Shown piece after piece: positions 1-57,620 of a stretch of DNA of 57,620 nucleotides. Each line of letters begins with the position of its first letter. Position 1 is the stretch's first letter. The position numbers were made by a program, and so were the translations under genes. The stretch comes from a virus (lineage: Duplodnaviria; Caudoviricetes). Location of the stretch: positions 1-57,620 of the IMG/VR virus record IMGVR_UViG_3300031951_000180; one strand, given 5' to 3'. The notes beneath the pieces are model-generated. The model worked only from the letters and a program-made list of their open reading frames with translations. It was not told the DNA's origin and ran no database searches.

Positions 1-180
1 CAGCTGGGCCGGCTCGATCGATCGCCCGACGTCGTCGGCTGCACCCTGGCTGCGGTCTGCCAGCTGGGCCGGCTCGATCGATCGCCCGACGTCGTCGGCT
101 GCACCCTGGCTGCGGTCTGCCAGCTGGGCCGGCTCGATCGATCGCCCGACGTCGTCGGCTGCACCCTGGCTGCGGTCTGC
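1..180. repeat. Three perfect tandem copies of a 60-bp unit (array may extend beyond the window edge)
   Basis: 1-60, 61-120 and 121-180 are identical (CAGCTGGGCCGGCTCGATCGATCG...GCGGTCTGC); no spacers. Confidence 0.97.
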
Positions 181-297
181 CCCCGACCGTAGCAACCCCG
201 ACCGTAGCAACCAGAACCCCGACCGTAGCAACCCCGACCGTGAAAACCCGGAAATTCTCACGCTACCAAATGTCCATTCGACCCCCGATCGTAGAAA
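181..297 (+). repeat. Iteron-like 15-bp direct repeats CCCCGACCGTAGCAA
   Basis: Exact at 181-195, 196-210, 217-231; variants at 232-246 (CCCCGACCGTGAAAA) and 283-297 (CCCCGATCGTAGAAA). Confidence 0.9.
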
Positions 298-329
298 CCC
301 GCGAAGAAAACGAGAAATAGATTTTAGGC

Positions 330-357
330 TTGACTCTGCAAGTGACGATGCTATTCT
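330..357 (+). promoter_or_regulatory. Sigma70-type early promoter
   Basis: TTGACT (330-335), 16 nt, TATTCT (352-357) with extended -10 TG; AT-rich upstream; just before the first leader. Confidence 0.7.
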
Positions 358-365
358 TACTGCGT

Positions 366-421
366 GGCCGGGAAACCCCGGCCGTGGAAACGAGAACCCC
401 GTAAGAGGAAACGCGACGATG
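366..421 (+). promoter_or_regulatory. Conserved early-gene leader, copy 1 (hairpin-GTGGAAAC-GAGGAAAC-GACGATG)
   Basis: GGCCGGG-AAAC-CCCGGCC hairpin, then GTGGAAAC 384-391; related leaders precede ATGs at 929, 1656, 2032, 2709, 3080, 3641, 4065, 5112. Confidence 0.85.
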
Positions 422-850
422 AAAATTTGGGAACAGGCTGACCGCGGCGGCTGCCAGTGTGGCGATTCGACCTGCGAGCCGCGGTGGCGGTATAGCTGGA
501 TGGTCGATCGTGCATATTCGACCCGGCGTGAAATGGTCGCGCTGGGGTGGAAATGGATCGGCGGGCGCCCGCGTGGCGTATGGGTGACGAATGACGCCGC
601 GGCCGTCGATGCATTCCGCCGGAGGATGGCGGCATCCAACCCCGGCGGCACGATGCCGGAGATCGTGAGCAACGGTACCCATGCGGCGATCGGCGCCCCC
701 ATGCACGACCTGCACGCCGCCCGCGTGGCGCTCGCCCGCGAATACCGCACCGCCGGCCTCGACGCCACCGTCGAAGTCGAGAACTTCGACGCGCTCACCG
801 CGGCCGAGCTGGCCGATGAGGTAGCCTACCTCGCAGACTTTCAAGGCTAG
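419..850 (+). CDS. Hypothetical early protein (143 aa)
   Basis: ORF with conserved leader and GAGGA RBS. Confidence 0.8.
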   Translation: MKIWEQADRGGCQCGDSTCEPRWRYSWMVDRAYSTRREMVALGWKWIGGRPRGVWVTNDAAAVDAFRRRMAASNPGGTMPEIVSNGTHAAIGAPMHDLHAARVALAREYRTAGLDATVEVENFDALTAAELADEVAYLADFQG

Positions 851-928
851 AGCATACTGTTGACGATTACGCTCCGGCCAGCGTGGCCGGAGCGCGGAAA
901 CCCGGAACCCGTAAGAGGAAACGCGACG

Positions 929-1567
929 ATGAAACAGAATGAAATCAAAATCGGGATGGTGGCGGTCGTGAAGGTCGGCGGCCGCCTGGCCCGCGTCACG
1001 GTGCTGCGCGAGCTGCCGACCCGATACGATCGCCGCCGGAAGTTTGCCTGCCTCACGCACGATACCCGTCGCGAGATCACGGCCACCGCGGCCCGTCTGC
1101 GGCCCGCGCCCGGCTCGCCGGAAGATGATGCCAGCCGGAGCCGAGCGGCCGCCGCGGCGGCTCGCAGGAGCCGGCAGGAGGAGCCGCGGGCATTCGCGCT
1201 GCCCGAGGGAATAACGGCCGCCCTCGTCGATGCCCGGCCCGTGCCCGGCATGATCTCCCGAGTCGGTCGCATGCCCGTGATGGCGATTTATGAAACCGAC
1301 CGCGCCGGCGTCGATCGCCTGGTCGATCGCCTGCATTGTGCCGAGTCGGCGGTCGAGGTCTGCCGCCGCATCCGCCGCGGCCTGGAGCGGTTCCAGTGGC
1401 ATACGATCCCGGCCACACTGCGGCGCGCTCTGATGCTCGCCGGCCTGGAGCGCCACGCCGCCAACGGGCAGCTCTACCGGGAAACGATGGGGCACGCCCC
1501 GCTGCCCAGTGAGCGCATGGTGGCCGATGCCGTCGGCATGGCCTGCGGCCTGGGCCGATGCCCGTGA
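929..1567 (+). CDS. Hypothetical early protein (start MKQNEIK)
   Basis: Start moved from 860 to the ATG after the conserved leader; 908-934 is identical to 398-424. Confidence 0.8.
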   Translation: MKQNEIKIGMVAVVKVGGRLARVTVLRELPTRYDRRRKFACLTHDTRREITATAARLRPAPGSPEDDASRSRAAAAAARRSRQEEPRAFALPEGITAALVDARPVPGMISRVGRMPVMAIYETDRAGVDRLVDRLHCAESAVEVCRRIRRGLERFQWHTIPATLRRALMLAGLERHAANGQLYRETMGHAPLPSERMVADAVGMACGLGRCP

Positions 1568-1655
1568 GGCTACAGAAGACGACTAAGGTGGCCGGCGCGG
1601 TGCCGGCCACCCTGGACCGTGGAAACCCGAGAACCCCGATAGAGGAAACGAGACG

Positions 1656-1928
1656 ATGAACACGACCCCGAAGAGCTACCGACTCGAGACGAACGGCGCC
1701 GACGACGGCCTGGAGGATGCGCGGTTCGCCACCCTCGCCGAGGCGCAGGAGCTGGTGACCGCGACGGAATACGGCGGCGACGGCTACCTCGTGCCGAAGA
1801 TCGTGCCGAGCGGCGACGAGCCGAACATCACCGCGGCCGACTTCCTGGCCGCGGCGTGGCCCGAGTATCCCGGCCCATGCCCCGAGGGAACCGATCCCGA
1901 GGACTGGTTCGCCGGCGCGAACGACTGA
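1656..1928 (+). CDS. Small acidic hypothetical protein
   Basis: Conserved leader; D/E-rich 90 aa. Confidence 0.8.
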   Translation: MNTTPKSYRLETNGADDGLEDARFATLAEAQELVTATEYGGDGYLVPKIVPSGDEPNITAADFLAAAWPEYPGPCPEGTDPEDWFAGAND

Positions 1929-2031
1929 CCCGGCCGCCCCTGGTCCCGCCGGCGCCTGCGGCCGGCGGCGAGGGGGATGCCGGCGACGAGCCTGCCCCGT
2001 GGATGGAAACCCCGACCGAGGAAACCAGACG

Positions 2032-2286
2032 ATGCCCAGCTATCTGATCAGATTCGACCGCGGCGGCGACGACGAGCGCTTCGATGCCGTCACCGACGAT
2101 GCCGCCCGCGATTACGTTCGCGAGCTGCTGCTCGACGAGGGCGCCGAAGAGGGCGACGGCGGATGCCTCTACCGCTGCGACGAGGGCGGCCGAGGCGAGG
2201 AGGAGTTCGTGGCCGAGGTTCGCCTGGGTGACGACGCAGAGCCGATCGACGACCCCTACTGCGCTGGCTGGGGGGGCAACGAATGA
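2032..2286 (+). CDS. Very acidic hypothetical protein (start MPSYLIRF)
   Basis: Leader GAGGAAACCAGACGATG; highly D/E-rich. Confidence 0.8.
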   Translation: MPSYLIRFDRGGDDERFDAVTDDAARDYVRELLLDEGAEEGDGGCLYRCDEGGRGEEEFVAEVRLGDDAEPIDDPYCAGWGGNE

Positions 2287-2597
2287 CCCCGACCGCAGAA
2301 ACCTACCAGCTCTCCCCGCGCATCGCGCTCGCCCCCGGCGACGTCTTCCGCGTGGCCGGCGGCCCCTACTACCGCCTTGCAGACGGCCGCCGCGTGCCGA
2401 TGGCTGCCCGCGGCACCTTCCGCCTGGTGGAGGTCGTGCGGCAGCGGAGCCGCGTGTATCTGCTGGGCTACGGCCGCGAGGGCTGGGCGCTGCTGCACGT
2501 CGAGGGCCGCCGGCGGTCGGCGGTGCCGGGCCTCGTGGCTCGCCCGTATCGCGTGCGGCGGCTGAAAAAAATTCCGGCGGCGCGCAAGACGAATTGA
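2283..2597 (+). CDS. Basic hypothetical protein
   Basis: ATGA overlap with upstream stop. Confidence 0.7.
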   Translation: MTPTAETYQLSPRIALAPGDVFRVAGGPYYRLADGRRVPMAARGTFRLVEVVRQRSRVYLLGYGREGWALLHVEGRRRSAVPGLVARPYRVRRLKKIPAARKTN

Positions 2598-2622
2598 CTA
2601 CTGGCGTAATTAAGTCTAGAGT
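2594..2622 (+). promoter_or_regulatory. Sigma70-type promoter
   Basis: TTGACT (2594-2599), 17 nt, TAGAGT (2617-2622) in an AT-rich patch. Confidence 0.65.
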
Positions 2623-2708
2623 TAGCACAGTCAGTGACGATACAAAGCAGGGGCGACGTCGCCCCGAACGTGGAAACGAGCACTACCCCCGAGTGGAGGA
2701 ACGCGACG

Positions 2709-2984
2709 ATGGGAGCCATGAAACGGTTTTACGAGGATTGTGCGGAGGCTGGCCGGTGCCCGCTGACGCGGGAGACGTTCGACTGGCTGGATGACGTCGA
2801 GTGCCTGCACCAGCTCGACTGGATCGGCTACTGCGAGCACGACCTGTTCGACGCCTCTGGCCGGATGATCGGCTACGAGGACTGCATCACGATGGAGTCG
2901 GCTCGCCGGCTCGTGGCCGAGGGGCTGGCGAACGACGAGATCAAGTTTTTTGTGGAGTGCTTCGGGGACTACTGCCCCGTCTGA
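2709..2984 (+). CDS. Acidic Cys-containing hypothetical protein (start MGAMKRF)
   Basis: Conserved leader ending GGAGGAACGCGACGATG. Confidence 0.75.
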   Translation: MGAMKRFYEDCAEAGRCPLTRETFDWLDDVECLHQLDWIGYCEHDLFDASGRMIGYEDCITMESARRLVAEGLANDEIKFFVECFGDYCPV

Positions 2985-3073
2985 CGACTGCCGCCCCGGC
3001 TCGTTGCCTGGGCGGTGCGATTGAGCGATGATTTCACCAGACCCCCGGATGGGGGAACGAGAAGGAAAAGGGG

Positions 3074-3532
3074 ATGACGATGATGACGCACGAAAACCTG
3101 ACCTGGCACCAGCTCCCGCGCGATGCGGGGCAGATTGTGGACGTGACCTACGCCGCCGACTGGGAGAGCGGCACGCTCTACCGTCGCTCGCACGATCGCA
3201 GCGACGGCGAGCAAAGCATCGAGGCTGCGACGATCACGGGCGGCGTGTTCGAGCCGCAGAACGGCATCCTGCCGGATGTCAGCGAGTGGGTGACCGGCGA
3301 AGCGGTGTACGAGTGGACGATCCGCACCGACGCCGGCACAACGACCGTCACGGCCCCCGACGCCGACGCCGCTGCGGTGGCCTGGGCGGCCGGCGAGGGC
3401 GTGGCCGGAGTGCATGACCTTGGCTCGCTGATCTCGCACATTGAGGGCATCGACGGCGCGTGGCTGTGGATCGAGAGCACGATGGCGCCGGACGGCGAGC
3501 GAGTCTACGCCGGCCGCGAGAATATGCCCTGA
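3074..3532 (+). CDS. Hypothetical protein (start may be 3080)
   Basis: Purine-rich RBS; GACGATG leader end at 3080. Confidence 0.8.
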   Translation: MTMMTHENLTWHQLPRDAGQIVDVTYAADWESGTLYRRSHDRSDGEQSIEAATITGGVFEPQNGILPDVSEWVTGEAVYEWTIRTDAGTTTVTAPDADAAAVAWAAGEGVAGVHDLGSLISHIEGIDGAWLWIESTMAPDGERVYAGRENMP

Positions 3533-3640
3533 CGACCCGCCCGCAACCCCCGCCCGGCGAAACGCTGGCACGGGGGCGACGGGCGGGCCGACGCGGCCCC
3601 GAGCGTGGAAACCTAAACACTAGAGACGAGGAGAACGACG

Positions 3641-4018
3641 ATGGACTACACGATTCAGCGCGAGAACGGAGCGGCCGTCAGCGCCTCTTATCAAGAGGCT
3701 GAGATGATCGAGGCCGCGACCCTGCGGTGGACGGGAGCCGCCGACCTGCCGGACGGCACCGAGTTCGCTGTCCTTGAGTTCGGCGGCGTGAAGTTCAAGG
3801 TGTATCGGTCTGCCGCTCCGGCGGCCGTGCGAGTGGTCTACTGGGCCGGCACGACGCAGGTCGAGGCCGAGGCGAGCACCTACGCCGAGGCGACCGCGCT
3901 TGCGGCGAAGAACCGGAACGCTCACGACCCCAGCTTCTACCAAATCGCCACGGGCAAAGAGCTGTTCGACGACGGCCGCGGCCTCCGCGGCGAGGATGAC
4001 GAGTTCTATACGGTCTGA
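3641..4018 (+). CDS. Hypothetical protein
   Basis: Conserved leader, GAGGAG RBS. Confidence 0.8.
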   Translation: MDYTIQRENGAAVSASYQEAEMIEAATLRWTGAADLPDGTEFAVLEFGGVKFKVYRSAAPAAVRVVYWAGTTQVEAEASTYAEATALAAKNRNAHDPSFYQIATGKELFDDGRGLRGEDDEFYTV

Positions 4019-4064
4019 TTCACACTGCCGCCCCCCGAGCGGCGAAACCAGAGGAGAGAAGACG

Positions 4065-4427
4065 ATGCGAGTCACGAGGCGAAAAGTTCCTGGCGAGGAG
4101 CGGTGGATCGTCAAGCTTGACGGCACCGCGGTGGGTGAGGTGCGCGTTCAGAACACGGCGGGCGGCACGTTCATGCCGTATCGCCCGTATCGCTACACCG
4201 ACAAGGTTGCGGATGACGGAGACAGCGTACTTCGGGCGCTTACTGCCCAGAGCACGCTGGATGGCGCCGTGGAGGCTCTGGCGATCGCCGGCAGGAAGCC
4301 GGCCAGTGCGGCAGTCAGTGATCGCGTGACGTTCGTTGGAGTTGGCATGGGCCAGAAAAAGACCGACGAGTACGCCGCCGGCATCCGCCGGCGGATGCTT
4401 GACGACCAGAATGGAGGCGACCGATGA
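4065..4427 (+). CDS. Hypothetical protein (start MRVTRRK)
   Basis: GAGGAGAGAAGACGATG leader. Confidence 0.75.
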   Translation: MRVTRRKVPGEERWIVKLDGTAVGEVRVQNTAGGTFMPYRPYRYTDKVADDGDSVLRALTAQSTLDGAVEALAIAGRKPASAAVSDRVTFVGVGMGQKKTDEYAAGIRRRMLDDQNGGDR

Positions 4428-4801
4428 TCTACTGGATTCTGTCCGACGTCGCCGGCGAGCATGGCCGGCGGCACGATGGTGACTGGGAGCCGCTCACGAA
4501 GCGTGATCCTGCGAGCGACGAGGTGGAGCGGTTCCACCGGCACCGCGATGCCGCGGCGAAGGCGAAGAAGCTCAAGGCGAAGGGCTGCCACTGCAAGCCG
4601 CTGCGGCAGGAGGGCGTCGTGTTCTTCTGGCGGCTGCCCGAGCGGGCCGGCGAGAGCGATCTCGTCGATATCGTCGAGTTCCGGTCGGCACGGCAGGCGG
4701 CGGCCTGGCAGAAGCGGGCCGTGGCCGAGGGCTGCGAGGTGATCGAGTGCCTGGGGGCGGCGAAGGCCCGTCCGGCGAAACGGAAGGGAGCCAAGAAATG
4801 A
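4424..4801 (+). CDS. Hypothetical protein
   Basis: GGAGG RBS, ATGA overlap. Confidence 0.75.
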   Translation: MIYWILSDVAGEHGRRHDGDWEPLTKRDPASDEVERFHRHRDAAAKAKKLKAKGCHCKPLRQEGVVFFWRLPERAGESDLVDIVEFRSARQAAAWQKRAVAEGCEVIECLGAAKARPAKRKGAKK

Positions 4802-4992
4802 CCAACCGCGTCACCCCCTACGAGGCCGGCTGGCTCACGCTGCTGGTGCGGCAGGGCATCTGCTCCGAAGACGAGGCTCGAGCGGCCTTTAACAGGGTCG
4901 CGCAGGCCGCCATCGACCAGCTCGAGGCCCGCCGGGCGGCGAAACGAGAATTGCGCCGCAGGCTCAAGAAACGGAAGCCCAAAGACGAGTAA
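4798..4992 (+). CDS. Small hypothetical protein (start MTNRVTP)
   Basis: ATGA overlap, GGGAG RBS. Confidence 0.65.
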   Translation: MTNRVTPYEAGWLTLLVRQGICSEDEARAAFNRVAQAAIDQLEARRAAKRELRRRLKKRKPKDE

Positions 4993-5111
4993 TTGCCTAC
5001 AGGTCAGCAGTACGGATAACCTACAGGCCAGCGTTACGCCGCGGACGCTGGCCGCCGGCAGGGGCGATGGACGCCCCCGACCGGAGAAACGAGCGGCAGG
5101 AGGATCGAAGC

Positions 5112-5420
5112 ATGGAAGGTGAGAAGATGTTCAAGGCGATCGCGTTCGTCGGCGACCGCGGCGAGCCTCGCGCCCACGTCGATGAGGTGACGATCATTGC
5201 CCGCGAGGATGACCGGATGCTGTTCGAGAACGAGCACGGCACGCGGCACTGGACGCACCCGTTCATCACCTGCGAGTCGATGCACCAGACGCGAGAAGCC
5301 GCCGAACTCTGGTGCGCCGACCGCCTGGAGGCCGAGGCGGCGCCGACGCTCGCCCTTGTCGCCAAGCTCCGCGAGCAGGCCGCCGCCCGCGTTGCCCGCG
5401 AGGAGGTCGTGAGCGTATGA
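5112..5420 (+). CDS. Hypothetical protein (start MEGEKMF)
   Basis: AGGAGG RBS; upstream hairpin with ATGGA loop. Confidence 0.7.
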   Translation: MEGEKMFKAIAFVGDRGEPRAHVDEVTIIAREDDRMLFENEHGTRHWTHPFITCESMHQTREAAELWCADRLEAEAAPTLALVAKLREQAAARVAREEVVSV

Positions 5421-5680
5421 TTGACCTAGCCCGTGACACCTGGCGAGCCGTGCTCGTCGTGATCGTCGCCGTGCTGCTCCGCGAGGTCTTCGCAGAGCGG
5501 CCGGCGGCGGCACCGGCACCCCCGACCGTGCCAACGAATGTGCAGTTTCAAGCCATGCCGGCGTGGCCGCAGCCGCAGCCCCCTGCGTGGCAACCAGTGG
5601 AACCTGACCGACCGCTGCGGCGCGTGGCCGCGGCATTGACCGAACTGGGAGACAGCGTGATAGGAGTCGTGCGACGATGA
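5417..5680 (+). CDS. Small membrane-anchored Pro/Gln-rich protein
   Basis: AVLVVIVAVLL hydrophobic segment; ATGA overlaps at both ends. Confidence 0.65.
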   Translation: MIDLARDTWRAVLVVIVAVLLREVFAERPAAAPAPPTVPTNVQFQAMPAWPQPQPPAWQPVEPDRPLRRVAAALTELGDSVIGVVRR

Positions 5681-5958
5681 GCAAAATAGACACAAGCCAG
5701 TATCTGACGATCGACGAGGCCGCCGAGGCCGTCGGCTGCAACCGGCGGGCACTGTACCGCTGCTTTCATCGCGTCGGCATCGACACCGTCACGACGATGC
5801 TCTTCGGCAAGAGGCTCGTGCTGCGGAACAAGCTCGACCTGATCAAGGCGAACTATTTCCCCTACTACTCAGAGACGCATCAGGCGATGGTGAAGACCTG
5901 GGGGGCGGCCGGCGGAACGGCGAAGGCGGCGAATCGGCGGAAGGCGCAGCAGGGCTAG
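5677..5958 (+). CDS. Excisionase/MerR-like HTH DNA-binding protein
   Basis: YLTIDEAAEAVGCNRRALYR helix-turn-helix. Confidence 0.7.
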   Translation: MSKIDTSQYLTIDEAAEAVGCNRRALYRCFHRVGIDTVTTMLFGKRLVLRNKLDLIKANYFPYYSETHQAMVKTWGAAGGTAKAANRRKAQQG

Positions 5959-6248
5959 CGCAGCCGATCCAAAGCGTGGCGACGCGAGTGGCAGGAGCGG
6001 TGGACGAGCCGCAGATTCTCAAGCTCGTCGCCACCACCGTCGGCCTTCTCTTTGATGTGATCTATATGGGCGTCTCTGTCGTCACCCTGCACCAGTTTGA
6101 AACACAACTGACAGACACCCCCGTCGCGGGCGATCACGGCGAGCCTGGTGCGCTGCCACGCGGCCGTGCCGTAGCCCCGCTGGGCTGAGTTGGGCCGCCG
6201 CTCGACGAGCCGCCGTCGTGGCCTAAACGTCGGGATTCGCCGAGGCAT
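5955..6248 (-). CDS. HNH endonuclease (HK97 gp74-like)
   Basis: RDGGVCQLC...HIDHI...GG...NLRLVHRSCHSRRH. Confidence 0.9.
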   Translation of the reverse strand: MPRRIPTFRPRRRLVERRPNSAQRGYGTAAWQRTRLAVIARDGGVCQLCFKLVQGDDRDAHIDHIKEKADGGGDELENLRLVHRSCHSRRHALDRLR

Positions 6249-6558
6249 TTTTGGCCCACCCGGCCATGAGAACGCGATGGCTGTTCCGCGAGAACCACCA
6301 TTCGATGACGAGCTTCACGATCACGTTGATAAACGCCGACAAGACGATCATTCCGAGAACGCTGCCGTAACGCTTCCTAGCCTTCAGGCGGATGCGGGCG
6401 CGGACGACGTCTTCGACCTGCTCGAGCGGGCAGTCGGTCGGCCAGTCGGCGACGATCTGCTCGACGATGGAGTCGCGCAGGCCACCGTGCATGGCAAGAC
6501 GGAAGCCGCCGCGGCGGGCGACGTAGTCTTTCAACGGACGATAGTGCGCGTCGTGCAT
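6223..6558 (-). CDS. Membrane protein (start MHDAHYR)
   Basis: TM segment VLGMIVLSAFINVIVKLVIEWW; fills the gap between neighbours. Confidence 0.65.
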   Translation of the reverse strand: MHDAHYRPLKDYVARRGGFRLAMHGGLRDSIVEQIVADWPTDCPLEQVEDVVRARIRLKARKRYGSVLGMIVLSAFINVIVKLVIEWWFSRNSHRVLMAGWAKNASANPDV

Positions 6559-6881
6559 GTGCCGCTCGTGCAAGTGGGTGATACGCGGATCGTGGAGGCC
6601 GGAGGCGCCGGCGGTGCGACGAGCACGCTCTTCTTTTTCTTCCCGGTGCCGCCACAATCGGTGCAGGTCATTCGGACTTGGCTTACATCGCCCACGACCC
6701 CGCTGCCGTGGCACGATTCGCAAACGTCCGACAGGGGCTTCGGTGCGGCCTTATCGGCCTCGGCTGCAAGGATTGAGTAGTAGCCGGTGACGGCGATGAG
6801 CGGCTCGATGTCGCTCGTATCGGCCGGCGGCATGGTGCAGCCGCCGATCATCACGATGGCGGCGAAGACGACGGTTCTCAT
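6531..6881 (-). CDS. Putative lipoprotein with DnaJ-like CxxCxGxG zinc finger
   Basis: MRTVVFAAIVMIGGC lipobox-like; CESCHGSG and CTDCGGTG. Confidence 0.65.
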   Translation of the reverse strand: MRTVVFAAIVMIGGCTMPPADTSDIEPLIAVTGYYSILAAEADKAAPKPLSDVCESCHGSGVVGDVSQVRMTCTDCGGTGKKKKSVLVAPPAPPASTIRVSPTCTSGTCTTRTIVR

Positions 6882-7882
6882 ATGTTCCCCGTCGCCCCGT
6901 AGGTGGTGTGCTTCCGACGAGGCCAGCCGGCGACGCTTGATAGCGCGATGCACTGGCAGCGGTCGATCGTGCTCGCCAACGCCCAGAAGGCGCCGTGCGG
7001 AATGTCGATGTCGGTGCCGCGGACGCGGCGCGGGCCGGAGTTCCAGCTTTTTCCCCATGAATTCTGCCACCCCACCAGCGGCTGGCCGTATTTCTTCACA
7101 GTCTCTGGCCGGTCGTCATACGAGTGGAAGAGTTGCGCATGATGCCAGACCGTCGTGACGCGACTGAATCCGTCCTCGTTTCTCGTCCGCTCGAAGCCCA
7201 ACGCCGAACAGTTAAACACGCCATATCCGGCGGCGAGGAAGTCACGCACCTGCTCGCGGCCACGAACGAACGTCGCGGTTCTGGCAACGTGCTTCTTACT
7301 CTCCTCGAGCCACTTGTCGCTCGGCTTGCGAGCACCGCCGAGCTGGAGCGTTTGGTTCGTGTAGTTCGTCAGGTCGATGCCGAGGTTCTGATATGGCTTC
7401 CGAATCAAGAAGCCCTGCTCCGACGCGACCTTCGCCGCCTCCGAACAGACCCAGCCATCCCCAGAATATCCACGCCAAGCCCACAGGCTTTCAGAAGCGA
7501 CAACCCCCGCTCGGATGCCGGCCTCCGGCAACTCAGGCGGGCCTTCGGCGCGACCCGTCACCTCGTCAGGCTTGCCTTCGGCGATCTCCATGCCGAGCGA
7601 CGTCAGCAAACAGTTCGAGGCTGCTCGAGCGACGCAGTCGCCGGTCAACTGTGCCGGGCCTGGGAAGCACTCAGGGAATACTTCCATCACCTTCGGAAAC
7701 AGCAGCGTCAGCTTCCCCTCGCCTTTGCCGGCGAACTCCCATTCATGGGCGATATTGCCGCCGTCGGGGTCGCCGCCGTGACGGATTATGTAATCCGCGA
7801 ACATCTCGTCGGCGCGTGGGTTAGCACGGCAGCCGACGAGGCCGGCGGAATACGCACTCAGCGGATCGAATTCATTCGCCAT
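6878..7882 (-). CDS. Papain-like (C1) cysteine peptidase
   Basis: QLTGDC (oxyanion Gln, catalytic Cys), WHHAQ (His), QNSWG (Asn). Confidence 0.85.
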   Translation of the reverse strand: MANEFDPLSAYSAGLVGCRANPRADEMFADYIIRHGGDPDGGNIAHEWEFAGKGEGKLTLLFPKVMEVFPECFPGPAQLTGDCVARAASNCLLTSLGMEIAEGKPDEVTGRAEGPPELPEAGIRAGVVASESLWAWRGYSGDGWVCSEAAKVASEQGFLIRKPYQNLGIDLTNYTNQTLQLGGARKPSDKWLEESKKHVARTATFVRGREQVRDFLAAGYGVFNCSALGFERTRNEDGFSRVTTVWHHAQLFHSYDDRPETVKKYGQPLVGWQNSWGKSWNSGPRRVRGTDIDIPHGAFWALASTIDRCQCIALSSVAGWPRRKHTTYGATGNI

Positions 7883-8354
7883 GAATGCTGAACGTCCACG
7901 AGAGCACGCCGCAGGCGACGACCAGATTTCGCCGCACCTTTTCGTCCACCTTCACGACGTCAGCGCCGTTGGCCTTGACGAACGCCATATCAATGGCCTC
8001 GCCGAGGCCGTCGTATTTGCCGACGTCGCTTTTGTTGATTGCCAGACGCAGGCTGCCGCCGTGGAACGCGGAGAACTTCTCGGTATCCGAGATGATCGGC
8101 TTGTCGCGGTCGCCGTCGCGGAGCAGGACGAACGCCATCGCGTCATAAAAGTGAGCCAGATACCGCCGGTCGCTGGGCGTCATCTTGGGCAGAATCTTGC
8201 CGACGTCGGCGGCGAGCTTCATCAGCTCTGGCTCTGGCTTCGGCACCTTGATGGCCGACACCGGCAGCGGCGGCCACTGGACGTTCAGCTCCGACCCCCG
8301 CCACGCGAACACGAGCAGCACCGCAGCCACGGCAATTCCTGCGAACTTGGTCAC
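7872..8354 (-). CDS. Exported or membrane-anchored hypothetical protein
   Basis: N-terminal hydrophobic signal. Confidence 0.75.
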   Translation of the reverse strand: MTKFAGIAVAAVLLVFAWRGSELNVQWPPLPVSAIKVPKPEPELMKLAADVGKILPKMTPSDRRYLAHFYDAMAFVLLRDGDRDKPIISDTEKFSAFHGGSLRLAINKSDVGKYDGLGEAIDMAFVKANGADVVKVDEKVRRNLVVACGVLSWTFSIHGE

Positions 8355-8629
8355 TTGTCGCTCCCCGCCAGCAGCGCCAGCGTCAACGTCTCAATGGCCT
8401 CGGTCGCGTCCTTCGACAACGCCGACGTTTCGACGAGCCGCAGCCGCACGTCAGCCAGGTTGAGCATCGCCTCTTGATACGTCGGACCGCGCCGCTTCGC
8501 CGGGGCGTGATCGTGATCGTCGGAGAACGCCCGCCCGATCACCGACTCGGCGACATACCAGAGGTCGCCGCGGAACACCCAGAGCAGGACGCCAGCGGCC
8601 ACCAGAATAGACGCGACCTGTAGGCTCAC
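8351..8629 (-). CDS. Small membrane protein
   Basis: N-terminal TM; coupled overlaps. Confidence 0.7.
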   Translation of the reverse strand: MSLQVASILVAAGVLLWVFRGDLWYVAESVIGRAFSDDHDHAPAKRRGPTYQEAMLNLADVRLRLVETSALSKDATEAIETLTLALLAGSDK

Positions 8630-8916
8630 AGCGCACCGTCGATTTTGGCGACGACCCAGTTAAAGAACGCCTGGCCCTCCGGCGACTTGAGAACGGCCTC
8701 AAGGTGCTCGAGAGCCTCGTCGTCCACCTGCGTGCCGCTCTTGCCTGCGGCCCACTGGAGGGTGTCGATGACAGCGACCGCCCGTGCGTGCGGCGTGTCG
8801 GCCGAGAGGATGGCCTGCATCCTGGCGAGGAGCGGCGACCACTCGGCGAGGAGCTTCAGCTTCTCGAGCAGCGGCAGTCCCGCGCCGAACTCTTCGGGCA
8901 GTTGGTCTTCTGACAT
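8626..8916 (-). CDS. Hypothetical protein (start MSEDQLP)
   Basis: AGGAGG RBS before ATG 8916. Confidence 0.7.
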   Translation of the reverse strand: MSEDQLPEEFGAGLPLLEKLKLLAEWSPLLARMQAILSADTPHARAVAVIDTLQWAAGKSGTQVDDEALEHLEAVLKSPEGQAFFNWVVAKIDGAL

Positions 8917-9066
8917 TTCGAGCCTCCTTGCAAAAACCGCAGATATTCCGCAGAACACGTCCGTCCTTGGCTCGTGATCTTGCCCCAATGGCTGGGCGGT
9001 GCCTCCGGCACCAAATTCATCAGCGGGGGCGAGTCGTCGCCGATCCACTGGATCGAGATTTCATCT

Positions 9067-9267
9067 TCATTCGGCGGCATCGCCATGTACGCAGTGGTTC
9101 ATGAAATCGTACCAATCGTCGAATGCGGCCCGCGCCGCCTGCTTCGCCTCCGTCCGACTGATCGCGCGTGGAGCCTTCCACAGCTCATCCTCGATGATGT
9201 CATCACCATTCTTGAGGATCAGCCGCATCTCCTTCGGCGCGATCACGAGCCGTACTTCCGCCAGCAC
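9067..9267 (-). CDS. Small hypothetical protein
   Basis: GGAG upstream; protein-like composition. Confidence 0.5.
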   Translation of the reverse strand: MLAEVRLVIAPKEMRLILKNGDDIIEDELWKAPRAISRTEAKQAARAAFDDWYDFMNHCVHGDAAE

Positions 9268-9604
9268 TGTTGTTCACTCCAGTAGCACTATCTAGTGTAC
9301 CACCCCAGGCGTTCTTGAGCCGGGCTTCCCGCTCGGCCTGCGTCCACCCCGCGCGGATGCCTGCGGCGGCCAGCCGAATCTCTTCCGGCGACGGCGGCGG
9401 CGGCACGTCGGGCCGGGGGCCGAGGCAGAGAAACATCGCCGCCCGCAGCACCGCCGGCACGTCGAATTCCTCGACTTCGGCGACTTCGCCTTTCAGCGAC
9501 CACTCGTACGTACTGAACGTCAGATCGCTCGCGATCTCGTCCAGCGTCAAATTCTCATCCCAGAGCCTGCGCAAAGCCCGTTTTTGGTTGGCGGTGAGCT
9601 TCAC
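9203..9604 (-). CDS. GcrA-like HTH protein (GTG start, MKLTANQK)
   Basis: LRRLWDENLTLDEIASDL; paralogue of 11965..12315. Confidence 0.55.
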   Translation of the reverse strand: MKLTANQKRALRRLWDENLTLDEIASDLTFSTYEWSLKGEVAEVEEFDVPAVLRAAMFLCLGPRPDVPPPPSPEEIRLAAAGIRAGWTQAEREARLKNAWGGTLDSATGVNNSAGGSTARDRAEGDAADPQEW

Positions 9605-10470
9605 GGTTCCTCTGGGAGAATCGCGACGTAGCGGCAGCCGGGATTGAGCCACAAGCCGTAGCCGGCCTGCCGCATGGCCTTATGTGCCACGACGTGTTCG
9701 CAGTCGCCGCCGCCGTACAGGCAGTGACGAAACGCCTCGGCTTTGTAGACGGCGAGGCCGCCGAAGGCCGAATACATCGGGATCGGGTCGCCGCCGACCG
9801 GCGGAAGGAGGGCGTGAAACCACGCCTGGCCCGTCTTTTCGCGCCGATCCTCCCACCACGAGAGCCGCGCGGCGTAGGCGTCATAGTGGGCGATCTCGGT
9901 TTGCCCTTCGTCATTCTGGCGGACGAACAGCGAGTAGCTCGCCATGCAGCCGACCTCGCAGGTCCGCTGCACCCGGCTCTGGTATTCCCGCATCCAGCCG
10001 ATGCTGTTGAGCACGCCATTGACTGAAAAGCCGCCGTGCGGGTCCATATCCAAGACGATGACGTACTGGGCATCCGGGGCGTGATGCTCCACCCAGAGGC
10101 GGCAGCGGTTGCGGTACTCGGCCAGCGCCACCGTCCGCTGCTCCTCGAACCCGCGGTAGTCTGGCCGCAGGAGCGTGTCGTGCTCGATCGTCACCCACGG
10201 CCTGGTGGCCGCGAAGGCGTCGAGCACCTTGGCGGTGTCATCGTTGGAGTCGTTCTCGAAGCAGTAGAATTTCGCTTCCTGAAACTTCGCCGCCAGCTCG
10301 TCGATGAGGCCGAGCGTATTCATGCCGTATGGCAGCGCGTTTCTGGCGATGGCGACGATTGCCACCTTCGACCGCTCCGCCTCCTCGGCCCCGTAGCCGA
10401 CGTAGCGGTCGTATTGATCCTGATACCCGTCCTCGACGGGCCAGAATTCTTCAGGCCGACTGACTGGCAT
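9601..10470 (-). CDS. Glycosyltransferase, GT-A fold (CAP59/GT69-like)
   Basis: FENDSNDDT, LAEYRN, VLDMD (DxD), SAFGGLAVYK, CEHV. Confidence 0.75.
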   Translation of the reverse strand: MPVSRPEEFWPVEDGYQDQYDRYVGYGAEEAERSKVAIVAIARNALPYGMNTLGLIDELAAKFQEAKFYCFENDSNDDTAKVLDAFAATRPWVTIEHDTLLRPDYRGFEEQRTVALAEYRNRCRLWVEHHAPDAQYVIVLDMDPHGGFSVNGVLNSIGWMREYQSRVQRTCEVGCMASYSLFVRQNDEGQTEIAHYDAYAARLSWWEDRREKTGQAWFHALLPPVGGDPIPMYSAFGGLAVYKAEAFRHCLYGGGDCEHVVAHKAMRQAGYGLWLNPGCRYVAILPEEP

Positions 10471-11095
10471 GAATCGCCCCCTTCATTGCTGCTAAACGGT
10501 CGTCGAACATCGTCGCGTGAAAGAACCTCGCAGCCCGCGGGATGCCGCGAGGGTCGCGCTTGTGCGGGTTCCACTCGTAGGGCAACTCGGCCCAGAGCGG
10601 CCCCGGCGGCACCGCCACCGGAGTCGCGTCTGGGTCGCCGCCCAGGGCGTGGATCACGGCTGCCTGCTCCCACCAGCCGCCAGACCGCATGAACTCAGGC
10701 GCCTCCCAGAGGTTGTCGAGGAACTGCTTCGCCTGCCTCCGAACGAGCCAGACGCCGCAGTTCGGCACCGCACCGTCTTCTGTGTGATGCACGACCATGT
10801 GCATCGGCGCGTCCGTCGCCTCTTCGATGATGTCGGTGTCGTGGCGGATCACGGCCACGTCGGCATCGAGCCACAAGACCACGTCATAGGAGTCGAGCAG
10901 GCTGTGAATCAGGGCGACCTTGAACCAGCTTGCCGGCCGCCCCCAGACCTTCGGAAACCGGCCGACCGCCGGCATCTGCGGCACGACGAGGTCATACCCG
11001 TGCCTCTCGCAGTAGCGGAGGTGCGTCGGCAACGCCAGCCGCAAGAGGGCCGCGGCGTCGTCTCCGAATCCGAAGGTGGCTAGGCACTTGCGCAT
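10451..11095 (-). CDS. Glycosyltransferase, GT34 (GMA12/MNN10)-like (start MRKCLAT)
   Basis: SWFKV, LWLDAD (DxD), NCGVWLVR, WEQAA. Confidence 0.8.
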   Translation of the reverse strand: MRKCLATFGFGDDAAALLRLALPTHLRYCERHGYDLVVPQMPAVGRFPKVWGRPASWFKVALIHSLLDSYDVVLWLDADVAVIRHDTDIIEEATDAPMHMVVHHTEDGAVPNCGVWLVRRQAKQFLDNLWEAPEFMRSGGWWEQAAVIHALGGDPDATPVAVPPGPLWAELPYEWNPHKRDPRGIPRAARFFHATMFDDRLAAMKGAIHASQSA

Positions 11096-11679
11096 GCGTC
11101 GATGGCCCTCATGTGGTCGTTGACGTCGCGGCAGAGGATCGCGAGGCCGCGGTGCGTCCGCTGCCCCGGCCGCGGCAGGCAGTCGATGGCGACGCGGTAG
11201 CCGACCTTCTGGAAGAGGTGCATGAACCAGCACGGGCCTTCGCAGCCGGGATCGCGGTTCGTCACGTCGTGGAGGATGATGGCCCGCGGGCCGACCTCGT
11301 AGCAGATGTCCGATTCGATGTCGGCGCAGGCCATGCTGTGATCGCCGTCCAAAATCACGACGCTCTCGGCCGTCAAATACTTCGCCAGCAGCTCGGCGCT
11401 CGTGCCTTCGCAGAGCGACACCCGCTTCGGCGGTGCCTCGGCCACCATCGCCTTCAGGCTGGGCTGATGCACGGGGTCGATCAGCACGACGTGAGCGTCG
11501 ATCTCGTCGGCCGCGGCGAGCACCTCGGCCGTCGAGACGCCAAAGCAGCAGCCGACTTCGACGACTTCGCTGATGCCCTTGCACTGCCGCAGGAACTTCC
11601 CGATCGCCACTGCGTGCCGCCGATCCATCGACATCTGGTGCGTCTCAAAGAACGAGGCGTGGCGGCGGTAGTCGGTCAT
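11080..11679 (-). CDS. Class I SAM methyltransferase (Methyltransf_24-like; start MTDYRRH)
   Basis: VEVGCCFGVST, LIDP, ILDGDHS, ILHD. Confidence 0.8.
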   Translation of the reverse strand: MTDYRRHASFFETHQMSMDRRHAVAIGKFLRQCKGISEVVEVGCCFGVSTAEVLAAADEIDAHVVLIDPVHQPSLKAMVAEAPPKRVSLCEGTSAELLAKYLTAESVVILDGDHSMACADIESDICYEVGPRAIILHDVTNRDPGCEGPCWFMHLFQKVGYRVAIDCLPRPGQRTHRGLAILCRDVNDHMRAIDACASA

Positions 11680-11957
11680 CTCACGCTCTCCAGAAACGCC
11701 CGTGCCTCGCTGGCACTGGTCACCCACGTCACGGCGGCCCCGGCGTCGGCCAGTTGCCGCATCCGGTGCCGCTGAACCTTGGTCGGCTCCTCGCCCGGCA
11801 CCTTGCACTCCAAAAAAGCCACCTTCCCGCCGCGGATCGCCATCACGTCGGGCATCCCGGCGATGCCGAACGCATTGCCGTGGAGCTTCCCTGCCCACCA
11901 TCCAGCCGCCTTTGCCGTCGCGATGACTTTCGCGACGATCGTGCTTTCTTTTGGCAA
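11676..11957 (-). CDS. VRR-NUC domain nuclease
   Basis: ESTIV...GMPDV...FLECKVPG..PTKVQ. Confidence 0.9.
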   Translation of the reverse strand: MPKESTIVAKVIATAKAAGWWAGKLHGNAFGIAGMPDVMAIRGGKVAFLECKVPGEEPTKVQRHRMRQLADAGAAVTWVTSASEARAFLESVR

Positions 11958-11964
11958 GTAGGGT

Positions 11965-12315
11965 CTACGGCAAGCCGCACTCCGCGAAGGCGACGTGACG
12001 CCCGTCGAAGGCGTAGTTCTTCATCTGCGGCCGACCGTTCTTGCCGACGAGCCGACGCTCGGCGACCTCGGGTGTCCACGATGCCTGAATCTTCGCAGCC
12101 CGATGGCGGATCAGCTCCTCGTCGGGGTCGCCGGGGGCGCGCTCACCGTCCTCGACCTTTACCTGGCCCCGATTGGGCAGCTTCAGCCTGCGGGCCAGGA
12201 TGTAAAGCTGGCTGTTCGAGCAGCCGAGCCTCTGGCAGATGCGGTCGTTCGTCATCGGCGAATGCCAGAGACGAGTCACCTCGCGGGCGTCGAAATATCG
12301 CTCCTTGATCATCAT
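11965..12315 (-). CDS. GcrA-like HTH protein
   Basis: VTRLWHSPMTNDRICQRLGCS; shares the IRxxAAxIxAxWT..ExRL motif with 9203..9604. Confidence 0.6.
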   Translation of the reverse strand: MMIKERYFDAREVTRLWHSPMTNDRICQRLGCSNSQLYILARRLKLPNRGQVKVEDGERAPGDPDEELIRHRAAKIQASWTPEVAERRLVGKNGRPQMKNYAFDGRHVAFAECGLP

Positions 12316-12330
12316 CGGAAACCTCCTTGT

Positions 12331-12546
12331 TTACTTGCTCGGCCGCAGGCCGAAGAGAACCCAGCACAAACCCACCAGCGAGCACGCCTCGCCGAAGGAC
12401 AATTCGCTCACAGTGAACGCCGACGCCACCGAGCCACGCCAGAAATACTGGGCGGCCGCGGCACTGACGAGAAACAGGACGACGGCGCCAGCGAGGCCCA
12501 GAACCGTCGCGGTCAGGACAGCGCCGATGGTGTCGGAGTCGTTCAC
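12331..12546 (-). CDS. Small two-TM membrane protein (start approximate)
   Basis: IGAVLTATVLGLAGAVVLFLV and LVGLCWVLFGL. Confidence 0.55.
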   Translation of the reverse strand: MNDSDTIGAVLTATVLGLAGAVVLFLVSAAAAQYFWRGSVASAFTVSELSFGEACSLVGLCWVLFGLRPSK

Positions 12547-13025
12547 AGATTCACCCCCATCCATTCGACGAGAATCTCGTACCGGCCAGGCGTCGGCACC
12601 GACATCAAACGCCACTCGCCGTCGGCCCCGAGATGGTCGAGGTCGGTGTAGTCGGCCATGCAGCTTACTTCGATGCTGCGCGGCTTCGCGTTTTCGACGA
12701 TCTTCGCGACCTGCCGATCCAGATCGGACTTCTCGAAGTCCTTGCCGGCGTAGGCGTAGCGGACGCTCATCATCGGGATGTCGCTGACGTGCCAATACTG
12801 ATCCATCGACACCACGCGGCACTGCTTGAGCAGGTCGATTGCCTCGTCTACGGCAGACGGGACAGGTGGCTTCTTCTTGCGGCGTTTAGGCGTCTTAATC
12901 GCCGCAGCCGGCGGCGGCAGCGTCAGCGCCGGCTTCGGAGAGGTGGCGACGGAGGCGGATGCGCCGACAGCCGAAAGGCCGGCTGCGGCTGCGAACAAGC
13001 TCTGGAGAAATCCTCGTCGTTGCAT
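12543..13025 (-). CDS. Twin-arginine (Tat) signal protein
   Basis: MQRRGFLQSLFAAAAGLSAVGASA matches RRxFL + h-region + AxA. Confidence 0.75.
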   Translation of the reverse strand: MQRRGFLQSLFAAAAGLSAVGASASVATSPKPALTLPPPAAAIKTPKRRKKKPPVPSAVDEAIDLLKQCRVVSMDQYWHVSDIPMMSVRYAYAGKDFEKSDLDRQVAKIVENAKPRSIEVSCMADYTDLDHLGADGEWRLMSVPTPGRYEILVEWMGVNL

Positions 13026-13071
13026 GGCGGTAGTTATCCGTTTCTGTAGGCTCAAGGTCAAGACTAATCGG

Positions 13072-13293
13072 CTAGAGATCGTCGCCCTGGAGGAGCCGCC
13101 GCTCGCAGACTCTGGTGAACACCTCAAGCGAGTCCTTCAGGTGGCTGGCGGCCACGACGATCTCAGATTTCTTCTGGAGCTGCATCTCGGCGATGAACTC
13201 ATCGAGCGTCTCGCCGGTCGCGTTGCAGAAGTGCCTGAATGCGGCCACGCGGGCCGACACGACCGCGGGGTCTGGAGTCACTGCCTCTCCCAT
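13072..13293 (-). CDS. Hypothetical protein (start MGEAVTP)
   Basis: Fills the gap after GNAT. Confidence 0.55.
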   Translation of the reverse strand: MGEAVTPDPAVVSARVAAFRHFCNATGETLDEFIAEMQLQKKSEIVVAASHLKDSLEVFTRVCERRLLQGDDL

Positions 13294-13718
13294 CTCACGC
13301 ACTTTCTTTTCTTGAATAAGGTCGGATAGAACCCGGCCCGTCGGGCGACGAGCAGCATGTGCGGGTGGAAGACGGCGACCGAGTCGCCATAGCCGGCGAA
13401 CAGTGCCGAATACAGCCCCGAGGCGGCGAAGGCGGCGATGCCGCGGCGGCGGTAATTCTTGTGAACGAACGCCTCCAGCGTGTCCCACCGATTGGCAAAG
13501 TCCTCGACCCACTTCTCCGTCCTGGCCCAGCCGATGATCTCGCCTTGATCCTCGACCAGGGCGATGTAGCCGTCGGCCTCCGTCGGCTCGGATGAGTCAA
13601 AGAGCCAGGAGTCCAGCTTCCGCTGGAAGTCGCTGCCTGGCTTCGTCAGATGGTCGCGGACGTATTCGGCGGCGCCGGAGTCAAGGAAGTCGGTGGCGAA
13701 TTGGATGGTGCAGTTCAT
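13278..13718 (-). CDS. GNAT acetyltransferase
   Basis: GEIIGWA; FVHKNYRRRGIA (motif A). Confidence 0.8.
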   Translation of the reverse strand: MNCTIQFATDFLDSGAAEYVRDHLTKPGSDFQRKLDSWLFDSSEPTEADGYIALVEDQGEIIGWARTEKWVEDFANRWDTLEAFVHKNYRRRGIAAFAASGLYSALFAGYGDSVAVFHPHMLLVARRAGFYPTLFKKRKCVRWERQ

Positions 13719-14266
13719 GTTAAAGCAGGCTCCTTGGCAGCGATTTTGGGTGTAAGCTTTCTTACAGGCGGAATGCTGACTGGAGGAAGTTTTTCCAAAA
13801 TCCTCGCAACCTCCTCCTTTGGGCTTGGGAACTGCTCAAGCAGAGCTTTCACCTCGGCGACGGCGGCGTCTTGAAGGCTTTTGTCCCTAGAGTCCCACCC
13901 ACGGCACGCACGCTCCCTGTCAACGCATCGCTTAACAAGCTCGGCGTACTCGTTATCAAAGGTGAAGAACTTGCACCCAATGAACGTGACCCCATAAACA
14001 GCAAGCATGGCTATGGCCTGCTCTGCGGTGCATGAAAACCACTCGCCGTGACTGCGGACCTTGCGCATTTGAAAATGCAGTTCGCTCTCAAGCGATGCCG
14101 CGGTGCTCGGCGGCAGTTTTCCGAGCGCAACGATCGGATCAATCCTTGACGGGCAGCCGCACTGAATCTGTCGGATTCGTGACTGGACATTATTTGATCG
14201 GCCGACCTTCACAAAGCCAGCCGCGTATAGCAAGTAGACAAACTGAGTCGCGACTGGATAGCTCAT
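13715..14266 (-). CDS. T5orf172/MUG113 GIY-YIG-like protein
   Basis: FVYLL...VKVGRSNNVQSRIRQIQCGCP...LESELH...HGEWF; visibly lower GC. Confidence 0.8.
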   Translation of the reverse strand: MSYPVATQFVYLLYAAGFVKVGRSNNVQSRIRQIQCGCPSRIDPIVALGKLPPSTAASLESELHFQMRKVRSHGEWFSCTAEQAIAMLAVYGVTFIGCKFFTFDNEYAELVKRCVDRERACRGWDSRDKSLQDAAVAEVKALLEQFPSPKEEVARILEKLPPVSIPPVRKLTPKIAAKEPALT

Positions 14267-15021
14267 GCCGTAGCCTCCAGTTGTCGCTTCGCATCAATCG
14301 CTTGCTCAACCCGCCTCGCGGCGATGTAGACGTACTCTGGGTTGAGATCAATTCCGATCGCGCTTCGCCCCAGGCCGGCGGCAACGGCAGGGACGGTGCC
14401 GGAGCCGGCGAACGGGTCGAGCACCGTGTCGCCGTGGTTGCTCGAGACGCGGATGATCCGCTCGACAAGCTCCTCTGGCAGTTGCGTCGGCACGCCCTTC
14501 ACTCGCTCGCGGAATGTGCCGCAGACGCGATTGACCTGCCACACGTCGCCCATGATCTTGCCGGCAGGGTTTGCCCGCTTGTCGCCGTACTTCTCCTGGC
14601 GAGACGACGGCACCGTCACGGCGTCGGCGTTGAACGTGAAATTCTTCGCGCCCTTCACAGCGTAGTAGATGGGTCTGGAGCACCGGCCGAATTTCTTGTG
14701 GCAGTAGACGCCGAACGTCTCGTGCCATGTGATGCGGTTTCGCATCGTCATGCCGGCGTTCTGCATCGCGATGTCGATGAAGGCGCCGTATTCCTGACCG
14801 CTGATGATCCACATGGAGCCTGTTGACTTGAGCGCCCGGTAGCACCCGCCGATCCACCGCTGGCACCAGAGGTCATAGTCGGGCCGGCGGTCGGCCTTCG
14901 CCCCAGAGCCGTAGTCGATGCCGATGTTGTACGGTGGATCGGTGACGACGAGATCGACGCTGTGCTTGTCAAGCGTTTGCAGACCTTCGATGCAGTCGCC
15001 GGTGATGATGCAGTGGCTCAC
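14263..15021 (-). CDS. DNA amino-methyltransferase (N6A/N4C, beta class)
   Basis: TDPPYN (motif IV) precedes VLDPFAGSGT (motif I). Confidence 0.93.
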   Translation of the reverse strand: MSHCIITGDCIEGLQTLDKHSVDLVVTDPPYNIGIDYGSGAKADRRPDYDLWCQRWIGGCYRALKSTGSMWIISGQEYGAFIDIAMQNAGMTMRNRITWHETFGVYCHKKFGRCSRPIYYAVKGAKNFTFNADAVTVPSSRQEKYGDKRANPAGKIMGDVWQVNRVCGTFRERVKGVPTQLPEELVERIIRVSSNHGDTVLDPFAGSGTVPAVAAGLGRSAIGIDLNPEYVYIAARRVEQAIDAKRQLEATA

Positions 15022-15227
15022 TTCGCCCTCCCCCAGCCAATCGAATTCGCCGCGCTCTTCGTCTCCGGGTGATCGCCGAGGCCGACGCGGTCGAGCAGCG
15101 TCACGAGCATGGCAATGTGATACCTGTAGCCGGACGCCTGCCTCTTCGACGAATTGAGCTTCCGCCGAAGCCTCGCGTTGCCACGAACCTGCCCACGCAA
15201 TTCGTCGAGATAGGTCTTCGTCCTCAT
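15018..15227 (-). CDS. Small hypothetical protein (start MRTKTYL)
   Basis: Follows the tRNA-like element; coupled to the MTase. Confidence 0.5.
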   Translation of the reverse strand: MRTKTYLDELRGQVRGNARLRRKLNSSKRQASGYRYHIAMLVTLLDRVGLGDHPETKSAANSIGWGRAK

Positions 15228-15232
15228 CAAAA

Positions 15233-15324
15233 CGCCCCGAGCGGGAGTCGAACCCGCGTTTCGGCTATTAATGCCGCGTTCTACCAATGCACGGTGGCTG
15301 CCGCCGTGTCCGAACTATCGGTGC
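15233..15324 (-). tRNA. tRNA-like element with an inserted D-loop hairpin (atypical or pseudo-tRNA)
   Basis: Reverse complement: acceptor GCACCGA/TCGGGGC, D-stem GTTC/GAAC, anticodon arm CGGC-ATTAATA-GCCG, T-arm GCGGG-TTCGACT-CCCGC. Confidence 0.6.
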
Positions 15325-15329
15325 AATCA

Positions 15330-15527
15330 CTACTGAAAAACCCCTGCCTGCTTCATCATTTCAATCTGCTCAAGGCTGAATGGCTGAATGCCGCCGTCCG
15401 TCGGCATGTGCGGCTTGACGTACTTCCTGAATGCGTATTCGATGCCAACGTCCAGCTTGACGGCGATGATCGCCGCAGTGACGTAGTAGTCCAGCAACGA
15501 CTTTGATGACTTTTTCCTTGCAACCAC
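15330..15527 (-). CDS. Small hypothetical protein
   Basis: AGGAGG RBS. Confidence 0.6.
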   Translation of the reverse strand: MVARKKSSKSLLDYYVTAAIIAVKLDVGIEYAFRKYVKPHMPTDGGIQPFSLEQIEMMKQAGVFQ

Positions 15528-15538
15528 TTCCAGACCTC

Positions 15539-15997
15539 CTATCTGAGCTTCAAAAGACGTGAGCCAAGCTCCTCCATCGGCCGCAGCGCCTCGCGCCGCA
15601 TGAACCTTGAGTCGATGCCGTGGCCGAGGTCGCGGACTTCGGCAGCCGCAAGCTGCTTGCCCCAGACCCAGCCAACCAGCTCGCCCTGATTCCCGTCCGC
15701 ATACGCCAGGACGTAGATGTCGGCGGCCACCGGCTTGTCGAGCCTGTGAATCAGATTCCTCCCAGGCTCAGTCGTCTTGACGTCCACCGTGTAGAGCAGA
15801 GGAATGACGAAGTCGATGCCGCCGTCGCCGTTCTTGCGGTCAAACGCGAAGTCGGGACAGACGCCGGAGAACTTGCCGAACTCGACCTCGCCGACCATGC
15901 CGAGATCGTCGCAATCGCTGCGGATCGCGGCGTGCTTCGGATGCCGGTCGGCGTGCGACTCGGTTCGCTTCGCGGCGAGGTATGAGAGGATGGTCAT
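15539..15997 (-). CDS. Putative PD-(D/E)XK-fold protein (start MTILSYL)
   Basis: GMVGE...DGGIDF...VDVKT. Confidence 0.6.
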   Translation of the reverse strand: MTILSYLAAKRTESHADRHPKHAAIRSDCDDLGMVGEVEFGKFSGVCPDFAFDRKNGDGGIDFVIPLLYTVDVKTTEPGRNLIHRLDKPVAADIYVLAYADGNQGELVGWVWGKQLAAAEVRDLGHGIDSRFMRREALRPMEELGSRLLKLR

Positions 15998-16650
15998 GGC
16001 TTGATAGCGATCCGCCCCGTGTAGTCGATCTCGTCGAATCGCAGGCTGCCGCCGAAATACTCGTCCACGGCCTTCTTGGCGCCACGCCAATGACCGTAGT
16101 CGTCGATGATCAAGACGCCGCCTGAGACGAGCCTCGGATAGAGATGCTCAAGCTCGTGCTTCGTGGATGCGTACCAGTCGGTGTCCAGCCGTAGCACGGC
16201 GATCGACTCCGGCGCCTCGGCCGGCACGGTGTCCTCCACCATGCCGGCGACGAGCCGGCAGTGCGGATACCCCGTCGATGCCATGTTCCGCTCGACCTCC
16301 TCGGCCGGGCAGGCCGACCAGACGTCGCCGGTCGCCTTGTCCTGGGACGCAAGCAGGCCGGCGGCGGCGCTGCCGGCGAGGTCGATGTCCTCGGCCCCCG
16401 GCGGCGGCATCCCGTCGAACGTGTCGAACAGGTGAATCATGCGGCTCTCGCCCGCCTCAGCCAGCACCATTGCCGCAGCCATCATGCTGCCGCCACGCCA
16501 GACGCCGCATTCGACGATGTCGCCGATGACGCCTAAGTCGCAGATTCGACGAGTCGCCGAGATCAAGGCCAGAAGCCGCTCGCGGCTCGTCTTCGTGTAC
16601 GGCGAGCACGCGGCGATGATCTGGTTGTCGGTTTTTGCGGTGGTGGTCAT
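15994..16650 (-). CDS. TylF/MycF/NovP-family sugar O-methyltransferase
   Basis: GDIVECGVWRGGS, FDTFDGMP, LRLDTDWYAST, GGVLIIDDYGHW. Confidence 0.92.
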   Translation of the reverse strand: MTTTAKTDNQIIAACSPYTKTSRERLLALISATRRICDLGVIGDIVECGVWRGGSMMAAAMVLAEAGESRMIHLFDTFDGMPPPGAEDIDLAGSAAAGLLASQDKATGDVWSACPAEEVERNMASTGYPHCRLVAGMVEDTVPAEAPESIAVLRLDTDWYASTKHELEHLYPRLVSGGVLIIDDYGHWRGAKKAVDEYFGGSLRFDEIDYTGRIAIKP

Positions 16651-16844
16651 TTGCCGGCCCTCGCCTCTTCTCGTTCATTGGCGAGAGCCTGCTCCTCGAG
16701 CCGTCGCGTCAGGTCGCGGATGACCGCAGCGATGCCGGCCCAGTTCCTGTTCGTCATGCTGTCGGCCTGGCTGAACCTCACCAAGAAGTCGAGGTAGAGC
16801 AGAGCGCTGGGGACGTCGGAGACTGGGTGCGGGTCGTGGATCAT
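16647..16844 (-). CDS. Small hypothetical protein
   Basis: Coupled overlaps. Confidence 0.55.
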   Translation of the reverse strand: MIHDPHPVSDVPSALLYLDFLVRFSQADSMTNRNWAGIAAVIRDLTRRLEEQALANEREEARAGK

Positions 16845-16948
16845 TCGTCACCCCGCGTCATGTACGGAATCAACGTGGCATACGTCACCGCCCCTGCCAA
16901 GACGAGGACGGTGGCGACGTTGAACCAGACGTGCAGAGCGGCTTCCAT
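16841..16948 (-). CDS. 35-aa single-TM peptide (MEAALHVWFNVATVLVLAGAVTYATLIPY...)
   Basis: Read manually, below the ORF-track cutoff; GGAG RBS; fills the gap exactly. Confidence 0.5.
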   Translation of the reverse strand: MEAALHVWFNVATVLVLAGAVTYATLIPYMTRGDE

Positions 16949-16950
16949 GC

Positions 16951-17154
16951 CTATCCTCCGAAAAGGCTCCAGAATGACTTTTGCTTCTGCTGACGCAGGA
17001 ACTCGACCTCTTGTTCAAGATTCGCGATCCGCGAACGCAGGCTGTCGAGGGCGACGTGGAACTCGCTGAAGGCGACGTCTACGGCGATGTCCGAAGTGGC
17101 CGGCACCGGCGGAGGAAACGGAACCGACTTCTTCGCTGGCTTCTTCTTGCTCAT
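16951..17154 (-). CDS. Small coiled-coil protein (start MSKKKPA)
   Basis: GAGGG RBS; LRSRIANLEQEVEFL. Confidence 0.6.
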   Translation of the reverse strand: MSKKKPAKKSVPFPPPVPATSDIAVDVAFSEFHVALDSLRSRIANLEQEVEFLRQQKQKSFWSLFGG

Positions 17155-17164
17155 GTGGTTGCCC

Positions 17165-17482
17165 TCACTCGTACCGAACGACGGCGACCCAGCCGCGACG
17201 CAGCGGACACCAGGCCGTGCCGATCTCACGCACGCGGCGCTGGCCCCAGTAGCAGGCCCGCCGGCAGGCGGCGTCGGGGCTGACCGTCGAGAAACCCAGC
17301 CCCTCGTAGCCGCCGCCACGGCGACCGCAGTGGACGAACGTGTTTGTCGCCGCGAGGTGGTTGGCGTGATCCTGCGCCGAGACGACGCCGGCGGTGCGGC
17401 GGCCATTCACGACCACGGTCGTGTCGGCAGCGGCGAAGGCGGCGAAAGAGGCGAGGAACAGGGAAAGGACGATGGAACGCAT
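17165..17482 (-). CDS. Secreted minimal CAP/SCP-like protein
   Basis: Signal peptide; SAQDHANHLA...FVH...EGLG. Confidence 0.6.
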   Translation of the reverse strand: MRSIVLSLFLASFAAFAAADTTVVVNGRRTAGVVSAQDHANHLAATNTFVHCGRRGGGYEGLGFSTVSPDAACRRACYWGQRRVREIGTAWCPLRRGWVAVVRYE

Positions 17483-17499
17483 GATGCTTCTCCTAGGGG

Positions 17500-17688
17500 T
17501 TAGGACTGAACCTTCGAATCAATGGCTCGCTCGATCTCGCGGCATTCGGCGTCTACTTCCAGAAATCCGCGCTTGAACTCGACGATCGACTGGCCGACGC
17601 TGCGGGCCACCTTCGGCAGACGCCCGCCAAAGAGCATCACGGCGATGCTGCCGATCACACACATTTCGATGGTGCCTATTCCGAACAT
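17500..17688 (-). CDS. tatA: Twin-arginine translocase TatA/TatE subunit
   Basis: MFGIGTIEMCVIGSIAVMLFGGRLPKVARSVGQSIVEFKRG: TM, FG hinge, amphipathic helix ending EFK. Confidence 0.88.
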   Translation of the reverse strand: MFGIGTIEMCVIGSIAVMLFGGRLPKVARSVGQSIVEFKRGFLEVDAECREIERAIDSKVQS

Positions 17689-17885
17689 TCGACTGCTCCT
17701 TCAGGGGAATGAATCTTGGCCTCCGACAGCCGCATCACCAGCTCGTCGCGGGTCACCTTGACGTGCGAAGGTGCCTTGATCACCAACTTCACCGTCTTGC
17801 CGACGACGGAATCGACGATGATTTCGATGCGAGGCCGCTCAAGAATGAGCTTTTGGCCTGGGCGACGAGTCAGAACGAGTGCCAT
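17676..17885 (-). CDS. csrA: Carbon storage regulator CsrA/RsmA homologue
   Basis: MALVLTRRPGQKLIL...IEIIV...VKLVIKAPSHVKVTRDEL, retaining the RNA-binding R44 equivalent. Confidence 0.88.
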   Translation of the reverse strand: MALVLTRRPGQKLILERPRIEIIVDSVVGKTVKLVIKAPSHVKVTRDELVMRLSEAKIHSPEGAVECSE

Positions 17886-17917
17886 GCGGAGTCCTTTCCG
17901 TTGTGCTGGGCAGTAGG

Positions 17918-18424
17918 TTATGCGTCGGGCCGATTGAGGTCAAGCCATGTTCGGACGGATTCTCTGACGGCCTGCTCCTTGTGGTGCTCGGAAACCCACT
18001 TCAGGTACTCAATCGCCCCGGGTTGCGAAGCGGCCTCAGACACTGTCATGCCGGGGTATCTGCCTGCGGCGAACACAAACTCGCCAGATGGCTTCTTTTC
18101 CTCCTCTGCTGGACGCTCCTCTCTCGCCGCCACCCACTGGCCTGTTCCACAAAAGCAGCACTCAATTTTCCACGCCTTCTTCTTTTTCCCTGATTCGTCG
18201 ATCTCGGCCCACCCGCGCTCAATGACATCGTGTGCCTCGCCGCCGCAGCTTTCGTCAGCGCAGGCGATGTCATCGAGCCGTCCAATGATCGGGGCGACGT
18301 CTCCCGCAGCGCCGGGCGGCCGCAGGCCGGCTTCTGCCTCGACGGCGACCGACGCAGGCGCCGGCCTCGCCCTCTTCTTTTTCTTTCGCGATTCGTCGGC
18401 TCCGAGGTCAAAAAGCGTGCTCAT
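17918..18424 (-). CDS. Zn-ribbon protein with a C-terminal ExoX/DUF3820-like motif (start MSTLFDL)
   Basis: CADESCG...CCFCG; FAAGRYPGMTVSE...EYLKW. Confidence 0.6.
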   Translation of the reverse strand: MSTLFDLGADESRKKKKRARPAPASVAVEAEAGLRPPGAAGDVAPIIGRLDDIACADESCGGEAHDVIERGWAEIDESGKKKKAWKIECCFCGTGQWVAAREERPAEEEKKPSGEFVFAAGRYPGMTVSEAASQPGAIEYLKWVSEHHKEQAVRESVRTWLDLNRPDA

Positions 18425-20067
18425 ATCGGCAACCTCATCTTGTAGTCTGCCCCAGTTTCCGTAGCCACAATCAGCTTTCTCCTGGCTCTCGTGACGCCGA
18501 CGTATTCGATCCGCCGCTCCTCGTCGTGCTGATCCGAGTCGATGCCTTGGGCCTCGTGAATCCGTCGGCTCACGGTCGTGGATAGCACGACGTTGTCGGA
18601 CTCCATCCCCTTCGCGGCGTGGATCGTTCCCACCCTGATCGCCGGCTTCGTCGCAAGTTCTGGCCCGTATTTGATCGCGGCGTTTCGCCACCGCTCGCCG
18701 CCGTGAAACAGGTCGCCCCACCCGCCTTTTCGCAGCTTGTCCGCGAACTCCGGCTTCATCCCGGCCCCCTCCAAATCGGACGGAAGCACGACCTCCCATC
18801 GCCGCAGCGTGTCGTCGCGCCCCCAGGCTGCCTTCGTTCCCTTGACCATGTTCCCCATCGCCGGCAATAGATCGACGGCCGCCGCGAAATCTTCGGGAGT
18901 AGCATGTCTGCCGTTTTCAAGCTCCCACAAGGCGTTCACGGCCCGCAGGAACTTCGTATTGTCCTTGGCCTTCAGCTTTGCGAACGGCAGCCTCTTTTTT
19001 GCGAGCACTGCCTCCCACATCTCGACGATGTAGTTGCACCGAGCGATCACGAGCGTCTGCTCGGTGGCAGACAAGCCTGCGGCCACCGTTTCGGCGTATC
19101 CGCCGCGGACAACTTCACCAGCGTGATCGGCCGGCGCGATCCCCCGATCCCAGTATCCGCTCCGCATCCGCTTCAGGCAGGCTTCGCCAAGTTCGTGGAT
19201 CGGAGCAGGGCATCGCCAGGTCTTCGGCATCACCCGCTCCTTGTCCACCTGCCAGCTCATAAAGTGCCGTGAATCGCTCCCTCCGAAGCCGAAGATGGAC
19301 TGCATGGGATCGCCGGCGAGGTACACCCACTGCACGTTATCGCCGCTGGCAAGGCGTCGGCAGCAGCGGTCAACGAGTGCCGAGGCGTCCTGCTGCTCGT
19401 CCATGATCCACGCCTTGACGTTGGGCGGCAGCTCGCCCTCTGGGTCGGTTTCCTCGAATCCCTCTGGAGAGAACCTGACGCCAGAAAACCTCGCCAACAA
19501 GTCGGTGAAGTCGCAGCGGCACTCCAGCCGCTTCGCGGCCTCGTACTTGTCGATGTATTGCTTGCACACCGCGTACGATGGCACGTCTTCGCCAAGCCTG
19601 GCTGCACGCCGGATCGTGGACTCCAGCGGCTCGAGGCGGCTCCGGCACTGCTCCCAGGCGTTCAAGGCCGCGGCAGCCGACTTCTCGCCGGCAAACCGGC
19701 TGTACCCAGAATCGTCGTCGATGATCGTCCTGACGCTAACGCCGAGGGCGTCGGCGATCCACGAGGCCGAAGCCTTGCTGTCATCCAGAAGCTCGCCTCG
19801 CTTGATGCCGAGCTGCCGGTGGGCAATGGCGTGAACCGTCTTGAACCACCCATCCTTCGCCAGAACTTCACCCGGCACGTTCCAGGCCGAGCTGACGCGA
19901 TCGACGGCCTCGGCGCGGGCCGCCCTCGTGAAGCTGGTGAATCCGATGGAAAACGGGCTTCCGCCGAGGGCGGATTTGGCCGCTTCCATGATCCGAACAA
20001 GCTCGGTTGTCTTTCCCGTGCCTGCCCCGCCTACCAATCTTGCCTTCTTTAACGCTGCCATGACCAT
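18421..20067 (-). CDS. Superfamily 1 (UvrD/Rep-like) helicase
   Basis: GGAGTGKT, DEQQD, GDPMQSIFGF, TIHAAKGME, YVGVTRAR. Confidence 0.93.
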   Translation of the reverse strand: MVMAALKKARLVGGAGTGKTTELVRIMEAAKSALGGSPFSIGFTSFTRAARAEAVDRVSSAWNVPGEVLAKDGWFKTVHAIAHRQLGIKRGELLDDSKASASWIADALGVSVRTIIDDDSGYSRFAGEKSAAAALNAWEQCRSRLEPLESTIRRAARLGEDVPSYAVCKQYIDKYEAAKRLECRCDFTDLLARFSGVRFSPEGFEETDPEGELPPNVKAWIMDEQQDASALVDRCCRRLASGDNVQWVYLAGDPMQSIFGFGGSDSRHFMSWQVDKERVMPKTWRCPAPIHELGEACLKRMRSGYWDRGIAPADHAGEVVRGGYAETVAAGLSATEQTLVIARCNYIVEMWEAVLAKKRLPFAKLKAKDNTKFLRAVNALWELENGRHATPEDFAAAVDLLPAMGNMVKGTKAAWGRDDTLRRWEVVLPSDLEGAGMKPEFADKLRKGGWGDLFHGGERWRNAAIKYGPELATKPAIRVGTIHAAKGMESDNVVLSTTVSRRIHEAQGIDSDQHDEERRIEYVGVTRARRKLIVATETGADYKMRLPI

Positions 20068-20156
20068 GTTTCCAAGGGGGGGTAGAAAATGTGGTCAGAC
20101 GCAAGTCCTTGTGCGACAACCACTTGTGACTCAAAAACCACTTTTCCAAAAATCCA

Positions 20157-21878
20157 TCACTTTTTTTGGATTTCGTTTTGGAATTCCGCGTGAATAGAAA
20201 AGGCGGTTTCGGCCTCGGCCCCGAACTCGCCCGCGGCAAGCCGCTCCAGAACGCGCATGTGCTCGTTGGTGAACCGGACGAACCTTCGGCTCCTGCCGCC
20301 CTCTCCGGCCGCCCTGGAGGCCGGGAGAGCCTTCTGGCCCGATCCGGCGAGGATCATCTTCTTGATCTTCAGGATGTCGCCGTCCTCGAGCTTTCGCCGG
20401 CCGCGGTCAACCATTTCCCACGCCTTCGACCAGCCGAACCAGAGTTCCCAGACGCCGTCCTTCCCTCGAACCCACGCCGGCATCCCGGTGACGTCTGGCG
20501 AGCCGTCCTCCTCCTCGTCGGCGTCGGGCTGCGGCGTCATCGAAAGCACCTCCATAAACCAGCCTGCGACGGTGGCGAATCGGCAGTTCTCGGCGGTCGC
20601 CGATTCCTGAATTGCCTCGTCCATCAGCTTCGCCTTCAGCCCGCGGATCGCCTTGGTCTGGCCCTTCTTCTTTCCCTGGCCGTTCCAGATGCCGAACCAC
20701 TCCTCTGGCACGGCATCGACGATGACCGTGTGCGTCGCCTCCAGAATGGCCTGGGCGACCTTGGCGGCCGAGCGGAAACTCTCCGCACACAGCGGGACGT
20801 GAACACTCACGGTTTTCTGCTCGCCGTTCACCTCCCTGAACACCGGCACCGTGAGGGTGTAGGACACCGGGTCGGAGTGGATGACCTTCAGTTTCCACTG
20901 CCCAGGCCACCACTCGGTGCCGTCATACCGCAGGCCGGTGATCGTGAACGGAAGCGACGACTCTCCGTCCTCTTGCGGAGGATCGGCACCCTTTTCCATT
21001 CGCTCGGAGACTGCCTGCTTCTTCTCCTCGTCTTCGATGACGCCGTGCGCCCTCTTTCGCGTCGCCCACGCCAGTTCGTGACGGAAGATGTCCTCGATCT
21101 CCTTGTCACCCTTCGGCGGGTTGCACCGCTGCATATTCATCGCCCGAATCATGGCGAGAACGTCCTGCTGCTCGATCGGGTCGTGGACGTCAACCATGTT
21201 GATGCACTGGCGTGCCGCAAACCGGACGAGCGAGTCGTGGCGGTCGCCCTCGTTCATCGACTGGTGCAGAATCTTGTTGGCGCTATCGCGCCGCTCGCCG
21301 CCTTCGCCGACATCATTAACGATCGCGGTCAGCAACTCCTTCGGAAGTTCTGCGACCTCGCACTCGTCTGGACTCATGCCGGCAACCCACGAATACGAAA
21401 CGCCGCTCGAGTGCGAGCTGGGAGGCATGATCGACTGCGCCCCCTTCTTGCCGCCGCCGATGCGAATCTCAAGGCCAGCCAGCTTGTAGACGGCCTGCTG
21501 CGGAAGCCTGCGGTCCCACTTAAACAGGCGGTGCGTCGATCGCTTTGAGGTGAAGGTTGGCGTATATGCCTTATCAAGGCCGAAGCGCTCGGCTGTCTTC
21601 CGGCCTTGCTCAGAGTCGAACTCGATGTCGATGATCCCGCTGCGCTCGCCTAGCTGAACTCCGATGTTGTAGTTCTTGGTTCCGTCATACCACTGGCCCA
21701 GCTCGTCCTCGTCGATTGTGGCCTTGTGCTGCCACGCCGCCATGATCGGGTGCTTGCCAGGCGTCTGACAGTTTGGGTTTCGGCAGGTGCATTTCTCGCC
21801 GTTCGATCCGTAGCAGACGACGATGTACCAGCCGCGGGCTGCGTATTGCGCCGCCCACTTGAATGTGTTGTCGCTCAT
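20157..21878 (-). CDS. Bifunctional primase-polymerase with PriCT-like domain
   Basis: GKHP, NIGV...IIDIE, H..F, IMPPSSHSSG..YSW; EGDRHDSL...N..RCNPP. Confidence 0.88.
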   Translation of the reverse strand: MSDNTFKWAAQYAARGWYIVVCYGSNGEKCTCRNPNCQTPGKHPIMAAWQHKATIDEDELGQWYDGTKNYNIGVQLGERSGIIDIEFDSEQGRKTAERFGLDKAYTPTFTSKRSTHRLFKWDRRLPQQAVYKLAGLEIRIGGGKKGAQSIMPPSSHSSGVSYSWVAGMSPDECEVAELPKELLTAIVNDVGEGGERRDSANKILHQSMNEGDRHDSLVRFAARQCINMVDVHDPIEQQDVLAMIRAMNMQRCNPPKGDKEIEDIFRHELAWATRKRAHGVIEDEEKKQAVSERMEKGADPPQEDGESSLPFTITGLRYDGTEWWPGQWKLKVIHSDPVSYTLTVPVFREVNGEQKTVSVHVPLCAESFRSAAKVAQAILEATHTVIVDAVPEEWFGIWNGQGKKKGQTKAIRGLKAKLMDEAIQESATAENCRFATVAGWFMEVLSMTPQPDADEEEDGSPDVTGMPAWVRGKDGVWELWFGWSKAWEMVDRGRRKLEDGDILKIKKMILAGSGQKALPASRAAGEGGRSRRFVRFTNEHMRVLERLAAGEFGAEAETAFSIHAEFQNEIQKK

Positions 21879-22086
21879 CCTGACCCCTCCTTGTGTGATG
21901 AAAGCCCCTCCCCGGCCCCCGATTTCTCAGGGGCCGGAGAGGGCCAAAGTCGCCAGACGGGCCTGTGGAAAGTGGAGAAACACAGGTGATCCGCCCGACT
22001 TCCGCCGTTACCACGCCACTAAGCGGCATAGGCGACCGGCCGGCTCCGATGAACAGCCGGTGAGGCTGCCGGCCCAGCGCTGACCA

Positions 22087-22869
22087 CTACTCGTCGCCGA
22101 GGTCGTCGGCGGCGACGGTGGCGCCGCTCGGCGGCGCCTGGAACATCGCCGTGAGGGGCTTGTGATAGACCCTCTCAGCCATCTCACCCTGCTCCTCGCT
22201 GATCAGGCCGACGAGACGCGGCACGATCTGGGAGTAGGGCTGACCGCCGGCGTTCTTGACCTTGACGAGCTTCAGGCCGATCACGCACTCGTACATGAAG
22301 CTGGGCAACCGCTTGCGGAACGGCAGCCAGTTCGCGAGCGAGCCGGCCCCGACGGTCACGAGGAGCGGCCACGTTTCGCCGTCACGCAGGATGGCGAGCA
22401 CGCGGGACTCCTTGACCTTCCGGCTCCGGCCGCCACCCTTGCCGCTCCCCCAGCCGAACTCAGGCCCGGTGGAGAGCGCCGCCCAGTCATAGCGGCGATC
22501 GCCGATACGGTAGCGTTCCAGAGCTGGTGCGGAGCAATCCCCCAGATCATCAGACACGCGGTAGCCGACGAGGAGGTCGTGCGACACGATCACGGGCCGC
22601 ATCTCGCTCGGGTCATCCTTGGGCCAAAGGACGCCGCGGCGGCCCTCGGCGACGAGGATGCCGACGATCTCCTCGGTCGTCTCGACGTTCCCCTGGTTGT
22701 CGATCGACCAGACCGTGCCGCCGCCCGCTGGCGTCGGAACACGAATCAGGTCTTGCTCCCGCATCGGCTCACCCTCGAGGTTCGCCGCGATCACCCTGGC
22801 CTGCCGACTGGTCGGCGAGAGGGCCGGGAAATCAATCGTCTTCACGGTCGTCGAAATCGCAGTGCTCAT
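22087..22869 (-). CDS. Hypothetical replication-module protein, possibly ssDNA-binding (start MSTAIST)
   Basis: AGGAGA RBS, acidic C-tail, position. Confidence 0.7.
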   Translation of the reverse strand: MSTAISTTVKTIDFPALSPTSRQARVIAANLEGEPMREQDLIRVPTPAGGGTVWSIDNQGNVETTEEIVGILVAEGRRGVLWPKDDPSEMRPVIVSHDLLVGYRVSDDLGDCSAPALERYRIGDRRYDWAALSTGPEFGWGSGKGGGRSRKVKESRVLAILRDGETWPLLVTVGAGSLANWLPFRKRLPSFMYECVIGLKLVKVKNAGGQPYSQIVPRLVGLISEEQGEMAERVYHKPLTAMFQAPPSGATVAADDLGDE

Positions 22870-22925
22870 GGTCTTTCTCCTAGAGCGTCCTTCTGAACCA
22901 GCCGGCCGCGACGTGCGGCAGGCAA

Positions 22926-23375
22926 TCAACCAACCTTCAAGTGCCGGAGAACCGGCCGAACGAACTCGCTGACGATGCCGGCGAACGGCGTGCCGTCAGC
23001 CCAAGGCGCACGGGCGTCCTTGCCCGCTGCCTTCGACAACTCCTTGAGCAGGCTCTTCAGCCGAGTCGTGTTCACACCGACGAGCTGTGCTTCCATGCCG
23101 GCCTTTCGTGCCGCGGCGAGAATCGCGTCCTGCATTTCTCCCGTAGCGGAAACCGAGTGCTCCCACTCAATCCGCCAACTCCTTCCGGCGACTCGAACTC
23201 CGTCGAGCCTCCCCGCCGTCATCTCCTCGACGGCGACTTCCGCGAGCGCCTCGCGACGCTTTTTCAGTTCCTTCACCGCCAGCTCGGCCGCGTCGATTTC
23301 GCGGTCGATCTGCGTGATCCGTTCAAGCGCTTCCGAGAGCGCGTTGTTGTGGCGAGTATCCTCTGACAACTGCAT
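22926..23375 (-). CDS. Coiled-coil hypothetical protein
   Basis: GAGGTG RBS. Confidence 0.7.
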   Translation of the reverse strand: MQLSEDTRHNNALSEALERITQIDREIDAAELAVKELKKRREALAEVAVEEMTAGRLDGVRVAGRSWRIEWEHSVSATGEMQDAILAAARKAGMEAQLVGVNTTRLKSLLKELSKAAGKDARAPWADGTPFAGIVSEFVRPVLRHLKVG

Positions 23376-24714
23376 CTATCACCTCTCTTCTTTCTCGAAG
23401 GGCTTCGTACACGCGGCCATCCGCAGTTTTCTTCGTCTGTAGGGTACTGACCAACGCAAAGAATCGCGTGGGTCGTTCTTGCCCTGGTCGGTGCAGGCGG
23501 GCGATGGCCTGGAGCCATTCGGCGAGCGAGTGGCCGAGGGAATACCAGACGCCGACAGAAGCGCGAGTGAGATCAATGCCGATGCCGCCCGACTGGATTT
23601 GCGCGACCAGTACGGCGGTCTTTCCGGCCTGCCACTCGGCAAGATTGTCGATCTTACCAGACAGCTCGCTCACGGTGCGGCCGAGCGACTCGCACACAGC
23701 GATGACGCTGTCGATGTCAGACCTGAACCGGCAGAACACGACGATCGGCTCGTTCTCCGGCAAGTCCTCGAGCATATCCGCAAAGGCGGCTCGCTTACTC
23801 GGCGTTTCGTCGATTTGGCGAGCCGTCGATTCGTCGTCGATCCGCGTGAACCCTTGGCAGGCTTGCAGCATCCGCAGGAGCGAAACCATCGCGTTTTGCG
23901 GCGTGACGAACTTGCCGGCCTCGACCTCGGCACAGAACTCTCTCTCAAGCTGCTTGTAGACGTGGGCTTCCTTGGCCGTCAGTTCGACGGGGATTTCAAC
24001 GTGATGGATCGGGGGGAGGTCGAGTACGTCTTCCGACCGTCGGTGGAAGGTGGTCGCCGCGATCTTCTCGGCGAACTGCTTCTGGTTGCGATAGCCGATG
24101 ACCATGCCGGGGATATGCGGATTGGTGATCGCGTAGTTCGCCTTGAACAGCGTGTAGGTCTGGCCGAACGTCGGGCACTCCGGCGATTCGACGGCTCGGT
24201 AGACGCCGAAGGCGTCGAGGAGCGAGTGAGCGAGCAGGGTGCCTGATAGGCCGATCCGCTTTGCCGTCGGATTTTTCTTGCCCATGCGGGCCGCCCACCG
24301 GCTGGCCGAGCCGCTCGGGCTTTTGAGGCGATGAACCTCGTCGTAGACCAAGACGTCCCAGGCGATCTTTTCCGTTTCCTTGATCCGCCAGAGCGACTCG
24401 TAGTTGGCGACGACGAGCAGGGGAGAGGTGTCGGCGAGGGCCGCCATGATCTTCTTGCCCTTCTCGGCCGACGTTCCCTTGGTCAGCGAGAGGATGCGAA
24501 GTTCAGGAAGCCAGAGGGCCACCTGCTTCGACCAGGCGGGAATTACAGCCCGCGGGCAGCCGCAGAGAATGCGGCTGATGGACCCGGCGATCATCAGCTC
24601 CTTGATGATCTCAAGGGCGACGCGGGTTTTCCCGCATCCCATCCCCAAGTGCAAGAGGGCTTCCCGGCGGCCCCTGGCCCACTCGATAGCTTCCTGCTGA
24701 TGTATCCAGAGCAC
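23323..24714 (-). CDS. SNF2-family (SF2) helicase
   Basis: MGCGKT, DEVH, LSGT, VFCRF, GGIGIDL, QAIARLHRPGQ. Confidence 0.93.
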   Translation of the reverse strand: MLWIHQQEAIEWARGRREALLHLGMGCGKTRVALEIIKELMIAGSISRILCGCPRAVIPAWSKQVALWLPELRILSLTKGTSAEKGKKIMAALADTSPLLVVANYESLWRIKETEKIAWDVLVYDEVHRLKSPSGSASRWAARMGKKNPTAKRIGLSGTLLAHSLLDAFGVYRAVESPECPTFGQTYTLFKANYAITNPHIPGMVIGYRNQKQFAEKIAATTFHRRSEDVLDLPPIHHVEIPVELTAKEAHVYKQLEREFCAEVEAGKFVTPQNAMVSLLRMLQACQGFTRIDDESTARQIDETPSKRAAFADMLEDLPENEPIVVFCRFRSDIDSVIAVCESLGRTVSELSGKIDNLAEWQAGKTAVLVAQIQSGGIGIDLTRASVGVWYSLGHSLAEWLQAIARLHRPGQERPTRFFALVSTLQTKKTADGRVYEALRERREVIDAVVRGYSPQQRALGSA

Positions 24715-24741
24715 GGTTACCTCTCCGTAGGTTGGCGGGAG

Positions 24742-24770
24742 AGAGTATCGGCTCAGAGGCTACTTGTCAA
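24742..24770 (-). promoter_or_regulatory. Near-consensus sigma70 promoter for the replication operon
   Basis: Minus strand TTGACA (24770-24765), 17 nt, TACTCT (24747-24742). Confidence 0.8.
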
Positions 24771-24780
24771 CAGAATGATT

Positions 24781-25317
24781 TCAGGCCCGCTTCAATCGGC
24801 TGCGCGGTCGGCCGATTTTCTTGCCGGAGGCGGCCAGACGCTTGGCCGCCGAGGCAGCGGCTTCGCAGCTCTTCCTGCTGAATATCCACCGGCGAGCCGC
24901 CGACGCCCGCTCACTGAGCAGAAGACGGCCGACGACTTCTTTCTTTCGGGCCATCCGCACGGCCCACGGGATCGTCACGCCGAGGATTTCAGCGGCCTCG
25001 ACGGAGCCGATGGCGTCGTGGAAGTCGATTTCCACCGTCATCTTTGCCAGCTTTCGCTGCATGGCGGGCCGCTCGTCGGCGTGGGCGCGAGGCCGGCGAA
25101 CCGTGCCGTCGGCCTGCCGCCGCTCATACTCCCGCCAGTCCTCCTCGCAGCTTCGCGACGAGTAGACGGCGACTTCTCGGACACTTTCCGCCTGATCCGA
25201 TTGGCTGCGGACGAGGCGGGTCTTCAAAAGCCCTTTTCGGGCCATCGCCGCCGGCTGGGTGAAATGGACTCCGAGGAGGCAGGCGGCCTCGAAGCTTCCG
25301 ATGGCAGTGTCTTTCAC
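24781..25317 (-). CDS. Tandem excisionase-like HTH protein
   Basis: Two repeats: IGSFEAACLLGVH and IGSVEAAEILGVT. Confidence 0.7.
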   Translation of the reverse strand: MKDTAIGSFEAACLLGVHFTQPAAMARKGLLKTRLVRSQSDQAESVREVAVYSSRSCEEDWREYERRQADGTVRRPRAHADERPAMQRKLAKMTVEIDFHDAIGSVEAAEILGVTIPWAVRMARKKEVVGRLLLSERASAARRWIFSRKSCEAAASAAKRLAASGKKIGRPRSRLKRA

Positions 25318-25420
25318 GATTACACCGTGTTTTTCGCGGGCCAGTGACTTGCCCTTGTCGAAATGGAGGATAGGGGATTATTGTTCCTCGCTGGCGGAAA
25401 TAACTCGGAAGGAACCGAAT

Positions 25421-25639
25421 ATGCCGACAGCAACGAACTATACGGTTTTGGTTGAGTGGGAAGATCAGGGAATTTGCGACGCTGACGAGATCGTAGTGCG
25501 GGCGCGAACGAAAAGCGAAGCCAACTCGATAGCACGGCAGCGCTGGTGGAAGACCAACCTTGCCGAGTGGCCCTCCTGTCGAATTCGCACCGTCCGCACG
25601 ATCCGCGAAAACGGTCGCCTGTTGATTGACAGCGATTGA
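25421..25639 (+). CDS. Small hypothetical protein (start MPTATNY)
   Basis: AAGGA RBS. Confidence 0.6.
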   Translation: MPTATNYTVLVEWEDQGICDADEIVVRARTKSEANSIARQRWWKTNLAEWPSCRIRTVRTIRENGRLLIDSD

Positions 25640-25705
25640 TTTTTTCCGCATGAGGCGGATTGACCCCCCGCAAGGATGTGGCACCTTTGAGCGGGGAGAT
25701 ACGCC

Positions 25706-26596
25706 ATGAGTTTGCGTCTAGTTGATGTGCTGAATGACTACTACGCTCCCGTCAAAGGGATTTCGGAGCGGACGGTGAAGCTCTACGGCTTCACGCTGAA
25801 GAGCTTCGGCGAGCACCTCGGGATCGAAGAAGGCTGCGGCTACCGCGAGCCGACGACCGAAGACCTTGAGCAATACAAGGTCGCGAGGTTCTTGGCATGG
25901 CGGCTGCGCGAGCGTGAGCCTGCAACCGCCGCAAAAGACCGTGCCCAGCTTCGCGCCCTCTGGGCCTTCGCCTTTTCAGAGGCTCTGCCTGGTGTGGCCC
26001 GCGGGCCGCAGGTGCGGCCGGTCATCGTGCCGGAGCGTGTGCCGGAGGCGTGGCTCGAGGATCAGATGCGGGCGCTCATTCAGGCCGCCTCTGCGGAGCC
26101 TGGGAGCATCTGCGGCATCAAGGCGTCGGATTGGTGGCGATCGCTCTTACTCTGTTGCTTCGACACGGCTGAACGAATTTCGGCCACGCGGTCGCTGACG
26201 TTCGCCGACGTCCGCGGGACACTTGTGATTTTCCGCGCCGACGAGCGCAAGGGCCGCCGCCGCGACATCGCCCGCACGATCTCGTCGGACACGGCGATCG
26301 CGATCGACGCGATTGCGGAGCCGCGACGGAAGCTCGTCTGGCCCTGCGACGTTGGCGCCCCGGCCCTGTACCACCGCTTCGACCGGATTCTCAAGCGAGC
26401 TGGCCTGCCGACGGATCGGTGGAGCAAGTTCCACCGGATCAGGAAGACGACGGCCTCCTATTACGAGGCTGCCGGCGGCAACGCACAGTCGCTGCTTGAC
26501 CACTCGTCGCCCGCGGTGACGAGGCGATACCTTGATCCGCGGATCGTGATGCCGGAGATCGGCGATGCGCCGTCGCGGTTGCCGAAGGTTGTCTAG
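25706..26596 (+). CDS. Tyrosine recombinase/integrase 1
   Basis: TAERISA (R), HRIR, LLDH, TRRY. Confidence 0.92.
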   Translation: MSLRLVDVLNDYYAPVKGISERTVKLYGFTLKSFGEHLGIEEGCGYREPTTEDLEQYKVARFLAWRLREREPATAAKDRAQLRALWAFAFSEALPGVARGPQVRPVIVPERVPEAWLEDQMRALIQAASAEPGSICGIKASDWWRSLLLCCFDTAERISATRSLTFADVRGTLVIFRADERKGRRRDIARTISSDTAIAIDAIAEPRRKLVWPCDVGAPALYHRFDRILKRAGLPTDRWSKFHRIRKTTASYYEAAGGNAQSLLDHSSPAVTRRYLDPRIVMPEIGDAPSRLPKVV

Positions 26597-27405
26597 CCAG
26601 CCAACTCCGGCGTCCTCGGCATCTCGCGGCGAACCTGAGTCCAGTCGATGTATGCCTTGGCGGCAAGGTCGAGCGTCCGGTGGCCGAGATGGTGACGGGC
26701 CTTGCCAGGCTCCCTGATCTCGATGTGGGTCGCCCCAGAGCGTCTCAGCCATTTGCTCGAGCCGCCGACGCCGCAGTCGTCAAGGAACTTCCGCATGATC
26801 CGCATCTGTTGCCGCTGGCCGCAGACCCAGCCGAGCACGGTGCCGTCGGGAGATACGGCGAGCATCTCGCGGACGGCGGCGATGCAGGCTTTCGTGAGCA
26901 CCTTGTTGATCGGATCGCCGGTTTTGTGCTGCGTCCACCGGAGCGCGTCGCCATCGAAGTCTTCGGCCCGCAGCGAAAACAGGTCGCCGCGGCGGGCGCC
27001 GGCCTCATAGCCAAGCAAAACCCAGCACCGCAGGAATGACCCCAGCCTCGCACCGCTGCGGAGCACGCCCGTCATCTCGGCCGTTCTGGTGAGCAGTAGT
27101 CTGCATTGCTCCTCAGTCCACGCCTTCGTCGGCTTCCTGATCGGCTTGATGCGGAGGATGCCCCGCGGCGGCTGCTCGACGAGCTTGTTGTCCCACGCCC
27201 ATCGCCAGAGGCAGAGCAGGATCGTCCGCTCCGTCTTCGCCGTGATCGTCGAAACCGCCTGCAATCTGGCCTTTAGGTAGGCGTTGATGCGGTCGGCCGA
27301 CAGCTCGCCGCACTTCTCGGCGACTCGTGTGACGTTCTTCTCGTGCTGCGCCGAGACGTTGCGGGCGGCGAGATATTGCTTCGCCAGGGCAGTCAGGCTT
27401 TCCAT
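26593..27405 (-). CDS. Tyrosine recombinase/integrase 2
   Basis: AGARRGD (R), QHKTG (K), KWLRR, LGH, KAY. Confidence 0.9.
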   Translation of the reverse strand: MESLTALAKQYLAARNVSAQHEKNVTRVAEKCGELSADRINAYLKARLQAVSTITAKTERTILLCLWRWAWDNKLVEQPPRGILRIKPIRKPTKAWTEEQCRLLLTRTAEMTGVLRSGARLGSFLRCWVLLGYEAGARRGDLFSLRAEDFDGDALRWTQHKTGDPINKVLTKACIAAVREMLAVSPDGTVLGWVCGQRQQMRIMRKFLDDCGVGGSSKWLRRSGATHIEIREPGKARHHLGHRTLDLAAKAYIDWTQVRREMPRTPELAG

Positions 27406-27524
27406 GCCGTGCTCCTTCGGGTTGTGGGAGTCAGTAGGGTATCAGCAGCGGCGGAAGACGCAAGAGGCGGGCTGGATATCGCCGCTGTATGGTCATACCC
27501 GTTTGGGTATAGCCGCACTTTCGC

Positions 27525-27803
27525 TCAGTAACGCACTGGCATCCTGCTCAGGATGCCGCGAATCGCACTTGCTCGCTCATCCGCACCTTCGGCCTGCGAG
27601 CGGACTGGACCTTCCCACTCGGCCCACTTCAGGGCATCGTGCTCGGCTGGCGTCAGCGATGCCAACTCCAGCAACTGCTCTAGGCAATGCCTCGCGTCCA
27701 CCATGACATTGCCGACCTCGCGTTCGCGGTCGGTGTTCCAAGGCCCGCCAGCCAACCGCTTCAGTTCTGCGATCACGCGGTCAACGGTGGGGAAGTCGCT
27801 CAT
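27525..27803 (-). CDS. Hypothetical protein (start MSDFPTV)
   Basis: C-terminus resembles 28479..28727. Confidence 0.55.
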   Translation of the reverse strand: MSDFPTVDRVIAELKRLAGGPWNTDREREVGNVMVDARHCLEQLLELASLTPAEHDALKWAEWEGPVRSQAEGADERASAIRGILSRMPVRY

Positions 27804-27997
27804 CGCTCTCTCTGCGGCGTGTACTGTCATGTTCTTTGACAGAAAAACTATCGCGGACTTCTTACCGAATCCATATTGGCAATCCGACGTTTTTCGTCGT
27901 TTTGCCGATACGATTCGGGCTTTCCCGCTCGGGCTGATTCCCGCCGTGGCGGCCGGATTGTCCCGCTCGGTGCAGCCTAGCGGACCCGTCAATCGGG

Positions 27998-28219
27998 TCA
28001 ACGCTCGTCTGCGTTGGCGATCCGCTTGGCGGCCTCTGGATCGAAGGCGTCGGCCCGGCCCAGGTCGAACCAGAGCGGGTAATGGCGAAGGAGCCGCCTA
28101 GCCTCCTCGCGGACGGGCGTCGGCACTCCCTTGATGCCGCCGTTGTAGGGCGAGGTCAGCCGCAGGAGGAAATCCTGCGTGCTCAGGACGGCTCGCGTTC
28201 GCTCGTGCGGGAGTGTCAT
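27998..28219 (-). CDS. BPSL0761-family protein
   Basis: MTLPHERTRAV...FLLRL...VREEARRLLRHYP. Confidence 0.75.
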   Translation of the reverse strand: MTLPHERTRAVLSTQDFLLRLTSPYNGGIKGVPTPVREEARRLLRHYPLWFDLGRADAFDPEAAKRIANADER

Positions 28220-28478
28220 TTTCCAGATTCCAGAATTGCGAAAGCCCGGCCGCAGGCGTTGCAAAGCCACTGGGGCGGCCCACTCGTCGCCTGTCCCTTT
28301 GTATCGGGCCGCGCACGTCTCGCCCCTGCCCGCCGCCAGCCTGCACAAGGCGATAGCTCCAGTGTGGCACTGGGCGACTGGCGGAAGGCTTAGTGTTCGG
28401 TACTACCTAATTTACTACGCAGTTCGCTCCGATCCTACGCAGTTCCTGCGCGACAACACCTACGGTGAGTAGCGTCGT

Positions 28479-28727
28479 TCAGGACAGCCGCTCCAGCAGC
28501 CCGCGCAACGAGGCGGCGTGGTTTGTGTCAAACATATGCAGTGCGTTCAGCTCAATAGACGCCACGATAATCGCCTCACGCTCTTGGTCGGTGAGCCGCA
28601 TCCCGTCGATCTCGGACGCGGCCCGCTCCAGTTGCTCCCGCCACTCCTTGCCTATTCGCTCAACCGCAGCGACGGCCTCATCGCCGCCGTTGTGGATCGT
28701 GATGTGCAGGTCTTGCATTTGTCCCAT
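28479..28727 (-). CDS. Hypothetical protein
   Basis: LTDQEREAI...ASLRGLLERL. Confidence 0.55.
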   Translation of the reverse strand: MGQMQDLHITIHNGGDEAVAAVERIGKEWREQLERAASEIDGMRLTDQEREAIIVASIELNALHMFDTNHAASLRGLLERLS

Positions 28728-28745
28728 TAGACCGTCTAGGGCGCA

Positions 28746-29438
28746 CTACGCAGCTGCTCGCGTCTCCAAGATGTGCCGCATAGCCTGCTCGCCAACGTGG
28801 CGAGTGTAGGCCGGCGGAAAACCTTCCTTGAGTTCGTCCCAAGGGATAACGCGATCCACTCCCATAGCCTGGATGCCTTCCTGCTCCGTCTTCGCAGTCG
28901 AACCGCCAACGACCAGCTTGCCGGTCTTGCGGTCGATCCCCTTACAGGTGTCGCCCATTCGGTGGTAGACGCCCACTGGCTTGCCCTGCTGCGAGTGGAA
29001 ACAGCCAGAGCCGACGAGCGGAAAAGACGCTAGGAAAAGCCGGTGGCGGCGAACCTTCAGCCCATAGGCCGATCCGCACTCAACGACGGCATCTTCCATA
29101 CCTGGGGCACCGGGCACATTTTCCACCACCCACGGAATGTCATAGGTGCGAAGCAGCCGCAGCGTCGGCGTCAGCAGGTCGCCGTACTGGCTGACGCCGC
29201 CCTGTGCAGCTCGGAGGTGCTTCGCCCGCGTGTGCAGCTGGCACGGCGGCGAGGCGTGTATGAGGTCGAACTGCTCTACGAACTTCCTGTCGGCCAGAAC
29301 GCCGAGAGCGCTGCCCCATTTGAACTGATACGGGTATCCAGGGCGGATGACTATGTCCACGCCTGTGACATCGAAGCCCGCCTGGGCGTAACCGTCGCCG
29401 GCCATCCCTGCGCCACAAAAGAGATCAAGCACTCGCAT
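28746..29438 (-). CDS. DNA cytosine-5 methyltransferase (short)
   Basis: LDLFCGAG, ASPPCQ, VENV, RRHRLF. Confidence 0.9.
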   Translation of the reverse strand: MRVLDLFCGAGMAGDGYAQAGFDVTGVDIVIRPGYPYQFKWGSALGVLADRKFVEQFDLIHASPPCQLHTRAKHLRAAQGGVSQYGDLLTPTLRLLRTYDIPWVVENVPGAPGMEDAVVECGSAYGLKVRRHRLFLASFPLVGSGCFHSQQGKPVGVYHRMGDTCKGIDRKTGKLVVGGSTAKTEQEGIQAMGVDRVIPWDELKEGFPPAYTRHVGEQAMRHILETRAAA

Positions 29439-29514
29439 GCCCGCAGCCTATGCGATGGGTCAACTAGGTCAACGCTCGTTCAGCCCCGCGCGTCTGTACT
29501 CTGTGGGTGTAAAG

Positions 29515-29835
29515 TCACTCACCCATCGGCGGATCGGGCGGCAGCAACGCCACCGCTTCGGCCCAAGGCAGCACCTCTACCGCCGCGTTCAGGACGTTTT
29601 TGTCCGCTGCCTCCCACATGGCGTGGAGCAGGCCACCGGGTTCGATCTCAGTCAGAACGTCGGCGCACAGCATGAGCCGCCCATCGGCCAGCACGCTAGG
29701 CACCGGCACGCATTTCTGCGTGCCATGCTGGGCGTGTAGCTCCGCGAGCCGACCGGCAAGCTGCGGCGTGAACACCAACGCCAACTGGCGGGCGTCTTCG
29801 TAGCTGATCGGGAGCGTCAGGTCACCCAACTTCAT
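29515..29835 (-). CDS. Hypothetical protein
   Basis: Coupled to the upstream gene. Confidence 0.7.
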   Translation of the reverse strand: MKLGDLTLPISYEDARQLALVFTPQLAGRLAELHAQHGTQKCVPVPSVLADGRLMLCADVLTEIEPGGLLHAMWEAADKNVLNAAVEVLPWAEAVALLPPDPPMGE

Positions 29836-30623
29836 GGGATCGCGGCTCCGATGGCGTTGTAGAGCGTAGTCAGGCGTGAGTCTAAAGCCGCGAGCGATAG
29901 CGATTCGCCAATGGAGTAGAAGGCAAGTCTCGCTACGGAATGGCTAGATGCGCCGCCTGGGGTGTTACGGGCAAAAACAAATGAGTTCCTGCTTGGCGGC
30001 GCGACGCTGGTGGCGGATGTGTTTGTGGCGTCGCTACCGAAACCGCGCGCCGTAAATGCAGACGACGTTGATCGCGCGGCCCCAAAAAAACCTGGTTGCG
30101 ATGTGCGGGCTATAACTCCCGCCCCTCTGGCGTATGCGAAGTGAGTGCTGTTGAACAGCTGGAGCAAATTCCCATTGCCTGATGCAAAGTCTCCTAAGTA
30201 GTCCTGGTTGTTACCACCAGTGGTTATGTAAACAGAAAGATGGAAATTATTTTGGGGATCACTGTTGAGCGATCTGTTGCTGTCCAGGTACTTAGTCGAT
30301 CCGTTTCCGACCAGCCCCGTCTTGCGGTTGTAGTCTCCAGAAACAAAGTTGAAATTAGTCGGTGCCGCCCCGACCAGCGGCGTCAACGCACCGGACAGCG
30401 TGCGAGCGCCCATCAAAATGCAGGAGGCTTTGATGGCCGACCAGATGCCGTCTGCCTTGCAGCCGATCACAAAGGCGTCGATGGCAAGCTGCGTGGCCTG
30501 TTCAAGCGGTTGCCCATCGGCTGCGTTTACCGCTGCGATGTAGGCCCGCGCGTCTGCGTCGGTGGCAAAAATTGCAGACGCCCCAGAGGCTCGCGGGCGA
30601 AGCAATCTAGGCGACATAGGCAT
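29832..30623 (-). CDS. Putative virion/receptor-binding beta-rich protein
   Basis: S/T/G/N-rich; lower-GC interior. Confidence 0.6.
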   Translation of the reverse strand: MPMSPRLLRPRASGASAIFATDADARAYIAAVNAADGQPLEQATQLAIDAFVIGCKADGIWSAIKASCILMGARTLSGALTPLVGAAPTNFNFVSGDYNRKTGLVGNGSTKYLDSNRSLNSDPQNNFHLSVYITTGGNNQDYLGDFASGNGNLLQLFNSTHFAYARGAGVIARTSQPGFFGAARSTSSAFTARGFGSDATNTSATSVAPPSRNSFVFARNTPGGASSHSVARLAFYSIGESLSLAALDSRLTTLYNAIGAAIP

Positions 30624-30654
30624 GGAAGTGCGCTACCGTAAGGGATGTAAGGCC

Positions 30655-30951
30655 TTAGTTCGGCTGCGAATCCGACTCGACCGCCCTCACCGTGACGGCC
30701 CGGTCGCCGCTCTTCGGCTGAAGGGCGTAGAGCAGTTTCGTCTGCTCGGTGACGGCCTCGGCGATCTCCCGCTGCGTTTCCCTGACTTCCTTCAAAGTCA
30801 GCCGGTGCTCCTCGAGCAACGGGAGGAGCAAATCCGACCTGATGAACCAGGCCAGCGCGATCGCGGCGAGGGTAGGAAGACCCCACCTCTCCAAGATGCC
30901 GAACAGCGTATCCTTCGTTTCTGCCGTCACCTTCTGCTTCCTCCCGCTCAC
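30655..30951 (-). CDS. Single-TM coiled-coil protein (holin-like candidate)
   Basis: WGLPTLAAIALAWFI followed by a coiled coil. Confidence 0.55.
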   Translation of the reverse strand: MSGRKQKVTAETKDTLFGILERWGLPTLAAIALAWFIRSDLLLPLLEEHRLTLKEVRETQREIAEAVTEQTKLLYALQPKSGDRAVTVRAVESDSQPN

Positions 30952-31310
30952 GTCTTGAGGAGGACGACGCAGGATGCCGACGTCGAGTTCGTGCTGGCCG
31001 ACACGATCTTGATGGCCCCGCAGCCATACGTCTCGTCGGGCAGGGCGTAAATCCGCGGCTCCGTCGAAGACGCCGACAGGGTCAGGTCTGCGGCCGAGCC
31101 GTCTACCTTGCGAAGCCGGCCGAAGGTGCCATCGACGCGGTCGCTGGCCCAGAGCTGGAGCGTCGTCACGTTCGTGCTCGACGTTCCCATCAAGAGGGCG
31201 CCGCCGGCGACGTCATCCCAGCGGAGGGTCGTGGCGATCTGCGTAGCCGTCGAAAGAGTGACGGGAACGCTCTTAAACTTGCGACGAATCTTCGGCTCAG
31301 ACATTTGCAC
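30948..31310 (-). CDS. Hypothetical (possibly virion) protein
   Basis: GGAGG RBS; S/T-rich. Confidence 0.7.
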   Translation of the reverse strand: MQMSEPKIRRKFKSVPVTLSTATQIATTLRWDDVAGGALLMGTSSTNVTTLQLWASDRVDGTFGRLRKVDGSAADLTLSASSTEPRIYALPDETYGCGAIKIVSASTNSTSASCVVLLKT

Positions 31311-31364
31311 CTCCCAGTGCGTTGCGGGCCTCGGCGGGCCGCTCGTGGCGTGTCACGGGTCTTA

Positions 31365-31934
31365 TTACATTGTAACAGCCAGTAGTCTCTCGCAGTGGCG
31401 TTCTGCGGCCAGCGCCGTCATTATCTGCCCCTCGAAGGCGTCGAGATCGCCGTCGTTGTAAATCCGGCGGCTGATGTGACGCTCGTCGATGCCGGCTTCG
31501 CTGGAGTGCCTCGCCGCCTCGCCGCCGATCCAGTGCTCGGAGCGGTAGATGCGCCAGATTTTGCCCCCGGCGGCGAGGATCGCCTCGGCCTCGTCGTTGA
31601 AGCGTACGTCGCAGACCGTCACGCCGCGGCCCGCGGCCGTCCAGTGCTCGACCTGCCGCATCAGCCGGTCGATCCAGATGGTCTGGCCGACCATGCCGCG
31701 CCCCCACTCGGTTCCGAGCGTCTGGAGCAGATAGCGAGGCGACTTGCCGATGCCGGGGATCGGCAGTTCCTTCGTGGCCCGGTCTTGCAGCGTCTCGACG
31801 GGCAGGCCCGTAATGGCCGCCAGAGCCTCGTAGAGGGGCGCGGCGAGCGCCAGCGGCACGAACCCCTCCCGCTCCAGAAAAGCCGCAGCCGTCGATTTCC
31901 CGCACCCTGCCTGCCCGCATAGACCGATGATCAC
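31365..31934 (-). CDS. Deoxynucleoside monophosphate kinase (GTG start)
   Basis: IIGLCGQAGCGKST, PRYLLQTLGTEWGR, DVRFNDE. Confidence 0.92.
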   Translation of the reverse strand: MIIGLCGQAGCGKSTAAAFLEREGFVPLALAAPLYEALAAITGLPVETLQDRATKELPIPGIGKSPRYLLQTLGTEWGRGMVGQTIWIDRLMRQVEHWTAAGRGVTVCDVRFNDEAEAILAAGGKIWRIYRSEHWIGGEAARHSSEAGIDERHISRRIYNDGDLDAFEGQIMTALAAERHCERLLAVTM

Positions 31935-32413
31935 AGTTGCAGCTCCTTGCCGTCGAATCGAATCGTCACCCCCAGCGGCTCCGCGAGCCACCGCATCGCG
32001 ATGCCAGCCTCACGCAGCATGGCCTCGGCGAACTGAATTTCCTTCTCCCACCGCTCCGGCGTCGCCTGGCGGGCGGCGACCGAGCCGACCACCTCGCGGA
32101 CCTCGGCCCCGATGATCGCCCTGGCGCAGTCAGCGCAGGCGAACCACGGGCAGTAGAGCACTGAACCTCGCGTCCTAGCCCCGCAGGCGGCGGCCTTCAA
32201 GATCACGGCGCGTTCGGCGTGTTCGATCCAGCGGTATTTCTCTGGAGCCTCGAGCCGCTCGGGCCGCGACTCGACGCCCAGCGGCAGCCAGTTGGCGGCG
32301 GTGAGCCAGCGGCCGGAGTCGAGCAGGAGCGTCGCGCCATTCTGCGTGCGAGAGTCTTCGGAGTGCTCGGCGGCTTCCTCGGCCGCCTTGCGGAGCAGGA
32401 AGGTATCGTTCAC
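31931..32413 (-). CDS. dCMP deaminase
   Basis: EHAER and CPWFACADCARAII zinc motifs. Confidence 0.9.
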   Translation of the reverse strand: MNDTFLLRKAAEEAAEHSEDSRTQNGATLLLDSGRWLTAANWLPLGVESRPERLEAPEKYRWIEHAERAVILKAAACGARTRGSVLYCPWFACADCARAIIGAEVREVVGSVAARQATPERWEKEIQFAEAMLREAGIAMRWLAEPLGVTIRFDGKELQL

Positions 32414-33492
32414 GACGCCCCCCGCAGGTCGCGGTCGCACCAGATCGGCATCGCCTTCGTGACTTCGTTGCGGGAGTGGTCAATCACGACCGCGGCCTGG
32501 CAGGGAGCCTCGTGGCCGGCTTTGATGCGCACGGTGTAGCTAGAGTGGCCGATGACGCTGCCGTTCGAGACGTAGCGGCCGCCGCGGAGCCAGCCAAACG
32601 AGTGGTAGTGGCCGAAGCAGGTGAGGTCGGCGCGCCGACTCGCATCCCACGCCGAGATCGCCTTCATCGCCGGCAAGGCGAGGCCGTAGACGCCGCCGCT
32701 GTATTTGATGGAGAACCCGTGCAGGAAGCGAACCGTGAAGCCGTCGAGATCGACGTAGTTCAGTTCGCCCTCGGCCACTTGCCAGTGGACGTTCTTCCGC
32801 GTCTCCGCGGCGGCCATCGTCAGATATAGGTTCTGCTCGAAGCTGTGCTCCAGCTCTGTTTGGCAGCGCAGCTTGGGGGTGCTCCTGCCATGATTCCCGC
32901 TGGAAGTCGCCACCACGACTTGATCGGCGTTATCGCTGACGGCGTCGATGAACCGCCGCATCCTGGCGCCGATCCAGCGGCAGGCCGGCATCGGGGCAAG
33001 CTGGCTCTTCTCGGCCAGTTCCTCATGGATATGCCCACTGACGAGGTCGCCGCCGAGCCAGACGACGACGCGGCCGATGTCGGCGAGATGCCGCTCGTGC
33101 TCGAGGAGCGTGAAGAACCGCTCCTGAAGCTCGGCCAGTCGCTTCTCGCAGATGTCGAGGGAATACTGGTTCAGCCCGTTCGTCTCGGCCAACGACACAG
33201 GCTCCTCGCAGTGAATGTCGGAGAGCAGCACCATCATCGTCGCTGGGTTGCGGCGACCGCTCTTCTTGAGCGTCGGAAGCTTCTTCGCCGCCTTGATGCC
33301 CTGCATCCCGACGATCTGATCGGCCTTCGCCTTGGCGGCGTCAACCTGCTTCAGCGCCGCTTCGTACTTCCGACGCATTGTCGTCAGTTCGTCGCGGAGC
33401 CGGGCGGCCTCGGCGTCCTTGGCGATGTCGATCTCGCGGTCTAGGAATTCAGCCAGTCCCTTATCGTGCCGACGCTTTTTGGTTCCGGCCAT
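32410..33492 (-). CDS. Calcineurin-like metallophosphoesterase with N-terminal coiled coil (start MAGTKKR)
   Basis: SDIH, GGD, GNHG, LHG, GHYH. Confidence 0.88.
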   Translation of the reverse strand: MAGTKKRRHDKGLAEFLDREIDIAKDAEAARLRDELTTMRRKYEAALKQVDAAKAKADQIVGMQGIKAAKKLPTLKKSGRRNPATMMVLLSDIHCEEPVSLAETNGLNQYSLDICEKRLAELQERFFTLLEHERHLADIGRVVVWLGGDLVSGHIHEELAEKSQLAPMPACRWIGARMRRFIDAVSDNADQVVVATSSGNHGRSTPKLRCQTELEHSFEQNLYLTMAAAETRKNVHWQVAEGELNYVDLDGFTVRFLHGFSIKYSGGVYGLALPAMKAISAWDASRRADLTCFGHYHSFGWLRGGRYVSNGSVIGHSSYTVRIKAGHEAPCQAAVVIDHSRNEVTKAMPIWCDRDLRGAS

Positions 33493-33710
33493 CCTTCCTC
33501 CTTGCATCTGGCGATTGCGGCTCTGTGAATGATCGCGACAGAAACGCCGCGATATTGGCCGGCGGCATACCGGCTCTTGATCTCGGCAAAGTCCTGCTGC
33601 GCCTCCTTGGGCAGCTTGGAGAACCAAGACCGCTGCGGGCCGTTGGCCTGCGAGTGCTTGATGGCCGCGTCGAGCGCGGCGATGGCGGAACGCTTCGCCA
33701 TAGAGTTCAC
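33441..33710 (-). CDS. Hypothetical protein
   Basis: Coupled ORF. Confidence 0.6.
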   Translation of the reverse strand: MNSMAKRSAIAALDAAIKHSQANGPQRSWFSKLPKEAQQDFAEIKSRYAAGQYRGVSVAIIHRAAIARCKEEGWPEPKSVGTIRDWLNS

Positions 33711-34000
33711 TCCGTTTCGCGGTAGCCCAGCGCCCAGAGGACGCGGGCGATATCTCTGGCCGACTCGGTCACATGGGCCTCATCGACCGCTGGGCCTCCT
33801 GGGCAGACGTGGAGACATTCGTGGATGATGGTTTCCAGCTTCGACCGCCCACGCAGACGCTCGTCGATGAGTATCTTCCTGGCGAGCTTTGGGTTCTTGG
33901 CGTCAGGGACGTAGGCCCATCCGGCCGCCAGCCCACGCAGCCGCGTGAAGCGGAAAAGCCACTTCATACCGGCCAGCGTAAAATGGTGGTCGCATGGCAT
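33707..34000 (-). CDS. Small HExxH zincin-like protein
   Basis: ETIIHECLH. Confidence 0.65.
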   Translation of the reverse strand: MPCDHHFTLAGMKWLFRFTRLRGLAAGWAYVPDAKNPKLARKILIDERLRGRSKLETIIHECLHVCPGGPAVDEAHVTESARDIARVLWALGYRETE

Positions 34001-34091
34001 GGGCCTTTATTGTGGGGTGTAGGCTCACGGGGTCAAGGGAGTTTGGGGCGAATTGCCTAGACTTAGCCGGCAGGAGACGCAAGCAGCGAGG

Positions 34092-34976
34092 CTACAGCCC
34101 CCATTTTGCCATCAGGTACGACTCTACCGCTTCGCGGTCAGTGGCTGAGAGGGCCACGTTGTACGTGATGAGTTCGGCGAGGTCGCCGTGAAAGGTAGAC
34201 CCAAAGTACGAGCTACCAAGGACCGCACTGTTGACTGTGTTAACCGCAGTGGCGGCCCCTGACGCCGTGCCGGCCTCCCCGTTTACGTGCACCGCGATAG
34301 TGGAGTCATGACGCGACGTGACAGCTGCCCAACTTCCGACAGTTAGCGAGCGCGACGCTTTTACTCTTGTTGCGCTCCAATCACTTATGACAAGCGTCCC
34401 AACGACTCCAGACGACCGAAGGTACATGATCGAATAAACGGGGCCGCCGTCAGAAAGAATTGACACGTTTAAATATGCGTCGTCAGACGAGTCGTTCGTT
34501 GACACCGACTCCGCCTTAAAGACGGCAAAGACAGTGTGCGCGGCCGCGGACACGAGCAGACCTATGTTTGGCGTCCACACGCTGAAAGACATTGAATCGT
34601 CGGTGCCATCAAACCGAAGAACATCGCGGGAATTGCGAACGCCTGTTTTTCGCGCTGGCATAGACGTACCCACGTCCTGATACCAGTGATTGCCTGCGCC
34701 GCTCTTGTCTTCCCATCTGGCAACAGTGCCATCGGCGGCGACCTGCGATCCGCCAGACGTAGCATCAAATAACGTCGAAGAGTCCGAGGCGTCCCACCAG
34801 CCGGTCAGTCCGCTGATGGAAGCCGGGTCAAGGTCAAGTGGATTCGGGAACATCGCCGGCGGCGCCGACGGCCAGAGGCTGGCGGATCGGTACCCATGAA
34901 CTTCACCCGGCGACCAGATGCCGGATGCCGACGATGTCGTGGGCGACGGCGTGAATCCGATATACCGGCTCGTCAC
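34092..34976 (-). CDS. LamG/concanavalin-like tail protein (GTG start)
   Basis: WWDASD...VARWEDKSG...RFDGTDD...GDLAELITYN.ALS...VESYLMAKWG. Confidence 0.8.
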   Translation of the reverse strand: MTSRYIGFTPSPTTSSASGIWSPGEVHGYRSASLWPSAPPAMFPNPLDLDPASISGLTGWWDASDSSTLFDATSGGSQVAADGTVARWEDKSGAGNHWYQDVGTSMPARKTGVRNSRDVLRFDGTDDSMSFSVWTPNIGLLVSAAAHTVFAVFKAESVSTNDSSDDAYLNVSILSDGGPVYSIMYLRSSGVVGTLVISDWSATRVKASRSLTVGSWAAVTSRHDSTIAVHVNGEAGTASGAATAVNTVNSAVLGSSYFGSTFHGDLAELITYNVALSATDREAVESYLMAKWGL

Positions 34977-35323
34977 GAGATTTCCTCGTAGCTTCCAGTG
35001 AGGTGGATTGCGTTCTCGGCGTCGCACACCGCCTCGATCTTCTCGCCTTCCTTGAGGTAGGCGGGGTTCTCGCGGGTGATGCACAAGAGCGTCGCGTTGT
35101 CGGGCACGGCGATGCTCGCCATCATCGAATGCGTCGCCGTGCCGTCGTCGAACCGCAGGCTGATCGACGACGCCGTCGCCGTCACGTTGGCGGCCATCAA
35201 CGACGAAACCTTGATCGACTTGTTGGACGGGCAGGTCACGACCGTCAGGTTCGACGTGCCTACCGACGTGCCAATGCTTTTCAGGACAATCGAAGTCGGC
35301 GAGACGATGTTGGGAGACGGCAT
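34973..35323 (-). CDS. Tail-associated protein
   Basis: MPSPNIV...YLKEG...SYEEIS; position. Confidence 0.7.
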   Translation of the reverse strand: MPSPNIVSPTSIVLKSIGTSVGTSNLTVVTCPSNKSIKVSSLMAANVTATASSISLRFDDGTATHSMMASIAVPDNATLLCITRENPAYLKEGEKIEAVCDAENAIHLTGSYEEIS

Positions 35324-35333
35324 TTAGGCACCT

Positions 35334-36278
35334 TTAGCCAAACAGGTATGACATGGCGATCCCGCCGCCGGAGGCTGCGGTAGACGCCGAAATGATGATG
35401 CTCGACGAAGACGTCGAAACGGTCAGGCCGGAGCCGACGATCGACACGGCACCCGTGAGTCCTCCGACGCTTGACACCGGCGGCGTGGCCGACGCGACCG
35501 TGATCCCGCTCGTGGACGTCGAGACGGTAACATTGCCGCCGCCAAGAATGCTGATCGCGCCGGTCTGTCCGTTGACGCTAGCCACTGGCGGCGACGCTGA
35601 ACTGACGGTGATGCCGCTCGTCGATGTGGATACAGTGACGTTGCTGCCGCCAAGGATGTTTAGGACGCCAGTGCGCCCATTGACGCTGACGACGTTCGCG
35701 ACGCTCGTCAGGTTCGCGATGTCGGCCGCGGATAGGACGACCGTGCCGGTGCGGCCGGCGACGCTTGACACTGGTGCCGCGGCAGCCGCCACGGTGATGC
35801 CGCTCGTCGATGTGGATACAGTGACGTTGCTGCCGCCAAGGATGTTTAGGACGCCAGTGCGCCCATTGACGCTGACGACGTTCGCGACGCTCGTCAGGTT
35901 CGCGATGTCGGCCGCGGATAGGACGACCGTGCCGGTGCGGCCGGCGACGCTTGACACTGGTGCATTCGCCACCACCTTCGACTGGAAGTCGGCGATGTCG
36001 GATGCCTGGTGCGTGTGTGAGGCGGGGGCGGCAGACAATTCGCCACGAGTGATAACTACGTTGCCCGTCCTGCCGTTCACGCTGGTGACTGGCGGGTCGC
36101 GTCCTATAACTGTGAACGACCCGCTGGTCGTCGTCACCGTCATGTTGGCGCCAGCCTCGACGAGGAGCGACGGCACCTGGGCCTGCCACGCCGTGCCGAC
36201 GCCGACGTTGACCGTTTCGTTGTTGGTGATGAGCGTCGTGATCCCCGTGGAGCCGACGACGTTGACGTTGATACTCAC
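35334..36278 (-). CDS. Tail fibre with V(S/T)SVNG(R/Q)TG repeats
   Basis: Seven VxSV(N/A/G)GxTG units. Confidence 0.85.
   Translation of the reverse strand: MSINVNVVGSTGITTLITNNETVNVGVGTAWQAQVPSLLVEAGANMTVTTTSGSFTVIGRDPPVTSVNGRTGNVVITRGELSAAPASHTHQASDIADFQSKVVANAPVSSVAGRTGTVVLSAADIANLTSVANVVSVNGRTGVLNILGGSNVTVSTSTSGITVAAAAAPVSSVAGRTGTVVLSAADIANLTSVANVVSVNGRTGVLNILGGSNVTVSTSTSGITVSSASPPVASVNGQTGAISILGGGNVTVSTSTSGITVASATPPVSSVGGLTGAVSIVGSGLTVSTSSSSIIISASTAASGGGIAMSYLFG
35605..35963. repeat. Identical 173-bp direct repeat within the fibre gene (186-bp period)
   Basis: 35605-35777 equals 35791-35963. Confidence 0.9.
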
Positions 36279-36643
36279 GGGTTCACCACCGTAACTGTTC
36301 CAGACAGGACGGTTCTGGTCACCAGTGCCGGGTCAATCCACCGCATGTACCAGCGGTAGGCGATGCCAGGGGAAAGCTGGGAGGTCTGCGACTCAGAGAG
36401 GCCGAGCAAAAGCTGCCCCTGCGCGAGGTTTGTCGGGCTGACCGCAAACGTCGCCGCCGTTTCGCCGACTGTCGTGACAAAGCTTGACCCGCCGCCCCCG
36501 GCCGCGAACACATTCGTAACGTAGACCACCGTGCTGACGGTAAAGCCCGTCAGGTCGCGGTCAAAATCCAGCGCAATCGACACTTCGTCGCCCTGGACGA
36601 ACGTGATGTCAAGCGAGCCAGGAAGCTGCGTAAAGGTAGACAT
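36275..36643 (-). CDS. Tail adaptor/BppU-like Ig-fold protein
   Basis: LDITFVQGD...DLTG...TRTVLSGTVTV. Confidence 0.65.
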   Translation of the reverse strand: MSTFTQLPGSLDITFVQGDEVSIALDFDRDLTGFTVSTVVYVTNVFAAGGGGSSFVTTVGETAATFAVSPTNLAQGQLLLGLSESQTSQLSPGIAYRWYMRWIDPALVTRTVLSGTVTVVNP

Positions 36644-36703
36644 AGTAGTTTATTGTAGCATTGCGAATCAGGCGGCATGAGGCTTCCCCCGCCGACCGCT
36701 TCC

Positions 36704-37126
36704 CTAGATTGCCTTCTGGTTTTCGGCCTTCGCTCTGGCCCTGCGGCAGGCAAGTTTGACAAGCTGCGCGGCCCCAAAGTCAGTCCACGGGAGCTTGGTG
36801 CGGCCATCCGCCCGCCGTTTGCCGTGCTCGTCACGCATGACGCCGAGAATCTCTGCGAGGCCGGCGGCGGACTCGCACCAGTCGGGGCCGAGATGATTCA
36901 TTTTCGCCGCCATTGAATTGCACTCACAACCCGGCGTCGCCGTAATTCCGAGCCATTCTTCAAGAAGAGACTTGAGTTCGGTGCCTGGGCCGGGTTGGGC
37001 GAAGAAAGCACGATGCTCTCCGCAACCAGCCACTGGCGGCGTCTCGCTCCATTTGGTCGCGTGTCGGCCGCACGCGGTGCATTTCCATGCACCGCCATTG
37101 TCAACAAACGCACAAAGCTTGCTCAT
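36704..37126 (-). CDS. Cys-rich hypothetical protein
   Basis: CTACG, GPGTELK..L...GCEC...MN. Confidence 0.7.
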   Translation of the reverse strand: MSKLCAFVDNGGAWKCTACGRHATKWSETPPVAGCGEHRAFFAQPGPGTELKSLLEEWLGITATPGCECNSMAAKMNHLGPDWCESAAGLAEILGVMRDEHGKRRADGRTKLPWTDFGAAQLVKLACRRARAKAENQKAI

Positions 37127-37674
37127 GGCAGTTTGATTTCATAAGTCGCCGTGAATGGGACGCAGTTTGCTGGGGTAACTGTTCCCGTGATCGGAAAGGC
37201 GCGCGAACACAGCGCTGACGCCGGAAATGACCCGACTGACCGCCCTCCGGTGACCTCGCCTCCGAAGATCGAGTCTTGTGGGATGTAGTCGGCAACAGCA
37301 ATACTTACAGATACTCCTGGCCCGCTTATTATGAGCAATATGATGAGCTTGTAGGCGCAGCCGACGAAGCAAAAGTTATCAAAGAGCACGCACGGAGCTA
37401 GCGGCGGTTCGTTCGGAAAAAATCCCTTTGTATATACGGAGCACCCAGTTTCATCGACCGGAATAATGTAGTCGCCAACCGGATTTAGACTTATGCTGCC
37501 AAAACCGTAGCTAAATGTTTTTATCGAAAACAACAGCTCACTAGGCAGGCCAACCCCTGGCAGCGAAAACCTGTCGCACGATTTCGGGCATGGTCGGCAG
37601 CAGCAAGCATCTCCGACACTAAGCCTTCCAGGCTCTCGCACCAGAAGACCATTCCCTTTTACCGCAAGCCCCAT
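37123..37674 (-). CDS. Cys-rich, lower-GC tail-tip region protein
   Basis: ACCCRPC; position. Confidence 0.6.
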   Translation of the reverse strand: MGLAVKGNGLLVREPGRLSVGDACCCRPCPKSCDRFSLPGVGLPSELLFSIKTFSYGFGSISLNPVGDYIIPVDETGCSVYTKGFFPNEPPLAPCVLFDNFCFVGCAYKLIILLIISGPGVSVSIAVADYIPQDSIFGGEVTGGRSVGSFPASALCSRAFPITGTVTPANCVPFTATYEIKLP

Positions 37675-37687
37675 AAGTGCGCACCGA

Positions 37688-38272
37688 TTAAGAGCACGTT
37701 GTTATTGAGATGCTTAGAGAGCCACCAGTGCTGACGCCGAGCACCCTAACCAGCCGCGTGTCAAAGTTAAGCGACGCGGTGCCAAGGGTAGCGCCAACGA
37801 TCACGCCCTGTGGCGTCAGTGGAATAAAGCTGCCAAACGAAGTCGCTGTGCCGATGGCTGCAACCGGGATGGATACAAAGCTAAGGCCGCCTGTTGAGAG
37901 CGATGCCTGGTTGATGGCCGCCGCAGCGTTCCACTGCCACTGAACTAGGTGCCAATCCTTGCCATCCTTCGCAATCGCGCAGTCGCGCTCGCCGTTGTCT
38001 GGCAGACTCAGGAAGAGGTTTGTCGCAGCAACTGTGTTCGGTGTTGTGGTCTGGTACTTAAACTTCACCGACTTCGTGTCGCCCATGCTCCACGCGCCGG
38101 TGTATGTGCAGATGCGGAAAGACTTCCCGCCACCGCCACCCGGCATCATTTCCTGATGCACAACCTGCGACTTCACCCCACGCTCCCGATCCATCATCCC
38201 GTCAACCCGCGTGATCGTTTCACGCAGTTTGTCGCGGAGGCCGGGGCCGATGAAGTAGCGTTCTTGGGACAT
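37688..38272 (-). CDS. Minor tail protein
   Basis: Position after the tape measure; T/S/G-rich. Confidence 0.65.
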   Translation of the reverse strand: MSQERYFIGPGLRDKLRETITRVDGMMDRERGVKSQVVHQEMMPGGGGGKSFRICTYTGAWSMGDTKSVKFKYQTTTPNTVAATNLFLSLPDNGERDCAIAKDGKDWHLVQWQWNAAAAINQASLSTGGLSFVSIPVAAIGTATSFGSFIPLTPQGVIVGATLGTASLNFDTRLVRVLGVSTGGSLSISITTCS

Positions 38273-38280
38273 GGAGGGTA

Positions 38281-39402
38281 TTAGCCAAGCCTAAGATTCA
38301 GCGTCGTCTTAAAGTCGATCTCTTCAGTCACCTTGTATCGCTTTACGATGACTTTTGGGGTCGCGGTGCTTGACCTTGGCGTCCCGTCGTCATTCAGCGG
38401 GATCGGCTGGGCGCACGGCAACTGCGAAGCGCCGCCTGATTCATAGGAGTGAACAAGAATCATGCCGCGAACCTTGCGGTTATTGGTTCCTGGCGCGAGG
38501 CTGGGGTCGTCGGGCCAGTCTTTGATTTTGTAGTCCTCGTGCTCAAGCAGCAGGCTGCCAATCTCGTGAATGCCGCCGCCTAGGGCCTCGTCTTTGTTGA
38601 TGATGTTCAATCCAGTCTGCGGCACGGCGATATCCCATCCGATGTCGGCGGTCTGGTTGTCGCTTTCCCCCAGCCGAAGCCCGGCTATGCGGTTTAGCCG
38701 AAACGCAAACTCATAGCTGACAGCCCACCCGCGGTACAAGATGTCGCCGTACTGCTCAACGAACGGCCTAGCTTGAACGCTCCTCAGCATGACCGTCCTT
38801 CGCGGGCACGAGAGCGACCCGATGTCTATGACATTTTCGTTTGTTTTGCCGACGTGCATGACGTGCCTCGTCGGGTCAATCAGCTCCTGCTGCTCCACTG
38901 TAATCGTAACGACCGGCTCGAGCTTTGTGACGCCGTCGTACATATCGCCGCATGGATTTGCGGCAGGCTCCTCCGGCTCAAAGTCGCCGCCCTCATTAAC
39001 GACCTCTGCCCAGGAATACGCTGGCACCTCCACCATCGACGATGAAATTGACCAGTTTGCAGGCCGTATCTGAGGATTTGTCGATAGTCGCCCGCCACCA
39101 CCACCGCCGGAGCCACCGCCCTCGCCCCCCCACGCCACGTCGGCCGTGTAGGTGAACGTGGCGATGAGCACCATCCGGCTCTCGCCTTCGTACTGACCTT
39201 GAAAGTCGGTGCAGACGAGATACGTCTCCCTCGGGTGCGGCGACCCAGCTAGCACGTTGCACGCCGCTTGGAGATCGACGTATTCGCCTGGCGAACTGAG
39301 CAGAATGCGAAACACGCGGGTCAGCGACGCGCCTACGCCGCCTTCTGACGCCGTAAACTGGAACTGCTGCCCTGGTGTTATTTCGCTTACAAGACGCGGC
39401 AT
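38281..39402 (-). CDS. Minor tail protein (distal tail/hub candidate)
   Basis: Position, 373 aa. Confidence 0.7.
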   Translation of the reverse strand: MPRLVSEITPGQQFQFTASEGGVGASLTRVFRILLSSPGEYVDLQAACNVLAGSPHPRETYLVCTDFQGQYEGESRMVLIATFTYTADVAWGGEGGGSGGGGGGRLSTNPQIRPANWSISSSMVEVPAYSWAEVVNEGGDFEPEEPAANPCGDMYDGVTKLEPVVTITVEQQELIDPTRHVMHVGKTNENVIDIGSLSCPRRTVMLRSVQARPFVEQYGDILYRGWAVSYEFAFRLNRIAGLRLGESDNQTADIGWDIAVPQTGLNIINKDEALGGGIHEIGSLLLEHEDYKIKDWPDDPSLAPGTNNRKVRGMILVHSYESGGASQLPCAQPIPLNDDGTPRSSTATPKVIVKRYKVTEEIDFKTTLNLRLG

Positions 39403-39407
39403 GGTGC

Positions 39408-39776
39408 CTACCCTTCCGTAATGTCAACGCGCAGGCGGGCGCCAGAAGAACCGATCGCTTGGTACGAAGAACCAGCCGACAGCCGCATGATTGCCGGCTC
39501 GCCGGCCCGCAGTGTCGCGAACGGGACGAATGAGCCACCTGCGGAGATTCCGATCTGAACCGTCGCTGACGCTGCCGTGGAAATGTTCCGCATGAACGCA
39601 ACGCCAGCCTGAGACAGGTTTGCCGTCGAGATGCTGACGGCTTCCGCCGAGAGCGTGTAGGTGTCGCTCTTTAGGCCAGAATTGCTCATCGACGCAGTGA
39701 CGCCGTTGGCCTGGATGTTGCTTGACAGGAAGTCCTTGGAAACATTCAGCGAAATGTTGTACGTGATGTCTGGCAT
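39408..39776 (-). CDS. Virion protein
   Basis: AGGAG RBS; follows the tape measure. Confidence 0.7.
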   Translation of the reverse strand: MPDITYNISLNVSKDFLSSNIQANGVTASMSNSGLKSDTYTLSAEAVSISTANLSQAGVAFMRNISTAASATVQIGISAGGSFVPFATLRAGEPAIMRLSAGSSYQAIGSSGARLRVDITEG

Positions 39777-39785
39777 TGCATCTCC

Positions 39786-42700
39786 TTACTTGAGGTCTAC
39801 TACGACCCCCATCTTTTGCTCGACCTTAGTCATTACCTCAATGATCTTGATGAGGCTTTGGTTCTGCCTCTCAAGCTGGGCGATGTTGACGTTCCTCGCC
39901 GCATCGTCGCCACGAAGCAGTCGCGTCAACTCCCGTGACCCTTCGGCCTGGGAGACGTCGGCGACGTTGAGTGCCGCGCGGGACGGGCCTTGCGCGGCCG
40001 CGTTTTGGACGGCGTCGAAGAGTTCGGCGATGGCTGGGGCAAGCCCGCGGGCCGTGGCGCTTGCGGCTTCGCTCGCAGCGATTGTGAGCTGATCTAGGTT
40101 GATCGCGCCAGCGTCGAACGCCGCACTTAGGTCGTTGAGCGTTCTCTGGAGAGCCTCGCCTGCTTGCTGCGCTGGCGTGATCGCAGCCTCCATGCCACGG
40201 CGCACGGCGTCTTGGTTCTGGTTGAAGTCTTGGTTGCGAACGTCGTTTGCGTCCGCCTGCTGGCGAAGCCGCTGGACGTCGGGCGTCGCCTCTGCGAGCT
40301 GCCGCAGGCGGCGGCGGTTGCCTTCAAGCTCGGGCCGCAGGCGATCCTGCTCCTGGGCCTCGACCGGCGTGCGAGGCAGCTTCGCCAGCGTCGCCTCAAG
40401 CTCTTGAATGCGGCGGGCGAGGGCGGCCGCTTCCGGGTCGCCGCGGCCAGCGCGGGCCTGCCCCTCAAACTGCCTAATGATTCGCTGCTCTTCGGCAACG
40501 ATCCTCTGCCGCTCCTGCTCGGTTCGGCGAGCCTCCGCTTCGGCCTCCTGCTGCTGGCGGCGAGCTACCTGCGCCCTCGGATCGTTCGGGCCGAACTCTG
40601 CCTCGGCTGCATTCGCCGCCCGCCGCTGCGATACGGCTCGGCTGCTGGCCTCCTGCTCGACGGCGCGGGCGAGGTCGGTGGCCGCCGACTGCAAGGCGTC
40701 AAAGAAGGCCCGTGCCTGCTCGGCCGCCTGCTCAAGGATCACCTCGACGGCATTGACTTGCTGAAGCTTGTTGTTGAATTCCTCAAACGAGATCGCACCG
40801 CTGGACACGGCGTTCTCAAGTCGCTCAATCTGCTGCCTGAGAATCTGGCTCGCGGCGTCCACCTGTGAAACGCCGTCGATCCCCTGCGTCCTGTCTTGGA
40901 TGCGGTTTAGGCCGCCGACGATCGACTGGCTGCGTTCGGCCCCAAGCCTGGCCGATGCGTCGGCAAGCCGCGAAATCGTGTTCTCGATGACGGCGAGTTC
41001 GCGGGCGAGGCGGCTGACTTCAGCCTCGTCGCCACGGCGAGCCGCCGCGTTGATGTCTCGCTGCACAGTCTCGCGCGGGCCGCCTCGCCCAAGAAGCGCG
41101 CGCCGGGCGCCGTCGATGCCACCGCGACCCTGAATGAGAGCGTCGGCGTTCTCTGCGCCGCGCCGCTCGATATCGTCGATCTCGCGGCGCGCGGCGAGGT
41201 CGGCGGCGTTGCGTCGCTCGATGAGGCGGCGACGAGTGGCGGCGTTCTGCTCCGTCTCAAGCTGCCGATCAATCTCCGCGATCCGGCCGCGCTGCTGGGC
41301 GATCTGCGGGCTATTGGCCTCGATGGCGGCGCGGCGGCGCTCTTCTTGCTGCCGCTGGACGGCGTCGATCTGCTCCCGTTGCTGGCGCTCGTTCCTGAAC
41401 CGCTCCGGCTCGCCGGCCTCGGCGATTGACTTCGCCAGGTCGCGGTACACGTCGCGGAGTTGCTCGGCGAGTTGCCGCTGACGCTCCAGGGCGGAATTCG
41501 TCGAAGAGAGGGCGTCCTTCAGCTCCCGCTGCCGCTTCTCGGCGTCTTCGGTGACGCCACTCCACCTGATGATGGCGGCGACAAGCTGGGCGCCGATGGC
41601 GACTGAGATGCCCGTGATGAGGCCGGTCGTGCCGCCGAGCACGAAGCCGAGCTGCGAGATGTTATTGCCGGCAGCGCGGATGCGCTGGTCAAGGCCGCCT
41701 GTGACCGAGAAGAAGTCTTCAATGGCGAACGCTGCCTGCTGGACGCCGAGGCTCAAGTTGGCAAAGCCTTGGCGGCCGACGTCGCCAGCGCGAGCGACGG
41801 TTCGGCCAAGTGCTGCTGGACTCAAGCCACTGGCTACGGCGGTTGCTCGCGTCGCATCAGCGAGAAGCCGCTGGATTTGCAGGCGCGCTGCCTCAGTGTC
41901 AATGGTTCCTCGCCGCATCTGCTCTGAAATCACAGCGCCTAGCCGAGCGATAGCGGCCACGGCTGGGCCGCGGGCTTGCCCAGAAACCCTCGCCAGTTCG
42001 CCCTGAAGAATCTGAACCTGCGCCGTGTACCCGCGAAGTTGCTGCGTCTGAAGCGTGCCGATGATTGCGTCGCGACTGCCGAATGAGCGGCGGAAATTCA
42101 GCGCCTCGGATGCGCGGCCCGCTTCCCTAGTGAGTTGGAGCAATCGCTGGCGGGCAATGTCGATCGCGACGGCAGACTGGTTCGGCGCGGCGGCAAGCCT
42201 GCGGAATTCAGCCTCGGCAGACGCGATCGCTGGGATGAACTGCTGACGGAGGCCGGCAGGAAGTTGGTCGATCTGGCCTTTTACTGAAACGATGCCGGAG
42301 CGGAGTGCGTCAAGTTGGCGCTGCGGGTCATTGATGGCCGCACCCAAGTCGAATTGCGGCGGTATCGTTGGCGGCCCAAACGTGCCGGTGGCGTTTCCTG
42401 CCGTCGCGGAAGCTGCTGCGGCGTTTCCGGTGATCGTTCTTGCCCGCCCAGCCAGCGTCGTGATTGCCTGGTTGCGTAGCGTGCCTTCTGGGATGCTCGA
42501 CAAGGCGAGTATGTCGCCGCGCAGCCGCTGAAGCTCGTCTCCGAGGTCTACGCCAGCGAGCGTATTGCCGAGTTTTCTCACAGCCGCGTCGGCGTCTCGT
42601 GAGGCGACGGCGAGAAGCTGCATCGGGTCGCTCGGTTCGCCGATTGCGTCAGCGATCCCTGCCAGCTTCGCCTTAAATGAATCAAGGCGGCGGGAGGCGT

Positions 42701-43838
42701 CAGCGACGTCTACGTTGACCTGAATGGCCGTCTCGGCTGCCGACCGAAGCGCGGCGATCTTCTTCCTGGCCTCGTCAAGATTGCCGCTCGCGGCTGCGTC
42801 CAGAGCCTCGACAGCGAGCGGCTGAATCCTTGCGTTCTGAGCATTGGTTAGGCGATCGCGCAACGCAAGGACTCGCTGAAGCTCGTCTTGCATCTGCCTT
42901 GCGTTCTGGAAGTCACCAGTGATCCTAAACTCTTCCGCTGCCCTAATCTGAGCGATGGCTTCTTGAATAGTGTCAAGGTCTTTCTTCGCCTTCTCAGCGT
43001 CGATGAATAGCTGGTACTTCTGATTCAGCCTTGCGATGGTTCGCTCGAGTACGGCATTGAGCCTTTCGTAGTCCTGCTGCGCGGCCTGCGCCTCAGAGCC
43101 TCCGAACGCGCCTTTGACGCGGGCAGCGGCAGCTACGGCCAGCTCAGAGACGCGGTTGATCTGCGCCGTTAGTTGGGCAATCTGCGGATCGGACTCGATG
43201 ACTCGCTGAGGCAGGGCCACCGCTCGCTGGCCGGCAGTGGCCGCGGCGTTCAGATTCGCCGACAGCCTAGGGTCGCTGAATGCCAGCTCCCGCCCAGTGG
43301 GCAGTGCAGAAACCCTCTGCGACGCCTCGGCGAGCTGCCTAATCGAGGCTATGGTCTGATTGACCTGTGCCGTGACAGCGCGAAAGCCGGCCTCGCCGCC
43401 ATCAGTGGCCGTCTGAACGGTATCCCTGACGCGAATCAGTTCAGCCTGCGTCCGCGACAACGCGCTGCCAAACCCCTGCTGCACTGAAAGCGCCAAGCCG
43501 TCGAACTGCTTCGTCGCCGCTCCCAGCGGCGTCGCCAACTGTCTTGCCGCTAGGGCGAGCTGCTCAACCGTCCTAATCTGCTCCTTCAGTTCTGGCGTAT
43601 TGCCAAGGTTGAAGTCGGCTCGCCTTGACGCCTCCAGCGCCCGCTGGAGCTTCTGAAACGGCGTGAAGATGTTGTCGAACGACTTGCCGGCGTCCCGCGT
43701 CGCCTGCTCGATCGCGCGTCGCATCCCCTGTGCATAGGTCTGCGCTTCTTTGCCAGAGCGATTAAACGCCCGCGAAGCGTCAGCGGTATTCACCGTGACG
43801 ATCGCGGAAATCTTGCCGATGTAACCCCTACCGCTCAT
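39786..43838 (-). CDS. Tape measure protein
   Basis: 1350 aa, Ala/Gln/Arg helical, IGKISAIVTVNT N-terminus, follows the chaperones. Confidence 0.9.
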   Translation of the reverse strand: MSGRGYIGKISAIVTVNTADASRAFNRSGKEAQTYAQGMRRAIEQATRDAGKSFDNIFTPFQKLQRALEASRRADFNLGNTPELKEQIRTVEQLALAARQLATPLGAATKQFDGLALSVQQGFGSALSRTQAELIRVRDTVQTATDGGEAGFRAVTAQVNQTIASIRQLAEASQRVSALPTGRELAFSDPRLSANLNAAATAGQRAVALPQRVIESDPQIAQLTAQINRVSELAVAAAARVKGAFGGSEAQAAQQDYERLNAVLERTIARLNQKYQLFIDAEKAKKDLDTIQEAIAQIRAAEEFRITGDFQNARQMQDELQRVLALRDRLTNAQNARIQPLAVEALDAAASGNLDEARKKIAALRSAAETAIQVNVDVADASRRLDSFKAKLAGIADAIGEPSDPMQLLAVASRDADAAVRKLGNTLAGVDLGDELQRLRGDILALSSIPEGTLRNQAITTLAGRARTITGNAAAASATAGNATGTFGPPTIPPQFDLGAAINDPQRQLDALRSGIVSVKGQIDQLPAGLRQQFIPAIASAEAEFRRLAAAPNQSAVAIDIARQRLLQLTREAGRASEALNFRRSFGSRDAIIGTLQTQQLRGYTAQVQILQGELARVSGQARGPAVAAIARLGAVISEQMRRGTIDTEAARLQIQRLLADATRATAVASGLSPAALGRTVARAGDVGRQGFANLSLGVQQAAFAIEDFFSVTGGLDQRIRAAGNNISQLGFVLGGTTGLITGISVAIGAQLVAAIIRWSGVTEDAEKRQRELKDALSSTNSALERQRQLAEQLRDVYRDLAKSIAEAGEPERFRNERQQREQIDAVQRQQEERRRAAIEANSPQIAQQRGRIAEIDRQLETEQNAATRRRLIERRNAADLAARREIDDIERRGAENADALIQGRGGIDGARRALLGRGGPRETVQRDINAAARRGDEAEVSRLARELAVIENTISRLADASARLGAERSQSIVGGLNRIQDRTQGIDGVSQVDAASQILRQQIERLENAVSSGAISFEEFNNKLQQVNAVEVILEQAAEQARAFFDALQSAATDLARAVEQEASSRAVSQRRAANAAEAEFGPNDPRAQVARRQQQEAEAEARRTEQERQRIVAEEQRIIRQFEGQARAGRGDPEAAALARRIQELEATLAKLPRTPVEAQEQDRLRPELEGNRRRLRQLAEATPDVQRLRQQADANDVRNQDFNQNQDAVRRGMEAAITPAQQAGEALQRTLNDLSAAFDAGAINLDQLTIAASEAASATARGLAPAIAELFDAVQNAAAQGPSRAALNVADVSQAEGSRELTRLLRGDDAARNVNIAQLERQNQSLIKIIEVMTKVEQKMGVVVDLK

Positions 43839-43841
43839 TGC

Positions 43842-44156
43842 TCATCCTTGAGGCTGCTGGAGCTTCATCAGCTCGTTGAGCATTTCCGCCTGCGTCTGCT
43901 CCGCCTTCTTGCTCGCCGGAATAAAGACCTTTTCCTCCGGCAACTTCTTGTAGTTGCCGGAGGCCGCCATGATCGTTCTCGCCAACCTCGCCGTCTGCCA
44001 CCACGGGTCAGGGAGAGGCCACCGCTGGTCGAAGGCAATCCACTCGGACAGCTCCTCGGAATCCAGCGAATCAAGCAACTCCCTAACCGTCTTGCCCAGA
44101 GCCAGCGCTAACCTGAAGAGGAAGCGTCGCTCGGGGCGTTTTGCGAACCTTCCCCC
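43842..44156 (-). CDS. Tail assembly chaperone -1 frameshift extension (gpT-like)
   Basis: The -1 frame from GGGGGAA reads RFAKRPERRFLFRLALALGKTVRELLDSLDSEELSEW. Confidence 0.8.
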   Translation of the reverse strand, partial: GGRFAKRPERRFLFRLALALGKTVRELLDSLDSEELSEWIAFDQRWPLPDPWWQTARLARTIMAASGNYKKLPEEKVFIPASKKAEQTQAEMLNELMKLQQPQG

Positions 44157-44482
44157 AAGGCATCAACTGCCTCCTGAGTGAAGGCGTTGAGTTTCCATGC
44201 CGCGTCGAACACGCGATTGATCTCGACACTCGACCGCTCGCCCAGCGCGTCCATATCGGAGTCGGCGAGGATCGGCTTCCCCTCCTCGTCGCAGAGCGTA
44301 AGCACGAGGAACCGCAGGCGGAAGTTCTTCATCTTCTCCTGCGAATACGCCTCCTCGAACTGCTCGCGGGCCTTGCCGCTGATGACGCGGAGGTAGTACG
44401 TCCCGCCCCAGGCGGGGATGTCGATCGCCTCGACCTTGATGTCGTTGGCGTTCAGAAGCCGCTTACGAAGATCAACTGCCAT
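44108..44482 (-). CDS. Tail assembly chaperone (gpG-like)
   Basis: IPAWGG..YLRVISG...LCDEEG...RVFDAAWKLN. Confidence 0.85.
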   Translation of the reverse strand: MAVDLRKRLLNANDIKVEAIDIPAWGGTYYLRVISGKAREQFEEAYSQEKMKNFRLRFLVLTLCDEEGKPILADSDMDALGERSSVEINRVFDAAWKLNAFTQEAVDALGEGSQNAPSDASSSG

Positions 44483-44492
44483 TTACTTGCTC

Positions 44493-44852
44493 CTACGCGA
44501 AGTCCGTTGGTTTCAGTTTGAATCTCAATCGCAGCAGCTCGCCAACGCGACCCTCTGCTGACGCGGATTCACAAATCACGTTCCTCGTGACAGTTCCGAG
44601 AGGCGTGGCAAACACTGCTGCGCCAGCGACTCCGATAAAAGTTTTTGGGTCAGCGAATCCAAATGCTTCGACGTCGATGCTTCCCGTGTCCGTGTATCCA
44701 CCCGTAGCAACCAGCACCCTGTGGCTCACAGGAGCACCGCCTGGCGTCATATCAACGATCTCGGCTGTCGGCCCCTCGACGGACACTGATGTCACGTCGA
44801 AGGTTGTTCCGGCGAAGCTAAATGTCGAGTTGTGCGACAGTGAGAACGGCAT
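44493..44852 (-). CDS. Tail tube-like protein, paralogue 3
   Basis: STFSFAG...VGELLR..FKL. Confidence 0.65.
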   Translation of the reverse strand: MPFSLSHNSTFSFAGTTFDVTSVSVEGPTAEIVDMTPGGAPVSHRVLVATGGYTDTGSIDVEAFGFADPKTFIGVAGAAVFATPLGTVTRNVICESASAEGRVGELLRLRFKLKPTDFA

Positions 44853-44856
44853 TCGG

Positions 44857-45264
44857 TCAAATCCTCAACCTGAATGACGCCGTGCCGCGGACTACGTCTC
44901 CCGTTTGCGCGATAATTGAAGACCCAGTGCAGGTCGCCGCCCCAGACACAGAAATCCGCCCGGTGACAGAAATAGAGCCGGACGTTCCGGCTGGCGGCGC
45001 GGTCTGCCCAATAAACTCAACGTCCACCGTCTTGGTGCGATCCTCGCCGCCGCCGCCTTGGCCGGTCGGGTCAGGGAACCAGAGCGGGATATACGGTTCG
45101 TAGAAATTGGGGTTCGACGCCAGCGTGGCAGCCGACACTCGCTGCCGTTGCAGCGAGCCGCCACTGCCGCCGCCACTGAACCCGTCGTTGACGGTGATGC
45201 TCGTCGCCGTATAGACGGCGCCGCCGAACGAGAAGTAGGTGCCTTGCGACGATACTCCAGCCAT
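44857..45264 (-). CDS. Tail tube-like protein, paralogue 2
   Basis: MAGVSSQGTYFSFGG...GDVVRGTASFR. Confidence 0.7.
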   Translation of the reverse strand: MAGVSSQGTYFSFGGAVYTATSITVNDGFSGGGSGGSLQRQRVSAATLASNPNFYEPYIPLWFPDPTGQGGGGEDRTKTVDVEFIGQTAPPAGTSGSISVTGRISVSGAATCTGSSIIAQTGDVVRGTASFRLRI

Positions 45265-45267
45265 CGC

Positions 45268-45603
45268 TTACGCGACGCGGAAGGTCGCACTCCCGCTGAT
45301 GAGGGCGCCGACGGAGCCGCCGATCGAGGCCGACGCGATGGTCGCAGAGCCGCTGAACGCCACCGGGCCTGAGATCGACAGGGTGCCTGAGGTGCCAGCC
45401 GTGAGCACGTTCGTCGAGATGTAGTCGCAGGTGACTTCGCGGTCGGTGGCGAAGCCGCCGACGAACTCCCGGCGGCCGTTTGGCGCGATGCCGAGGTGCG
45501 AGCCGTCGATGAGGTCTTGCGTGTCATTGACCTGAAACGAGGTGACGGTGAGATTGCTGCCACCGAACGAGAACGTCAGTCCCTGTGCTGAAACGCCGGC
45601 CAT
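45268..45603 (-). CDS. Tail tube-like protein, paralogue 1
   Basis: MAGVSAQGLTFSFGG...GALISGSATFR; AGGAGG RBS. Confidence 0.75.
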   Translation of the reverse strand: MAGVSAQGLTFSFGGSNLTVTSFQVNDTQDLIDGSHLGIAPNGRREFVGGFATDREVTCDYISTNVLTAGTSGTLSISGPVAFSGSATIASASIGGSVGALISGSATFRVA

Positions 45604-45630
45604 ATGTGTTGCGCCTCCTTGCGCCAGTTA

Positions 45631-46062
45631 CTAAGTGGCAGATTCCTGCCACCTAATCTGATACAGTTGCCTCACCTCGTAGGCCGGCGGCAGTTGCGCC
45701 CCAGCCACGGTCGGGTCGAGGAAGTCGTCGGTTTCCGACACCAACCTCATATCCTCAATAGTAGCATTTGCGAGTGTGCCGGTGTGGCCGTCGAGGGCCA
45801 GCCGCACCTCGTCGCCAAGCTCCCTGACTCCGTCATACGTCAGCGCCCACGACGAAATCTGGAGGCTAACCAGCGGCATGAACATCGGCCCCGACAGCGA
45901 CGACTCCCGCGTGATATTCGACCGCTTGTAAACGATGAACGGCAGGCTGGCGACGGGCTTCGCCGGCACGGCGATGGGGTAGACCTGAAAGCCCACCAGC
46001 CGCACGACGCCAGGCGTGGAGATGAGCTTCAGGTAGACGTGCTTTTCGGGTGAGATGAGCAT
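45631..46062 (-). CDS. Tail terminator (DUF3168/gp17-like)
   Basis: VYPIAVP...LPFIVY...VRLALDG. Confidence 0.8.
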   Translation of the reverse strand: MLISPEKHVYLKLISTPGVVRLVGFQVYPIAVPAKPVASLPFIVYKRSNITRESSLSGPMFMPLVSLQISSWALTYDGVRELGDEVRLALDGHTGTLANATIEDMRLVSETDDFLDPTVAGAQLPPAYEVRQLYQIRWQESAT

Positions 46063-46787
46063 CAGAGATTCGCCATCCGCCTGGAGATTGCGTTATTGAG
46101 TAAGGTCTGCACGACGTTTGCCGACTCGCGGATGGTGTTTTCCATCGGGTGTTGTGCTCGCATGGGGGCGATGGTGTCGCCTGGGCCGAGCGTGATCGGG
46201 CCGAAGTCGTGCGGGTAGCCGCTGCCACGCCGCGCCTGCCGCGTCGGCTCGTCCCTACTGCCCATGATGAAGTAATATCCGGCGCCGGAGCGAGCGAACT
46301 GCTCGTCGTTCATGGTCTGCGTACGCTTCATCCGGCCGTTGATCTGCTGGTGGACGTTGACGTAGGTGCGACGGCCCTGTGTGCCGGGCCTGCGGCGGCC
46401 CGTGCCGAACTCGACCAGCCAGGCGTGATTGCCGCTGCCTTCTTCTGGGTCAGAGCCGCGATTGCCCGACTGCGCCGGCCCCGTGACCGCGACGTAGATG
46501 CCGTTGCCGTAGTTCCTCGTCTTTGTTCTGACCGACTTCCGCAGGTTCCCGGTGACGTCGCGAACCTTGTTGATGTAGCCGACTCGGATAGGCTCCGAGG
46601 CGTTGCGGACGGCCCGAAGGAAGAAGGCCGACTGATCCTTGCCCAGCGCGTCGGCCGCCTTTTGCAGGCGGGCGGCGAATTCGTTGACTCCAGTAATTTG
46701 AACACGCGCGAAGGCGCTGGCCGTCTCGCGGCCGGTGAGGCCGCCGTCCAGAATCCTCGGCACGGTATTCGGCGTGACGATTGCCAT
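46062..46787 (-). CDS. HK97 gp10-like tail completion protein
   Basis: TGNLRKS, HAWLVEFGT. Confidence 0.8.
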   Translation of the reverse strand: MAIVTPNTVPRILDGGLTGRETASAFARVQITGVNEFAARLQKAADALGKDQSAFFLRAVRNASEPIRVGYINKVRDVTGNLRKSVRTKTRNYGNGIYVAVTGPAQSGNRGSDPEEGSGNHAWLVEFGTGRRRPGTQGRRTYVNVHQQINGRMKRTQTMNDEQFARSGAGYYFIMGSRDEPTRQARRGSGYPHDFGPITLGPGDTIAPMRAQHPMENTIRESANVVQTLLNNAISRRMANL

Positions 46788-47104
46788 TACTGCATCTCTC
46801 GCACGAGCATTTCCATCATTGTGCGGTGCTGCCGCTCAGTCACGCTGGCGATCTCAAGGGTTTTGCCTCGCCAGACGATCCGGTGCTGGACCGTCACCGA
46901 CGCGCGGTAGCGGATGATGACCTTGTGGGTGGCGACGACGTTGGCCTGCTGGGCCTGGAGGATGTCCCGGCTCGACAAGCCTTCGACGTAGGCCCAGACC
47001 GTGCCGGCACTCGCCCACGACAGCGTGACCTCGCCCATCGGACTCCGAATCTCCGTCGGAGCCTGGATCGTCACTCGCTCATTGAGCATCCCGGCTTTGA
47101 TCAC
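46787..47104 (-). CDS. Head closure protein (SPP1 gp16-like)
   Basis: AGMLNERVTIQ...VWAYVE...IRYR. Confidence 0.88.
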   Translation of the reverse strand: MIKAGMLNERVTIQAPTEIRSPMGEVTLSWASAGTVWAYVEGLSSRDILQAQQANVVATHKVIIRYRASVTVQHRIVWRGKTLEIASVTERQHRTMMEMLVREMQ

Positions 47105-47568
47105 GTTACGGTGCCCTCGCCGATGATGACGATCTCGTAAGTCGTGCCTGCCGTGGCAGTGATGAAGTGATTCACGGCCGCCCCGATATTGCTCGTCGCG
47201 CCAGTGTTGCTCGGATTTACGACCAAGAAGACGCCGCCGGGCACGACGCCGATCGAGTTGTTCAAGGAAGTGCTCAGTCCTAGCAAGTTCGTGGCGTGCG
47301 TGTTTCGCACATACAACGCTTTCACCGCCGTGAACGAAACCGTTACCGCCGCGCCGTCTCTGGTGTCAGGAAGCGACGAGAGCTGAATCGTGTCGTTGCC
47401 TGCGCACACGCGGACGGCGCTCCACACCACCTGGGCCTGGTTCGCCGCCGTGCCGTCGGTGAACAGCATGGCGTAGGTGGCCGGCGTGACCCGCATCGCC
47501 CGCGACAGATCGCCAGCGGCGGTTTCGTGGGCCACGATGGATACGGCGACTTGGGCATTCAGAGGCAT
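47101..47568 (-). CDS. Virion protein (paralogue of 47572..48060)
   Basis: VWSA.R...VKALYVRN...YEIVIIG. Confidence 0.7.
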   Translation of the reverse strand: MPLNAQVAVSIVAHETAAGDLSRAMRVTPATYAMLFTDGTAANQAQVVWSAVRVCAGNDTIQLSSLPDTRDGAAVTVSFTAVKALYVRNTHATNLLGLSTSLNNSIGVVPGGVFLVVNPSNTGATSNIGAAVNHFITATAGTTYEIVIIGEGTVT

Positions 47569-47571
47569 CGG

Positions 47572-48060
47572 TCAGTTTCCCATGACGTAGATTTCGTATT
47601 GCTCGCCCTGCACGCCGCCAATGCGGAGTATGCTGCCGCCCGAAGTCGTCGCGAAGCCGCTCGAGTTCGGGCAGGAAAGCAGGAAGGCGCCGCCCTCGCG
47701 GATCGGATAGCCCCTCAAAGTCAGCGAGCCGAGGTTGATCATCGGCGAGAAGTTCCAGCCCACGAAGTCCTGCACGAAGTTGCGGAAGTCGGTGCCGCTC
47801 CAGCCAGCCGTCATCGCGATAGCCGACGTTTTCGACAGATTCTTGATGCAGATGAGCTTGACGATCGCGATGCCGCTTGAGAGCAGGTCGATATCGTCGT
47901 GGCCGATGGCGCCGAACGTGCGGCGGTCGCTCCAGACCTTCGAGCAGTCGCCGACGTCGAACGAGAACGAGACGGGATGCTCAGTGGAGGCCCGCGTCAG
48001 CCCGACCTGCTCGGTGCGGGTGGCCGACACGTTCGCCTGCACCGTCGCCGTCAGGCTCAT
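47572..48060 (-). CDS. Virion protein (start MSLTATV)
   Basis: VWSDRR...VKLICIKN...YEIYVMG. Confidence 0.7.
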   Translation of the reverse strand: MSLTATVQANVSATRTEQVGLTRASTEHPVSFSFDVGDCSKVWSDRRTFGAIGHDDIDLLSSGIAIVKLICIKNLSKTSAIAMTAGWSGTDFRNFVQDFVGWNFSPMINLGSLTLRGYPIREGGAFLLSCPNSSGFATTSGGSILRIGGVQGEQYEIYVMGN

Positions 48061-48713
48061 CGGTAGCCCCCCCAGCCAGAAGCCGCCAGGAGCGTCTGGA
48101 ACGTCATCGGGATGTTCTGAATCTGGAGATTCGCAGGCGTTACCGGCTCCCGGTTGGCGTACCAATGGGCCACCAGAAGCAGAATCAGGTGCTTGAGCGT
48201 CGCCGGCACAGTCGATCCGCTCGAGCCGTAGCCAGCCGTCCAGCGGACGAGCACGCTGTTCTCGTCGCCCCGCACCGCCGGCCAGACGCCGTTGTAGAGC
48301 GGGTAGATTCGGCCGGGGGTGGCGTAGACGTCCACCTGAAAGGCGTTCGCGGCACTCGTGATCGTGTTCTCGGCCCCGCCTTCGTCGCGGTAGACGACCG
48401 TCACCGTCTGCGGCTGCATCGGAGGCCGCGGCAGCGTGATCTCCCAGAGCGGGAAGGCGTCATAGCGGGCCTCCCAGACGGTCGAAATCATCGACACGTC
48501 CAGAATGTCCTCGACGTAGACGCGAGCCGCCGTGATCAGCGTGGAGAGGTAGGCGTCGTCGTCGCTGACATCGACGCGGCAGTGGGCCTTCGCCTCGGCC
48601 AGCGTCACCGGCTCGACCGCCGGCTCGGTGTGACGCCGAAGGCTGCGATACGGCGTCAAGCCGACCGACGGCGACTGCGGGACGACGTAGACCAGACCGT
48701 TTCCGGTGATCAT
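48057..48713 (-). CDS. Head-tail connector (gp6/phiE125 gp8-like)
   Basis: EPVTLAEAKAHCRVD..DDD..L..LITAAR; LLLVAHWYANRE. Confidence 0.9.
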   Translation of the reverse strand: MITGNGLVYVVPQSPSVGLTPYRSLRRHTEPAVEPVTLAEAKAHCRVDVSDDDAYLSTLITAARVYVEDILDVSMISTVWEARYDAFPLWEITLPRPPMQPQTVTVVYRDEGGAENTITSAANAFQVDVYATPGRIYPLYNGVWPAVRGDENSVLVRWTAGYGSSGSTVPATLKHLILLLVAHWYANREPVTPANLQIQNIPMTFQTLLAASGWGGYR

Positions 48714-48907
48714 TTCGGCTGCCTCTTCCTAGGACGGGTATCAATCATGGCCCGCTCCGACCGCTGCTCGACGACGGCGGCTTCGACTCGCTCCTCCACC
48801 GGCGCGACGAGGCCGCGGCCGATGTAGAGGCGGGCGATGCCGTCGCCCCAGTCGAATTCCTGGCCTGCCTTGTAGCCGCCGAACGACCGCAAAACCTTGA
48901 TCTTCAT
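48710..48907 (-). CDS. Small head-associated protein (start MKIKVLR)
   Basis: Coupled; ARLYIGRGLV. Confidence 0.65.
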   Translation of the reverse strand: MKIKVLRSFGGYKAGQEFDWGDGIARLYIGRGLVAPVEERVEAAVVEQRSERAMIDTRPRKRQPK

Positions 48908-49629
48908 TCGACCACCCCCCACGCCTTGGCGTGCGGCTTCCGCTCGGCCCAGTAGTCCGTCGTGTGCTGCTGCACCTTGCCGTCCTCGGCCTCCCGCGAC
49001 GGCCAGGTGATCATCAATTCGGCGTGGCCGATGCTGATGTTCGTGGCGATGCCCAGCTTGTTGCCGGCCGCCTCGAACTTCCGCCACATATAGATGTCTT
49101 CGTCGGTGTGCCCGCCCGTCCACTCGCCCTGCTCATTGGCGACCGAGAGGAACCACGGCTTCTCCATCTTCTTGAGCGCCGCCGTCTTGATCGGCGTGCA
49201 GCCGAAGTGAGCCGTCGAGACGGGCTGGACGGGCTTAGAGAACCAGTCGTCGCCCACGGTCGTCTGCTCCTCCGGCGTCTTGCCGGCGAGAGCGAACATC
49301 ACCGCGTTCGCCTCGCGCTTGGTCTGGAGCGGGGCGATGGCGTCATAGCCGCTCCAGTAAAGCAGCGTGATCAGCGCCTCGACCGTCTTCGCCGTGAAGA
49401 TGCTGTCGTAGTCGATCGTCAGAATGACGTCATAGTCATTGATGACGGTTTCCATCGAACGCTGGACGCATTGACCCCAGAACGCACCGGAGTGCTTGAT
49501 GATGGGAATCTTGTGGGGCGTCAGCGCCTGCGAGACGCAGAAGAAATTGTCAGTGAAGCCGAGGCGAGGGGTGCTCATCAGAGCACAGACCTTCACCTCG
49601 GCTTCACAGTTACCGACACGCAGCATCAT
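48904..49629 (-). CDS. GT-A fold glycosyltransferase-like protein in the head module
   Basis: ILTIDYD (DxD), HFGC, KPWF, DEDIYMWRK, IGH. Confidence 0.75.
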   Translation of the reverse strand: MMLRVGNCEAEVKVCALMSTPRLGFTDNFFCVSQALTPHKIPIIKHSGAFWGQCVQRSMETVINDYDVILTIDYDSIFTAKTVEALITLLYWSGYDAIAPLQTKREANAVMFALAGKTPEEQTTVGDDWFSKPVQPVSTAHFGCTPIKTAALKKMEKPWFLSVANEQGEWTGGHTDEDIYMWRKFEAAGNKLGIATNISIGHAELMITWPSREAEDGKVQQHTTDYWAERKPHAKAWGVVE

Positions 49630-49707
49630 GGGGTTCGCTCCTTATGAGGAGCGGGCGCGCATCCTTGCGCCTTACCCGGCCATCATGGCCGTCCCGCTTG
49701 TACGGGA

Positions 49708-50154
49708 TCAGCCACGGACCCAGGCCAGCGAACCGGCCTGCGACGCATTCTCGGGCGACGTCTCAGCACGCGACAGCCGGCCAGTGATGGCGATGTTCGC
49801 CGAAGCGCCGGGGGTGTACGCCACGCGGAGGTAGCGCTTCCGGGCCTTCGTATCGACATCGAGCTTCACGACCGAGGTCGCCGCGGTGCCGGCCGCCGAG
49901 ATGGCCGGAACGGTGAAACCGCTCGCGGCACCCATGACGAGGCCGGTCACGTCGGAGTAGCCAGTGCTGGCGGCGTCGGACTCCTCGACCTTGAGGGCGT
50001 TCGCAAACACCGTCGAGGCATTCGAGGCCCGCATCACGGTGATGCTGGCATGGTCGTAGCCGAGCGTGTCGATGACGAGCGTCGAGGTCGCCGTCGCACC
50101 GACGGCAGCCGCCGAAAGGTCACCGATAACGCGGTCGTTCTGGGAATGGATCAT
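49708..50154 (-). CDS. Capsid decoration/cement protein
   Basis: IDTLGYD...EESD...KRYLRV; immediately after the MCP. Confidence 0.75.
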   Translation of the reverse strand: MIHSQNDRVIGDLSAAAVGATATSTLVIDTLGYDHASITVMRASNASTVFANALKVEESDAASTGYSDVTGLVMGAASGFTVPAISAAGTAATSVVKLDVDTKARKRYLRVAYTPGASANIAITGRLSRAETSPENASQAGSLAWVRG

Positions 50155-50174
50155 GCTTCAGGTGCTCCTTGTGA

Positions 50175-51518
50175 TCACGAGGCCGCCGACTTGAGGGCGA
50201 CCACCGGGCCGACCTCGCTCGTCGAGCCGAGAGAGTGATGGTTGATGTCGAACCGCATGGTTCCCTGGAGGAGAACCTGATCAGTCGTGGCGTAGACCTG
50301 ATCGAACAGCCGCACCGAGAAGTCCCGGCGACGAGCGTAGATCGAGGACAGGCCGAGGTTGCCGAACAGCACCTTCACCCGATTGGCGTCGGCGCCGAGG
50401 GTGCTGTTCATCACATGCACCATCCGCACCGGATAGCCGAGGAAGGTTTCGCCAGCCGCGGAACCAAGCTCGGCCACGCTGCCACCAGCGGCGTACTTCA
50501 GACGAGCGATGCTCGCTGCGTAGCCGGCGGGGCTGACGTACCAGGCCGCACCGCTGCGGGCGTACATCGGCAGCTTGCCCATCGCACCGAGGAAGTCCTC
50601 GATGTCGAGAGTCTCAAAGCCGGTGTTGCCGGGGGCCGCGGAGTGAACCGAAGCCGTGTGGCTGCCGTTGTCGATCTTCGACACGATGCCGCGGATGCCC
50701 CCCACGCTCCCGCTTCCGTCACCAAGCCAGCCACACAGGTCTACCGTGTAGGCCAGGCTGGTCGAGAACTCCTGGGCACAGGCATCTGCCAGCGAAATCA
50801 GGGCGTCTTCGACGACCTCGCTCGACATCCGGCAGGCCACGGCGAGCTTCTTAGCCGTCAGGCTCACGTTGCCGTAGGTCGGCTCGCTCTCGGTGATGGC
50901 CGAGCCTTCGCCGATGAAGTAGGCCGACGTGCCGGTGAGCCGCTTCGGGATCACCATCGTGTCGCGGGTCATCGTCACCGTCTCGACACCGCTGGCAGCG
51001 AACGTGCCATAGGTTTCGACGAGACGAATCACGCGATTGGCGAACTCCTCGGGTACGAGGGCACCGCCGGAGGCGTTGCTGCCCTCGCTGAGAGCGCGGG
51101 CCTCGACGCCGTGATCACGGCACCACCGGAGATCGTCCGAGTTCTTGAACACGTTGCCGCGAATCCAGCGGCCCATCTTGTATGCCTGCTCGACGGCCTC
51201 GGGGCCGTCGTTGAAGGCGCGGAGGGTCGTGTGATGCGGGTAGATCGCCCGAATCTCGGTCTTCCGCTCCTCCGCAGCAGGAGCCGCGGCGGGGGCCGGC
51301 GCCGGGGCGGCCTTCTCGACCACCGCACGGAGTTCAGCCTCCTTCGCAGCGAGCTTGCCCTCGAACTCCAGATCGGACTTGACCTTGTCGGCCTCGTCGG
51401 AGAGCTTCCGCAGCTCGGCGGTCTGATCCTCCGACCGCTCGGCCACATCGGCCAGTTCGTTCATCCGAGCGGCCAGAGCCGCAGCACGATCCTGAAGACG
51501 CTTGAGGTTGCTCGCCAT
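50175..51518 (-). CDS. Major capsid protein, HK97 fold with delta domain (start MASNLKR)
   Basis: Coiled-coil N-terminus, GGALVPEEF, LGYPV, LFGNL; AGGAG RBS. Confidence 0.93.
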   Translation of the reverse strand: MASNLKRLQDRAAALAARMNELADVAERSEDQTAELRKLSDEADKVKSDLEFEGKLAAKEAELRAVVEKAAPAPAPAAAPAAEERKTEIRAIYPHHTTLRAFNDGPEAVEQAYKMGRWIRGNVFKNSDDLRWCRDHGVEARALSEGSNASGGALVPEEFANRVIRLVETYGTFAASGVETVTMTRDTMVIPKRLTGTSAYFIGEGSAITESEPTYGNVSLTAKKLAVACRMSSEVVEDALISLADACAQEFSTSLAYTVDLCGWLGDGSGSVGGIRGIVSKIDNGSHTASVHSAAPGNTGFETLDIEDFLGAMGKLPMYARSGAAWYVSPAGYAASIARLKYAAGGSVAELGSAAGETFLGYPVRMVHVMNSTLGADANRVKVLFGNLGLSSIYARRRDFSVRLFDQVYATTDQVLLQGTMRFDINHHSLGSTSEVGPVVALKSAAS

Positions 51519-51674
51519 GTTCGGCCTGCTCCTAACTGAGCCGGCCAGGCGGGCATGACAGATGCGCGACGGCCGGCGGGTGATTGCTTCCCGCAAGCGC
51601 GCCGCGCCTTGAATCCTCAAGGCACTCGCACTGCTCTCGCGACATCCATCGCGAGCGTTGTATCTACTTGTAGG

Positions 51675-53000
51675 TTATCGTGCGTGACGCACGCCGTGCA
51701 ACGGAGTCGAAAGGATCGCCGCCTTCAGCGCCGCCGCCTTCCCGATGTAGTCGGTGGTATCGACGACCACTTCGGCTGCACGAGCCGACTCGGCCTCAAG
51801 CTGCTTGACCTTCCTCGCCGCCCAGTTCTTCGCCGGTGTGCCGCCCCACAAGAGCCACGCCACGAAACCCGGCTTCTCTTCGCCCGGCGTATCCCAGCCA
51901 GGCGACTTGCTCGCCGACTCGTGCCGCGAGAACCACGCATTCATCTCGCGCACCCAATCGTTGTTCATCTCCTCGCGGCGGGCGAGGCGGTTCGCGCGGG
52001 CCACCGTCTCCGGCTTCAGCCCGTCGCCGCTCTTGCCTTCTTCGTGGAGCCGGAGGCCACGCTTTGCCGCCGCCGCCATGCCGGCCGTCGGCTTCAGGCT
52101 CACGGCGCGTTCGTCGTCTTCTTCGACTTCGGAGACATCGGCGTGGGCCGACAGCTCCGACATCCGCTTGGCGACGAAGTAGTCACTCTCCTCCCACATT
52201 CCGTCATCCGACTCCCAGAGGCGGATCAGGACGGCCGGATCGTCAGGCGTCGCCTCCATCGGCTCCTCGGAATACTCGCCCAACTGCCCCTCGGCCATGA
52301 CGTGCTCGACGCGGCCGACGCCGCCGTCCCACGCCACGAAGTCGCCGGGGGCGTGCATCACAGCCGCGGCCCGCGTCTCACCCGCGGCTTCCACCGCTGC
52401 GTTTTCGCCGGTTTCGGGCTGCGGAACAGCCCCCGCAGAATCTTCGACCACAGGGATATCCGCTCGCTGCTCATTCGCCATCTCCAGGGCACGCTTGCTG
52501 ACGTAGGTTTCGGTTGCCAAATAGGCCGGGGTGTCCACGGGGCCGGCGTCGCCGAGGAACGAAAACCGCTTGATGCGGCGGATCATCCGGCCGTTCACGT
52601 CCCGCGTCCACGACTCGTCCTTCGGATTCGAGCGGAAGGCGAAGCTCGATCCGCGGACATCGCCTCTCTGGATCAGCTCAACCACGTCGGCCGCCGACCG
52701 GGGCGGGTCGATCTCGTACCGCAGGCCACGCTCGTCCACCGCCAGCCGCATGGTGCCGCTGGTGGTGCGGCCGATCACCCGCTCATGGTTGTATTTGCCG
52801 AAGACGTCGGGGTTCGACCGCATGACATCGTCGAACGCGCCGCGTTCCACGATCTCGACGAAGCCTCCCAAGTCCTGGGATTCCGATTCAAAGACGGCGG
52901 CGTAGCCCCGAATGACCGTGCGGCCATTCTGGTCTTCCTTGACTTCCAGCCCCGGCACCTCGCCGATCAGGCGTCGCTCAAGTTCGCTCGATCCGTCCAT
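51675..53000 (-). CDS. HK97-type prohead protease with extra C-terminal domains (start MDGSSEL)
   Basis: IRGYAAVF, GAFD, YNH, RGDVRGSSFAF, VDTPAY. Confidence 0.9.
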   Translation of the reverse strand: MDGSSELERRLIGEVPGLEVKEDQNGRTVIRGYAAVFESESQDLGGFVEIVERGAFDDVMRSNPDVFGKYNHERVIGRTTSGTMRLAVDERGLRYEIDPPRSAADVVELIQRGDVRGSSFAFRSNPKDESWTRDVNGRMIRRIKRFSFLGDAGPVDTPAYLATETYVSKRALEMANEQRADIPVVEDSAGAVPQPETGENAAVEAAGETRAAAVMHAPGDFVAWDGGVGRVEHVMAEGQLGEYSEEPMEATPDDPAVLIRLWESDDGMWEESDYFVAKRMSELSAHADVSEVEEDDERAVSLKPTAGMAAAAKRGLRLHEEGKSGDGLKPETVARANRLARREEMNNDWVREMNAWFSRHESASKSPGWDTPGEEKPGFVAWLLWGGTPAKNWAARKVKQLEAESARAAEVVVDTTDYIGKAAALKAAILSTPLHGVRHAR

Positions 53001-54559
53001 GATCCAGTGACCTCCTCGTAAGACTTGCCACTGCGGTGGCAATCAAGAAGCAAATCCCGCGACTTCTCCATCCAGCCGGATACGAATCCGTCGATATCGC
53101 GGCCAGTAGCCTCTGCGGCGTCGCACAACTCCGTTCGCATCCGCTGCTCGTGCGTCTCGAGCCAGGCCGCCAACTTGGCCGGCTTGTTGCGTCGCTCCAG
53201 AATCCCGTCGGCTTCGATGGCGGCGAGTCGCCGAAGCGTCGAAGTGAAGACGACTTCGGCGGCTCGTGACTCGCCGGCAGCGGCAGGGTCGGTCGGCACC
53301 GGAGCCTCGGGGGCCGGCTCGGCCGCAGGCTGCTCCGACACCTTCGTCGGCGCCGCCGTCGGGTTCCCCGGCGTGTAGTTCTCAAGCAGTTGCATATTGA
53401 CCTGCACGAACCGCTTGTCGCCGCCTTCGACGGGGTTGTAGCCCAGTTGCTGACGCACCTCGTTGGTGCTGAAGACGCCGAGGTTCCACATCTCCCGCAG
53501 GAAACTGGCCCTCGCGGCGAAGTCGCCGACGAGTAGCGCAGAGACGTCGAACTGGGCGAAATACCGCTTGTCATCGACGACCAAGTCGCGGCGGCAGGCG
53601 GCCTCGAGTCGGCGCAAATCCGGCACCAGCGTGAACGTGACGAAGTCGATGGCCTGCTGCTCGACCGACGAATACGAAGACTTCGACAAGTCGCCGATCA
53701 TGTAGGCCGGCACCCGAAAGGCGCGGGCCACCTCCTCGATCTGATGGCGTCGCGTTTCCAGAAGACGATTCGTGTCATTATTGACGGTCATCTCCTTGAG
53801 ATGAGCGCCGTGGGGGAGGACGGCCGTTTTATGGGAGTTCTCTGGGCCGCGGTGCATATCCTCCCATTGCTGCCGGAGTCGCTGGAGCGTCTCGGGCTTC
53901 ATGGGCTGATCGGTTTCAATGACCGTGCCGGCACGCGCGCCGTTGCCGAAGAACGCACCGGAGTGCAGTTCGGCGGCTCTCGCCAGGGCGATCGCGTCCC
54001 GCATCAAGACCGTCGGGATGTAGCAGTTCACGCCGTCGGGCGAGAGGCCGCGATAGGCGAAGACCTGATCCTGCCGGTAATACGTCGGCGTCGGGCTGTT
54101 CGGCTCAGAGTAGGCGTACCGCAGCCGGCCGTTCTTCAGCCGCTCGGGCTTCATCCGCGACGGGTGCAGCGGGATCAACTGATCCACGGCACCTCGCCGG
54201 CCCGGCTTGATCCAGGCGTAGCCGACGCCCCAGAGCATCCGCCACGACTGCATCAGCTCCTTGAACTCAAACGCCGTCATCCAGTCGTTCGGCTCGTGGG
54301 CGAGAACGTCATAGAGCGGGTGCTCCTCGGCAATCCGCTTGCCGTCGCTCGTCCGCTCGTAGAGCTGGAGGGGCAGGCTGGCGACGGATTCGCTGACGAC
54401 CTTGACGGCCGCCAGGATCGCACTGCACTGAAGACTCGCCTCTGGCGTGACGTAGACGCCCGCGGTCGTCTTCTTCTGCTCGATCATCTCCTCGAACACG
54501 CGGGAGATGCCGCTGCGCATTTCGACGATATCTTCGACTGCTTGCGTTTCTTCTGGCAT
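52967..54559 (-). CDS. Portal protein, HK97 family (start MPEETQA)
   Basis: SVASLPL, PNDWMT, FFGNGA, EVARAFRVP, NEVR. Confidence 0.95.
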   Translation of the reverse strand: MPEETQAVEDIVEMRSGISRVFEEMIEQKKTTAGVYVTPEASLQCSAILAAVKVVSESVASLPLQLYERTSDGKRIAEEHPLYDVLAHEPNDWMTAFEFKELMQSWRMLWGVGYAWIKPGRRGAVDQLIPLHPSRMKPERLKNGRLRYAYSEPNSPTPTYYRQDQVFAYRGLSPDGVNCYIPTVLMRDAIALARAAELHSGAFFGNGARAGTVIETDQPMKPETLQRLRQQWEDMHRGPENSHKTAVLPHGAHLKEMTVNNDTNRLLETRRHQIEEVARAFRVPAYMIGDLSKSSYSSVEQQAIDFVTFTLVPDLRRLEAACRRDLVVDDKRYFAQFDVSALLVGDFAARASFLREMWNLGVFSTNEVRQQLGYNPVEGGDKRFVQVNMQLLENYTPGNPTAAPTKVSEQPAAEPAPEAPVPTDPAAAGESRAAEVVFTSTLRRLAAIEADGILERRNKPAKLAAWLETHEQRMRTELCDAAEATGRDIDGFVSGWMEKSRDLLLDCHRSGKSYEEVTGSWTDRANLSDA

Positions 54560-56085
54560 CAGATCAGGAGAATGTTGGGTTCGTCGTCTTGGCCTTGGGC
54601 CTCCGCGGAGCACACGCCCAGCGGCATTATCAAAGCGACAGCGGCGTCAATTCGTCCGGTGGAGTGCGAGTGGCTTTTCGTGGGCTTGATGTTGCCCGCG
54701 TCGTCCTGCTTCACCTGCATGTTGCTGATATGGAGGGCCAGCGGCGGATTGCCCGCATGGCGGATTTTCTGGCCTAAAACCAGGGTTTCGAGCAGCTTCG
54801 TCGGCGCCGACAAGCTGGCGTAGCCCTGTCCATACGGCTTGACATCGACCCCCTCATTGACGAGTTGCGTCGTCAAATGGGTGGCATTCCATCGGTCAAT
54901 GGCAACAGACTTGACCCAGTTCTTCTCGCAAAACGAGAGAACGTAGTCACGAACCGCGTCATAATCCGTCACGTTGCCTTCTGTTAGTGTAACAAAACCA
55001 TCCTTGGCCCATTGGCGATACGGGGCTTCGTCGCGGTCGGCGCTCTCCTCGGGGATGAAGAGATGGGCCATCACGTCGAACGAGCCATCCTCGTCGGGCC
55101 AGATGGCGCAGAACGCCGTCGTGTCGCTCGTGCTCGACAAGTCGAGGCCGCAGTAGCACGGGCGGCCCTCAGTCGGCCGCAGCGGCGAGTTGCACGCTTC
55201 CCACTGGCCTGTGCGGAAGAACTTATTCGCGCCGTTGCTGCACCACATATTCAAATACAAAGTCCGAAATTTGACCTCCTCGGCCACGCTCTCGCGGGCG
55301 AGCATCGCCTCTCGCTCCATGAACTCCTTGCGGACGGTGATGCCGTAGTTCGGATTAGCCTTCTTCCACGTCGATTCGGCGAAGATGTCGTCATCCTGAT
55401 CGGCCGCGAAGATGCACGGCAGAAACGTCGGATCGTTGATGATTCCGTCGCGAACCTTGAGCGCCCGCTGCCACTCCTCGTAGCAGGGGCCGACGCGATC
55501 CATGCCCGCCGTCGTTACATAGATGACGAGCGGCTCGTCCCGCATGCCCATGCCGCTCTCTAATACATCGACGAGATCGCGATTCGGCTGGACGTGATAT
55601 TCGTCTACAATCACCACGCTCGGATTGAAGCCGTGTTTACCTTTGTGCTCGCTGGATAGGAATTGAATTGTGCTATTCTTACCGGGGATAACAATCGACC
55701 CCTTGTATATCTTCGACCGACGCTGCAAGCCTGGGCAGGATTCGATGAACCGCGAAGCCGCCGTGAACAGGAGGCTCGCCTGCTTGCGGTCGCCGGCCGC
55801 GATCAGAATCTGGCCCCCGTCGTCGCCGAAGAAGCCCTCGTAGGCGCCGATTAAGGCGCAAGTCGCGGTCTTTCCGGCCTTCCGGGGGACTGCCAGGAGG
55901 GACCGCTGATACTGCCGGCTGCCATCCGGCCGCTTCGTCTCGTAGAGCCGACGAAGATACTCCTCCTGCCACGGCTGGAGGGTGAAAGGCTCCCCTGCGA
56001 ATCTCCCTTCGCTGTGCCGCAGCCACGAAGCGAACTCACAGATGTCAGGCTTGCTTTCCAAAATACTTGTCGGTTGGGTCGTCAA
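54559..56085 (-). CDS. Terminase large subunit (start approximate)
   Basis: LQPWQ, PRKAGKT, VIVDE, GLDLS, IDAAVA. Confidence 0.95.
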   Translation of the reverse strand: MTTQPTSILESKPDICEFASWLRHSEGRFAGEPFTLQPWQEEYLRRLYETKRPDGSRQYQRSLLAVPRKAGKTATCALIGAYEGFFGDDGGQILIAAGDRKQASLLFTAASRFIESCPGLQRRSKIYKGSIVIPGKNSTIQFLSSEHKGKHGFNPSVVIVDEYHVQPNRDLVDVLESGMGMRDEPLVIYVTTAGMDRVGPCYEEWQRALKVRDGIINDPTFLPCIFAADQDDDIFAESTWKKANPNYGITVRKEFMEREAMLARESVAEEVKFRTLYLNMWCSNGANKFFRTGQWEACNSPLRPTEGRPCYCGLDLSSTSDTTAFCAIWPDEDGSFDVMAHLFIPEESADRDEAPYRQWAKDGFVTLTEGNVTDYDAVRDYVLSFCEKNWVKSVAIDRWNATHLTTQLVNEGVDVKPYGQGYASLSAPTKLLETLVLGQKIRHAGNPPLALHISNMQVKQDDAGNIKPTKSHSHSTGRIDAAVALIMPLGVCSAEAQGQDDEPNILLI

Positions 56086-56527
56086 CCACCTTCACCGCGC
56101 CGTAGCCGAGGCGGGTGCGATCGGCCGGGGTCAGGCCGAGGACGGTTTCGAGCTGACGCAGTTGTTCGTGGCAGTGATTGCTCTGGGATTGCCACTTGTT
56201 CGGCCGGCTGAAGCGCAGCGAGCCGTCGGGAGCCGTAACCTCGACGTAGCCGCAGCCGTCCTTGGCGAGCTGCATCTCGGCCTCTCGCCAGCGATCCCAG
56301 ATGATCGAGTAGCGGGCGATCACCTCGAGGTCGCTCTCGGCCAGCGTACCCATTCGCTGCGTGTAGCCGCAGACAAGGCGGAACATCTCCTGCGCCGCCG
56401 GCCGCAGCCACTCGGGCGGCTCGGGGAGGGAGTTCAGCGGGGTGCCAAGCTCTTCGCGGTAGTTGGCCTCCTCAGAGCCTCTCAGCTTGAGTTGATGCTT
56501 CGGTATTGGTGCTGGGCCGCGTACCAT
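56045..56527 (-). CDS. Terminase small subunit, P27 family
   Basis: RGPAPIP..LKLRG, PPEWL, LGLTPADRTRL. Confidence 0.92.
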   Translation of the reverse strand: MVRGPAPIPKHQLKLRGSEEANYREELGTPLNSLPEPPEWLRPAAQEMFRLVCGYTQRMGTLAESDLEVIARYSIIWDRWREAEMQLAKDGCGYVEVTAPDGSLRFSRPNKWQSQSNHCHEQLRQLETVLGLTPADRTRLGYGAVKVVDDPTDKYFGKQA

Positions 56528-56538
56528 GCATAGTAGTA

Positions 56539-57537
56539 TCACTGTGTAGGCAATTGCCCCGCAAGTGAGTCTGACTTCCTAATGTTGCACCTCCAGCACG
56601 CCGCCTGGACGTTGTCGGGCCGGTGGCCTGGGCCTAACGGGCCGAGCGATAGCGGAATGATGTGGTCTATCGTGGGACTTCGCGGGTGCGGCGACTCAGT
56701 ATCGCCGACCTTCGTCCACTTGGGGAGAAGCTCACAGCGGCAAATCTGGCACGTCCAGTTGTCTCGATTGAATATCGACTTTATAGGAAATGACTCGTAG
56801 TGGCACCCATACTTTATGCACCTGTGCTTATGCCCACCCTTATGACACCCCTGATTGAGCGTGTCGGCTGCGTCGTTGCCCCACGAGTGAAACCAAATCC
56901 CAAGCTCATCGCCAACGGTAGTCTCTCGCCTCCTCGTGAGTCTGGCGCACGGGAGTCTCAGCCGCCTCGCCTCGAATGCACACCCTCGCGAACAGTATTT
57001 CCCAGAGTTCCGTCCTGTTGACCGCTTGCGGAACGGCTTCTGGCAGCAAAGACACTGAAGCCTTGCTGGCTTTCTTTTGCCAACTCGCGAGGCGATGACG
57101 CAGGCCGGGGAACAGAACTCCTGGGTTGTGCCGCGGCGCCTAAATGGCTGGCTGCACTGCTTGCAGTTCTTGGTGACGCGATTCGGCTCATACCGGCACT
57201 TATCGCTGCAAAACTTAGCGGTTTTCATCCCAGTGAACGTAACGCCGCAGCGACCGCACACCCTGTCGCAGTATCGCCCTCGGCTCTTCGCAATGTTCCT
57301 GCACTCACTTGAGCAGTAGCCCCGCGAGCGACCCCGCGATCGCGGGTTCTGCTCAACAGGAACCCCGCACGATGAGCACGGGACTGACTGCGGCTTTCGC
57401 TTGCGCCCGCCGCCGATGCGGAGGCACTCTCGAGAGCAGTAGGTGCGCGGCTTGAAGCCGAGCGGCGGCGGCACCGGCGAGGCGCAGACTGGGCATCGTT
57501 TGCCATCCTTGGCGTCTCCTCCGGCGTCTCCACGCAC
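56539..57537 (-). CDS. HNH endonuclease with multiple Zn-finger (CSxxC) repeats; start uncertain
   Basis: Five (Y/F)CSxxC units; RDNWTCQIC, TIDHIIPL, NVQAACWRCN. Confidence 0.85.
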   Translation of the reverse strand: MRGDAGGDAKDGKRCPVCASPVPPPLGFKPRTYCSRECLRIGGGRKRKPQSVPCSSCGVPVEQNPRSRGRSRGYCSSECRNIAKSRGRYCDRVCGRCGVTFTGMKTAKFCSDKCRYEPNRVTKNCKQCSQPFRRRGTTQEFCSPACVIASRVGKRKPARLQCLCCQKPFRKRSTGRNSGKYCSRGCAFEARRLRLPCARLTRRRETTVGDELGIWFHSWGNDAADTLNQGCHKGGHKHRCIKYGCHYESFPIKSIFNRDNWTCQICRCELLPKWTKVGDTESPHPRSPTIDHIIPLSLGPLGPGHRPDNVQAACWRCNIRKSDSLAGQLPTQ

Positions 57538-57620
57538 CCCGACAGCCTACACAAGACGAGTATTTTCTCCAAATCGTCGGGGCAGCGAAAAGGGTACGCC
57601 CTCCGGAGCGCACGCGGCCA

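What the first reader, a model, noticed from the sequence alone, without database searches (positions are those of the whole stretch)
366..5114. Array of GGA-rich structured leaders on early genes plus a phage-encoded CsrA: candidate phage translational regulon
Seen: nearly every independently initiated early ORF has a related leader made of a GC hairpin, (G/A)TGGAAAC, often ACCCCG, GAGGA(AAC) and GACGATG. Examples: 366-421, 871-931 (GCGGAAAC), 1587-1658, 2003-2034, 2650-2711, 3585-3643, with looser copies before 3080, 4065 and 5112. Most carry 2-3 GGA motifs, more than a Shine-Dalgarno needs. Two place GGA in a hairpin loop: CCCCC-GGAT-GGGGG (3042-3055) and GGGGCG-ATGGA-CGCCCC (5061-5077). 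Established: CsrA/RsmA dimers bind paired (A)NGGA sites, preferably in loops with one overlapping the SD, and repress translation. Inference: the csrA at 17676..17885, in a different transcription unit, shuts off the early host-takeover genes after transcription, giving an early-to-middle switch. Alternatively the early mRNA sponges host CsrA.
Basis: partly seen in the sequence, partly recalled or inferred. Interest (0 to 1): 0.85.

Follow-up and report, generated by a model that had tools for sequence, protein, structure and literature searches.

The report
Oriented 16-base word marking early genes
The repeated leaders are real, but their conserved part is a 16-base one-directional signal found only in the early-gene arm of a family of freshwater phages, much like the unexplained start-associated sequences of mycobacteriophages, and GGA or CsrA is not its core.

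Summary
Observation confirmed. Interpretation not shown.

The leaders are copies of one oriented word, CCCCGAnC-GTGGAAAC. Its invariant core is CCCCG...AAC. In the window, 21 matches (3 mismatches or fewer) were found against 3.0 expected, and 20 lie on the + strand at 181-5594. Eleven related phage genomes carry 368 sites on the early strand and 5 on the other, all inside one 6-14 kb arm.

The word occurs in three settings:
- a head-to-tail array upstream of the main sigma70-type early promoter;
- a distal copy, often next to a GC hairpin;
- a start-proximal copy that usually holds the SD, 5-6 nt before ATG.

csrA is real. It is present in every informative relative and absent from 50,697 GenBank phage records. 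But all these phages are one lineage.

GGA is not the conserved core. Only 203 of 368 sites hold it, two phages have arrays without it, and in a distant clade the word sits apart from the SD.

The closest known systems are Cluster K SAS/ESAS and Cluster A stoperators. CsrA remains a testable rival. The scan's earlier notes on this concern this same window only.

The parts
1..180 (.). Three 60-bp tandem repeats at the contig's left end (context). Relatives have other long tandem repeats at the same place.
181..247 (+). Head-to-tail array of four word copies: CCCCGACCGTAGCAAC three times and CCCCGACCGTGAAAAC once. No GGA, no hairpin, no gene.
   Evidence: unstructured as RNA, z = +0.13
255..276 (+). 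Conserved box TTCTCACG-N-CCAAnTGTCCA between the array and the promoter.
   Evidence: visible in 10 of 11 sequences printed
283..298 (+). Word copy CCCCGATCGTAGAAAC that ends 31 nt upstream of the -35 hexamer of P1.
330..357 (+). P1, a sigma70-type promoter TTGACT-16-TATTCT with TG before the -10. Conserved as TTGACy-N11/12-GAyGATGCTAnnnT in 11 sequences.
321..348 (-). Leftward promoter-like site TCGTCA-16-TAAAAT, back to back with P1.
   Evidence: same site in G002 and G007
366..421 (+). Leader 1: hairpin 366-383, distal word 376-391, proximal word with SD 397-412, ATG 419.
   Evidence: z = -2.65
871..931 (+). Leader 2: hairpin 871-893, distal word 886-901 (GCGGAAAC; its 5' half is the hairpin arm), proximal word 907-922, ATG 929.
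1587..1658 (+). Leader 3: hairpin 1589-1613, distal word 1611-1626, proximal word 1634-1649, ATG 1656.
1995..2034 (+). Leader 4: two abutting words at 1995-2010 and 2010-2025, ATG 2032.
2287..2302 (+). Word copy just inside the translationally coupled gene that starts at 2283.
2594..2622 (+). P2, a sigma70-type promoter TTGACT-17-TAGAGT.
2650..2711 (+). Leader 5: hairpin 2650-2665, distal word 2662-2677, proximal word 2687-2702, ATG 2709.
3043..3076 (+). Leader 6: word CCCCGGATGGGGGAAC (3043-3058), whose own CCCCC/GGGGG can pair, then ATG 3074.
3548..3643 (+). Leader 7: word 3548-3563 (GGCGAAAC), hairpin about 3585-3600, word 3597-3612, SD GAGGAG, ATG 3641.
4033..4067 (+). Leader 8: word 4033-4048 (GGCGAAAC, no GGA), then a separate SD GAGGAG, ATG 4065.
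4766..4800 (+). Weak word copy (GGCGAAAC) inside the end of the upstream gene, 16 nt before ATG 4798.
5061..5114 (+). Leader 9: hairpin 5061-5077 (loop ATGGA), word 5075-5090 (GGAGAAAC), SD, ATG 5112.
4798..4992 (+). Conserved 64-aa helical protein with a basic tail, found in 9 of 10 relatives. A possible reader of the word; function unknown.
5677..5958 (+). Last gene of the arm: MerR/excisionase-type winged-helix protein, found in 9 of 10 relatives. Candidate reader of the word.
17676..17885 (-). csrA. Its own leader has two overlapping GGAs at the SD.

Best explanation
The leaders are copies of one oriented 16-nt operator word, CCCCGAnC-GTGGAAAC, whose invariant core is CCCCG...AAC. The word puts the whole early ORFan arm of this phage family under one sequence-specific reader. 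In kind it resembles the start-associated sequences of Cluster K mycobacteriophages and the stoperators of Cluster A.

Host RNA polymerase transcribes the arm from two or three sigma70-type promoters (inferred). Word copies flank the first promoter: an array upstream and a pair just downstream. One or two copies also stand before most genes. The start-proximal copy usually doubles as the ribosome binding site. GC hairpins next to many distal copies probably act on the RNA as attenuators or stabilisers (inferred).

The most likely candidate is the MerR/excisionase-type winged-helix protein encoded as the last gene of the arm. As it accumulates, or in a lysogen, it would occupy the array and the gene-proximal copies and shut the arm down. 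It could do this by blocking initiation at P1 and elongation further in, or by switching to leftward transcription.

What is shown: the word, its copy number, its strict orientation and confinement to the arm, its positions relative to promoters and starts, and its conservation in 14 genomes (the window and 13 relatives).

What is inferred: that a protein reads it, that it is read as DNA, and which protein does so.

My odds: about 0.75 that some dedicated factor reads it, and about 0.4 that it is read as DNA by the winged-helix protein.
For: Word and statistics.
- The weight matrix from the window and 14 loci has 353 sites, 347 of them on the coding strand.
- At 14 bits or more, seven genomes have 24-44 sites each. 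All sites are on one strand in one contiguous arm, and none lie elsewhere.
- At 12 bits or more, 11 genomes have 368 sites against 5 on the other strand.
- G013-G015 have 31, 32 and 28 sites against 0 in the fetched arms. Whole-record pattern counts are 15, 22 and 16, against 0, 0 and 1 for the reversed control.

The word is not a promoter.
- The arm has conserved sigma70-type promoters, and the word lies downstream of them.
- No sigma factor, RNA polymerase or NusG-like protein turned up in Pfam scans of 85 window ORFs, including csrA and tatA, which do match families.

Points for reading as DNA.
- Arrays of 3-6 head-to-tail copies lie upstream of P1 in every genome looked at. As RNA they are unstructured (z = +0.13 and +0.34).
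- A copy ends 31 nt before the -35 in 5 of 11 sequences and 32 nt before it in 1. The bases in between differ.
- Copies also lie inside coding sequence.
- Strict co-orientation of asymmetric DNA sites with transcription has a precedent in L5 stoperators (PMC9283540, passages read).

Candidate reader.
- The winged-helix gene is one of only two early genes found in 9 of 10 relatives.
- A paralogue stands directly behind the array in G001, G002 and G015.
- Its model (pLDDT 82.8) best matches DNA-binding domains of the MerR/excisionase type. Two of these proteins bind direct repeats (my recollection, not from a call): the pSK1 Par domain on centromere DNA (Z 6.1, rmsd 2.2, 53 residues aligned) and BldC (Z 3.8). 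Other matches are RacA (Z 5.7) and Pukovnik Xis (Z 5.0). Foldseek ranks TraN, RacA and Xis highest.
Against: - The start-proximal copy sits at a sharply fixed distance from ATG (6 nt in 36 sites and 5 nt in 19, of 87 start-proximal sites) and usually contains the SD. That fits an RNA-level operator as well as, or better than, a DNA site.
- Many distal copies abut RNA hairpins whose 3' arm is the CCCC of the word.
- In G001, G002, G005 and G009 the array is followed by a gene, and I could see no promoter between them, so the array may be transcribed there.
- In G007 a near-consensus promoter (11 of 12) points at the array from 1.1 kb upstream.
- No word copy overlaps the -35 or -10 of P1.
- The word is confined to one arm, unlike stoperators.
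- All fold matches of the winged-helix protein are weak (Z below 8; Foldseek E of 0.09 or more), and its Pfam hits are below the cut-offs.
- Its gene lies inside the unit that it would repress.
- A second conserved small protein (4798-4992) and CsrA are equally conserved. Conservation cannot pick among them.
- No expression or binding data exist.
Confidence: 0.4

Rival explanations
1. The phage CsrA dimer bridges the GGA of the distal copy and the GGA at the SD on the early mRNAs and represses their translation, giving an early shut-off. Arrays that hold GGA would act as built-in decoys or sponges.
For: - csrA is real and keeps the RNA-binding residues.
- It is in 9 of 10 leader-bearing relatives. 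The one miss is a truncated contig.
- All 3 complete genomes among 8 further csrA contigs carry the word.
- No CsrA match was found in 50,697 GenBank phage records.
- The window has 3.0 GGA per early leader against 1.27 in other leaders, and paired sites in 8 of 9 early leaders against 8 of 30 others.
- Copy-to-copy spacing falls into classes of 15, 21, 23 and 25 nt. From memory of the CsrA literature, that is within the range reported for dual-site binding.
Against: - GGA is not the conserved core. It is in 203 of 368 sites, 34 of 50 distal copies and 39 of 63 array copies.
- The arrays of the window and of G003 have none.
- The G013-G015 clade uses GTAACAAC, GACGAAAC or GGCGAAAC with a separate SD.
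- CCCCG, which this model does not explain, is more than 90% conserved.
- The GGAs of the word lie in open RNA, not in loops.
- The csrA leader itself has the loop form.
- Late SDs (AAGGAG) are equally good sites.
- The copy upstream of P1 is not on the P1 transcript.
- The co-occurrence comes from one lineage.
Confidence: 0.17
2. The word works on the RNA, as proposed for SAS/ESAS. It would be a standard, insulated translation-initiation cassette: a 5' hairpin against nucleases and upstream structure, then an open C/A-rich leader with a built-in SD. It would be read by the ribosome or by an unidentified RNA-binding factor other than CsrA.
For: - All sites are on the coding strand.
- The word lies downstream of promoters.
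- The distance to ATG is fixed at 5-6 nt.
- Early genes use GAGGAAAC about 9-10 nt from ATG, whereas late genes use AAGGAG(G) at 6-8 nt.
- Folds show a strong hairpin followed by an open leader.
- The same proposal was made for SAS, which also have conserved positions that cannot pair with rRNA (PMC3203893, passages read).
Against: - It does not explain the gene-less arrays or the copy at fixed distance upstream of the -35.
- It does not explain copies inside genes.
- Hairpins are not enriched family-wide under a strict test: 26 of 129 first sites against 15% of random places.
- In several leaders the word is separate from the SD.
- Pfam found no RNA-binding domain other than CsrA.
Confidence: 0.25
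3. The cassettes are mainly joints for homologous recombination, like the PeSLs of T4-type phages. Their likeness would be kept up by gene conversion and cassette shuffling, with no dedicated reader.
For: - The arm is hyperplastic. The 14 early ORFs of the window are found in a median of 2 of 10 relatives.
- None of the 14 early ORFs reached a Pfam cut-off or E of 0.001; the winged-helix gene has only weak HTH hits. The 10 of them scanned against PHROGs had no hit.
- Array copies are homogenised within a phage.
- PeSLs are GGGG...CCCC stem-loops beside ORFans (PMC2839356, passages read).
Against: - The same core is kept in phages whose proteins are only 30-80% identical. That needs selection on the word itself.
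- Conservation is position-specific, not uniform.
- PeSLs each carry a sigma70 promoter, and these cassettes do not.
- This role could coexist with any of the others.
Confidence: 0.1
4. The word is something else: a promoter for an alternative sigma factor or a phage polymerase, a CRISPR-repeat mimic (a hairpin plus a handle ending in GAAAC), or a target of an antisense RNA made by leftward transcription across the array.
For: - AAC and CGT are the hallmarks of ECF promoters (recalled, not from a call). Arrays with 25-26 nt spacing would place them 16-17 nt apart.
- The hairpin followed by ...GTGGAAAC looks like a type I repeat end (recalled).
- A leftward promoter-like site lies back to back with P1 in 3 of 3 regions scanned.
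Against: - No sigma factor or polymerase gene was found.
- In some genes the word abuts ATG.
- The spacing fits ECF geometry only in some arrays.
- Hairpin sequences differ from copy to copy (23 distinct arms of 26), unlike a repeat mimic.
- There is no Rfam match.
- In G001 and G002 the array is followed at once by a sense gene.
Confidence: 0.08

Closest known systems
[quoted passage not shown]
   Same: Both are short asymmetric words, present in one orientation only, restricted to the non-structural part of the genome and lying a few bases before the start codons of many unrelated genes. Both hold the SD core plus conserved positions that the SD does not explain. About half the copies have an inverted repeat just upstream. 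Both are conserved across sub-groups while the genes behind them differ. By the 2025 paper the SAS function was still untested.
   Different: The word is different (13-bp GGGATAGGAGCCC there) and the phages are unrelated. Here the word is usually doubled. It also forms gene-less head-to-tail arrays beside the early promoter and is confined to one 6-14 kb arm. The upstream repeats here are short GC hairpins of varying sequence, not a conserved 17-bp repeat. This is an analogue, not a member.
Stoperators of Cluster A mycobacteriophages (L5 gp71 type; PMC9283540, passages read)
   Same: Both are asymmetric sites of 13-16 bp, present in more than 20 copies per genome, lying in short intergenic spaces and near the early promoter, and strictly co-oriented with transcription. 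This shows that a DNA site can have such polarity.
   Different: Stoperators are spread over the whole genome and one overlaps the early promoter. Here the sites are in one arm only and flank the promoter. No repressor with an HTH plus stoperator domain was recognised here. Binding is untested.
PeSL cassettes of T4-type phages (PMC2839356 passages; PMC4122927 abstract)
   Same: Both are repeated regulatory cassettes with GGGG...CCCC stem-loops that flank ORFans in a hyperplastic early region. Identical cassettes stand before unrelated genes.
   Different: Each PeSL holds a sigma70 promoter. Here there are only two or three promoters per arm, and the linear part is a non-promoter word.
CsrA/RsmA targets and CsrB/RsmZ sponges (from my knowledge of the family, not from a call)
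   Same: There are two GGA sites 15-25 nt apart with one at the SD, and the same genome encodes a CsrA homologue.
   Different: GGA is not the conserved core and is not held in loops. Some arrays lack GGA altogether. There is no Rfam match.

Membership tests
CsrA protein family (the gene at 17676..17885) | Match to PF02599 above the curated cut-off | tested here: met
   47.4 bits against a cut-off of 27
CsrA protein family (the gene at 17676..17885) | RNA-binding residues of strands 1 and 5 are kept (LTRR; the R44 equivalent) | tested here: met
   Alignment to solved CsrA chains. L3, L5, T6, R7, R8 and R46 are invariant in 14 family members. The role of these residues is recalled, not from a call.
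CsrA-controlled leader | Two or more GGA sites, one of them overlapping the SD | tested here: met
   8 of 9 early leaders in the window against 8 of 30 others
CsrA-controlled leader | GGA is the conserved core of the homologous sites | tested here: not met
   203 of 368 sites and 34 of 50 distal copies hold GGA. AAC and CCCCG carry the information.
CsrA-controlled leader | GGA is presented in hairpin loops (preferred, not obligatory) | tested here: not met
   The word copies lie in open RNA. Only two upstream hairpins (3042-3055 and 5061-5077) hold GGA in the loop.
CsrA-controlled leader | Binding and repression by CsrA | not testable with these tools
   No binding or expression data. No RNA run was listed.
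CsrB/RsmZ-type sponge (the arrays) | Many GGA motifs in a transcribed, structured RNA | tested here: not met
   The window array has 0 of 4 copies with GGA and G003 has 0 of 5. z = +0.13 and +0.34. No Rfam match at E of 1 or less. Whether the arrays are transcribed is unknown.
SAS/ESAS (Cluster K) | Asymmetric word, one orientation, non-structural region only | tested here: met
   368 sites against 5, all within one arm
SAS/ESAS (Cluster K) | The word lies a few bases before start codons and holds the SD core | tested here: met
   87 sites have ATG 2-10 nt after AAC, with peaks at 6 nt (36) and 5 nt (19). GAGGAAAC is in 44 of the 87.
SAS/ESAS (Cluster K) | The consensus word GGGATAGGAGCCC | tested here: not met
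   The word here is different, so this is an analogue only.
Stoperators (Cluster A) | Asymmetric sites co-oriented with transcription, more than 20 per genome | tested here: met
   24-48 sites per genome, all on one strand
Stoperators (Cluster A) | Sites across the whole genome and an operator overlapping the early promoter | tested here: not met
   No site lies outside the arm. Copies flank P1 but do not overlap it.
Stoperators (Cluster A) | A cognate monomeric repressor that binds the site | not testable with these tools
   Only a candidate was found: a winged-helix protein with weak fold matches.
PeSL (T4-type) | A sigma70 promoter in each cassette | tested here: not met
   The scan flags five promoter-like sites in 1-6400. 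I take two of them, P1 and P2, as real, and these two recur in relatives. The leaders without one have no such site.
PeSL (T4-type) | Stem-loop cassettes that flank ORFans in a variable region | tested here: met
   7 of 9 leaders have a strong hairpin. Early ORFs are found in a median of 2 of 10 relatives.

The most novel reading that the evidence does not exclude
The word is read twice. As DNA, a winged-helix protein reads it to gate transcription of the early arm. As RNA, the phage's own CsrA reads the GGA-bearing copies, clamping the distal and SD copies together to shut off early translation. The GGA-bearing arrays of some relatives would be built-in decoys. This would be the first phage-encoded Csr circuit acting on phage mRNAs, and it would give the long-unexplained start-associated sequences a mechanism.
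Probability: 0.12. Interest if true: 0.85.

Novelty: new variant of a known kind. Interest (0 to 1): 0.58.

Why it matters
Start-associated sequences and stoperators have so far been described, as far as I know, only in mycobacteriophages, and the function of the former is still untested (PMC12699233). Here an unrelated family of uncultivated freshwater phages has built the same kind of system from a different word, with 24-48 strictly oriented copies in one arm. That points to a general phage solution for putting a fast-changing set of ORFan early genes under one control. Any newly acquired gene would come under that control simply by sitting behind the cassette.

The family also carries csrA in every informative genome. 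No match to this csrA turned up in 50,697 GenBank phage records. So it offers a clean test of whether a phage uses CsrA on its own messages.

The word is a handy marker for finding the early arm and its gene starts in metagenomic contigs of this family.

Tried and rejected
Host and prophages.
- A scan of genome contigs with the two-copy pattern found 0 stretches.
- A portal-protein scan of the same collection found no relative.
- The Atlas look-up of CsrA gave only a weak hint of Planctomycetota (scores 0.88-0.89).
- The host remains unknown.

GenBank phages.
- blastn of 1-6000 found no match.
- TerL matches are all below 60% identity and sit in unrelated phages.

Expression.
- No RNA holder was listed among 24 runs. 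The holders are freshwater and 'fungus' metagenomes kept as contigs.
- I did not use read laying, because contigs cannot show starts or strands.

Known RNA families. No Rfam match at E of 1 or less in 1-6400.

Promoter readings rejected.
- sigma54: GG and GC are not 10 nt apart in the leaders (reading).
- sigma32-like: the spacing is too short (same reading).
- ECF: the geometry fits only arrays spaced 25-26 nt.
- Phage polymerase: no candidate gene was found.

Other ideas rejected.
- CRISPR-repeat mimic: the hairpin arms differ from copy to copy.
- Pairing of the word with the 16S rRNA 3' end or helix 45: considered from memory only, and the geometry is wrong. Not tested.
- Iterons, terminase sites, Chi-like or polar translocation signals: these do not explain the fixed place before start codons.

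Hairpin as a defining part. It is weakened by the family-wide control: 26 of 129 first sites against 453 of 3000 random places, and a mean energy of -12.3 against -10.9 kcal/mol (p = 0.002).

The 64-aa conserved protein. Its model has one short and one long helix, and no fold match had E of 0.001 or less. A ribbon-helix-helix reading is my guess only.

csrA promoter. The site I saw by eye (TTGACC-17-TAACCT) does not pass the scan's threshold.

Literature.
- Searches for phage-encoded CsrA listed nothing on a phage CsrA acting on phage leaders. I looked at listings only. These two searches do not show that it is not in print.
- Supplementary files of papers were not opened.

Full report
WHAT THE WINDOW IS

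The window is a whole 57,620-bp phage record in one contig. It is about 63% G+C.

Genes with high third-position G+C lie on the + strand from 419 to 5958. Almost all the rest lie on the - strand. The - strand genes include:
- the large terminase, portal, prohead protease and capsid;
- a 1350-aa ORF that I take to be the tape measure;
- an SNF2 helicase, a primase-polymerase and a UvrD helicase;
- DNA methylases, a dCMP deaminase and a dNMP kinase;
- csrA at 17676-17885, followed by tatA.

None of the 14 + strand ORFs reached a Pfam cut-off or E of 0.001, and the 10 of them scanned against PHROGs had no hit. The one exception is a set of weak helix-turn-helix hits for the last ORF. I call this arm 'early' because it has sigma70-type promoters and because of where it lies. 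That is an inference.

- [GA]TGGAAAC occurs 6 times on the + strand, 5 of them before early genes. GACGATG ends at 8 early start codons.
- The word CCCCGANCGTGGAAAC, at 3 mismatches or fewer, occurs 21 times against 3.0 +/- 2.0 in shuffles. Twenty of the 21 are on the + strand between 181 and 5594.
- GGA is enriched in the leaders: 3.0 per 60 nt in 9 early leaders against 1.27 in 30 other leaders, p = 1e-4. A paired-site layout is seen in 8 of 9 early leaders against 8 of 30 others. I chose the comparison starts by hand.

WHAT THE REPEATED UNIT REALLY IS

A scan of IMG/VR with the start-proximal part of the leader found 26 loci. About 15 of them carry many copies of the same leader.

Aligning all copies shows that the unit is a 16-nt word, CCCCG-A-n-C-G-T-G-G-A-A-A-C. 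In the weight matrix the most informative columns are AAC (A15 and A16 at 2.4 bits each) and CCCCG. The columns that make up GGA are weaker: G at 65%, G at 89% and A at 75%.

The word appears in three settings.
- Distal copy. It lies 15-45 nt before the next copy and often directly follows a GC hairpin whose 3' arm is the CCCC of the word.
- Start-proximal copy. Its 3' half is mostly GAGGAAAC (44 of 87), and its AAC lies 6 nt (36 sites) or 5 nt (19 sites) before ATG.
- Array. Three to six head-to-tail copies, without hairpins or genes, lie between long tandem repeats and the first early promoter. In the window this array is at 181-247, with one more copy at 283-298.

FAMILY-WIDE PICTURE

I fetched ten related IMG/VR records whole, and the early arms of three more.
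- At 14 bits or more, seven genomes have 24-44 sites each. All are on one strand and in one contiguous arm of 6-14 kb, with none elsewhere.
- At 12 bits or more, eleven genomes have 368 sites on that strand and 5 on the other.
- The more distant G013-G015 have 31, 32 and 28 sites against 0 in the fetched arms. Whole-record pattern counts are 15, 22 and 16, against 0, 0 and 1 for a reversed control.
- The genomes are syntenic, but their proteins are only 30-80% identical.
- The arm itself is hyperplastic. The window's 14 early ORFs are found in 2, 3, 0, 1, 7, 4, 2, 0, 1, 2, 9, 1, 5 and 9 of 10 relatives.

NOT A PROMOTER

The arm has conserved sigma70-type promoters.
- P1 (330-357) recurs as TTGACy-N11/12-GAyGATGCTAnnnT in 11 sequences.
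- A second class, like 2594-2622, recurs too.

The word lies downstream of these promoters. Pfam scans of 85 ORFs found no sigma factor, RNA polymerase or NusG-like protein.

THE CsrA READING

For it:
- csrA is real and keeps LTRR and the R44 equivalent.
- It is in 9 of 10 leader-bearing relatives. The one miss, G004, ends about 2 kb past a marker gene that in the window lies 7 kb before csrA.
- Of 8 further csrA contigs, the 3 complete ones carry the word. The 5 fragments have csrA within 1-10 kb of an end and carry 0-1 hits.
- tblastn of this CsrA against 50,697 GenBank phage records found nothing.

Against it:
- All these phages are one lineage. The co-occurrence says no more for csrA than for any other core gene.
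- GGA is in 203 of 368 sites, 34 of 50 distal copies, 47 of 50 proximal copies (where the SD explains it) and 39 of 63 array copies.
- The arrays of the window (GTAGCAAC) and of G003 (GTAGAAAC) have no GGA.
- In G014 several leaders pair GTAACAAC or GACGAAAC with CGGAGAAAC. In G015 the word ends in GGCGAAAC and a separate GGAG serves as the SD. The window's leader 8 is of the G015 kind.
- Folds place the two word copies in open RNA behind the hairpin, and the arrays are unstructured.
- csrA's own leader has GGAAAGGAyUCC, that is AGGA in a small hairpin loop over the SD, in four phages. So the classical site form exists in these phages but is not used on the early leaders.
- Late genes use AAGGAG(G), which canonical CsrA should bind at least as well.

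DNA OR RNA?

Points for RNA:
- the strict strand bias;
- the fixed distance to ATG;
- the SD inside the word;
- the hairpins;
- the position downstream of promoters.

Points for DNA:
- The arrays lie upstream of P1.
- A copy ends 31 nt (5 sequences) or 32 nt (1 sequence) before the -35 of P1, although the bases in between differ.
- Copies also lie inside genes.
- L5 stoperators show that asymmetric DNA sites can be strictly co-oriented with transcription (PMC9283540).

Points that cloud the picture:
- In four relatives the array is followed by a gene, and I could see no promoter between them.
- In G007 a near-consensus promoter points at the array from 1.1 kb upstream, across a stretch with no supported ORF.
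- A leftward promoter-like site lies back to back with P1 in the three regions scanned.

CANDIDATE READERS

Only two early genes are found in 9 of 10 relatives.
- The first is a 64-aa helical protein with a basic tail. It has no fold match.
- The second is the last gene of the arm. Its model has a mean pLDDT of 82.8 and is a MerR/excisionase-type winged helix. The best structural matches are the pSK1 Par DNA-binding domain on centromere DNA (Z 6.1), RacA (Z 5.7), excisionases (Z 4.5-5.1), MerR N-terminal domains and BldC (Z 3.8). Foldseek ranks TraN, RacA and Xis highest, at E of 0.09 or more. All these scores are middling.
- A paralogue of the winged-helix gene stands directly behind the array in G001, G002 and G015. 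That is the usual layout for a DNA-binding protein and its sites.
- From memory, several proteins of this fold bind head-to-tail direct repeats.

COMPARISON WITH WHAT IS KNOWN

- The closest match is SAS/ESAS of Cluster K mycobacteriophages. These are a 13-bp asymmetric word in one orientation, found only in the non-structural half, 3-7 bp before starts. The word contains AGGAG plus conserved positions that cannot pair with rRNA. About half the copies have an inverted repeat upstream.
- Stoperators share the polarity and the copy number, but not the genome-wide spread.
- PeSLs share the stem-loop and the ORFan context, but each carries a promoter (PMC2839356, PMC4122927).
- The word here differs from all of these, and the phages are unrelated. 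The gene-less arrays and the doubling of the word are new features. I file the finding as a new variant of a known kind.

VERDICT

The finding is real and striking, but GGA and CsrA are not the heart of it.
- Best reading (0.4): an operator word read as DNA, probably by the winged-helix protein.
- Rivals: an RNA-level start cassette (0.25), the CsrA regulon (0.17), recombination joints (0.1) and others (0.08).
- Nothing here tests binding.

Noticed in passing
window 17886-17960 (- strand) and the csrA loci of G001, G002 and G005: csrA's own leader carries GGAAAGGAyUCC. That places AGGA in the loop of a 3-4 bp hairpin over the SD, the classical form of a CsrA autoregulatory site. It is conserved in four phages. 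By eye there is a promoter-like TTGACC-17-TAACCT upstream, but it does not pass the scan's threshold.
   Followed up: partly
window 255-276; same place in 10 of 11 relatives printed: A conserved box TTCTCAC-N5/6-CCAAnTGTCCA lies between the word array and the early promoter. It may be a site for a second regulator.
   Followed up: no
G007 58049-58077 (L066 18049-18077): A near-consensus sigma70 promoter (TTGACA-17-TACAAT) points at the word array across about 1.1 kb in which no ORF has coding-type composition. It could drive a long non-coding RNA or leader.
   Followed up: partly
window 321-348 (-); G002 744-771; G007 59415-59442: A leftward promoter-like site TCGkCA-16-TA[AG]AAT lies back to back with P1. 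A transcript from it would carry the antisense of the word array towards the terminase side.
   Followed up: partly
window 4798-4992: A 57-64 aa protein (NRITPYEAGWL..., one short helix, one long helix and a basic tail) is found in 9 of 10 relatives. It has no Pfam or fold match.
   Followed up: partly
window-wide gene starts: Late genes use AAGGAG(G) 6-8 nt before the start. Early genes use GAGGAAAC with about 9-10 nt to ATG. These are two classes of ribosome binding site in one phage.
   Followed up: partly
window 2636-2665 and similar hairpins in relatives: Many hairpins are preceded by an A-rich run (such as ACAAAG). On the - strand they therefore read as a hairpin plus T-run, which is terminator-like and could stop antisense transcription into the arm.
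   Followed up: no
all 11 genomes: Spacing between successive word copies falls almost only on 15, 21, 23, 25, 31, 37, 39 and 41 nt. Even values are rare. This may reflect a few ancestral cassette types.
   Followed up: no
window 17500-17688: tblastn found tatA next to csrA in none of the 10 relatives, so it looks like a recent gain in this phage.
   Followed up: partly
window 28746-29438, 31365-32440, 14263-15021: The phage encodes a C5 cytosine methylase fragment, a dNMP kinase, a dCMP deaminase and an N6/N4 methylase. The set hints at altered nucleotide pools or modified DNA.
   Followed up: no
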